In this document: positions 1-64,000 of the stretch, piece by piece
Position numbering within the stretch: position 1 is the stretch's first letter
How the letters are laid out: every line of letters begins with the position of its first letter
Assembly: GCA_964016885.1 (NCBI GenBank)
Contig: OZ024746.1
Coordinates: 42,532,001 to 42,596,000 of the forward strand
From: Eledone cirrhosa
Lineage: Eukaryota
DNA length: 64,000 nucleotides
Reading direction: 5' to 3'
Translations under genes and position numbers: made by a program
The notes under the pieces: generated by a model
Database searches by the model: none
Told to the model about the DNA's origin: nothing
Seen by the model: the letters and a program-made list of their open reading frames with translations, nothing else

Positions 1-9
1 TATACATGC

Positions 10-60
<51 letters not shown>

Positions 61-271
61 CATGCATATACATATATATATACATATATATATACATGCA
101 TATATATATATATATACATATATATATACATATATATATACATATATATATACATGCATATATATATATATATACATATATATATACATATATATATACA
201 TGCATATATATATACATATATATATATATACATATATATATATACACATATATATATATACATGCATATAC

Positions 272-302
<31 letters not shown>

Positions 303-316
303 CATATAAATATACA

Positions 317-371
<55 letters not shown>

Positions 372-415
372 GCATATATATACATATATACATATATATA
401 TATATACATATATAT

Positions 416-471
<56 letters not shown>

Positions 472-799
472 ACATATATATATATATACATATATATATA
501 TACAACATATATATATATATATACATATATATATACATACATATACACATATATATATACATACGTATATACATATATATATACATACATATACACATAT
601 ATATATATACATACGTATATATATACATACATATATATATACATACACACATATATATATATACATATATACATATATATATACACATGGTGGCTGCCAA
701 CTCGTTTTCGAGTACGGCCACTACTTTATATCCATGTAGGAGAACCCCTACTGATGCGCTGAACGAGTGATATATACACATATATATATACATACATAC

Positions 800-856
<57 letters not shown>

Positions 857-862
857 CATGTA

Positions 863-900
<38 letters not shown>

Positions 901-1260
901 CATACATACATACATACATATATATACATATATATACATACATATATATATACATATATACAGATATATACATATATATACATATACAGATATATATATA
1001 TACATATATATATATATACATATACAGATATATATATACATATATATATATACATACATATATATATATTTATATATATATATATATACATATATACACA
1101 TCCATATATATATACATATATATATATACATACATATATATATACATATATATATATATACATATATATATATACATACAACATATATATATATATACAT
1201 ATATATATACATACATATATATATATACATACATATATATATATATATACATATTTCTAG

Positions 1261-1291
<31 letters not shown>

Positions 1292-1360
1292 CACATATAT
1301 ATACATATATATATACATACATATATATATACATATATATATACATACATATATATATAC

Positions 1361-1410
<50 letters not shown>
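1..1410. repeat. Compound (TA)n/(TACA)n microsatellite with an ~85-bp unique island (686-770)
   Basis: Directly visible low-complexity repeat; produces spurious YIYI ORFs. Confidence 0.97.
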
Positions 1411-1416
<6 letters not shown>

Positions 1417-4400
1417 CTAGAAATACCATTCTGAGAGATGTGCAAAGGTAACATTTAAGAGATAAATTATTATTACATTATCACCAATTTACAGAGGTTT
1501 TAATTTCTAAAATGGACTTCAATTAGTTGCTTCACCATTTAATTATTTAATTAATTAATTAGTAATTCAATTAAACTTTCTATGTTACCTACTAAATCCA
1601 AAGAAGATGAAAGTAATGAAATTCATTTACCCAATCTATTGGCTGCTAGTAGCAGCCAATATATTGAATTAATGGGTCACAAAAATACCCAGTTTATGTA
1701 AATTACCAGCCTGTAATAAAAGATAAGTGATATTCTCAAAGACAGGTAAAATGTCTGATTCCTACAGCTTCATTAAGAGGGATTTCCTCTTTAAATAAAA
1801 CATTTATATAAACTGAACTTCTTTCAAATCCATTCAAATGTTCTTTCATTTTGTCATTTCATAAAATGATAGATGACCACAACAGGGCGGGTGTGTGTGT
1901 GTGTGGGGGGGGGGGATGTAGTGCCAGAGCAAATCCATTGAATCTAGGCTAGTATAAAATAGGTAGAATCTAGGGTAGTATAAAATAGATATATGATAAC
2001 ACTGCTGCTGATGATGATTATGATGAAGATGATGATGGTCATCTTCAAGGTGGTATTTAAGAAAATGAAAGAAAAGAAAATTTATAAATTTCTAAACTTC
2101 ATTGTGTTTCGGTTATTTAAAAGTTCTACCATTATTTTCCCATGCTGGAATGAGTAAAATAGCTTAGATTGTTTTCATATATATTTTAATGCTTCTTCAG
2201 AAGAAGTTTATACTAAAATGAAGGTTGAAGATCATGAGTTAAATTTTGTTAAAAATGTATTCTAATTAATCTATTATGGTATGTGAAATGAAAAAAGAAA
2301 GTGAATATTATAATTATTTTGTATATATGCATATATTAGAAACTACAATGAAATTTGACTTATAAAACAGAAATTATAAATGTTTATTTGATGAATGTTG
2401 TTTGAAAGAAAATCTGATTAACACAGATACATAGACAGAGCATTATATATAACCTCTTCTTCTTTGCCCACTTATTCTTGAGATATTCGTGAAGGCAGCG
2501 TTCTCAAACACTCCTTCCAGTGGGTCCTGTCAGAAGCAACCGTCTCCAACTGATCCAGCTGGATCCCCATGTTCCCAATGAAAACAGAGAATCAATCAGG
2601 ATGGAAATATAGATATTTGAAACCAAAACAAATTGGTGATAAAAAATTGAAAGATTTAGATATAACAGGAAGTTACCATCTGCTGTAGCAAACTCATCTA
2701 AATATTATCGGATTTATTTCATGATCATGGCATTTTAATCAATCAACTTGCTTATTTTTTTCTTTTTCTAGCTGTGCCTTTTGTTGAAGATCACTAATGA
2801 TATTTTATTACTTCTACAGATGATTTATGAAGGTATCAGACACAGGAATAACATGGTCATGATTTAGCTATTACTTCAGTAGACTAGAGTTATAAATAGA
2901 CAAAATTAAGGTGGGCTAGTTCTGAAATAGGAATGTTGATTTAGTTAAACGAAGCCAAAGAAATCACAGCTAGAATATTATCTTACAGTGAGTTTAGAAG
3001 TAAAATAAGAGGTTTAAGGATCAGGTTTTAATTGATAGTATACAACATAAGCAAAATCAAAGGTGATTGACAACAAAGTGAGTTAAAACCAGTGATTACT
3101 TTTATTATGATAATTGTAAGCAAATAGGAACTCCACCCAACAGATATAGTAGCAGAGGAATTTAAGATACTTCACTAATTACAGTAATTAAATAGAGGAT
3201 AATAATATAAATGTGTAATAAGTTATTTCTCAGTGCCTTTTGTATTAGAGCAAATAAACACGATAGAATTGTGCAAAATAATCAATGAATTCGCAAGAAT
3301 TATTTTAGAGAAAAAAATTACAAAGGTCTATAGTATAGGCAATAATTTCATGAAAGTAACATCTATAGTTGAAATTATTAGAAACAGTTTTTACGATTTT
3401 TTCTTTCATTAAACTAGAAAATGTTACATTAACTGTAACTTAAAAGGGCCTCATTTTTTTATGGCATGTTAATAATATACAGCTTGTTTGTTTTTAATTG
3501 GAGATAAAGGCAGTGTATATGGTCTTTGCTGACACTCTGAAACCTGTTGGCAACTCATGTTGTATGGTCAGCAGTTGAATTCTTCTTAGCATGTATTTCA
3601 ATCTTGTATTTCACTAGATGAGATGAATATTCAAGGAATAAATATTACAAACTCTGTGTCAAAACTACCCTATATTAGAAAGTTCATATTTTAATTAAAA
3701 CTTTTCATCATAAATTTATACAATAACATTTGTTCTGGACACCAATTTACTATATCAATATATTAAAACAGTAATTATTTTACTAAATCCTTCCAAATTC
3801 TTGATTATTTTCAAAATTTATTGAAAGACACAGACAATGAATTTCATTGGACATATGGTCACAAAAGGGTTAACAGGCCGCCAAACTGTTCACTGAATAT
3901 GAAATTCTCTTGTCAAATCCCTTATGCTGTTCGTGAAGCAACAATTTTAGTTTGAGCATTTACAAAGACGTAAACTATAGTAGTAATGAAAGCAGAGTTA
4001 GTTCAATAATCATGATTATATTTAGAGTTAAACTACACCATAATAGTTAAGACTAATATTGAGATAATTAACACAATTATAGCCATTATAACAAGAGTTA
4101 ATATGTAGTTTTACACCATGTTTCACAGATAACTTCTATATGTTTAATCAAACTAATTTCATAGATTTTCAATTGTTTCAACAGGACATAGATTTGTTTA
4201 CTCTAAAGTGATTTATAATTAATTAATTATAAAAGGGTATGATTAATAGATATTCCAGTAATGATTAATATTTTTTGTTCATTTCCTAAGTTAAGGTGAA
4301 AATCATGAATACATTGAAATATAATAGATACATCTTAGAATGGAGCGAGGGGTTAAAATAATACATATTTATATACAGTTTATATATATAACAGTTTAAA

Positions 4401-6081
4401 GTCATTACATCATCATCAACATCGTTTAACGTCCATCTTCCTTGCTAGCATGAGTAAATTATATAGAGTATTAACACAAGAAAAACCTTAGAAGACACAC
4501 TTCTAATTCAAACTGTATTCCAGACTAAATATAAATACTGAAACTGATTTACTTCATTCACCAAAACAATGTAAAGGAGAAACAACTAAAAGACAAACAT
4601 TAATACAAAGAGAAAAAAACAGAAAAATAGCACTATATCTTTTTAGTCAAAACTAAGCTATGAGTAATATACAAAGAAACAATGTTTAGATTATTTCAAT
4701 ATAACAAAAGATTTTCTCTTTGATAAGCTCCTGAGATTACTTTCAGATCATACATCTGATTCCAAATCAAAATGTTAAAGGATAAAAATATTTTCATCGA
4801 TAGGAAATCACTGTAAACTTCTCTTTTTTTAATTTCTTTTTAATAATAAAAAAAAATTAATCCAGATCTTTTAGAAAATGACATAGGAAACTATAACAAG
4901 TAATCTTGGAAAAAGAACTGAAACAAAAGTCAATCAACAATAAAGGAATTAACAAAATCTGAAAAATCAATAAAAACAACATTAGAAGCTTGACACACAG
5001 TATAGTTTGGTGTTTCCATTTACAGTGTAGTCATTTAACTATAAATTCACAGTCTGGGTGATAAAAATGTATACAGAGTAAAAGTAGGAAAACCTCTCAA
5101 AAATTCAATGCCATGCCAGAATATAATCCAACAGAAGAATAAAGAAATTTCACTATTAAACAATTTGCCTTAACACTGATACAAACTTGCCACATCAAAA
5201 GTAAATTATTTAGTCATGATATAAGACAGATAAATAGCTGGAAGCTAAAGAAAAAAGAGCAATTGTTAGAGAAGTGAATGCAATTGATAAAGACATTGCT
5301 CCCAATTATGAACAGAAGAGAGGAAACTAATGGAAGCCAGGGTGTATGTTTAGGAAATTTGTTGATTGATGTCAGCATCAAGCATTGTGTACCAAGCAAA
5401 TTATCTTCTTTAAAAGGTTTGGCAGTAATGGCCAAAAGGAAACAAGTAGTTATAACTACCTTGGCAAAAGGCCCATCTTGTCCAATATTGGCAGTCTTTG
5501 TAGAAGCCAAAGTTGTATAGATACACATATTAGTAACATAAGCATGCATTTGACAATAGATACTTGAAGTGTAGTTGAAATGTTTTGGTTTCTTTAAAAT
5601 GTTATACACATAAGAGTCAAATACTTTAAAATGAATTACATAATTAAATAGGTACTAGATGGTTTGTGAAAAGAAAAAAATATATGGAAGACAGATCTTT
5701 AAGCTAAGTAAATAATGAGACAACAAGAGTATATTTAAGTTTAAAACAGAAATGAAATATAGGGGAATTTATGAACAGAATGAAGCAATTATCAGGAAAA
5801 TGAAAAAATATAAGAATTTGGAGATTTCTGCTTTCAAAAAACTTACATGGTATCAATCATAAATCAAGGTTATATTTTGGGGATAATGAGAGATAGCTTT
5901 CTGACACTGGTAAAAAGCAATGCATTTTGCATGAGAAATAGTCAATTTAATCAACACCAGTACTTGGCAGGTATTTTATTGACTCTGGAAATATGAAAAG
6001 CAAAGTTGACCTCAGAGGGAATTAAACTCAGAATGCATAGATATGTAAAACAATACCATAAAAATCAATCATGCTGGCATT

Positions 6082-6273
6082 TGTGGTGGATTGGCAGTAT
6101 CGTGAGAGGGTTGGACGCCATGCTTTGCAGCAAAGAGTTACGGCTCTTTATGGTTTGAGTTCAAATCCTGCTGAGGTTAACTTTGCCTTTCATCCTTACG
6201 GGGTCGATAAAATAAAGTACCAGTAATACACTGGGATAATTGCTGGCCTTGTGCCAAAAGTAGAAACAATTAT
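6082..6273 (+). mobile_element. tRNA-derived SINE, family B (Meta/Deu-Nin-like central domain)
   Basis: A-box-like tggcagtatcg, B-box gagttcaaatcc, then ctttgcctttcatccttacggggtcgataaaataaagtaccag; near-identical reverse copy at 29470-29657. Confidence 0.8.
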
Positions 6274-8579
6274 AAGATAATAGAATGTGGTAAAATTATG
6301 ATGTTAAAGGAGTACTTATCAGTTACTGCCTTAATTTCAGCTCAACCTTTTGTTACTACATTTCTAAGGAAAGATACTGCTTATCATTTTTATATAAATA
6401 TAAACTTATTAAAACACAGCTTAGAAATAGGGACAGTTTCAGGTAGTTGTGTACCAAAGGATAATATGGTAAAATTGTATAACTCTTAAAATGCTAAAAT
6501 ATAAAAAGTGATCAAATTATTGATGAAAATTAACACTAATAACACCACTGTCCATATCATTATCATGAGTTTAATGCCATTATGCCTTAATCTATCAACA
6601 TTAAATGATACCATAGCAGTCACCTTGTTTTCTCAACTTAGATTTACACCGTTTAAATTAAACAAATATCAGACCATGCTTAAATTGTTCCTCTCTAATC
6701 ACCACAAATCCTGTTTTACTGTTCATGTTTTGTAGCACAGTATCACACTTCTAGCATAAATGTTTTATAATTTACCTTATATATAAAGAGTGAATATATC
6801 TGATAACATAAACAGTCTACCACTATCTTTTTCATAGTGCTTACTAGATAACCTTAAAAGCTAAATTAAATCACAGAGATCAAACATGAGATATAACCAA
6901 GCCAGTAGAGGATTTTTTACTGCATAATTCATGTAGTGAAGATAACATGTTAACTGAAATTTTTGTGTTTGAAATAAAAAAGAATCTATTACACAGTACT
7001 GAAAATACTAAAATATTACCTATTCATGTCTGCTGGACCAAACATATTACACTTATTCTTAGCCAGGCTCTTGTTTCATGTACATGCATGTTTATAAGGG
7101 ACAGGAACACATATTTACATATATCTACACAATGAAGCTGATAAGCATATATACACTTAAATACATGCCACATTGAAATTAAATTCAATTGCTTCAGTCT
7201 TTTATAAATTTCTACAAAGAATCTCAATTCTGAAACGATAAACAAAACCAAGTTACAACTAAAAAGATTGATTTAAATACCAGATGGTTTAGAATATATA
7301 AACCAGGATTGAAAATGAAATGGATTCTTCTTTTCAATATTGAATATATAGATAAATTACATGAGAATAAAGAATAAGACTTTTCACAACTACTGTAGAC
7401 TATATTTGACTTTAAATCAAAGTTAACATATTTGACTAAGACTTGATGTCATTATACAAGCACAGGAATTGGATGAAAGTACTTGAGTAGTCTGATGGCA
7501 GGCAGCTTAACAAGTTGATTTATTTTATTTCATTAAGATGCTTATAGAGAAAAACAGCAGAAAACATCACAAGTACTGATTTGTCTCTTGGAAATAAATA
7601 AGCTCTGAGTAATAAGAAAATATAAATGAAGAATAAAACAGATAAGTCTTTGGTATAAAATTAAGAAACGCTTCAAAGACCAAGTATAAAATTGAACAAC
7701 AAAAAATACCTTTGAGATGAATCAATATAGGTTTATATATTTAGTTCTTCTCACCTTCTTTCAGCAAAAAGAACCATAACTTACCTAAAAAAAAGTGGAA
7801 AAGAAATACAAATTAAAATTAGGCAATCCAATTAATAAGATAAAGTGTTGATCTTCAATACAATACAGGAATTAGTAAATAGTGAGGTACGTTTCTTCAT
7901 TGTAATTTCTTCTTAGGTGAAGAAAGCAATTTATCTCCTCAAATACCCATAAAATACAAGAGCAATCAAATACACAAATCAAGATACTTATATATACACA
8001 TATATAAACATATAAAAGTTTCAGACAAAACTTTTTAAAATATCTTAAAAGTTGTATAAAATAAGGATTGGATAAAATCAAAACTTAAGTACACATTCAT
8101 TTATGTATTTTTCAATACAATCTTCAAAGTCTTTATTAGACACATCTATCTAATAGTCTCCCTAATATATTACAGTTTTTCTATGTCAAAGGATGTTAGT
8201 TCAACTATAATTTTAGCTTTATTGCCAATTCATTTTAGTTAGTGTTAGCTAAAATGTGTCTATTATTTCTGTTGTGTCAAGGATCTACATATAGTTCCAT
8301 TCTTTATGTAGAATTCAATCTATCATACTATACAGACATGATCAGAATGTTGGCTACCATATTCTTTCTTTAAAAAATCGAATATTGCTGCTGTGTGAGT
8401 ATCATCACTCACAGTTTAATGTCTTTTATTTGTTCTTTCTGGCAGAATGATTTGAACAACTGGACTATAAAAAGAAGCCACATTCTCTGCAGAATATAAA
8501 CTGCATCATTTGAAGATATACCTCAATCACTGACTTAATTTGTATACTTTAGTTATCTTAGTTATAAATACTATTTTTA

Positions 8580-8802
8580 ATTCATAGAAAAATGAGAAAA
8601 TATAACACCAGAACAGCTGTTAAAACAGCCGAATGCTGTCAATCCTTTTTATATTTCATCTGCCTGTCATCCACCTCATGGATTGTCTCTCTACTGACCA
8701 TTAGCTGTTGGTCTCTGTCATTTTTGCCCATCACTGTCTTTGACAGTATTTGGCTGTTTTAACAGCTTTTCTAGCATTGACTTATCTCATTTTTCTATGA
8801 AT
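8580..8802. mobile_element. MITE / non-autonomous DNA transposon remnant with ~60-bp imperfect TIRs
   Basis: attcatagaaaaatgaga...cagctgttaaaacagccgaatgctgtcaa (8580-8642) is the inverted match of ttgacagtatttggctgttttaacagc...tctcatttttctatgaat (8740-8802); no ORF. Confidence 0.7.
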
Positions 8803-11449
8803 ATAGTCATGTTTCATCTCGACCAGAGAAAACAATGTTTATTCATTTAACTATTTTTAATATTTCAGCATATTGCTTTATAACAAAAACGAGGGTTAAC
8901 AAACAGACTGAAGTACTTTTGACCACCAATCTGGGAAAATCTTGTTTTTTTCTCAATTGTTCTTGCCAACATATTACTAATTTTTTAAGCTTCGAGTCCA
9001 AGACAAAATTAACAGTTCCATTCATTCATTAATATATGGACTTGAGTAATATCATCATAATCATTTGACCACAGCTGAAGTCCACTTCACAACATACTGC
9101 CAGTAGTTCCCATCCTGCATGGCCACACTTAGGTCTTAATACCCAATTCCAGAGTCCTTAGATATGGTATCAGAATAAGTGAGTTTATGGGATTTGTGGC
9201 AGACTGGGTTTGGTCTCCAGAGGATAAAGGGTGACACTATTTCATTGGCTGCTCTATGACAGTGACCAACAAACTGTACTGTTCCTGCTTTAACAATCTG
9301 TGAAACACTAGGAAGATCACCATATATTTGCTGGAGTGTTGGGTGTTCCCTCCTCGAAAGATTTTTAACATGCATAAATAGTTGTATGTATGCCTTATGA
9401 AGATGACTTTGATGCCACGATGTCAAAGTCCAGGTTTTGGCACCAAGTAAAAAAAATTGGTTCAACCATTGTTTTGAAGGTTTTGACTTTGATTGTATCA
9501 TCGAGGTTTCAGTTCCAGATTATATTTATATCATTATAAGAGGAAACATACTTGATCCTTGAGTAATTTCTCTCCACCTTAAACAGTTTAACTTACATAA
9601 TTATTGATGCTTTACCACCTAACACCTACTATATATATTGTCATTCTAAGAGGCATTGTGGTTCAAATTGTTTTACACCCCCATTCTCCTGTACATAGCT
9701 AATTTCCTTGTTTTGCCTTCTCAATGATTTACCATAACAATTTTAAGTAAGCATTTCACAATATCACTATTGAAAAGACACTCTGGCTGTGATACACTCC
9801 ATTCCTTCTTACACAAACTAATAATAAAATGACAAAATCAAATCAAATGTTGCTAGAACATATTTAGATCATGATTTGTTTAATATATAATAAGAATTTT
9901 AGAGACAAGCTGATTTTAGATAAGTAAAAAGACAAAAAAGATACTGGCTACAGCAAATACATATATTTCAAATAGATGAATATCTTAGGTAAGACAAGAA
10001 GAATTATAGATTACTAGTAAAACTTCGACACAGATAAAATCTTAGAAAGTTAGTCTTCATAGATGAGGTGATGCTGGATTGATGTGTATGAAAATATACT
10101 ATTATATGTCTGCACAAACTACATAAATACAGAAAAGTGGATGAAAGCTGATAACCACAAAATCAATGATGATAATAATTAATTGACTGTGTTTCTACAG
10201 ATTTTTCTAATCTATTTTATAAATCTCTATCACCACAACTTCTACTTTTACACCGAGCAGATGCTACATACATGTTGGAACTGTTTTGGTAACTCTAACT
10301 CACTAGGTAAGCAATAATCTACTACAGTACACTTGTTACCAAGTCTATTCTATTTAATACATGATTGAAAATAAAATAACATGTGGAATGGTATGCAGCA
10401 TATGACCTTTTGGATGTGCTACTTAAATACTAAGGACACTAATCTTAATTGACTTTGTAGTAGTAATAATAATGATATTATCAGCACTGAATGCCAATTT
10501 TAATTCTTTTACATTTAAGCTTTTGTTTGAGACATTTTAATTATTGTATGCAAAACATTATGGTATTCTGTGTATAAATAGTTTCTAAAAATAGGGAACA
10601 AACAAATATTTCAAATATGTCATAAAAAGTTGCAGAATTAATGATATGACAAGCAATAAAATTATACTTCATGAATATAAACAAAATTAATAATCCACAG
10701 TATAATTAATTATTGCATATCAAATGAAGATAGTAAGATATTATTTATAAATATGTTTATATGAATATTAAAAAAAAATAAAAAAATACCAGTAAAGTGC
10801 TTAAAATATCTAATTGAAATGCAAAATTTCTATTTTCAGATGTGATGCTGACCAGTTGAATTTATATACACAGCAAAACAAATAAATCAGGAATAATATA
10901 TTTTCAAACATTATTGAATAAAACCTTTTTCCTAATTGATATTGTTTTAGCATTTATATTTAGGGGACCATGAAAAATTACATAATTTTAAGGCCAAGAA
11001 AGGAAAGAAAATAGTCAGAATATATTTATAAAATAAAAAAATATCTTCTTATATATGTTTACTAAGTATTGTTACCTGATACAACAAATGAACAAACCAA
11101 AAACAATGCAAAAAAGGATCTTAAAAGAGATGCATAAAAATGATAAACGATGTGAAGTATATATATATATATATAATGTCTGTTTGGATGTATGGACCCG
11201 TAACTTCTGAGGGAGCTGTAGGGGTGCCATATTGACACAGTAATTCTAGGGCATTTTAAAACATGACGGAGTTCATCTTTGTGTGAGTCTGTGTCATGCC
11301 TGTGTTTGCATATACTGCTTGTTTATGTTTAGCAAATTAGCAGTTTGACAAAAAACAATTCATAATATAATCACTGGGGTCAATATGATCAACTAAATTC
11401 CTTCAAGGCAATGTCTCAGGATTGTCACAATCTTATGAATGAAAAGTGG

Positions 11450-11742
11450 TCATGAAGGCGACAACAAAAAGTGCCCAGCCCACACTGTAAAGAGGTTGTG
11501 TTGGTGACACAACAAAAAGCGCCTAGTCCATGCTGCAAAGTGGTTGTGTAGATGTCATGACACAAAGCACCCAGCATGCACTGTAAATATGGTTGGCATT
11601 AGGAAGGGCATCCAGCCATAGAAAGCAAGCCCAAATCATCCCTGCCTGAGTGAAACATGGTCCTCCGACCAGATCTCTCACAAAGGGACAGCCCATCCTA
11701 CCCATGGTAGCATGGAAAATGGATGTTAAATGATGATGATGA
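11450..11742 (+). mobile_element. Degenerate RTE-type 3' tail / SINE tail
   Basis: aggaagggcatccagcc...catggaaaatggatgttaaatgatgatgat motif shared with RTE 3' UTRs in this window. Confidence 0.6.
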
Positions 11743-12573
11743 ATGAATTTCAGGTATATAAAGTTAGTTTAAAGAAGATAAATAAGAACAGAACTACAGT
11801 TTTATGCCAAATGTTTGTATTTCACAAAATACTTTCATTGAGGAATGTTATGAATATCTTAGCTTTCTACTCAGGCTCAAATTATTATTAAATTTTTGAA
11901 GTAGTTTGCCGTTACATTCTTATGAAGGTGGATTTCATTAATATTTTTATTCAAATCTTGCTTCAACAGCTGTTACCCAATAGTTATTTATTGTCTTGAT
12001 TTGTTAATTTTGATTAGAATTTAAAAGGTAATTAGAAAGTCAATGTAATATTTCCTGCATATAGAGTATAACAATTGTAGAAGTAGAAAAATGAATCTGT
12101 GAGGGAGCTTTCCTATAGTGACATTTAGATTTTACATGATAAAATACCCAGAAGGAAGGCTACTACTAACAATACACATGATTTTATGTTATTTTTTTTT
12201 TAACTGTTGACACCGAGCAGGCAATTACAATCAATTCTTAAGATTAAACTTGCTCTCCTCAACTATTTAATTTATTGAGTTTTACCATTAAATCTTTTCA
12301 TTTCACTTAAATTGATACAAAATAACATATAAGAAATGTCAATTCATTGTATTTCACAGAACTATTGGCTAATACATTTAAGTTACTGACCAGCTGTAAA
12401 CTCTTAAAGGATTTCAAATCGATCACAAATAAAATTGGACTCAAAGAGTACATTAAAAAAACTAATCAATAGCAAAGAGTGACCAATGAATCAGAAGCCC
12501 ATCATTGAGTATAAGTTGATATAGTATCATGTTAACAAATGTAAACTGGAGAAATAAACACAAGAAGAAACTA

Positions 12574-12636
12574 AAAACAAAAACAAAACAAAACAAAACA
12601 AAACAAAACAAAACAAAACAAAACAAAACAAAACAA
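12574..12636. repeat. (AAAAC)n microsatellite
   Basis: Direct. Confidence 0.95.
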
Positions 12637-13225
12637 AGAAAATCGAAAATCATTTTCAATTCAACTTCCTAAATAAAGACTGTAAAAATGTGACAAAATT
12701 TGAAACTAGTGAATGTTTTTATCTGGTGCGTATACAAGTATTGATGGATTGATATACTGATTTAAGTTGACTTAGCTTGGTTAAAATATTAATTCCAAAA
12801 ATATGAAATTCCTTGAGTTTGGAAAATACGTTATGGAATCAATTTCAAGCTTCACAGAATGTGTTCAAATGAATATATGAATTAATTTAATTTTCCTTTA
12901 AACCAAACACAACATAATAAACAAATAAAAGTGAGAAAAATAATTGCAGTTCTGAATTCTAATTTTATGTTTCTATTCTAAGAGTAATATGTACAAGAAG
13001 ATACTCCAAAATGAAAATTTAATATATTCATTAAATTAATTGCTTAGTATATTTTTTTCAATTTTCTTTCTTCTCTTCAATAGCTTTATTATTTTCACAT
13101 ACAGTTCATCTTTATTCTAATATTTCGTTTTTACCAAATAAACGTGATGTTCTATATTCCTTTAAGTCAAAATGATAGAACACAGTTAGCAAGACGTGAC
13201 TGAAAAATAACAATATATATATATG

Positions 13226-13279
<54 letters not shown>

Positions 13280-14599
13280 TTTGAACAGCTTTCAAGTGGA
13301 AATAATATAAATTTTAAATAAACCTATATAAAATGCTTTTAAGAAACAGAATTATGCTTTTATTATGCTCAATGATAAATCACAAATAAAAATTTGCCAC
13401 TGTTCATTAAACAGAACATCTTATATATAATGTACATATGTATTTCTGTTGTCATAAATAAAGTGAGTATGATGGAGGAGATTTATATTTAAAAACTATG
13501 AAATGGAGTAAAAGTTAAAATCAAGGGAAAAGAGTGTGCTAATAGCATTGAAGAAAGTCATTATAATGTGGTGAGTTTATCCAACCATCTGTAAAGTTTA
13601 ACTTACCAACACTACGAAAGTGAATGTCTTTGTATGCATTCAAATTGAATTTGTTTCTCTCCAAGTCCCTCAAACCATATTATCATCACATGCCTCAATT
13701 TAGTATATTGTAGAATAGAACACTTTAGATTGCTTGAAATATCCTGTTAAGTCATTTCTCTTTAATATTATAGAAAACTTAGTAAACAGATGTAATTGTA
13801 TCTTCCAATCATTTTCCTTCTTGCTGATTAAACATAGAGCTTTTATCCAAGTAGCAAACAGAATATCCTATTATATAGCATATAATCTAGAGAATGGATG
13901 CAGAATAGTTGAGTTATATTCTTCCTTATTCTTCATTTTTCTTAAATGTATATATAAATCTGGAACTTCAACTGCAAATTAAGCTAAAGTTTTAAAATTA
14001 TTTATTGGAATCAGCTAAAATTTAGTCTCATATTCATAACACGAAGCAAGTATGAAAAATAATTTTCTTGTTCGCTCCATTATCAAAATTAAACTATTTT
14101 AATGTTAAAGTACATATCAACTTGATAGTGATGACCTACTAAAGATTAAAGAACTTTTCTATTCAGAATAAAATTCAATACCAAATGAAATATTCTTTTT
14201 GTTTTCCTTAACAGATTTTCAATTAGAAATGCTGATTAGGTGCTTCTCTGTCTAAAATGTAGCTTACAGTATGCTATTCATATATGGCACACCCTCTTTG
14301 TTCCCTGCCATTGTAGACTGTATTTAGATAAAAGTAATTTATGTTATCGTTTTGACATACTTCTTTTACTATGCTGCCATAACTTATCTTACTTAATTTA
14401 ATCCATATACATAGTTAACAAGTACAGAATAAAAATTCCTGGTGACAATAATACACATCAAAGACTGTCATTTCAAAACATTTTGTGACATCTATATCTA
14501 TTTTAAGTGATGGTTTGATAAATTCTCTGCGTTGTGCTTATAAGAACAACTGATTTTTTTATTTTTGTATTTTGCAATGATTTGAGAGATCTCAGTTCC

Positions 14600-14850
14600 G
14601 ATATTATGGACATGTGGTTAGAATGTCTTAGGAAAGAATTGCTGGACAAAACCATTACAGGCAAAACCAACCCCGGCAAGAGACCCAGAGGTAGGCTCTG
14701 AACAAGATGGTTGGATAACATCCCTGAGCTTGGCTGGTCACGCTTGGGAATCCAGCCAAATCAGTTGGAGATGGATGCTTCTGAGAGGACCTGCTGGAAG
14801 GAGTATTTGAGGACTAATAAGTGGGCGAAAAAGATGAAGAAGAAATGAAA
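14600..14850 (+). mobile_element. Degraded RTE-clade LINE 3' end (second RTE family)
   Basis: Remnant GHVVRM...PGKRPRGR..TRWLDNI C-terminal motif; related reverse copies at ~28090-28500 and ~2455-2575. Confidence 0.65.
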
Positions 14851-15770
14851 ATAAGCTAGACACTGACAGCAGTAGAGAATCCAAAAATTTTATAATTAAC
14901 AGAATATATAATTTTATGTTTATATATTCACACATCTTACTTTGTTCATGCATGCATACATGCATATATACATGCATGCACTCATATATACATGCATGCA
15001 TACATATATACATACATATTTAGAAGAAAATATATTTTCTCGAAGAGATATCAATTTTAACAGAAGGAAAAATATTTTAAAATATATTCGATTAAAATTG
15101 GATAGAAGATATTTGGATTTAAAAACAAAACAAAAAATAAAAGAGAAAACTAATTGATATTGTCATAAAAATGCTAATGAATACACTCTTAATATTAAAT
15201 TGTCAAATGCTATTGATGAATATATGGATATAAAGAACTACATTCTTAGTTTCCTCCCTTAGATAGAGTTTAAAAATTTATTTCAGATGTTACAGCCAAT
15301 GATATATTTTTCGATAATTGATTTCAAATGAAATAGTATGCACGCACACTACAAGTGAAGAAAATATCATGATCAGAGAATATTTTGGCATCAATCATTC
15401 TATTTTTATTTTTTTTCCCTCAAATTAATGTATTGCTACTACTATGTAGAAAGATTAGTCTGAGAAAGACTGCAAAGTCTATGGGTACTCCTACTACTCC
15501 TCACAGTAGTAAATAACAAATTAAATCTCATTTGTGTCAGTGGCAGCAATTCAGAAGTTTATGTACACGCATACACACACACATATATATATATCATCAT
15601 ACATATATACATATAAATATACATACATACATCATTTAATGTCTGTTTTATACACACACATATATATATATATATATTTAAAACATGTCTATATATATAT
15701 ATATATCATCATACATACATATACAAATATACATACATACATCATTTAATGTGTTTTATACACATCTACT

Positions 15771-15802
<32 letters not shown>

Positions 15803-16882
15803 TATATAATCACATGCCTATATCTTTGTTAAATGCTGAGTCAGGGAGTGAAGGGCGGTTTTATAACTGGTTATTTTTTCAACTGGTATATTGACTGTTG
15901 AGTGAGAAGGCAGAGCGTGTTATTTGGAAGCCTAGGTCTTGGCGAATACTTGAAACAAAGTGAACTTCAGTAAGAGCACTAAAGGATCTGGTGATGGTGC
16001 CAAAATGGGCGATAGATTAAGAATACCTCCCAAGATCTCAGAATACAAAGAGCTGAAACAAATATTCCAAGGCATCTAATGCTTTAATTTCTGTTAATCT
16101 GCTGCCCTAAGCAGGTACTTTATTTTGTCAACACTGAAAGAATGAAATACAAATTTGATCTTAAGAGGATTTCAAGTCAGAGTCCTATGCCCTAATGATT
16201 CTACCAATTCACTATTTACAGTATATATCTGTGTAAAATGCACACAGAGTTAATGAAATTTTAACCATAATGTGAGTTAATTCAAATATTTATATTTTAA
16301 AATATTATAAAATTATATTTCCATAGTTTTGATGTTCGGATTTTCCTTAGAGAACTACACCAGACCACCACCACCACCAAAGTTTACTCAATAAAAAAAA
16401 AAAAAAGTGAACCAAATCTATTAATAATCATTGTTAAATCCCTGGCATGATCCTTCAGAATCAATAATAGGCAATTAAAAGAAATTGAACCCTTAATGCC
16501 TTCTCCAAAGTAAGTTAATGCAAGTGAATGCTGCTTCACTTAGGCAGGTATATAGGGTCATTCACTAGTACTCCTTGCTACTATAAACAGTTTACATTAT
16601 TTTTACAGTCACTACGACCATGCAGGTTACATCAACTGCAATACTTCTTTTACTGATTGGAATATTTTTTATTAACCTTCAAAGGAGGAAAAGCCAAATG
16701 AACCTGTGTGGAAAATAAAGAGGCATAACCAAATACCACAAGTTATTTTGTCTGATGCTCCACAAATTATGATATCCAGCATGCATCCATGCATGCACAC
16801 ACATATACATGTAAAGATTTGTTTGATCTGGGCTCATCTGGGGCTAAGCAGCAATAACAATAAATAGATGTATGTATGCATG

Positions 16883-16976
<94 letters not shown>

Positions 16977-16978
<2 letters not shown>

Positions 16979-17730
16979 ATCATCATCAACGTTTAACGTC
17001 CGTGTTCCATGCTTGCATGGGTTTGGACGGGGGTTTTCCCACTTGAGGCAAGAGTGATTGTCTTGCTCGCATAGGACTGTCTGGCGGGTTTTCTACAGCT
17101 GGATGCCCTTCCTAACACCAACCACATTTACAGTGTGGGGCTGGGAGGTTTTTACCGTGTTGCCTACACGGCCACATTACAGCATGGACTGTCTGGCGGG
17201 TTTTCTACAGCTGGATGCCCTTCCTAACACCAACCACATTTACAGTGTGGGGCTGGGAGGTTTTTACTGTGTTGCCTACACGGCCACATTACAGCGTGGA
17301 CTGTCTGGCGGGTTTTCTACAGCTGGATGCCCTTCTTAACACCAACCACATTTACAGTGTGGGGCTGGGAGGTTTTTACCGTGTTGCCTACACGGCCACA
17401 TTACAGCGTGGACTGTGTGTTTTTTTGTCGTGACACCTACACGATCTCATTTGTTTCGGCCTGGATGTTGTGGCACCAACATAACTTTACATTGAAAGGG
17501 GCGGTGTGGATGGGGTGGGGGTGGTGGGACGGGGGTGTATTTTGTTAGAGATGCCTACTGACTGTAGTAGGTTTTACTTTGTATTTAGGTAAGGCGGGTC
17601 TTCTCTATTACTGAGTACCGCCAAAGGTCTCGGTCCAGTGACATTGTCTTGGAGAGGTGTAAGTGTGTGAGGTTGGAATTTATCAGCTCGTCCCAGATTT
17701 TTCTGGGTCTGCCTATTCCGTGGCTACCGT
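16977..17730 (-). mobile_element. RTE LINE 3' fragment with a 3x112-bp tandem expansion in the 3' UTR
   Basis: Reverse complement of the 3' end of the RTE at 52366-53933; (GAT)n tail; flanked by (TA)n on both sides. Confidence 0.9.
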
Positions 17731-17749
17731 CTATATATATATATATATA

Positions 17750-18271
17750 TGTGTCAGGTCACTCTTCAGCGCTACTGTTAACATGTAACCCAATACAACC
17801 AAGCTTACTTGGTGAGGAGGGTGATTTTGAACACTCTGCAGGATGAAAAACAAAATGCATCAAAGGGCGGATGAACTCAGGAGAGTCAACGGCTATCCAA
17901 TAAAGTTTTTTTTTTTTTTTTTGTGGAGCAAGAGACTCCTAGTCTTCATTAAGACATCTCTCTAGGAGAAGGTCACTCTGATATAAAACCTGCGACTTTG
18001 TTTGCATCCAATGATGTAGACCAGTTCTTCTTTTTGGGCAAATGCATTCGATGTTCACAGAGTAGGATTGGCCCTGAGCAAAGCCTTTCCTCACTTAAAA
18101 AAGCTTCAAGCACTGGCATTGCTTGATATGTGACATTTTTTGCGATGCATGGTATTGCTGGCCATAGGCAAGTCCATAGCAAGACTAAAAAGCCACGTCT
18201 GTGATACCCATGCATAAGTATCAAGCGACAGCATTACTTAAAATCATGTTGCAGCCATCATCATCATCACC
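17750..18271 (+). mobile_element. Probable non-autonomous RTE-derived element
   Basis: ctaggagaaggtcactctgatataaaacc resembles RTE 5'UTR motifs; ends in (CAT)n then (TA)n. Confidence 0.4.
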
Positions 18272-20997
18272 ATATATATATATATATTATATATATATAA
18301 ACAAATAAATATATATATATATGCACATTCTATTACATAGTCTATGGTAATGTCTATGTATCTATAAACTTATGCATATTCAATCCATGCACGTGTGTGG
18401 AAGTGTGACTGTGAATGTGTGCATGTGCTAATACATGCAAGATTATAACTAAAGATTTCTATGCACTTTTTCTTTTTCTTTTAAGGTGTATGAAATGTGT
18501 AATTAATTATCATAAATATCTTTATGAATCTTTATTTATATTCACACACATATATACATATATATCATAAACATGCACATACACACACAGATATATATAT
18601 ATATCATAAACACATACACACACACAGATATATATATATATATATCATAAACACACACACACACACACACAGATATATATATCATAAACACACACACAGA
18701 TATATATATCATAAACACACACACACACACACACAGATATATATATATATATATATCATAAACACATACACACACGTGAATGTATGTATATATATATATA
18801 TATGTGTGTGTATGTGTGTGTGTGTGTGTGCGTGTGTACGCGCGCGCGCGTGTGTGTGTATGCATGTGGGTTGTGATTTCTATAAATACAATATAATTTT
18901 AAACTTTGATTATGGTTATGTTCAGAGACAGAGTTAAAGTATATGCTAAACTTATATTCATAACTTGCCATCCTTTAGGCATCACCGCTGGCAGGTTTTT
19001 ATATCTACAGCTGATAAAGATAAAGTATAACTAGATAGATATAGCCTTTTCAAATGAACATTCTAGTTTTACAAATAAATATTTCTTCATTTCTTTATAT
19101 AGGTATCAATATCTGCATCATATGCAAAAAGAAAAATATAAACAACAATATCATCGAATGCCATATACACCCAGACCTTTATAGAACACTAAATGATGTG
19201 CATTTTTCAACCAAAAATGATAAGCTTCAATACAGAAGAGCTGAAGGAAGAATATAAGATGAAAAAATTAATATAGATACTATTCTGATAGCAAAAAAGA
19301 AAATGCAAAATTAGAAAGAAAACATAATGCAAAAAAGATGACCTCTGAAGGTTATTGGAAAGACTTATAGAATCAAATAAATGTATATCTGATCTTCTGT
19401 AAATCTGTAGCTAGAGAATAGTAAAGCAGCCTTGTGACAGAGTGAACAGAAAAATATTGTATGCTAAGTTGGACGAATAGCTCACACTGTAGTAGCAATG
19501 TGATTCTAGTTAATTTATTTCAAGTGTACATAACTGCTTTTACAGACAACCATGTGGAAGAACAGCTACACACAGCCTCTGATGTATGCAGCAACCTATG
19601 AACAAACAGCAGATCAATATCTAACAGAATTTGTTTCAGAATGGAATAGCAGCCATCATCCAATTCATTCTCAGTCAAATTTCATATATCTCTGTTTGAA
19701 GAAGCCAGTGTGTAACTATTGTCACGCATTTTCTCTTCAAATATAGACATACTTATGGAGTAACGGCGCCACTGTACAATGAATCACATAGACTGATCAA
19801 CAGAAAACAGCTTGAATAATGAAGAAAAAGAGACAGAATGAAGAAATAAAATGAAAAGACAGAACTTTGGCAAAATCCCAGTCAAATCATATTGAATGAA
19901 AGATATCACAACTTTTATAATACTGGTTACCTACCCAGTGATGATATGGGTTAGAAATACATTTTTAATATTATATAACATCAATTTTGTATATATTCCT
20001 TTATTCTTTTACTGGTTTCAGTCATGAGGCTGTGGCCATGCTGAGGCACAATCATGATTTAGTCGATTATATTAACGCCAGTACATTTTTTATCAATGCT
20101 TTTTGTCTAACTGTTAAATATGTGTATATATCTATATATAAATGGATATATATAGACATATACACACACATATATATGTATAAACACATATTCCTTTACC
20201 CCCATCTAATGCATCCTCTGTGCAGATGTGACCCCTGGAACAACAATACCCACCACCATCATCATCATCGTTCTTTAATAAGAATTGTCATCATATCATT
20301 TCTGTATCCCTCCATTCTGAGGCTATCCCACCACTTTTTCTCCCACAACACCTTATTAAACACCTCTACAGCTGTCATAAAATCATACTTGTCATCTTTT
20401 CTCGCCCCTCTTATTATGACCACCTGAGCATGGCTGTTTTAGGATAAAGCACCCCCCCCCCCCTGCCACAAGATGGGAGGGCTCTTCAGGCAAGTCAATG
20501 ACAGAACTGCCCTAGTGCTGGTGCCATGATAAAATGTACCCAGGATTCTCTGTAAAGAAGTTGGTGTTAAGATGAACATACAGTCACAAAAATTATGGCA
20601 AAGGCATTGAGAGGATTCTTCAGTTGTGTCAAAACCAGTTCAAATTCTCTAGTGCTGATGCCACAAGAAAATACATCCAGTACACTCTGTAAAGTGGTTG
20701 GCATTAGAAAGGGTATCCAACCATAGAAATTATGAAAAAACAAGAGTATGAGATGATGCATCAGATGTGTGGATGATATGACAACATTCAATGTACCCAG
20801 TACACTCTGCATTGTGATTGGTGATAAGATGGGCATCCAACAGTAGAAATGATGCTGGAGCTGGTATGTAAATAAATGAGATGTGGGACCATAGCCACTC
20901 TCTGACAGGAGAACAACTTTTATTAAGTAACCATCCGGCCATCTTAAGCAAGTATGGTGAGATGGATGTTCAATGATGATTCTTATATATATATATA

Positions 20998-21335
20998 TCA
21001 TCATCATCATCATTTTATGTCCGCTTTTCCCTGCTTGCAAGGGTGGGACGGGAACTGATTCTAGCTGGATTTCTATAGATGGATGCCCTTCCTAACACCA
21101 ACCTCATTTACAGTGAGTGCTGGGTGTTTTTTTGCCATGGCACCCCCACGACCACTTTGCAGTGGAATGATATGGATCCCAGTCCCTATCATCTCATTTC
21201 TACAGCTGAGTAAACTGGAGCAATGTGAAATAAAGTGTGTTGCTCAAGGAAACAACACATCACCCGGTCTGAGAATTGAACTCACAACCTTTCGATTGCA
21301 AGGCCAATGCTCAAACCACTAAGCCATGTGCCTCC
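20998..21335 (-). mobile_element. tRNA-derived SINE, family A (CORE/V-like body, RTE-type tail)
   Basis: Minus strand reads ggaggcacatggcttagtgg (A-box)...gagttcaattc (B-box)...ccttgagcaacacact...aggaagggcatcc...(GAT)n. Confidence 0.88.
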
Positions 21336-21336
21336 A

Positions 21337-21380
<44 letters not shown>

Positions 21381-21460
21381 TATATAACGAAGGAAATGTG
21401 GTAAGGAACCAGGTGGACCATAACGCACCAAAGTACTCAATACTTAGGGTAGTAGAGTGG

Positions 21461-21568
21461 GTAATAGGAACAAGTAAGACCCCGACGGCTGAGCTCAATC
21501 CATTTCGACGGAATTAGTCGTCGAAACGGCTTGAGCTCAGCCGTCGGGGTCTTACTTGTTCCTATTAC
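21461..21568. repeat. Fold-back hairpin of a PLE-like terminus carrying the 3' half of a hammerhead
   Basis: ~50-bp inverted arms; GAAACGGCT-TGAGCTC-AGCCGTC at 21523-21545. Confidence 0.75.
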
Positions 21569-21749
21569 ATATATATATATATATATATATGTAGAAGTTG
21601 TATTTAATTTGTTGGAATTCCAACAAACATAAATGTTTATAACTGATATAGAGCATTCAACAGTAAAATGGAGTAAGTATTCCAAGCGAATTTCCGAACC
21701 GTTAAGGTTGATTTCCATGGGTATGTCATTATTTATAAAACAAATTTTG

Positions 21750-21809
21750 TATTTTATCTGATGAAAGTGCACCAAGCTTGGTCGTCCTTGAAATATATAT
21801 AATAAAATA
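21750..21809 (+). ncRNA. Minimal type I hammerhead ribozyme
   Basis: Stem I TATTTTAT/ATAAAATA; core CTGATGA (21758-64); stem II aag...ctt enclosing palindromic accaagcttggt; GAAA (21790-93); palindromic TATATA stem III; AUA cleavage triplet ending 21801. Confidence 0.8.
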
Positions 21810-22346
21810 GATATGGTTTTATAAATATAGTTTCCATTTATTAATATCTTGGTATATAACAAAGAGGGAGGGGCTGAGAGGACCCTTCAGTCAAGACATA
21901 GCACAACATTCTTTCTAGTGCTGGTGACAGGAAGACATGCAGCCATAGAAAGTTTGCCAAACAAAGGGTTGCGAAGACCTTTTGGTTGTGTCAAAGACAT
22001 AAAAACCTTGCCTGTGCACTTGATAGAACATAACACCATATTGAAGTGAAATGCAGACTAACCTGGCATGTCTGTGAGGTCAGTAGCTCTGCTTCAGCAC
22101 TGGCTTGGTCTATGTAGACTTGTCCAAACCTTGCTAAGGGAAACTCGATGTTAAAGGATGATGATTAATTAGATTTTGCCTTGGACAACATCGCTGGTGT
22201 GTGGAAGGGAGATTGGTATGCAAGTGCTGGCTTTCAAAAAAAACAAACAAAAAACAACTTGCTTGGTCATGTGCCTAAGAGGTGACCTTTCTAGGTGTAA
22301 AACTCTTGGTGATTTCATGACTGAAGGAGGTCTTTACCCATCTTCA

Positions 22347-22378
22347 TATATGTGTATATGTATATATATATATATACG

Positions 22379-22415
<37 letters not shown>

Positions 22416-22644
22416 GTATGTATATGTATATATACATATGTATATGTACATACATATATATATACGTATATATATACATATACGTATATGTATATATATA
22501 TATATATCCGTCCAAACCCATGCAAGGGTCGAAGATGGACGTTAAACGATGCTGATGATGGTGATATATATACGTATGTATATATATGTATGTATATGTA
22601 TATATACATATATATATATATACATATACGTATATATATATACG

Positions 22645-22686
<42 letters not shown>

Positions 22687-22868
22687 TTTATATATATATA
22701 TGTATATATACATATACATACGTATATATACATACGTATATATATATATATACGTATATTTATATATATATACGTATATGTATATATATATATATAAACG
22801 GAAAAAATGAAACGAAATTTCATTTCTCACTCATAGTACGGCTGTTAGATATAGGAATGTGCGTATAC

Positions 22869-22909
<41 letters not shown>

Positions 22910-22910
22910 C

Positions 22911-22955
<45 letters not shown>

Positions 22956-23011
22956 TACATATATATATATATATGTATATATATGTATATATATATATAT
23001 ATGTATGTATG

Positions 23012-23087
<76 letters not shown>
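22347..23087. repeat. Compound (TA)n/(TACG/TATG) microsatellite with short islands
   Basis: Direct; includes an RTE tail remnant at 22507-22563. Confidence 0.9.
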
Positions 23088-23088
<1 letters not shown>

Positions 23089-23752
23089 TAAGGAAAAAAA
23101 TTAGAAATAAGAGGGATCAGATGTTGTTTACTCGAGAGAAGGCTACGTTGGTACGGACACGTGATGCGCATGAAAGACGACAGCTGTATAACAAAGTGCA
23201 GGGCAATAAAGATAGACGGTAGCCACGGAGTAGGCAGGCCCAGAAAAACCTGGGATGAGCTGATAAATTCCGACCTCACGCACTTACACCTCACCAAGAC
23301 AATGTCACTGGACCGAGACCTTTGGCGGTACTCAGTAATAGAGAAGACCCGCCTTACCTAAATACAAAGTAAAACCTACTACAGCCAGTAGGCATCTCTA
23401 ACAAAATACACCCCCGTCCCACCACCCTCACCCCATCCACACCGCCCCTTTCAATGTAAAGTTATGTTGGTGCCACAACATCCACGCCGAAACAAATGAG
23501 ATCGTGTAGGTGTCACGTCAAAAAAACACACAGTTCACGCTGTAATGTGGCCGTGTAGGCAACACGGTAAAAACCTCCCAGCCCCACACTGTAAATGTGG
23601 TTGGTGTTAGGAAGGGCATCCAGCTGTAGAAAACCCGCCAGATAGTCCTATGCGAGCAAGATAATCACTCTTGCCTCAAGTGGGAAAACCCCCGTCCAAA
23701 CCCATGCAAGTGTGGAACACGGACGTTAAACGCTGATGATGATGATGATGAT
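23088..23752 (+). mobile_element. 5'-truncated RTE LINE (C-terminus + 3' UTR)
   Basis: [12 protein letters not shown]...GRPRKTW motif; near-identical to 53269-53933; (GAT)n tail. Confidence 0.92.
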
Positions 23753-23757
23753 GTATG

Positions 23758-23790
<33 letters not shown>

Positions 23791-23791
23791 G

Positions 23792-23876
<85 letters not shown>

Positions 23877-23921
23877 TTTCTGAATTTGTTTAGCAAGATT
23901 CTTTATCATGTGTTGAAACCG

Positions 23922-24106
23922 ATATTGTTATGCTTTGGGAGGGTCATGTTGCCAATAAGAAACACACGCACCAGCTGCTTTCACTCCAATTTATTATAAA
24001 TTAAATTTATAAATTTAATTTATAATAAATTGGAGTGAATGGAGTGAAAGCAACTGGTGCGTGTGTTTCTTATTGGCAACATGACCCTCCCAAAGCATAA
24101 CAATAT
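23922..24106. repeat. Spacer-less palindrome (~88-bp arms)
   Basis: Arms mirror around aaattta|taaattt (24009/24010); right arm has a 9-bp duplication (tggagtgaa). Confidence 0.92.
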
Positions 24107-24196
24107 ATATATATATACACATATACATACGTATATATATATACGTATGTATATATATATATATGTATGTATATATATATGTATGTATATATATAT

Positions 24197-24430
24197 GGAG
24201 GCACATGGCTTAGTGGTTAGAGCATTGGCCTTGCAATCGAAAGGTTGTGAGTTCAATTCTCAGACCGGGTGAAGTGTTGTTTCCTTGAGCAGGACACTTT
24301 ATTTCACATTGCTCCAGTTTACTCAGCTGTAGAAATGAGATGATAGGGAATGGGGTCCATATCATTCCACTGCAAATTGGTCGTGGAGGTGCCACGGCAA
24401 AAAAGCACCCAGCACTCACTGTAAATGAGA
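24197..24430 (+). mobile_element. SINE family A, 3'-truncated
   Basis: Same tRNA head and body as 20998-21335. Confidence 0.85.
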
Positions 24431-25194
<764 letters not shown>

Positions 25195-25244
25195 TATATA
25201 TATATATATATATATACACATATGCATACATATATATATGAATG

Positions 25245-25278
<34 letters not shown>

Positions 25279-25649
25279 TATACGTATATATACATATATA
25301 TATATATGTATATATACATATATATATGTATATATACATATATATATACGTATATATACGCATATATACGTATATATACATATATATATGTATATATACG
25401 TATATATACATGTATATACGTATATATACATGTATATACGTATATATACATATATATATGTATATATACATATATATACATATATATACATATATATATA
25501 CATATATATACATATATATATACATATATATACATATATATATATATATATATGCATATATATATACATATATATACATATATATACATATATATATATA
25601 CGCACATATATATACGTACATATGTATATATATACATATATATATATAC

Positions 25650-25703
<54 letters not shown>
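25195..25703. repeat. (TA)n/(TACA)n microsatellite
   Basis: Direct. Confidence 0.95.
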
Positions 25704-25708
<5 letters not shown>

Positions 25709-25930
25709 GTTTCTAATATGTACCAATTCTCCCCTTCCCCCTTCCATACACCTCCCATGTCTTAACACTTCACCCATCACCAGCTAAGTACCCAACCATA
25801 GACATACTTTTCCAATCCCCATCCTACGCATTCATCCCCTTCTTTCCCCACCTAATGCACCTTTTTTGATCAACCGGCTTTGAAAGATGAACACGCTCTC
25901 CCACAATGCTGTTGAAATTGCTATATATAT

Positions 25931-26488
25931 ACATTGTCAGCCGAGTCGATCGTGAGGATCACCCCGCCGCCTTCATTTAAGAATGAAGGAGAGGCGGTCT
26001 TCCTCTGTCTGGTGGCTATGGCGAAAGAGGTAATATGGTGGACAACGTTAAAAGGACTGAGGGCAAGCACCTTTCTCTCCGAACAACAACTTATCCCCCT
26101 CTTTAAGTACCACTTCAGAAGGAAGGTGAGAGTGGAGAGAGAGGTGCTACACCCCAGTAAATTCGCTGAAAGGTGGGTGAATGTGGCGAAAATGGCCTGG
26201 CTGAATGGGCCTTCTCTGTATACAAACCTGTAGGTTGAGTAAGATAAACAGAGGGAAGACGGGAACACTTACAAAACGTGTTCCTGGTGGTGAGGGTTGT
26301 TCTATCCACAGGGCATAAAACAACCCCACAGTAGCGTTACCCCCCCCCCCCCCTAATGGGGATTTCAATTGTTTTATTTTTATATAGTTTATTGTTATTT
26401 ATCATTGTTAAAGATTTTATGTAAAACCCCTGCCATCACATCTTGTAATATCCCATTCTTGTATGCCCATGTGGCAAATAAAGAAAGA
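25931..26488 (+). mobile_element. L1/Tx1-clade LINE 3' fragment (ORF2 C-terminus + 3' UTR)
   Basis: ORF 25934-26233 VFLCLVAMAKEVIWW...FAERW resembles the Tx1/L1 ORF2 C-terminus; AATAAA near 26477 followed by (TA)n. Confidence 0.65.
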
Positions 26489-28089
26489 TATATATATATA
26501 TATATATATACACATTGTATTTCTTTGTGCATACTATGACATAAGTATAATATGATGCCAGAGTACAGTCATGTCAATGTAAATGTTTTTGTAAACTTAT
26601 ACCATATTTTCCATAAAAATTTCCATCTCACACATAAACATCACTCCGATATTTAGTTTCAATGGCTTGGAACTTGACATGTATTGGTGTTATGATTTAG
26701 CCACCTTTCCCCTGGCTTTCTACTCAATTCATTCTCATGTAGTTGATATTGTGTTTGCTTATCATGATTAGTTTGTTTATCATAAGGCATTTGTTTCAGC
26801 TTGTCTTTGATTCTTTTTTTCTGCAAACTTTGTATTAATGTATTGAGAAATACCAAAGTATTTAATTGATTTTAGTTTAAATGAATCATTATAGGAAGCC
26901 CGTTTGGTTTTCGTATTTGAATCCAACTGCATTCTTCTAAATATTGCTAAGTATGTTGCTACACAAAGGGTTGGGAAGATGCTTCAGTTGTGTCAAAGAC
27001 ATGACAACTTTCTCAGTGCACTCAATAAAACATCAGACCCTACATATGTGGGATGCAGATCCACCTGCCTCTCTGGGAGGTCAGTAGCCACGCTTTAGTA
27101 TTGATTGGTCTATGTAGATTTGTCCAACCCATGCTAACATGGAAAACAAGTGTTAAACAATGATGATATTGCATCACAAATGTTCACAGAAATGTTTTTA
27201 ACTCCTCATAAACTACCAAAGTATTTACCAGAACCAGGGAACACTAACACTACAATTACATTGATGTTATTTTACAAATATATTGATGTTATTTATGTGT
27301 CTAATTTCTTCTTCTATTAGAGTTCTCAATTCATTTATTCTAGTTCTCAAACTGGGTACTGTGTGTCAACAAATGGAGGAATATCTGTTTAGCAAACAAC
27401 AACTTCATAGCATTGGATTCATTATCTTATTGTTTAAGCAGGTAACAGTATATATTTAAAAAAATAGTTAGTCCTCAGTTGCAACAATGATGTTATCATT
27501 ACATCACAGATCTTATGTAGTCCCTTTATTAATATATTTTATTAATTTTCTCTTTGAGACAAGTGACATTCTATTACACTGATTTCCAAATAACAAATAT
27601 TGCCGATATATCAAATACCCTTGTAAACAACTATTAATTTTGAGCATTTTAATAAGAATTTTTTTAGGTCAGTAAAAATCTTTGAAAATTTGTTCTCATA
27701 TATAATACAATCCCCCGATTTTGCCCTTAATTTTAGTTATATCTAATCATCATCATCGTCATCTAATGTCCGTTTTTTTATACAGGCATGTGTTGGAGAA
27801 GTGGATATAAAGCAAGTAATTATCTAATTTGAGTTACTACCTTCTAAGAAGGGAGCAGTGAGAGATGGAGTACACCTTACATAATTTCTATGAGTGGATG
27901 GATGTTCCTATTACCAACTACAGAGTGTACTGAGATTATCTTTATCTAATATTTTAAACTATGATATACAGACACAAGATAACTATTAGCCTTGAAACAT
28001 AGTAACCTCAAAAAGAGAAGAAAATCTATTTGATATATAAAAATATAAAGTCTGTATACAAAATTTCTTCTACCCCCCCCCCCCCCCCA

Positions 28090-28500
28090 CTTCTTCTGTG
28101 CCCACTTATTCCTGAGAGGGTCATAGGGGCAGAATCCTCAAACATTTCTTCCAGAAGCATTTGTTTCCAACAGATCCAGCTGGATCCGCATTCAAGACCA
28201 GCCAAGCTCATGGATATTATCCAACCATCTTGCTATCTCTAGGTCCCTTGCCAGTTGGTCTTGCCCATAAAATCTGTTTAGCAAATCTTTCCTGTGAAAT
28301 TCTAACCACATATCTATAGTATCAGAACTGTAATCCCTGAATTCGGAGAAGTAGCTGCTCTATCTGGAGTGACACTCTGATCTCCATCAACTAACGTTAT
28401 TTCAAAGACCCTTCAGATTTTGGCTGTTTGTATTCACAATTGTATTCTTTCAGTCATTACCCAAGATTCATGACCACAAGTAAGAGCTGGCATGAATACC
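28090..28500 (-). mobile_element. Degraded RTE LINE 3' fragment
   Basis: Reverse-strand homolog of 14600-14850. Confidence 0.6.
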
Positions 28501-29469
28501 AAATTGAACAACTACTGAGACTGTATATAAGACAAATAGTTGTTTAAATCTGTCTATTCACTATCTCAGCTGTGTCACAGATAATTTTCTATACTTGTAA
28601 GTGTATATGTGTGTAAAGTATGAGGGGAAATCAGAAATTATCTTAATCTCATATATGTAAGTATGATACACAGACACAATCTAGCTATTAACTATTGACC
28701 ATTTTAACTGCAAGGGAGAAAAAATAACTCTTCAATACATACAAATCCTTGTTTAAATTCATATATTTACTGTTGTGGTTATGTCATTCATATTAAGAAA
28801 AAATTAAAAATGCAACTTAAAGTTAGTATATTTGAAATCAGTTTAAAAAGTGTGTAAAATATCTAGTTGAAAAAAAGAAGATAACATTTTTAGATATATT
28901 TCATTTAAAACTTTAAAGAAAAATAACCTTTTATTATCCTTTAAGATAAAACAGTTTGACAGTTATGAATCTGGCTGTCATTTCTAGCAATTCAACTAAC
29001 TGCATCAATGCTTCTTCGTTATGTCGTCTTTATGTTTTATGTAACTGTTTTTGCATGCTTTGTTTGCTGTGTCATGAATGTTTGTGTAGATGTGTATGTT
29101 TTATAACTGGGTGTATGTAATGTATGCTGTGAGATTTATTTGTCTATGTGAATGTGTTTAAATAGACAAATTTTCTATGGGATCACATTGTTACACTCAA
29201 GTGTCTATATGTGCAACTGCTATTGTATATATGTATGTTGGTAAAGGCAAACATTTGTAATGGCTGCCTGTAATGCCAGAGAAAACGTTTTGTCTATTGT
29301 TTTACATAATAAAAAATATAATTTCTTTTTGCAAATATTTGGGGATATTTATTTAATGCAAAAATGCATGCTTTTAGGAGAACTTCAAACAAAATATTTT
29401 TAGAGCAGAGTGGAATGTTTGAGCTAAAAGTACGTTACATTCAAACACTCAGAGCTTTAGTATAATATA

Positions 29470-29657
29470 TAATTGTTTCTACTTTTGGCACAAGGCCAGC
29501 AATTACCCAGTGCATTACTGGTACTTTATTTTATCGACCCCGTAAGGATGAAAGGCAAAGTTAACCTCGGGATTTGAACTCAGAATGGCAAGGACCGTAA
29601 CTCTATGCGTCAAAGCATGGCGTCCGATGCTCTACCGATACTGCCAATCCACCGCCT
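29470..29657 (-). mobile_element. SINE family B
   Basis: Reverse complement of 6082-6273; similar tttagtataatatataat sequence on both flanks (possible target-site duplication). Confidence 0.82.
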
Positions 29658-29711
29658 TTAGTATAATATATAATGATATATATATGTGTAAGGAGTAAAT
29701 TTTGTTTTTGA

Positions 29712-30920
29712 ATGTATTGCCTTCTCCTCCACTTATTTTTGCTTATATATTTGGTCAGCCTATTCCTCCTACATACACTTAAAGAAAAATTTCCTAACCA
29801 TATTTTTGGGCTTTATCGCGACGATGGTCTAATACTTTCCCATACCACCATAGGCCATAACTTAGATAGATTAAGGAAAGACTTAATAAAAACCTTCGTT
29901 AGTTTTAATCTTAAAATTACTATTGACACTAACCTTTCCAATGTAGATTTCCTAGATATAAACCTAGATTTGCCTACTGCTTCTTATAAACCGTACCATA
30001 AACCTAATGAAAACTTAAAATATATAAATAAAGGCTCTTGCCATCCTCCTATAGTTTTTAAAAACTTTATCCCTAATATTAGCCGTAGGATCTCCACCCT
30101 CTCTTCCTCAGAAGCTATTTTTAATAAGGGATCCCCCTACTATAATAAAGCCCTCCAAAATAGCGGTTTTAGCGAACCGATTAAATACATACCCAACTAT
30201 ACTAATTCTATTAAACATAAAAACAGGAAAAGAAAAATAATCTGGTTCCCCCCCCCCCCCTACTCTCTAGCAGTTAAAACTAATGTAGGCAAAAAATTCA
30301 TAGAGCTCCTAGATAAACATTTCCCTAGAACACATAGATACTATAAGATCTTTAATAGAAACTGTGTCAAAATTAGCTATTCCTGCGGTCCCCCTATTAA
30401 GTCCTATATCATCAACAAAAAATCACCTAGAGAACATAAAAATTGCTCCTGTAGAATCAAAAGTGAATGCCCATTACAAGGTAAATGCAACACCAAAACC
30501 ATTGTATATGCGGCTAAAGTGACAATCATCAGCAACAACCATCCAGCCACCAGTGAACGATATGCGGGTATGACGCAAGACAAATTCAAAACGCGTTATT
30601 ACTCACATGTCGCATCCTTTCGACATCCAGAAAAAAGATTTACAACAGCTCTGGCTAGCAGAATATGGGATTTGAAAGACCAAGGTATCCAATATAAATT
30701 GGATTGGTCAATTTTGAACCAATCTAAAGAATATGCAAGAGGAACAAGAAAATGCACGCTCTGCATAAATGAAAAATATTGTATCTTGCAAAATCTTAAA
30801 TCACCAAAGACCTGCCTGAACACAAAGACGGAAATTTTCACCAGTTGTCCACACATGAAATCACACCTGCTTTCCAGCGCATATAAACTTAACACACTTT
30901 CAGATACTTATCCTCCATAA
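29712..30920 (+). CDS. Penelope-like element ORF, 5'-truncated: RT C-terminal half + Cys linker + GIY-YIG endonuclease
   Basis: GLYRDDGL (RT motif C), VDFLDINLDL, YHKP...YIN..SCHP, CSCR..CPLQGKC linker, IVY...YAGMT...RY.SH (GIY-YIG), CTLC..EK..LN..E...CPH; open 402-aa frame. Confidence 0.92.
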   Translation: MYCLLLHLFLLIYLVSLFLLHTLKEKFPNHIFGLYRDDGLILSHTTIGHNLDRLRKDLIKTFVSFNLKITIDTNLSNVDFLDINLDLPTASYKPYHKPNENLKYINKGSCHPPIVFKNFIPNISRRISTLSSSEAIFNKGSPYYNKALQNSGFSEPIKYIPNYTNSIKHKNRKRKIIWFPPPPYSLAVKTNVGKKFIELLDKHFPRTHRYYKIFNRNCVKISYSCGPPIKSYIINKKSPREHKNCSCRIKSECPLQGKCNTKTIVYAAKVTIISNNHPATSERYAGMTQDKFKTRYYSHVASFRHPEKRFTTALASRIWDLKDQGIQYKLDWSILNQSKEYARGTRKCTLCINEKYCILQNLKSPKTCLNTKTEIFTSCPHMKSHLLSSAYKLNTLSDTYPP

Positions 30921-32270
30921 ACTCTTATTATTCTCTTTATAACTACCCTTTCTGATTTACTTTCATTTTTATCCTTATTATTAATTTCATTTTTATTTTT
31001 ATTTTTTTAATTTTTTTTACTTCACATCCACTAATAACCCCCCCCCCCCCCCACACACACACACTTTATTCTCCGATTCACTTACCTAATATCTTCACTT
31101 TCCCCTTTTTACTTCCCTATTTTCTTCACTAACTGATTATACGAGTCACTTGCGTTTTCCACTCCAGATATTTTTTATTTTTATTTTTTATTTTTTCGCA
31201 GCCAATCTTATAATTTTATTTTTGTACTTACTTATCCACAAGTATTTTACACCCTGTATCTATGTGTCTGAACGCCTTAATGTGTGTATACTTTCTATAT
31301 ATGTACACGAGCGCCTCTGTATGTGCGCGCGCGTTCCGTGTATATATATATATATATGTGTATGTATATGTGTCTTTATATCCGTGTTTTTACATCTATG
31401 TTTTTTGTTTTGTTTTTTTCTTCTTTCTTTTTTTACATCCTCTTTTTTATGCGTGTGCATGCAAACAGGTCAATATACATGAGTGTATGTATGTGTGTGT
31501 GTGTGTGTGTGTATGTACCGAATGTATGGATGTGTAAGTGTGCGTGTGTATATAAGCATGTATATTTTTGTGTGTGTGTGTGTGCGAGTGTCTATACAGT
31601 CGAGTGCGTGCGCGTGATTAGATATACATGGGGCGAGGCGTATATGCGTATATATGTGCATCCTGTGTGTGTAGATGTGCTTGCATACGCTTTTGTCTGC
31701 ACGTTTTTTGCATGTATATATATATATATTCCTTATAGATATGCGTTTCTTGTAGATATACGTGTGTGTGTACGCGTGTACCTTGTTTGTCTTCTTTTCT
31801 TTAATTTTTTCTTTCTAAATTATTGTTCCATTTTTATAAATATATCGAGAATGATACTTTCTTTTAATTATTACACTCCCTTACCTCTTTTACTTCCGCA
31901 TATAAGTGTGCGTATGTGTGGGTGTGTTTATACGCGTGCCTTCATATTCTTATAATGTATCTATTACCCTATTTCTGTGTACCTGCCAAACAGAAAACCA
32001 CATCATGTCTGTCTGTAGTTGACAGATACACAGATACACTCGCCCTTACACATATATTTACGCACACTTTTTCACTATACGTATACATTTGTACATACAC
32101 ATATATGTACATCTGTGAGCGTATATACATACATATACACACACCTAACTATATTTCTTGAAAGTATTTTTATATATTTCATATGGCTATTGTAATTCAT
32201 TTGTCTATATTAATATAATTTTTTTTGCTTTTCTTGATGAGACTTTCCAAGTATTTAGCCATGTTTTATA

Positions 32271-32346
32271 TTGCCTCGTCTGACGAACGAATGAAGACGT
32301 TTCTTTCGTATTCGCCTCATTCGGGAAACCTCTGGTAATGAGGTAA
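32271..32346 (+). ncRNA. Type I hammerhead ribozyme in PLE pseudo-LTR
   Basis: Stem I ttgcctcgt/atgaggtaa; CTGACGA (32280-86); stem II cgaatga/tcattcg with an A.G closing pair; GAAA-CC-tct-GG-TA; GUA cleavage after 32337. Confidence 0.82.
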
Positions 32347-33001
32347 TTATATTGTATTGATTTTTGTACATTAAACTTTGCTCTGGTACTTACATAGAGC
32401 ACTCTTCACTTCTATGACCTTTTCTGTTTTCAACGGAAATTTCAATACATATATATATATAATGCAGCAAAGAGGGAAGATAAAAATTCAGTCATTTCAT
32501 TCTTCTGACATATGCATCCTAATTTTTTTTAAATATGTCATGAGCAGAAACTTCTAATTTCTAAGTTTATGAAATAGAGCAGTTATATTTAGTCGAGCAT
32601 TTGTTGTGATATATGTGTATATCTGATTTAGAAAAGGCACAGTGTTTTCCTGTTTGTTGTAAGAATCTACAAAAAGGGTTGGTCAGGAGGGGCTCCAGCT
32701 AAAAAGTATTGCCTCAAAAAAGGTACTATGCAATGCATGCCAGCATGTGAAAGGAAAGTGGATGTAAAAATGATATGATGATGATGATATATATATATAT
32801 AAAGATTGCTGGGGGCATGTCTACACTTACATTTACATGTCCTGTTAAGTAGCGGTTGGACAAAAGAGTTCAATAATATAACTGCCAAACTTGAAACAAA
32901 TAAGTACTGGTGTCAATATGAATTACTAAATCAAGGTGGTACCCCAGCATGGCTAGAGTCTAATAACTGAAATCAATAAGAGAAAATCAAAATATAAATA
33001 T

Positions 33002-33050
<49 letters not shown>

Positions 33051-33053
<3 letters not shown>

Positions 33054-33580
33054 AAGTACAAAGTGAAACCTACAGTAGGCACCTCTAACAAAAATACACA
33101 CCCTGTCCCACTACCCCCACCCCATCCACACCACCCCTTTCAATGTAAAGTTATGTTGGCACCACAACATCCAGTCCGAAACAAAAGAGGTTGTGTAGGT
33201 GTCACGACAATAAAACACACAGTCCATGCTGTAATGTGGCCGTGTAGGCAACACGGTAAAAACCTCCCAGTCCACACTGTAAATGTGGTTGGTGTGGGGA
33301 AGGGCACCCAGCCGTAGAAAACCCGCCAGACGTGTAGGTGTCACGACAAAAAAACACACAGTCCACGCTGTAATGTGGCCGTGTAGGTAACACGGTAAAA
33401 ACCTCCCAGTCCACACTGTAAACGTGGTTGGTGTTAGGAAGGGCATCCAGCATAGAAAACCCACCAGACAGTCCTATGTGAGCAAAACAACCACTCTTGC
33501 CTCAAGTGGGAAAACTCCCGTCCAAACCCATGCAATCGTGGAAGATGGACGTTAAACGATGATGATGATGAGGATGATGA
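33051..33580 (+). mobile_element. RTE 3' UTR fragment with a 139-bp internal tandem duplication
   Basis: Homologous to ~53536-53933; gtgtaggtgtcacgacaa at 33193 and 33332. Confidence 0.88.
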
Positions 33581-33639
33581 TATATATATATTAATACTAA
33601 TAAGTAGGGACAAGGTGTTAAATTCTCATTAAGTTTATT

Positions 33640-33732
33640 CAGGTGTGATGTGTGTTTCACGATAGATCAGCTCAAATTTCAATCTCTATCGATCAGGCCC
33701 AACTCTAGAATCAGAAGCTCATCAGACTTCTG
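33640..33732 (-). ncRNA. Hammerhead-like motif with extended stem II (PLE-terminus remnant)
   Basis: Minus strand: cagaagt-CTGATGA-(~60-nt stem II)-GAAAcacacaTC-acacctg; paralog at 57366-57457. Confidence 0.55.
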
Positions 33733-36560
33733 TAATTTGACATCACAATCCCCAAACTATACACACACACACATATATATATATAAATATATATATATAT
33801 TATATTATTTATTTATGTTCTTGAGTGGAAAAAATATATCAGCTCTCATCACTGATTTTTCCTTTTTCACACCTACGAATATTTAATACACACACACACA
33901 CACACTCACACATATATATAATATAAAAGCTTATGTATATTATATATAAACTCACAAAACAATATCCTAATAAATTGAGAACAATAGGCATTACAAAAGA
34001 AAAAAAGGAAAACAAGAAATGCATGGAACTCTTCTGTTAATGATAATAGCAATATTTTAAGTGGGTAAATGCATTCAGAAACTTTAAATTATAAAAAAAA
34101 AACAACATTGTAAAATCATGTGATGATAGACACATACTGAGCCTAGATTACAAAAGAAAAGAAAATATATAATTTCTAGTTATCCTAAAATTATAATCTA
34201 TTTCCAACAATTTACCAAAAATTGTTATAAAACAAATATATTTAATATGAAGCATAAAAATATAAGAATTAATATAAAAAAGTACAGAAAGATTAATTCT
34301 TACAAATTTACAACAAGGGAATAATTAGTTATGAGGAGTGCTTTGAGAATTGATATAACTCTCCATTTCATCAATATATTGGAAACATTTTGATATTATT
34401 TGGATTTCAATTCAAAGAGCCATTGATCTGCATAACATAAATTTTGTTTGTAAAATCATTAAAAACATGTTTTGAAATATATGTTGAGTGATCTTATATA
34501 TAATAGTAGAGTCATAGCTAACTGTGTAGGCTGTATGTTAGCCTTCATATTTCATATCTGTAAATAAGTATCATGCAAAGCACAGTTAAATGCTGGAGAA
34601 AAACTAGATGTTTTGTTGACATAGTGTTGTGTTGGTATCTAACCATGGGTATAACATAGACAACCATTCTGTTGAAGTCAACAATTAATTTTCTGTTGTT
34701 GATATATCTGATTAAGAAATCTCAAGTAAATATCTATCATATTTGTATGATATTGCTTGATTTGTTTCAAAAGAATTATAAAATTATATTTTAACAACTT
34801 AATGAACTAATAGAATTTCATTGAAATTCAGTTCGATAGAGGTCAAAAGTTAAATAAAGAAAATAAGATAGAGCACAGCATATGTAAAGTAATTAAGAAG
34901 AGAAAATGTTACAGAATAAAGAGAATTAAGTAAAGTGTCTTATGGAATATAAAGAGATAAGTATACTTATCTACTTAATTTTAAGTAGAGTGAGTTGATT
35001 ATCAATTCTTAATGTATAGAATATTGTGTAAATATTTGTATCTAAAGTGGCTACTTATCATTGAGTGAAATCTCAGTTCTGAATCCAGGTTTAAATAGCC
35101 TAGCAGGAAGATGACACCAGTAAAAATTACAGCAAGGGATTGCAGATGTACATGCAGGTGAGCTAAAACGGCCAACAACTTGAACAGTAAAGACAACTTT
35201 CTCAAAAGATTTGCATTCTCACATTTTGTTATACAAACCAATCCCAAACATAAAAACAGTGATTAAATTTGCAACAACTAAATCATGCAGTTATAACATT
35301 TTCAGTATTAATTTTCTGTTTAAATATTCATAATTTTGAAGAAAGTTTGCTCATTTCTATTAAGATGTGTACATTTTTGAGCCACAAAAATGTATTTGAT
35401 ATAAGGGAATTTAAGTACTCTAAATATTCATTACAAGTCAATTGTTTTGTCTATTTTCTAGATTTGATTTGTGGAGTTGACTAATTCATGAGGACAGAAA
35501 TGTACACTACAATCTAAAATCCTGTATCACTAGGCAAAGGGGCAGATACTAAATAAAATAAAAAAAAATGGAGAAACATGAACTACAATTATAATGATTT
35601 CTACTTTAGGCACAAATTCAGTAATTTAAGTCAATGAAATCAACCTGAATAGTTGATTAGTACTTTATTTAATAAACCACTTCAATAACCTTTTGTTTAA
35701 ATGTTGATGTATATTTGTTGTTTTACTTGAGTGTACCTTTACACAAAATAACGGGGAAATTTCAAGACTAATGACTGTAATCCACAATTGCTGAATAGGA
35801 ACTGACACCAGCTGAGTTACAAATGGAGGTTCTGCTCTGACCTTAATGTAACATATTAAAAGATTTCTTTTAAGGTTTCCATGCCAAATTATACTATCCC
35901 CCCCCCCTTTTTTTTTTGTTACTATTGCTGTCCATCTTTTTAATGTTTAAACTAACATTTCAAATTACTAGTATTTTTTTCACTGATGCCTTTCATATAA
36001 TCTCACTGATCATCATAGCTGTGAGAAATTATCAACAGTTGGATTTCCAATTGAATCCTGCATAAATATAAGAAAGAATCACAACTCTGTTCTACTATGA
36101 AACAATAAAATCTATGAAGAACTACTATTGATTTCTACAAGAATAACAGCACAAGTCCATATTTTGGAGCCAAAAACAGAAGGTCAACATTTTCGCGAGT
36201 ATGTAGGGTAATTCAATCAATATATTTAATTTGAATGTTTTTAATTATATGTAACACCTGGTTCTTGAATTTAAAAAATGAGCCCCCTTTTCTAACTTGA
36301 AAATGTAAGACAGCAAAATGTTATTAAAAGAAACTAGCTCTACTTTTTAATCAAATAATGAAACAATATTAAAAGATCTACATTATATATTGTTCCATAA
36401 GTGCTGTATGTTGTGTAGTGTGGATTCATCAGCAAATATATTCAGATTCAGGCTTAATATCTATAGTTAAAATACAGCAATTATAAGGAAACATATAGGT
36501 TGATTTACTGTAATGGTTGGTTGACATTCCCTTGTAAAGGCAAGCCTGCATACATTTATT

Positions 36561-36577
36561 CATATATATATACATAC

Positions 36578-36638
<61 letters not shown>

Positions 36639-36659
36639 CAAACACACGTATATATACAT

Positions 36660-36690
<31 letters not shown>

Positions 36691-37037
36691 CATATACATA
36701 CATATATATATATACATATACATACATATACATATATATATACATATACATACATATACATATATACATATACATACATATACATATACATACATATATA
36801 TATATATACATACATATATATACATGTACATACATATATATACATATACATACATATATATATATACATATACATACATATATATATACATATACATACA
36901 TATATATATACATATACATACATATATATATATACATATACATACATATATACATATACATACATATATATATATATACATATATATATACATATATACA
37001 TATATATATACATATATACATATACATACATATATAC

Positions 37038-37085
<48 letters not shown>

Positions 37086-37472
37086 ACATATACATACATA
37101 TATATAAACGTTTGAATATGTGTAATAAAGCCAAAACAATGCAGATATGGACATAGAAAAAAAGAATGCAATTGTAAAAGATGTTGATAATTCGTCCTTT
37201 ACCTTGAATTTATGAAAATGTCCTTAATTTTCGAGATAATATCTCTTCTACGGAGGGAAATAAAGGTCTCAAACCAGCGCTTTAAATATCTAGCCAAGCC
37301 ATGCTGACAGGAAATAGTATAGATGTATATATATATACATATACATACATATATATATATACATATACATACATATATATATATATATACATATACATAT
37401 ACATACATATATATATATATATACATATACATACATATATATACATATATATATATACATATACATACACAC

Positions 37473-37504
<32 letters not shown>

Positions 37505-37531
37505 TATTATACATACATATATATATAAACA

Positions 37532-37605
<74 letters not shown>

Positions 37606-38215
37606 CATACATATATATATACATATATATATATATTTATATATATACATACATATATACATATACATATACATACATATATATATACATATACATACAT
37701 ATATATATATATACATACATATATATATACACATATACATACATATATACATATACATACATATATATATATATACATATACATACATATATATATATAT
37801 ACATATACATACATATATATATATATATAATATATACATACATACATATATATATATACATATACATACATATATATATATACATACATACATATATATA
37901 TATACATATACATACATATATATATATATACATATACATACATTTATATATATATACATATAAATACATATATATATATATACATATACATACATACATA
38001 TATATATATACATATACAAACATATATATATATATATACATATACATACATTTATATATATATACATACATATATATACATATACATACATATATATATA
38101 CATATACATACATATATATATACATATACATACATATATATATATACATATACATACATATATATACACATATACATACATATATATATACATATACATA
38201 CATATATATACATAC

Positions 38216-38284
<69 letters not shown>

Positions 38285-38797
38285 CATACATACATATATA
38301 TATATATATACATACATATATATATATACATACATATATATATACATATATATATTTATATATATATATACATACACATATATATATACATATACATACA
38401 TATATATATATACATATACATACATATATATGTATATATATACATATACATACATATATATATACATATACATACATATATATGTATATATATACATATA
38501 CATACATATATATATATATATATACATACATATATATACATAGATATATATACATACATACATATATATATATATATACATACATACATACATATATATA
38601 TACATATACATACATACATATATATATATACATATACATACACATATATATATATATATATACATACACATATATATATATACATATACATACATATATA
38701 TATATATATACATATACATACACATATATATATATACATATACATACATATATATATATATATACATATACATACATATATATATACATATACATAC

Positions 38798-38841
<44 letters not shown>

Positions 38842-39123
38842 ATACATATATATATATATACATATACATACATATATATATATATATATACATATACATG
38901 CATATATATATATATATACATACACATATATATATATATACATACAAACATATATATATATATACATATACATACATATATATATATATATACACGCATA
39001 TATATATATATACATACACACATATATATATATATACATACACACATATATATATATACATACACACACATATATATATATATACATACACACACATATA
39101 TATATATATACATACACACACAC

Positions 39124-39182
<59 letters not shown>

Positions 39183-39300
39183 CATACATACATATATATA
39201 TACATATATATACATACACACACATAATTACATAGACACGCACACACACATACATACATACGCACACACATATATATATATAAACACACACATATATATA
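36561..39300. repeat. ~2.7-kb compound TA/TACA microsatellite with a unique island at ~37105-37325
   Basis: Direct; recurring TACATATACATACATA(TA)n sub-unit. Confidence 0.96.
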
Positions 39301-40136
39301 TAAGAACATTAAAAGCCTAAATGTTTTTCTCAATACTTAAAAACAAACATGGAGGAATTTTCTTCGAGGTTTTACATGATTGTGTGTGCAGACCACACAT
39401 CGTTGCTTAAATGTTTATTGGTATACTATGTTTATTGGCATACATTAAAATGTTATTCTATAAAATAAATCCTTATCTATAAAACAATGTTGTTTTTATG
39501 AATTAATAGCATTTTAATGTTATCTACAGAGAATCTTGAGAATATCTAGCAATTTTTCTTCAATGAACGAGTGTGTGCCGGCTTGTTACAGGATAAGAAT
39601 AAGAGAAAGGTGTAAAAACAACTAGTCAGTGAGCTCTGTAAAGAGGAATAGTTATTTTAAGCAAAAGAGAGACAGCAGTATACTGAGGTAAGCCTTTTTA
39701 TCCAAGCTGGTTCTTTCACAGATAACTAATCAATACATGGCTGTTTTGTTATTGTGTTCTAGCAAACCAATGAATATAAGGAAAGATATCTTTAATGAAA
39801 ACTTTAAAACGTCTGACAAATGTGAAAGGGACAAATGTAAAAAATGACAAATAATTTAATAATTTATTTTTATTTTATATTGCAATTGGTAACCAATAGT
39901 GTTAGAAGATTCCAGTAGGCCAATTACTAACTCACTGTAACTCTGGTGGCAAGAGCTCTAATGGAGTCTCTAAGATTTGGTCATCATCTCTATCTCTCTA
40001 TTTCTTCTTTAATTTCTCATTCTATCTTCTGATGAAGGAATAGTGTCCAAAAATTGTAAGACACTTTTCCTACTAAATCAATCATTAAACTAATATATTT
40101 CTTTATGTTTGTTTTATTGTTTCCATTTACTTTTCG

Positions 40137-40212
<76 letters not shown>

Positions 40213-40217
40213 TATAT

Positions 40218-40701
40218 TTATTAAAATAACAGATTAAAGTTTAAGCAAAGAATCACTGCTTTCACCCTTAACGGGATCTTCTGAAACTAAAAATATCAAT
40301 CTGTCAACGCAGAAGTAAATATTTCGAAAAACGTTGTAACCGAAGGAAGACAGAAGACGATACTTTGGTTCGAGGAAACGTGCCCTGGTAAAGAACGGAA
40401 AAAAATGAAGATAATACGTCATAATGAGGAGTGGTGAAAACAATTACACGCAAAGACAAAACCATGTTTATGGTATGTTTTCACCGCTCCTAATTATGAC
40501 GTATTATCTTCATTTTTTTCCGCTCTTTGCCAGGGAACGTTTCCACGAACCAAAGTATCGTCTTCTGTCTTCCTTCAGTTGCAACGTTTTTCGAAATATT
40601 TACTTCTGCGTTCACAGATAGATATTTTTAGTTTCAGAAGATCCTGTTAAGGGTGAAAGCAGCGATTCGTTGCTTAAACTTTAATCTGTTATTTTAATAA
40701 A
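40218..40701. mobile_element. Fold-back (inverted pseudo-LTR pair) of PLE family 2 termini
   Basis: ~225-bp arms (40218-40442 / 40477-40701) homologous to 49710-49935; (TA)n on both sides. Confidence 0.88.
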
Positions 40702-40825
40702 TATATATATATATATATTACACTGAATACTAACCATTACTTATTACTAATTTATACTTATTCCTAATTAAACTATTTTTCACTGGAAAAAATCTGTCAG
40801 CATTTTCTTTTCCTTTTCACTAAAA

Positions 40826-42156
<1,331 letters not shown>

Positions 42157-44194
42157 TTTATATTTATTAAAATAACAGATTGAAGTTTAAGCAAACAATC
42201 GCTGCTTTCACCCTTAACGGGATCTTCTGATATAGATATATATATATATTCGAAGAGGGCTCGATAAGGATTCATCATTATCATCATTTTACGTCTGCTT
42301 TTCCCTGCTTGCAAGGGTGGGATGGGTCCTATTCAGCACAGCATCTCTCCATATAGGTGTAATATAAAATAAGGGCATAATATAAGATAAGTGTTGAATG
42401 TGTGATAAAGGTCCAGAGTGTTTAAAGTAAGAGAGTGTTCAAGGTGTAATATATATATATATAAACCCGTAGAGCAAATATTTATTATAAGAACAGATTA
42501 AAGTTTAAGCAAAGAATCGCGATATATATATATATATATATCATTATCATCAACACCTTCCATTGTACAAATGATTTCAAGGCTTGTCATTCCTTTTATA
42601 CACAGTAATAATAATTTGAAGAAAAATCCTGTATTAAATATTGGAAATAATGCTATGCTAATGTTGATATTTATGCAATCATTGTCGTCATTATTATTTC
42701 CCAACCACTTTCCCTACTAGCATGGATTAGTAGGGTCATCATGGTGTGAGTAAGTTATTTGGAGTTACTGTCATTCTAGATAAATTAGTAAATCAAATCT
42801 TGCTTGTAAATATTTTTGCATGGTTTCTACAATATTTTTTTCTGTGAGCAGTATTCCTGCAAAGACAGCCTCCACATTCACTACACCTTTTGCATCCAAT
42901 TCTACCTTGCACCCTTACACACCCCAAAATAACAAATATTCTATTTTCCATTACACATATACATCAGGTCACTTCAAACTAAAATGGCCACTAGACTGAA
43001 CAATCTCCTTTCATTTATCATCAAACAATGTCTCCATCCTCATCAATCTCTCGCTCTCTTTCTGAATATATTCAATCCTTGTAAATATGCAAGAATGTGT
43101 TCCATTTTCAAGAATATTATTACATTTACTCCAGGTATATCAAAATGTAATGAAAATAACCATTAAACTTCCCTAATAGCTTCAATCTTTCTCCCTCCAT
43201 AATGACTAATATTGACACCTATACTTGTATGGCATTCAGCAGCAAGCTCTTACCCTCAAAAACTTTCCGTTAACTTCAACATACAAACACAATGAATATA
43301 TTTGAAACTGAAGTAGAAGTTTTTGCCATATTTTTTATTACAAAATAATCTAATAACAGGGAATATAAGCCCCCTGAATCGAAACAAATGAACATCACAC
43401 GTGGGTGTTAAACCAATACCTCCTGTTTGCCTGACAAAGTGTGCTAGGAGGTGTGGGTTTGACCTCCACATGTGTTGATGCCCATTTTTTTTCCATTCAA
43501 GGGGCTATGTGCTGTTCTTATACTATTTTGTGTAGTAAAAAATACATCAAAAGCTAATTCAATTTTCAAATATTACTCATCTTCTAAACACACATGATTT
43601 ACATAAATGTTTCCCCCAACACTCACACACGGCTTTACACTCCAGATCACGTAATGCCTCTGTTCCTCATGACTCAAAATATTGTCAAACCTCTTACCTT
43701 CCACATCTTCTCATCTAGTTTCTTGTTTAACTACATGATATTGTTATTTGCTCTCTCCTTATAATCTTAGCAGTATTATTCTACCACCATGCCACCTTTT
43801 GTCTGACTGAAACCTTGCTTCAATCACTAATATTATTCATTACCTACAGCAGGTTGTCTCAGAAATTCTCAGTTCTTTGCTGTGTTCTAAGTCTACTCCT
43901 AGAACCACTCTAATCTTTCACCTGAAGATTGTCTCATTTCACTGTCAACTTTATCCAACAACCTATGTCTACTGATCTAAAACAATATATCACATTAACT
44001 ACAATAGAATATCTTAATGGAAGCTATGCAACATCAGAACAGATTACATCAGCACTTCTGCATTTAAAGCTCACTTCTTACCTAAGCCTAGAATTGATAC
44101 TCTGTAGCATCAGTGATTCAGTAAGAGTAATAACTGACTAAAGGTTCTTATTAGTAAATTAGTTCATACAAATCTGTATGAACTACAAAATAAT

Positions 44195-44380
44195 TTCCTG
44201 CAGAGGATTTATTGGAACTAGGGTTGACTTGCTGTCCAGAGGCCTTGGACAGACTCAAAAGAATGGAAACACCTTTCAAAGAAATTATCAGAGGCTGCTA
44301 ACAAAGCATGTCTCTATACCTGGCTCAAGAGAGAAGACAAATGATGCATTTGCGGTAGATGGAGACAAGTTGTGAACTCT
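44195..44380 (+). pseudogene. Degraded R2/Hero-like (restriction-like endonuclease) LINE C-terminal fragment
   Basis: CRGFIG...LG, then after a frameshift KLSEAANKACLYTWLKRED, resembling the Hero-type terminus (GCRGF...LSEAAE.AS.W.WLKR). Confidence 0.55.
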
Positions 44381-45597
44381 GCTGTTGTGCAGGAGTTTTG
44401 CCTCTTTCAGCATTACAATATCTTTCATAATATTACTGCTGATAAATAACATCTTGAGTAGTCAATTCAGTAATGATAAACACAACAACTAATAGAGTTA
44501 ACATATCTGACCATTGATTCTTTCCTTTGACATTCTAACTACAAGTCTCTAGTATTGCAATTGTGATCTCTCAATTAAGAGAAGTAGCAGCTCTATCTGT
44601 AGCAACTCCTTGATCTCCAAGCTAAAACCACTGTCAAGTAATGTTATTCGAAAGACCCTTCAGAGGACCCCATTCCAGCTGCTGGTAATTGCAATTGTAT
44701 TCTTTCAGTCATTACCTGACAGTAAAATTTCTTCTGACATATTTCTTAGCAGTTAAACAGTATCCTTAAATAGACTGATCTAACTTCATAGGTCCTTTTG
44801 ACCCAAGTGGGTAATTCCAACTTAAATGGTACATTCTATCAATTGCCTCAACCCTGACACTATATTCTTACCAAGTTGTGGACTCTATGATAATGGCACT
44901 GAAATTCAGTATTGTTGACCAATTTAGATAATTTAAATTGTTTATAGAGCTTTATTACAGAATATGATATTTATGACATCATCAATATATGTGTAGTGGA
45001 CAGAAAAATCTACTCTTCAACTTGTCCAGATAATGAAATTTGGTTCATTAAAACTGCCTGGTTACTTCCCTTTATGCAATAACTAAAATATTTACCTGCC
45101 ACTAGATTACTTTCTACTAAATGACACTTTAACTGTTAATTAATGTATTATATAAGTTTATTATAAGCCATTTGCCTCTTTAACTTCAACTAATAATTAA
45201 TGACTTTTAACTATTTTCATAGTTTCTACCATAAGACACATTAATTTTATTTATTATTTAACAATATATAAAGATGATTTATCTTAGTTTGTAATTTACG
45301 TACACAAGTGCAAGCAGATAGACAGAAACACTAATCTTCTAATGTTGTGAATATTTTATGAATTCAATAAATGATTGCCTTCATAGTATAGGTGTGACCA
45401 TTGTCATCATCATCGTTTTTATACTTATTGTTTTCACACAAGCATGAGTTGCATGAGATACTTTAAGACAGAATTCTATAGCTAGATGCCCTTCCTGATG
45501 TGAGCGCTCAAATGTCTCTGGTTGGAATTTTGAATGCAATGAGAAAAGATGATCAAACAAATAGACACACACACACGCATATATATGTATACACATA

Positions 45598-45633
<36 letters not shown>

Positions 45634-45700
45634 CATATATATATATATATATATATGTATACATAAATATATATATATATATATACATATATATATAAAT

Positions 45701-47274
45701 GTGTCCGGGATGATGCCGGTGTACTTAGTGTCACGAATGATCAGAAAAAGGAGGCCTGGAAATGTCATTATGAGAGACTGATGAATGTGGAGAACAAATG
45801 GGAGAGAGAGAAATTACCCTTGGTAGATCCGACAGGGGGACCAGCTATTGAGATTGACGAATATAGGGTCCAAGAGGCAATTAGGGAAATGAAAAATGGT
45901 AAGGCTGCCGGACCATCGGGAATAGTTGCTGAGATGCTGAAGGCATCAGGGGACGTAGGCACTAAACTGGTTGCACACATCATCAATCTATGGTGGTGTC
46001 ATACCCAAAGACTGGTGCAGCAGTATTCTCATAAATTGCTACAAAGGTAAAGGGGATGCTTTGGAGAGGAGCAATTATAGGGGTATAAAACTGATAGATC
46101 AGGTTATGAAAGTGGCAGAAAGGATTTTAGCACAACTAATTAGAGAAAGGGTCAAACTAGATGAGATGCAGTTTGGTTTTGTGTCTGGGAAGAGTACAAC
46201 AGATGCCCTCTTCTTGGTGAGACAATTGCAAGAGAGGTTCTTAGAGAAGAATAAGCCACTATACTTAGCCTTTGTTGACCTAGAGAAGGCCTTTGATAGG
46301 GTACCCGAATCTGTCATCTGGTGGTCCCTAAGGAAGCTAAGTGTTGAGGAATGGCTTGTGAGGACAGTGCAAACTTTGTACAGAGGTACTCTGTAAAGTC
46401 AGGGTAGGAATGGAGTTTAGTGAAGAATTCCAGATACAAGTAGGAGTACATCAGGGTTCGGTCCTCAGCCCGTTCTTGTTCATTATAGTCCTCCAAGCCA
46501 TAACAGAGGAGTTTAAGACTGGCTGTCCATGGGAATTTCTCTATGCTGACGATCTGGTTCTTATAGCAGAATCAGTAGAGGAGCTAGAGAATAAATTCTG
46601 GCTATAGAAACAGCAGTTGGAAGCAAGAGGACTGAGAGTGAATCTAGCTAAGACAAAAGTGTTGATGAGTAGAAAAGAGGACAAAACCCTGATTCCATCA
46701 GGGAAATGGCCACGTTCGATATGCAGAAAAGGAACTGGCATAAATTCTATAAAATGCACACAATGCAGATCCTGGGTACACAAGAGATGTAGCGGGATAG
46801 CAGGCAAACTAACAGGTAGGTAGAAATATGTATGCAGTAGATGTACAGGGAAATTAGACAGTAGAAGTCGCATTGATAGACACATTTTTCAAATGCAGGA
46901 GGGCGCTATAGAAGTGGTGGATAGCTTCCGGTACCTAGGAGATCAGATTAGCATGGGAGGAGGGTGTTCCGAGGCCATAGTATCTAGAATAAGGACGGCT
47001 TGGAAGAAGTTTAGGGAGCTGATTCCTCTGTTGACGAAGAAGGGTTTCTCCCTGCGTACGAAAGGCCGGTTGTATGATGCCTGTGTGAGGAGCGCGATGC
47101 TGCATGGTAGTGAGACATGGGCAGCAAGTGCAGAGGATATGCGATGGCTGGAGAGAAATGAGGCAAGCATGCTCCGTTGGATGTGCAGTGTAAATGTGCG
47201 TGAACGACCCAGCATAAATGTGTTGAGAGAGAAACTGTGTCTGAGAGGCATAGAATGTAGTGTACGGGAGAGGA
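45701..47274 (+). pseudogene. RTE LINE RT fragment (frameshifted, with stops)
   Basis: KAAGPSGI, YKGKGD..NYRGI, QFGF, AFVDLEKAFDRV, GVHQGSVLSP, YADD, FRYLG spread over ORFs 45781-47291; 3' end cut by a PLE terminus. Confidence 0.93.
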
Positions 47275-47742
47275 GAGCAAATATTTATTAAAATAACAGA
47301 TTAAAGTTTAAGCAAAGAATCGCTGCTTTCACCCTTAACGGGATTTTCTGAAACTAACAAAGTCAATCTGTAAATGCAGAACTGGATATTTCAAAAAATG
47401 TTGCAAATGGAGGAAGACGATACTTTGGTTCGTGGAAACGTTCGCTGGCAAAGAACGGGAAAAAACGAATAATACGTCATTAATAGGAGCGGTGAAAAAC
47501 AATTACGCGCAAAGACAGAACCACGTTTATGGTATAAAAGAGGTCGTAGACTAATGTTCTCTAAGTGGTGCATAGAGACGTTCTCTGGCAATGAATGAAA
47601 AAACGAAGACAATACGTGATATGTGGAGTGTGGAGAACAATAGCACGCAAAGACAAAACCACGTAAATGGTATAGCAGAAGTCGTAGACTAAAATTCTAA
47701 CAAGGAGACCAAATGAATCTCCGCTACAGAGTTAAGAACAAT
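47275..47742 (-). mobile_element. Inverted pseudo-LTR of PLE family 2
   Basis: Reverse complement of ~49470-49935 plus a short extension (ttgctc). Confidence 0.88.
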
Positions 47743-47797
47743 ACATATATATATATATATATATATACATACATATATATATATATAATGTATATGT

Positions 47798-47865
<68 letters not shown>

Positions 47866-47901
47866 TGTATACATACATATATATATATATAATGTATATG
47901 T

Positions 47902-47932
<31 letters not shown>

Positions 47933-47995
47933 CATACATATATATATATATAATGTATATGTATACATACATATATATATATATAATGTATATGT

Positions 47996-48026
<31 letters not shown>

Positions 48027-48130
48027 CATATATATATAATATATATGTATACATACATATATATATATATATATACATATATATATAATATATATGTATA
48101 CATACATATATATATATATAATGTATATGT

Positions 48131-48171
<41 letters not shown>

Positions 48172-48187
48172 TATATAATATATATGT

Positions 48188-48218
<31 letters not shown>

Positions 48219-48291
48219 CATATATATATAATATATATGTATACATACATATATATATATATATATATACATATATATATAATATATATGT

Positions 48292-48334
<43 letters not shown>

Positions 48335-48350
48335 TATATAATATATATGT

Positions 48351-48389
<39 letters not shown>

Positions 48390-48416
48390 TATATAATATA
48401 TATGTATACATACATA

Positions 48417-48454
<38 letters not shown>

Positions 48455-48464
48455 ATATATATGT

Positions 48465-48513
<49 letters not shown>

Positions 48514-48535
48514 TACATATATATAATATATATGT

Positions 48536-48596
<61 letters not shown>

Positions 48597-48604
48597 GTAT
48601 ATGT

Positions 48605-48645
<41 letters not shown>
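47743..48645. repeat. Higher-order TA satellite, unit aat(g/a)tatatgtatacataca(ta)n
   Basis: Direct. Confidence 0.92.
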
Positions 48646-48648
<3 letters not shown>

Positions 48649-49935
48649 ATAATAATAAATTTGAAGACTAAAATCCAAAGAGGGCTCGATAAGGTTAAAT
48701 AATATGACGTCACTTTCAGCTTATATCTGGAGTCTAAAAGACAACCACACCCAATATAAGTTACACTGGGAGATCCTAGCTAGGGCTAGATCGTATAACG
48801 GAAATAAAAGACCATGTGGCCTCTGCGCCGCTGAGGCCCTGGAAATACTCTACGCCACAGACCACATCTTAAACAAAAAATCTGAGGCAATTTCAGCTTG
48901 TAAACATAAATTGCACAAAACTTTCCTGTATTACAGCCCCACGTTATACCCTAACGGATAGTACGATCTATACGTGGATATTCTACGTCTTGATGTGGTA
49001 GCTAAGTAAGTATATATTACCTGGATGTTTTGTGAAGGTACGTATACCTTCTCGTACGTATATTTGATTGTATATGTTATGGCGTATAATTTTATATATT
49101 CTGGTACATATGGTTTGGTTATGTGTATACGGGAGTTTTGCGTCTGTGTGAGTATGCAGGTTTGTACGTATGTAGGGGGCGTGTACATGAGTACTTCTTG
49201 TTTTGGTTGACTTACGTCTCCGAACATTTGTGTATTTACATGTAGGTATGTGTGTGCGCTTGTTATATGCGTATTTATTTATTTATATACGTTTATTTAA
49301 TTATTTATTTATTTGTATACACGCATACACACACACACATATTTATATGTGCGTGGTTTTGTATACCTATGGTAAGTGTTTTCGCGTATGCTTGTGTATG
49401 TACGTATTTGTATGCGTGTATGTATTTATTTAATTTCTATTACTTCTGTATTGTATTTATTTACTTTGTCCTTAACTCTGAAGCGGAGATTCATTCGGTC
49501 TCCTAGTTAGAATTTTAGTCTATGACTTCTGCTATACCATTTACGTGGTTTTGTCTTTGCGTGCAATTGTTCTCTACGCTCCACATATGACGTATTATCT
49601 TCGTTTTTTTCATTCATTGCCAGAGAACGTCTCTATGAACCACCTAAGAGAACATTAGTCTACGACCTCTTTTATACCATAAACGTGGTTCTGTCCTTGC
49701 GCGTAATTGTTTTTCACCGCTCCTATTAATCACGTATCTTATTCGTTTTTTCCCGTTCTTTGCCAGCGAACGTTTCCACGAACCAAAGTATCGTCTTCCT
49801 GTCTTCTTCCGGTTGCAACGTTTTCTGAAATATCCACTTCTGCGTTTACAGATTGTCTTTGTTAGTTTCAGAAGATCCCGTTAAGGGTGAAAGCAGCGAT
49901 TCTTTGCTTAAACTTTAATCTGTTATTTTAATAAA
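48645..49935 (+). mobile_element. PLE family 2, 3' fragment (GIY-YIG C-terminus + pseudo-LTR)
   Basis: ORF 48704-48961 [11 protein letters not shown]...WEIL...CGLC..E...LNKKSE...CKH aligns by eye to the end of the 29712 ORF. Confidence 0.88.
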
Positions 49936-49967
49936 TATATATATATATATATATATAACGTATATGT

Positions 49968-49998
<31 letters not shown>

Positions 49999-50231
49999 AT
50001 GTATATGTATACATATATATATATACTCTTTTACTCTTTTACCTGTTTCAGCCATCCGGCTGAGGCCATGCTGGGGCACCGCCCTTGATATAAATATTGA
50101 TTATATATATATATATAATGTATATGTATACATATATATATATATATAATGTATATGTATACATATATATATATATATATTATGCATATATATATATATA
50201 TGTATACATACATATATATATATATATATAT

Positions 50232-51226
50232 ATTTATTAAAATAACAGATTAAAGTTTAAGCAAAGAATCGCTCCTTTCACCCTTAACGGGATCTTCTGA
50301 AACTAACAAAGTCAATCTGTAAACGTAGAAGTGGATATTTCAAAAAATGTTGCAACCGGAGGAAGACAGGAAGACGATACTTTGGTTCGTGGAAACGTTC
50401 GCTGGCAAAGAACGGGAAAAAACGAATAATACGTCATTAATAGGAGCGGTGAAAAACAATTACGCTCAAAGACAGAACCACGTTTATGGTATAAAAGTGG
50501 TCGTAGACTAATGTTCTCTTAGGTGGTTCATAGAGACGTTCTCTGGCAATGAACAAAAAAAACGAAGATAATACGTCATATGTGGAGCGTGAAGAACAAT
50601 AGCACGCAAAGACAAAACCACGTAAATGGTATAGCAGAAGTCGTAGACTAAAATTCTAACTAGGAGACCAAATGAATCTCCGCTACAGAGTTAAGAACAA
50701 GGTAAATAAATACAATACAGAAATAATAGAAATAAATAAATACATACCCGCTAACAAATATGTACATACACAAGCATAAGCAAAACACTTACCATGGGTA
50801 TACAAAACCACGCACATATAAATATGTGTGTGTGTGTGTATGCGTGTGTACAAATAAATAAATAATTAAATAAACATAAATAAATACGTATATAACAAGC
50901 GCACACACATACCACCATGTAAATACACGAATGTTCGGAGACGTAAGTCAACCAAAACATGAAATACACATATACACACACCCTACATACGTACGAACCT
51001 GCATACTCACACAGGCGCAAAACTCCTGTATACACATAGCCAAACCATATGTACCAGAATAAAAAAAATAAAAAAATGTATACGCCGTAACATAAACAAT
51101 CAAATATACGTACGGGAAGGTATACGTAACTTCGCGAAACATACGGGTAATAGATACTTACCTATGCAAATAAATAATTGTATAAACAAAACATATACTT
51201 AGCTCAGTCTTGAAATTTATTATTAT

Positions 51227-51232
<6 letters not shown>
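50232..51232 (-). mobile_element. PLE family 2 3' region, inverted copy (tail-to-tail with 48645-49935)
   Basis: Reverse complement of ~49000-49935 with scattered differences. Confidence 0.88.
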
Positions 51233-51273
<41 letters not shown>

Positions 51274-51312
51274 TGAGAAGAATTGAGTGGTGTGTGGTTG
51301 CACATGGGTTAC

Positions 51313-51430
51313 ATATGAATAAAATTAGTCCTTCATCAGTGATTTTCCAACTTTCATTGGTATTTGATTTTTAAAGCGATGAAATACCAATGAAAGTTGG
51401 AAAATCACTGATGAAGGACTAATTTTATTC

Positions 51431-51434
<4 letters not shown>
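51313..51434. repeat. Perfect 53-bp-arm hairpin, 16-nt loop, containing CTGATGA
   Basis: 51313-51365 is the reverse complement of 51382-51434. Confidence 0.92.
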
Positions 51435-51464
<30 letters not shown>

Positions 51465-51644
51465 ATACATAAGTGTGTGTGTGTGTGTGTGTGTGTGTGG
51501 ATCAGAAGAAGGCCTTTGATATAGAGATGGCTTACATAGAAGGACTTGGAGCATCTTCACACAGAAAATCATATATGCTATTAGAACTGTGCAAGGATAA
51601 CCCTATGTCCATGTCAGCTGGAAATAGAACAGTAATAAATAATA

Positions 51645-51870
51645 ATGGTTTCTGATTTAGGCACACGGCTACCAATTTTGCAGGGGGGGGGGGTCGATTA
51701 AATTGACCCCACTGTGTTACTGATGCTTTATTTTATTGACCCCCCCCCCATAAGTATGAAAGGCAAAGCTAACCTCGATGGGATTTGAACTCAGAACATA
51801 AAGGGCCGTAACTATATGCTGCAGAACAGGGTGCTCGATGTTCTACCGAGATTACTGCCAATCCATCGCA
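51645..51870 (-). mobile_element. SINE family B, diverged
   Basis: gaaaggcaaagctaacctc..ggatttgaactc homology with 29470-29657. Confidence 0.75.
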
Positions 51871-52365
51871 GTAATAGATGATAATATATGATTATATGCA
51901 TCGATATAGACATGTTACTACAAAAACACTTAATCTTGTGAGTGTAAAATAAATGGTTGGTATTAAGAAATGCAGACCTCCAGAGAATCCATGCCAAAAA
52001 TGATACATATGAGTAAGACGACATTCTCTGATGTACCTAGGAGACCTGTAACGTTGAATAAGAACTGACTCAGAACATAATGGTCCATCCAACCTAAGCA
52101 AGCATGGAAGGTGGATGTAAAATAATGGTGATGATAATATAATCTCACCTATCCAATAAACTACTCATCAATAGATTTATAATGCTGAGTTTATATATTT
52201 CTTATTTCAGTGTTTACTCAACAATTTTGGTTTCCTCAATGATAAATACTAGTGGGCACTGTGTATACTGTGTATATTTGAATTAGCAAAACACTTAACT
52301 AAAAGGGAAACAATAAAAAGATAATGAATATGTGCATATGCATATATATATATATATATATATAT

Positions 52366-53541
52366 ACTCTTAGAAAACTAGGCGTTGACGAATGGCTTGT
52401 GAGGGCTATACAAGCCATGTATAAAGAAACAGTCAGCAAGGTTAGAATTAACAACGAATATAGTGAAGAGTTTAGCGTAAAAGTTGGCGTCCATCAGGGC
52501 TCTGTTCTCAGCCCACTACTATTTATTATTGCCCTTCAGGCTATAACAGAGGAGTTCAAGACAGGCTGCCCAAGGGAACTCCTATACGCAGACGACCTGA
52601 CACTCATAGCGGAATCAATGGCCGAGCTAGAGAAGAAATTCCAAACATGGAAGCACGGCCTAGAGTCAAAAGGACTTAAAATTAACCTGGCTAAGACCAA
52701 AGTACTAGTTTGTAGGAAAGAAAACAAGGCGGCGGTCCCTTCTGGGAAATGGTCGTGCTCGGTGTGTAGGAAAGGCGTAGGTAGAAACTCCATTTTATGT
52801 CCTAAATGCAAAGTATGGGTGCATAAAAGATGTAGTGGGATCACAGGTAAGCTAACTAAGAACATAGATTTTATATGTGGCCGGTGCTCTGGTGCAATAA
52901 GTAGCAGCAAGTGCCCACAAAATACTAGCTCTTTCAATTGCGCAGAGGGTTCTATAGAAATAGTGGACAGCTTCCGTTACCTGGGCGATAAAATCAGCAG
53001 TGGGGGAGGGTGCTCTGAAAGTACTGTAGCTAGAGTCAGAACTGGTTGGAAAAAGTTCAGAGAGCTTATACCACTATTAGCTGCTAAAGGGTTCTCACTA
53101 AAAATGAAAGGCAGGTTGTACGATGCCTGCATACGAACAGCAATGCTGCATGGCAGTGAGACCTGGGCATTGTGTGCAGAGGATATACGCAGACTAGAGA
53201 GGAACGAAGCTTGCATGCTCCGCTGGATGTGTAACAGTAATATACGTGAACGGCAAAGCATAAACGAACTAAGGAAAAAATTAGAGATAAGAGGGATCAG
53301 ATGTTGTTTACTCGAGAGAAGGCTACGTTGGTATGGACACGTGATGCGCATGAAAGTCGACAGCTGTATAACAAAGTGCAGGGCAATAAAGATAGACGGT
53401 AGTCACGGAATAGGCAGACCTAGAAAAACCTGGGACGAGCTGATAAACTCCGACATCACACACTTACACCTCTCCAAGACAATGTCACTGGACCGAGACC
53501 TTTGGCGGTACTCAGTAACAGAGAAGACCCGCCTTACCTAA
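52366..53541 (+). CDS. RTE LINE ORF, 5'-truncated but uninterrupted (RT motifs B-E, PHD-type finger, C-terminus)
   Basis: [47 protein letters not shown]; the N-terminal [10 protein letters not shown] of the ORF track comes from the microsatellite. Confidence 0.93.
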   Translation, partial: TLRKLGVDEWLVRAIQAMYKETVSKVRINNEYSEEFSVKVGVHQGSVLSPLLFIIALQAITEEFKTGCPRELLYADDLTLIAESMAELEKKFQTWKHGLESKGLKINLAKTKVLVCRKENKAAVPSGKWSCSVCRKGVGRNSILCPKCKVWVHKRCSGITGKLTKNIDFICGRCSGAISSSKCPQNTSSFNCAEGSIEIVDSFRYLGDKISSGGGCSESTVARVRTGWKKFRELIPLLAAKGFSLKMKGRLYDACIRTAMLHGSETWALCAEDIRRLERNEACMLRWMCNSNIRERQSINELRKKLEIRGIRCCLLERRLRWYGHVMRMKVDSCITKCRAIKIDGSHGIGRPRKTWDELINSDITHLHLSKTMSLDRDLWRYSVTEKTRLT

Positions 53542-53930
53542 ATATATAGTAAAACCTACTCCAGCCAGTAGGCATCTCTAACAAAATACACCCCGTCCCA
53601 CCACCACCACCCCCACCCCATCCACACCACCCCGTTCTATGTAAAGTTATTTTGGTGCCGCGCCATCGAGGCCGAAACAAATGAGATCGTGTAGGTGTCA
53701 CGACAAAAAAACACACAGTCCACGCTGTAATGTGGCCGTGTAGGCAACACGGTAAAAACCTCCCAGACCCACACTGTAAATGTGGTTGGTGTTAGGAAGG
53801 GCATCCAACTGTAGAAAACCTGCCAGACAGTCCTATGCGAGCAAGACAATCACTCTTGCCTCAAGTGGGACTACCCCCGTCCAAACCCATGCAAGCGTGG
53901 AACACGGACGTTAAACGTTGATGATGATGA

Positions 53931-53933
<3 letters not shown>
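52366..53933 (+). mobile_element. Young RTE LINE insertion with (GAT)n tail, flanked by (TA)n
   Basis: ORF plus 3' UTR ending ggacgttaaacgttgatgatgat. Confidence 0.93.

Positions 53934-53970
<37 letters not shown>

Positions 53971-54022
<52 letters not shown>
53971..54022. repeat. (GA)n microsatellite
   Basis: Direct. Confidence 0.95.
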
Positions 54023-54026
<4 letters not shown>

Positions 54027-54419
54027 AGGGGAATCAAAGTCAGTGTTGCAGCATAAGTACAAACTTTATTTTCATAGTACAATTGTTTCGATATCAATCT
54101 GCTCAGGGAACAATCAAGATCACAGGGTCTGACTCTTCTTCAAGATCTCATCAGATATGGAATACAACCCAAATGAGACATACCTCATAACAGCATTGAG
54201 TGTTTTGAATGACGTGCTACCTGTAACTCTAGTTAGACACTAACTAACATCTATATATGAAAGAGTCTTTTCAACTCTTTGTTTGACAAGTTTTCTACAT
54301 CTGGATGCCCTTCAAATCCCCAAACACTTTAAGTGTGTACTGGGTACATTTTATTGACACCAGTATTAGGGAGTTTGTCAGTTATTGATTTGATTGAAAA
54401 GCCCTTTCTATGCTATGGA

Positions 54420-54650
54420 ATTTCTTCCATTCCTTTATGGCATATCAATTTTTGATAGTATCAGGGTCCTGTCTTCTTTTCTATTTATTAAAACTAGTCT
54501 TTGCTAGGTTTACTTTTAGGCCTTTTGTTTCTAGATGTTTCTTCCATGTCTAGAATTTTGCCTGTAACACTTCCACAGATTCAGTAACAAGGCCTAGTTC
54601 ATCAGTTATACAGGAGTTCTCATGAATAGCTTGTCATAGATTGCTCTCTT
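54420..54650 (-). mobile_element. Old degraded RTE RT fragment
   Basis: Reverse strand resembles ELLY.DEL.L..ESV...LETKGLKVNLAKT. Confidence 0.6.
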
Positions 54651-57365
54651 ATGACCTGAAGAACAATGATAATCAGAAGCAGACTAAAGATGGAATCCTA
54701 GTGAACACCCATTTGCATTCCAAACCTGTTGCTGTACATATTGCCAACTTTCACCATGCTGATTGCACCCTATATATGACTTGCATGGTGCTCATATGTA
54801 CTTTATCAACATCCAGCTTTCTAAGTGAATTATACAGCAAGTATTATAGAGAGAGGGTGGAGAGAGAGAGGGGGGAGAGATGGAGAGAGAGGGGGGGGGG
54901 AGATAGAGAGAGAGTGAACAAAGAAAGAAGGAGGGAGGGAGTGTGCTGAAGGGATCACAATAATTGACTGTCACTTTATTTACTGACACCAAAATGATAA
55001 AAGGTAAAATTGACCCATTTGAAATTTGAAGTGAGAGTGCAGAGAACTGGGATTAATACTGCATATATAGGTGTGCAGGTAGGTGCAATGGTAATTTAGC
55101 AATCATGTGTATTAGCATAGAACATATAAAATGATATACACATAATTATGTAAATACATAATCCCTTTTTCCCAACATCACTTGTGGTCATATTCACGCA
55201 AGTTGATTAGTATTAACATGATGAGAAAGCTTGTGGACAATAAAATGTAATTGAGATAGCTGATTTAGCTGCAGGCAGTTCTGAATTTGTGTGTGTTGTT
55301 TAGAATTGAGGCTTTGTTCCAAGTGAGAGTGTTGACACACTGTTGCCTGGTAAATTGGTTGACAAAATTGGTATAAGATTAGATTATTGTTAAGATGTGA
55401 TTCTATATATTGCAATGTAGAATGTGTAAGATGATTTTGAAATCTATTTATCCATAGAAGGTAAGTTATGATTAGTTATAAACATGAGGATTACAAATTA
55501 ATATTGTATTTTTATGATTAGTAACATTCTTTTTCTGGTTTGACTCTAATAACTACCTCATCTAAGACCAGGATATAGGGACATCATTCAATACAGGAGT
55601 ATTGTTGCAAAATATAGACACTGAAAGGATTTATATTAGATGATAGGAAAATAGAAAATAAAATGATCAAGAAAAATGCTGTTAATCTGAATTCTTACCT
55701 GATGGTTTGTGACATTATCTAGTATATTTAAGAAAGTCAACTAACAAATGTTTAACCTACATTAAAGAAAAGAAGAAACATTGCTTGCTGTTTTAAAAAC
55801 AATATACTTTGTTAGAGGTGACCTAAAAATCATACATGCTGGATGTCCTATATTTAAGATTTTAATTATGGGACTAGAGATAGTTAATATAAAGGTTCTG
55901 CATAATATAAATAGAAGCATTTGATTCTAACAGAGCTTCCAAGAGCTGTAATATCTTTTGATGTAGTTTTGAAAAAAAAATAACAAAGCAGAAAGAAAAC
56001 ATTGGATGGCTGAGGGAGAGTTGAAGCTAGTGTTTTTATGATTTGTAGCATATTTTTTTCCTGAATAAGATACTTAAATCTACTTAATTAAAGTTTCTGA
56101 CCTCAGTATCTCTTTGCAAGTCATTTTTTGACATTTCATTACTCTTTCTGTCCATTACTGACAACTACTCATGAGTCTTCAAAATACAGCATCAAACTTC
56201 TGACACAGTCTCTCTGTACTATTTGGTACTCATGCATAAGAGGAATATTTTTATTGCATACAAAGTTAGTAGTTCTAAAAGTTTCTTCCACCATTATGTA
56301 CCTCTGACATTAGCAATAATTAAGTCACTTATATTTTATGTGAGTTAAGCTGTGCAATGTCTAAGTTATTATAGGACAATCTTGCCCTTTATATGCAAGA
56401 GACAGTTACATAATTATGGATGCGTAATATGAATAGAATTTATAATGGATCTGTTGAGGAATTCATTACATAAGTGAAATATATCTCTTTCATATATCAT
56501 ATCAATGAAGGTTAGGTTGGATTTATACAAAGCTGGAGATATATAGAGATATACTGATTATATTCCATGACAGTGTGGAAAAGTGGACGTTAAACAATAA
56601 TGATGATGATGATGATGATGATGATATATATATATATACACATATATATATCCATGTCCCGTTTCAACACTGACATGTACCTGCTAAAACACACACACAC
56701 CCTCACATACATATATCTTTTATAATAAAACACAAGAGTCATTACAACCATTTTGTGCTAGATTTGCTTGGGAAGTGGTAATTTTATATCTTCCACCTTA
56801 CCCACTTCTCTCCCACAACAGTGTTGATAAGAAGGTCAGTAGTGAAACAGGCACCTATCTAAAGCTATTTCTTAATGTATCTGTCTTCTGACAATAAATA
56901 ACATATATTCATTTTATATCTATCCATCTATTTACCTACCTAACTGTATATCTATTTTTCTATCTGTTTGTTTATCTCTCTATCTCTCTGTCTGACTGAC
57001 TGTCCTCCAAATATATCTATCTACCCCTCTCTGTACACCTAATTGTCTGTCTATTTACTTACATATCTGAACATAGGCAAAACAAAGACATTATAATTTT
57101 ATAATTTAGGGGATATATGTTTGATAAAATTGTCAGAAAATATGGAAGAAAATTAAATGAATGTAAAATGAAATACTGGAGTGACAATATCAAGAAAGCC
57201 AAGAAAAATTGAGGGTTTATGCATCATTACTAACAATGTTTTAAATATATTTTTTTAACTATAAATCCTGTCAATTTTTATGGGTAATATGCTAGGATGG
57301 ATATATATATAATAATAATAATAATAATAAAGAGGAAAAGGTGTTAAATCTCCATTATAATTATT

Positions 57366-57457
57366 GAGGTGTGACACGCATTTCACGATTGATCAGCTCA
57401 GGGCTTGGTCTGTATCTATCTGGCCCGACTCTGGATCAAAAGCTCGTCGGACTTCTG
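57366..57457 (-). ncRNA. Hammerhead-like motif, paralog of 33640-33732
   Basis: Minus strand: cagaagt-CCGACGA-long stem II-GAAAtgcgtGTC-acacct. Confidence 0.5.
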
Positions 57458-57756
57458 TTATGGTAATATATACCTACTAGAAACTATGCATTGAGTGCTC
57501 ACTTTGGTGAACCTACAGTAACTGGATGTTACAATCACTAAACTATATATATATAAAAGAAGTTGACGGGACTAGCATAAGTTTCACTCTAGTACTGGTT
57601 GCATCTCAGCGTACTCAATAGGTAAAGTTATGTAAAAATCCCAGAGGAGACACAAAGTTATTTGCTTCAATATATCACACGTAAATGGGTACCATAAATT
57701 TATACCCATACTCAAGTTTCAGCCACAATTAATGCAGCAAGGGAGTGCAAAGCATC

Positions 57757-57820
<64 letters not shown>

Positions 57821-58399
57821 CAGGTACATGTTAGTAGAGTAATTGGCTATCGAATTAATGATAATATGTGATCTCATATATCAGCTGCATCATTCATGAA
57901 AGTTAATATTGATTGGTGGGTATTGATTTCAAACACACAAAAACAAACATCTTTTGAATTGCCTTGTTAATAAATGTATACAACATATATGTAAACACAT
58001 GATATGGAATTTCATTTATGTGTTATGTGAGTACATGTGCATGTATTCTGGTAGGCGGAAACTATGCAGAAGCCTATCATGTTTGTGTGTGAGTGCATAT
58101 ATGAGTTTATTTGTTAATGTCTTCCCACTTAGCACTTAGGCAGTCAGTCATGTTTGTTTATGCCATGCAGCTGAGAGGCTCAACATGTACCTTACTTAAA
58201 ATAAACAAAAACAAAAGGAGTTAGCATTAAGAAGAACATCATACCATAAAATACTGCTTTAATAAAGGCTCATCTAACTCATGCCAGCATGGAAAAACAG
58301 AAATAAAACTGATTATGTATATATAGACCATGTGTGTATATATATATATGTGTGTGTGTGTGTGTATGTTATGTTGGTTCCCCAAAACGTCTACTGTCA

Positions 58400-58652
58400 A
58401 GTGGTCATGTAGGTGTCACAACAAAAGCACCCAGCCCACACTGTAAAGTGGTTGTGTAAAAGACAGCAGAAAGCATCCAGCACACACTATAAATGTGGTT
58501 GGCACTATGAAGGGCATCCAGCAGTAGAAAACCAGCCAGAAAGTCCTATATGAGCGAGACACAGTCACCCGACCCAACTTGCCTCTAAATGGGACAAACC
58601 TGTCTAACCCATGCTACCGTGGAAGATAGACGTTAAACGATAATGATGGTGA
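58400..58652 (+). mobile_element. Degenerate RTE-type 3' UTR / SINE tail
   Basis: gaagggcatccagcag...gacgttaaacgataatgat. Confidence 0.65.
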
Positions 58653-58786
58653 TATATTTGTTTTTATGTTTTTTTCTTCACATGGATGATCTTTATTTCT
58701 ATATCTCCTTTGTGATGCTGTCTCTAATTTTGTACTCCTGAAGAAGGGCTAAAGCCTGACACATACATACATATATCTATACATAC

Positions 58787-58845
<59 letters not shown>

Positions 58846-58989
58846 GAAGTAGCATAGACGTCAACTTGACAAAATGAAAACTCTAAATTCAAAATAGTGT
58901 TGGTTTTTAGTTGACAATTGAAATTTTAATTTTAATCAAAATCTTACACTGATGTGAGCTAATAATGTGTGTTAGTGTATGTGTATATA

Positions 58990-60002
58990 TAATAATAATG
59001 AAAATATTGTGTACAGTGCTCAGGTGCACTACAACTCATCAAAAGTGTATGTATAGTACATAGGGTAATGTACAAACGTCAGGGAAATGAACACTGCATG
59101 AGTCATGATACAAGTGTGCATGTGTATGGAAGGGGGACATCAGGTGTAGTTTTGGCGAATTTCGGGAAGCATGAGAGTTTTAAAGGATGCAGTGTCTCAG
59201 CAACTAACAACTGACACAGGCAGTTTGTTCCATGCTTCAGCAACTCTAAGCGTGAAAAAATGTTTCCGAAAGTCATGGGAGCTGTGCTGTTTTCTGACTT
59301 TGTAGGCATGCCCACGTGTGTTAGACACATGGAGATCAAAAAAGTGCGCAGGGTCGTTGTTGGCGAGATGGTTAATAACTTTGTGGGTGCTTACCAAGTC
59401 CATTGCCAGACGTCGGAGCTTCAATGAATCCATGCCCAGGGAAGCAAGGCATTCAGAGTATGGTAGGTGTCTGATGGAGGGTATGCACTTGGTTGCACAT
59501 CTCTGAACAGTTTCCAGGAGATCAATGTTCTGAGCAAGATAGGGGTTCCAGACTGATGATGCGAATTCCAAGTGTGGTCGTACAATAGCTGTATACAGCT
59601 TTAAATAGATGGCTGGAGAGCGGCTAACAAAGGTCTTGCTGAGTGATGCCAAGACACCCTTGGCCTTCTTGACAATTTCAGAGATGTGCTTTGTCCAACG
59701 CAAATCGCTGCTGACAGTAATGCCCAGGTCACATTCACAAGAGGGCTTCTTGATATCAGTGTTGTGGAGGGAGTATGTGGATGCTGGATTTTTCCTCCAA
59801 AAATGCATGGTGGTACACTTGTCCACAGCCAGCTTCAGTTGCCAGTCTGTGATCCATTGCTGCATTGTGTCCAGGTTTGATTGAAGGAAAGAGTTATAGC
59901 TTTCAGGATCAGTCCTTTTGATTTCAAGGTACAGCTTGATGTCATCTGCATATTTCAGTACTGTGGCATTCTTTAAGTTGGCATCTATGTCATTAATGTA
60001 TG
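58990..60002 (-). mobile_element. CR1-group LINE 3' fragment (RT C-terminal half)
   Basis: YINDI...KYADDIKLY, DLGITV, VRPHLEFASSVWNP, TRGH.YK, FFTLRV..WNKLP; (TTA)n tail near 58990; 5' end abuts (CA)n. Confidence 0.9.
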
Positions 60003-60051
<49 letters not shown>

Positions 60052-62770
60052 TGGGTCTATAGATAATGCTTTCAAATATTTTGAAATTAGATAGAAGGCT
60101 ATGTTATATTAAACTACCAAACATATAACTAAACAAAGCATTAGTCATGTATAATAGTACTTTAAAGAAGCTAGTACACTGAGTACATCAAGTCAGATTT
60201 CCCTGGCAATGTCACAAACCTGATCATATCAATTGATCTATCCATAGTTAGTCAATAACATGCTACAAAACAATGGTGTACTAACACCATCAAATTCCCT
60301 ATTGCCATATGTGTTATAATATAACACACATGTATATACAGTTAGGTGTTCTCTCACTGCCACCACCACCACCACCACTACCACAACAACAACTTTACTG
60401 CTCCTCTTCCCAACCTCACCTTACTTTCTCCATCGCCCACATTTCTTCACTCCCGCACCTTTCTTTCTATTTCAACATTATTCTTATACTACTGCTTGAA
60501 CTCTTTACTTTCATTATTGGATTCACACACTCATACATACTCTCTCATTCCCTCCACTCAGTCAGTCAGTTATACATACATACACATATTGCATTAGTAG
60601 CTACACATTATGATGAGATGGTCAAATATAAACATTAATTATATATAGACAATCCAATATTTAATGCTGGTCTAATAACTCTATCATTATTAATACAATC
60701 GTTTTCACTAAGAATTTTCTTTCAATTGTATCAGTGCAATGCATACAAAAGAACTATGAAAGAAAATCAAGAAAGGAATGAGAATACGAAAGGTAGAGCT
60801 TATTACTGAGTATGGCTATTACTTCTGAAAAGCTAAGTGAAGAATATTTATTGGCAGAAGTTGAACTATATTTCCTTGACAATTACACATCTCAAAAGCA
60901 ATGACAGAATTGTCATCTGTGGTGTTATGCAGTAATACAGAAGACCAAACTTCCCATGTGCACATGTTGAAATATACATCTAGTACACACTTCTCTTACT
61001 TACCTCCCCTTTCCATACAACTCCAATGCCCTAACACCCATTCCCTTGTTCCACCCCTCACCTGATAAGTGTCCCACCCTAGATCTATCTCTCAAAACCT
61101 CATTCACCTCCCTTCACTCCAGTCCAGACTGTAAAGAGGTAATTTGTGGTGCAATGACAAAATCACCCAGTTCACACTGTAAAGTGGTCATGTAGGTTTC
61201 ATGACAAAAGCACCCAGTCCACACTGTAAAGTGGTCATTTTGGTGCCATGATATAAAGCACCCAATACACACTGTACATGTGGTTGGCAATTAGGAAAAG
61301 CAACCAGCTGTAAAAGCCAAGCCCAAATCGATCCAGTGAAGTATTACAGGCAAAATATGTCACTGTCAATATTGAAAGGATCATAGAAAATCTGCACAAA
61401 CATCAAGATCAATTTGACTCTCTGATGCGACTGAATTAAAACATATCACTAACAGTATGCAAAGCAAAATTAAATTACAAACAAGTGAGAGCATGTGAAA
61501 GAATTATGTTGATGTGTACCAGTCAAGAGATAAAGCCAGTTTTCTTTTTTTAAAAACAAGAGGGACTTTTTAAATCTAAATATTTCCATGCAAATTATTT
61601 GCAAACTCATTCTCATAGTTTTATATGAGGAGGCTAATAAGAGAAAATGCATAAAGTACAAGGAAATATGATAGAAGTGTCTGAACAGAGGCTGGAAAAC
61701 ATAGTATGAACCTTTTGAAGTGGGATGTAGATGCTTTGCAGGACTCTCACTCAACAAGGTCCTCAGCTGATTGGGTTTTACTGGAGCAGAGAAGAGCTAT
61801 TTGGTCTGTGAGTTAAGCCACAAAGAAAACTACCAGCCAGCTTTGGATAAAAAGAACTGACCATGGCCGGTTGTTGCTGAGATGCAAGTTGGTACTGGAT
61901 TAACACTGACTGGGTTGCCTGGGCAAGGATGTATGATGATGAACGACGAAAAACAGTGAATGACGCCAGGTCATATCATTGACGATATGCTGAAGGATAT
62001 ATTTTGCATATTCTTTTTGTCATATAACAAATGACAATAATTTAAGGGTGGTATGAAAGCAGAGTAATGAACTTTGTCATGTAGCAAATGATAAACTAAA
62101 TTTACAAACATTTATCCATTATATTAAACTCATATTTCTAAAGATACTAAAAACTGGAATTTATTTCAATCTTGAAAAAAATGTAATTATTAACACACAT
62201 CACACATGAAACTAAAAGGCTTTCAGATTATTAAATGCATAACATATTGACCAATAAAAGAGAACTTCCTTGGCCATCTTCTTAGAGCAGATGTTCATAT
62301 TTCAATGAAGGCTGAAGATATTTTCTTGTTTGAATATATCTAACATAAAAGACTTTATCCTTGTTTTCTTTTTTTTTCTTTAGTTACTTTACTAAAAGAG
62401 CTAGACAAATGATGGAGACATCATGTAAATATATAATCTAATAAACATTTTTTTTAGAATGGGAGTATAAAGAATAAATATTTTAAAGGGAAAATGATTC
62501 TATATATTTAACTTTTTTTGTTCAAGAAATAATACAGTCTACATGTAACAGGCAATTCAATAAGTAACTAGTTATAGTAGCACTATAAAATATTTTGGAC
62601 AACTTCCATATTTCAGATAGTTATATTTGGCAGTGTAGTGAAGAAACAACAATAGTTGTTTCTTCAATTGCCAAAAGAGCAGAGGTGAAGGCAAAACAAG
62701 CTCTTAATTTCTCAGTGAATTCTACTGTGCATGAACACACAAACACACATATATATGCACACAGACACAC

Positions 62771-62812
<42 letters not shown>

Positions 62813-63399
62813 CACACATATACTGAGAGGGGGACAATTTAGGGAGAAGGAAAAACTATTTAAAAAAACAGAAAAACCTGTTTTTAAAAGAGGAAGATTT
62901 AACAACAACCATGATTTAACTATTAACAAGCTCTCTTAAAAACAATAAGAAAATGCTCCCATAACTCCAAAATGATTTTTACAAGCAAGCATTAAACAAT
63001 TTTTTTTTATTAAACATATTCAAGTTATACCTATTTTACTAACCTGATGCATAAAAGATCTAAACATTTTTATATATAATATTACTGTTTCATTGTAGTT
63101 GTTATTTTCACAGAAATACACAGTCTAATTTAATATTTTACATTCATTGATTAACTCCTTCATGAGCCTATTATTCACAAAATATTTAAGATAATCATGA
63201 CTTGAGAAGGATTCTGTAAAACAAATAACAAAACCAGAAGCAGTCTCAGATAGATTAGCATCAAATGGGCTAAAAACCCAAATGACCTATTCTTTACAAG
63301 TCAAATATCAGTAAAGATATTAAGTTAACCACGATTTGTTTTTTGACAATATTTTTATGATTGGTAATTCTTGAATTTACTGGGTAGTATATATCACCA

Positions 63400-63560
63400 A
63401 AGTGGCTAATTAGCAGAACAATTAGAATATCGGACTGAATGCTTTGTGGTATATGTTCTGGCTCTCGATTCTCTGAGTTCAAATCCTGTTGAGATCAACT
63501 TTGCCTTTCGTCTTTTGAAATTCAATAAAAAATGTACCAGTACAGTACTGGCTTTGATTC
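63400..63560 (+). mobile_element. SINE family B, diverged
   Basis: ctgagttcaaatcc...actttgcctttc...gtaccag. Confidence 0.65.
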
Positions 63561-64000
63561 TTCCTTTATATATCTTTTGTACTTCCTGTTTATTACTCTC
63601 CCTCCTTCACTGGAAGAAATCGGTTCTGTTCAAACTTGGAGAGGTGATGGTCTCCACCAGTTTAAAAAAATATCCAAGAAATGCTATATATCAATATGGT
63701 ACCCCTACAATTCCACCAGCAGTTACAGGCTAAAAAAATCTCATCAAGAGTTTGTATATTTTTTGCTACACTGTTTAGGTAATCTCTTATTCATCTACAT
63801 GATTGCATATCAAGAAAAAAAAAAACATTAAATCAATAAAAGACATATTAGAACTTGAAACATTTTTCTAGTTAAACAATTATTATTTATGGTTTACATA
63901 TAATTCATTTGTGATATTACAGTTAATGATATTAATTAATTATATCTAAAGTTCCAAATACTAACACCACAATCTAATTGATGATTGTATTACTTGTATT

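Follow-up and report, generated by a model that had tools for sequence, protein, structure and literature searches.

The hammerhead ribozyme motif at positions 21750–21809 of the window (the whole stretch of Eledone cirrhosa DNA that was analysed, 64,000 nucleotides) lies within an element that, judged from its sequence and that of its relatives, is almost certainly a high-copy Penelope-like element (PLE) of the Hydra clade; we name it family A. The window copy is a truncated head-to-head insertion into (TA)n, the two arms of which are likely to have been reverse-transcribed from two points downstream of the ribozyme, not from the cut end of its RNA. We name these points E1 (~+50) and E2 (~+140), both numbered from the predicted hammerhead cut. 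The parts of the insertion and its immediate neighbours are as follows:

21591..21852: the whole insertion, a head-to-head pair of two 5'-truncated family A leader/pseudo-LTR (pLTR) arms, flanked by (TA)n to its left and by a short (TA)3 to its right
21591..21683, minus strand: inverted arm, the ~90-nt 'tail', from E2 (21591, ~+140 from the cut) back to ~E1; 84% identical to L083 358-452
21685..21852, plus strand: sense arm, from the 5' hotspot (~-120 to -135) via the hammerhead to E1 (21852, +51); 86% identical to both L083 pLTRs
21750..21809, plus strand: minimal type I hammerhead motif, expected from its sequence to be cut after 21801
21793..21800, plus strand: self-complementary stem III A-UAUAUA-U, 8 nt, all A-U, which differs between subfamilies and families
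21771..21782, plus strand: 12-nt palindrome inside stem II, exclusive to the window copy (1 of 148 distinct family hammerheads)
21655..21674, minus strand: hairpin 1, RCUC-helix-UU-GAGY, with one mismatch in the window copy; in the element RNA it lies ~7 nt 3' of E1 and is a proposed docking site for the reverse transcriptase (RT)
21569..21590: (TA)n target at the E2 end, window sequence
21853..21858: short (TA)3 at the E1 end, window sequence
21388..21566: head-to-head pair of family B, a second Hydra-like family, with a long and a short arm, next to the family A insertion
24430..24760, minus strand: inverted duplicate (89%) of 21340-21678, with a family A tail that has an intact hairpin 1 (24434-24453, plus strand) and a family B pair
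21388-21566 and 24535-24697: window copies of family B, a second Hydra-like PLE also found at loci L289-L303

The two arms of the window insertion meet at ~21677-21685, and at either outer edge a 3' end of the element faces (TA)n. Both arms match the pLTR of L083, an ORF-bearing relative described below. The sequence-only reading of the motif as a minimal type I hammerhead of a PLE pLTR with a palindromic stem III was right. That reading was also right about the (TA)n neighbourhood, in that the window copy is flanked by (TA)n and its family inserts there, and about the lack of an adjacent ORF: no long family A ORF lies beside the motif.

The motif folds on the plus strand at 21750-21809 just as had been described for it: stem I has 8 bp (21750-21757 with 21802-21809), the CUGAUGA core occupies 21758-21764 and GAAA 21790-21793, stem II consists of 3 bp (21765-67 with 21787-89) around the 12-nt palindrome, stem III is UAUAUA, and there is an AUA triplet. 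It thereby has all the features of a minimal type I hammerhead, namely a CUGANGA + GAAA core, an NUH triplet, stems I and II, and a palindromic stem III. The motif occurs once across both strands of the 64 kb, and 0 times in 60 order-2 Markov shuffles. Its stem II palindrome apparently arose by loss of a 5-6-nt stem II loop. The 10.1-11.1 position is A-U in the window copy, the usual G-C being absent; this A-U pair is found in families A and C, and G-C or G-U in other families. The G10.1-C11.1 pair is usual, yet it is no requirement in the cited hammerhead descriptor. The proposed check with hammerhead models came back empty: Rfam gave no hammerhead match for the motif, neither at the gathering score nor at E<=10, and its matches for the window are hairpin look-alikes alone, all under the gathering score.

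The minimum-energy fold of the monomer is a competing structure and not the active hammerhead (free folding, z -1.47); forcing stem III in the monomer costs ~2.9 kcal/mol, and the stem III dimer duplex of the window copy is worth merely -3.2 kcal/mol. That the monomer does not reach the active fold by energy alone is expected for dimer-type hammerheads (PMC4209133). Cutting by the ribozyme would require a dimer or help from protein, and the motif would ride along in the copied leader. RNAalifold recovered stem II alone from the hammerhead rows, two of which were misaligned and were dropped for later alignments. In an alignment of nine hammerheads from several families, with rows that were hand-picked and are related, 96% of cells are paired and 12/17 pairs contain double changes, and 0/500 shuffles paired as highly. 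The UAUAUA, UAUGUA and UGCGCA versions of stem III are all self-complementary; UAUGCA, seen in one insertion, is not. The hammerheads of metazoan PLEs described by Cervera & De la Pena 2014 (PMC4209133) share with family A the type I fold, the palindromic stem III and a predicted dependence on dimers; the window hammerhead differs from them in its longer stem I (8 bp), its A10.1-U11.1 pair in place of G-C, the lack of an unpaired base after position 9, and its 8-nt palindrome. Most of the PLE hammerhead motifs in that study are single, and are probably from truncated PLEs (PMC4209133).

A search of the 3.0-Gb genome from which the window comes gave 3,236 candidates, of which 40 were scored: the window, and 39 places at 82-92% identity. 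The exact 24-nt hammerhead pattern has 3,883 genome matches, against 0 for the reversed control. At L083 (C1:12.38 Mb), two hammerheads 3,676 bp apart surround a broken ORF in which YRDD, the CxCx5C linker and GIY-YIG can be recognised; the last of these is the only domain that Pfam found there, with an E of 1.5e-4 and 22.4 bits, just under the cut-off of 22.6. There are at least 150 copies of the family A ORF, ~79-100% identical in amino acid sequence. One of these (L175) is a 743-aa frame with YRDY at the RT site, in which Pfam found no domain, and which has 24 database relatives that are 28-40% identical, one of them named from Argonauta. In full-length copies the sequence of the ~90-nt tail leads on into the ORF, whose ATG is 195 nt after the hammerhead cut, and the unit of ~3.7 kb includes a ~1.2-kb AT-rich 3' region. 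As in EN+ PLEs, a single ORF with RT plus GIY-YIG at its C terminus lies between pLTRs (L083, L175), and the copies exhibit 5' truncation, inversion and a tail at one end; their variable 5' ends are as expected of truncated PLE insertions.

The 3,883 copies, together with relatives in which pLTRs surround an RT/GIY-YIG ORF, therefore make the window motif neither an orphan nor a retrozyme. It had been read as an orphan, and as a third, ORF-less family akin to PLEs or retrozymes; it is instead one of thousands of copies of a sequence that elsewhere flanks RT/GIY-YIG ORFs, and the head-to-head insertion that holds it is 5'-truncated and stems from a Hydra-clade PLE with an ORF. Non-LTR retrozymes (bioRxiv 10.64898/2026.07.22.740005) do resemble the window piece, being ORF-less, derived from PLE pLTRs and equipped with a type I hammerhead. 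They form head-to-tail tandem arrays, whereas those family A copies that we examined lie dispersed, as lone arms or as head-to-head pairs. We dropped this identity in view of the single hammerhead in the window, the head-to-head or lone arms of the sampled loci, and the existence of an ORF-bearing parent.

Family A was assigned to the Hydra clade by its motifs, following the definition of Craig et al. 2021 (PMC8557442), and not by an RT tree. Its ORF contains RLRWR, SDKT, CxCx5C, CxxC..E and CKH, and no cysteine pair inside GIY-YIG. The published clade has in common with it the C-terminal GIY-YIG, RW(K/R), DKT and the CxCx5C linker, the absence of a cysteine pair between GIY and YIG, and the C-terminal CxxC and CxH; also shared are a hammerhead in the pLTR, insertion into (TA)n, inverted 5'-truncated copies, and a tail at one end (PMC8557442). 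Both (TA)n insertion and a canonical hammerhead, as expected of the clade, are found in family A. The L083 unit, at 3,676 bp, exceeds 3 kb; Hydra elements tend to be shorter than this, which is no strict criterion (PMC8557442). Family A also differs in its tail of ~90 nt, against 30-40 in the Hydra clade, and in its thousands of copies. Octopus bimaculoides is already known to carry the clade, with a preference for (TA)n; the hammerhead of Hydra-1_Obim, the sole octopus Hydra listed in PMC8557442, differs from that of family A, and we regard it as a separate family. A Neptune-like identity for the ORF was dropped: the CX2-5CxxC linker of Neptune/Nematis, CCHH and DKG are all absent.

Family A arms end at two fixed places. 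For the main sample we took 87 loci with the exact UAUAUA pattern, all lying within the first ~120 Mb of contig C1, and added the window. Of its 162 arms, 149 terminate at E1 or E2, and in 128 of these 149 a (TA)3 or longer tract follows directly. The ends are also strictly paired. Among head-to-head pairs classified by BLAST, the window excluded, 40 are E1+E2, one is E1+E1 and none is E2+E2, with 8 unclassifiable; when BLAST was made stricter, just 27 pairs remained. By nhmmer, 41/43 are E1+E2 (p 1e-10 vs 0.5), with 8 more unclassifiable, and for an exception, L137, we predicted a full-length arm ending at E1; the extended locus (L227) confirms an E1+E2 pair. All 11 long pairs in 30 ORF-region loci (classified by eye; two of them, L227 and L228, overlap with loci of the main sample) and all 11 classifiable pairs in 30 loci of family C (by eye) are likewise E1+E2, as is the window copy.

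The 5' ends of the arms cluster at ~-100 to -135 (17/40 E2 arms, 19/27 E1 arms), where the full-length arm of L227 also stops. No 5'-truncation hotspot is present at the cut site, within 10 nt of which lie the ends of 2/40 E2 arms and 0/27 E1 arms. The hotspot near -125 is possibly the transcript start, or 5' end of the RNA, or else a place where the RT stops; in the window (~21685-21710) it is directly upstream of a small conserved hairpin.

A bulged hairpin, RCUC-helix-UW-GAGY, starts 5-9 nt 3' of each end in three families; the chance of this motif is 0.001 per point. After E1 it is found in 35/44 distinct sequences of family A, 9/10 of B and 7/8 of C, and also in two copies of a fourth family. 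After E2, it is present in all six family A copies that continue into the ORF leader, and in one of two distinct sequences of family C. For family B, the hairpin after E2 was predicted beforehand, and the genome search gave 325 matches (reversed control, 0), which represent one sequence type among the 100 listed of the 325. In families A, B and C alike, the hairpin after E1 has A-U as its outer pair and the one after E2 has G-C (the anchors fixed the first base), and the inner helices (CAG/CUG, UAC/GUA, CUA/UAG) are family-specific with pairing kept. The hairpins have little stability (-2 to -6.5 kcal/mol); all three inner pairs are formed in no more than 21/61 family A E1 hairpins, and the E2 hairpins of A and C have one inner pair. 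Inspection by eye of published Hydra consensi revealed the motif in 3/6: followed by AC, it is in the tails of Hydra-2_Amil (coral) and Hydra-2_Ajap (sea cucumber), as well as at two places in the Hydra-1_Ajap (sea cucumber) leader. Hydra-1_Crog has a near match, the site is beyond the end of the Hydra-1_Amil consensus, and we did not see the motif by eye in the published Hydra-1_Obim consensus. The main text of PMC8557442 makes no mention of twin hairpins or of strict E1+E2 pairing, and we found no description of either in the PLE literature searched, the coverage of which leaves out many subscription journals. A tail at one end, and inverted copies, are already known qualitatively.

PLEs are the sister group of telomerase. 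In the twin priming of L1, both nicked strands prime on the RNA, which yields an inverted 5' segment, and the second primer anneals at variable internal sites through microhomology. In family A, by comparison, both sites are fixed, and they are marked by a repeated RNA motif. We consider it reasonably probable, from these sequence comparisons, that family A uses a combination of docking and twin priming. The element's protein, probably as two units, would bind the two hairpins and would use its GIY-YIG/CxCx5C region to nick a (TA)n tract on both strands; with uncleaved RNA as template, extension would begin at E1 for one strand and at E2 for the other, and the cDNAs would stop randomly or at the hotspot near -125, then be joined head to head. 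The E1-E2 stretch would constitute the PLE 'tail', and short copies such as that in the window would be run-offs of the leader. A prediction of a two-copy complex (residues 3-480, without alignment) gave no verdict, at a score of 0.00. There is a parallel in PAc (Poseidon, Anolis; Frangieh et al. 2024, PMC11167929), which has AT-rich targets and two internal start sites bounding its tail, like family A: in vitro, both strands are cut and extended, reverse transcription starts internally at these two sites, RNA 3' of the start is required, the hammerhead is dispensable in that its mutants still insert, and a dimer is predicted. On the other hand, PAc is from another clade, its start sites are within the ORF, inside a stem loop rich in AC; the start site is without strand difference, and in the available text of PMC11167929 no strand-specific use or duplicated docking motif is reported. 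The wider proposal that in Hydra-clade PLEs, from corals and sea cucumbers to Eledone, two hairpins position two RT-endonuclease units on one RNA, with each (TA)n strand primed at a fixed site of its own, and that the PLE tail and the inverted pLTRs generally arise in this way, seems to us evenly poised between right and wrong.

The head-to-head layout could also arise if cDNA from E2 were to snap back and prime itself, with the endonuclease resolving the product at E1 and short arms resulting from later deletion within the palindrome; the hairpins would then mark sites of DNA cleavage or resolution, and not of RT docking on RNA. Self-priming has been proposed for head-to-head PLE copies (PMC3846280), as has endonuclease-mediated resolution for the tail (PMC8557442), and this course would fit both the many pairs that end at nearly one 5' point (-100 to -135) and the greater than average likeness of partner arms: the mean arm-to-arm identity in 10 pairs is 0.967, vs 0.929 (median) and 0.983 (best) for other arms. 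However, the arms do not overlap in 10/40 pairs and in the window copy, and therefore neither arm was copied from the other, although fold-back survives if these are later deletions. Furthermore, some ~3.7-kb E1 arms have E2 partners of 40-100 nt, and E2 arms show a slight excess of stops at +45..+75, the place that an E1-bound complex would occupy (7/23, p 0.04, post hoc). On balance we think fold-back unlikely. We give still less weight to two separate RNPs that prime the two strands, each on its own RNA, with E1 and E2 as alternative sites and their pairing due to an asymmetric complex; this strikes us as very improbable. It is true that the E2 arm reaches past E1 in 30/40 pairs, so that either one RNA was copied twice by displacement or two RNAs were used, between which the arm-to-arm identities do not discriminate, and that two RNPs would make strand displacement unnecessary; nor are partner arms always mutual closest matches (3/10). 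But independent choice of sites predicts ~50% mixed pairs, vs the 40/41 observed, and the two-RNP model therefore needs added asymmetry. The hairpin-docking step is common to that model and to the docking and twin-priming mechanism that we prefer.

It had further been suggested that the cut hammerhead end (...UAUAUA) pairs with nicked (TA)n, and so primes reverse transcription in an ORF-less family. Read-through past the cut is the rule: 3,312 of the 3,883 copies match the pattern exactly. Only 18 run on into TA at the cut, and three of these are internal slippage, which leaves ~15/3,883 (0.4%) that end at the cut in (TA)n. This is some three times the rate at an internal control tract, ATATA (13 junctions vs 8,543, 12 of the 13 viewed; odds ratio 3.0, Fisher p 0.005), and far above that in the UGCGCA family, C (one junction at the cut vs 21,234). 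The TA tract does attract rare junctions; however, the control tract is shorter, and the excess is accounted for just as well by deletion between TA tracts as by priming. Moreover, four of the 15 cut-ending copies have a head-to-head partner arm that starts at E1 or E2, downstream of the cut, more than 99% of copies do not end there at all, the element/(TA)n junctions of family A being ~50 and ~140 nt downstream, and family A possesses an ORF. Cleaved-end priming is thus refuted as the main route by these counts; it would be at most a minor one, used by <0.5% of copies, and as an explanation for the family we consider it extremely improbable.

Nor is stem III fixed as a TA repeat. In a sample of 30 loci that were anchored downstream of the cut, and so are independent of stem III, we found 12 UAUGUA, 8 UAUAUA, one longer UA run, two UAUGCA and 7 unparsed, which makes a pure UA repeat in 9/30. 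Families C (UGCGCA) and B (GC-rich stem III) insert into (TA)n with the same layout as A, and nearly all of the published Hydra families target (TA)n, with no stem III listed in files S1/S2 of PMC8557442 that is a TA repeat. For these reasons, (TA)n targeting is most likely accomplished by protein; a role for the linker in targeting has been proposed (PMC8557442). These comparisons show (TA)n targeting to be independent of the ribozyme's stem III sequence.

Family C (L247-L276) is the more numerous relative: one 29-nt pattern of it has 21,234 exact matches, ~5x family A. Its ORF is 55-57% identical to that of family A, against 42% for family B. We dropped the view that family B has no hammerhead, since a U3-A8 core variant is present (UUGAGAA in 10/12 and UUGAUAA in 2/12 parsed), with a long stem II, a GUC triplet, and a GC-rich stem III; this stem is stable, at 5-6 bp, and so the ribozyme may cut as a monomer. 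Family B also forms near-identical 3.54-kb tandem arrays with long open frames, which suggests recent activity. At C2:356030062-356030706, one strand carries three family B leader matches at a spacing of 299 bp, which may form a retrozyme-like array in head-to-tail order. At least four more hammerhead families occur in (TA)n (L011, L014, L027, L187, L028/L029, L015/L024), with UAUAUA, UAUGUA and CUAG as stems III; their stems I and II covary, and in many (TA)n tracts the insertions of several families are nested.

The window ribozyme by itself is ordinary; twin priming, if true, would explain the PLE tail and the inverted pLTRs. The thousands of family A copies amount to a natural mapping experiment for the poorly understood replication cycle of PLEs. 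The near-absolute E1+E2 rule, with a ~20-nt motif beside each start site, offers a concrete and mutable target that makes the PLE insertion mechanism directly testable, and the tandem copies of family B with long open frames make such a test practical.

The window contains further traces of these and related elements. The 3' half of the family B hammerhead is at 21523-21550 (plus strand). The inverted duplication carries both PLE scraps, and the flanking SINE-like copies are inverted too (20986-21386 vs 24798-25200, 95%). Remnants of Hydra-like PLE ORFs are present at 29712-30917 (plus strand; with YRDD and CxCx5C) and 48707-48931, and are 37-39% identical to the family A ORF. Pfam also identified RT fragments at 52303-53538 (plus strand), 59200-60108 (minus strand) and 45959-46393 (plus strand), the first of which is followed by a PHD finger.
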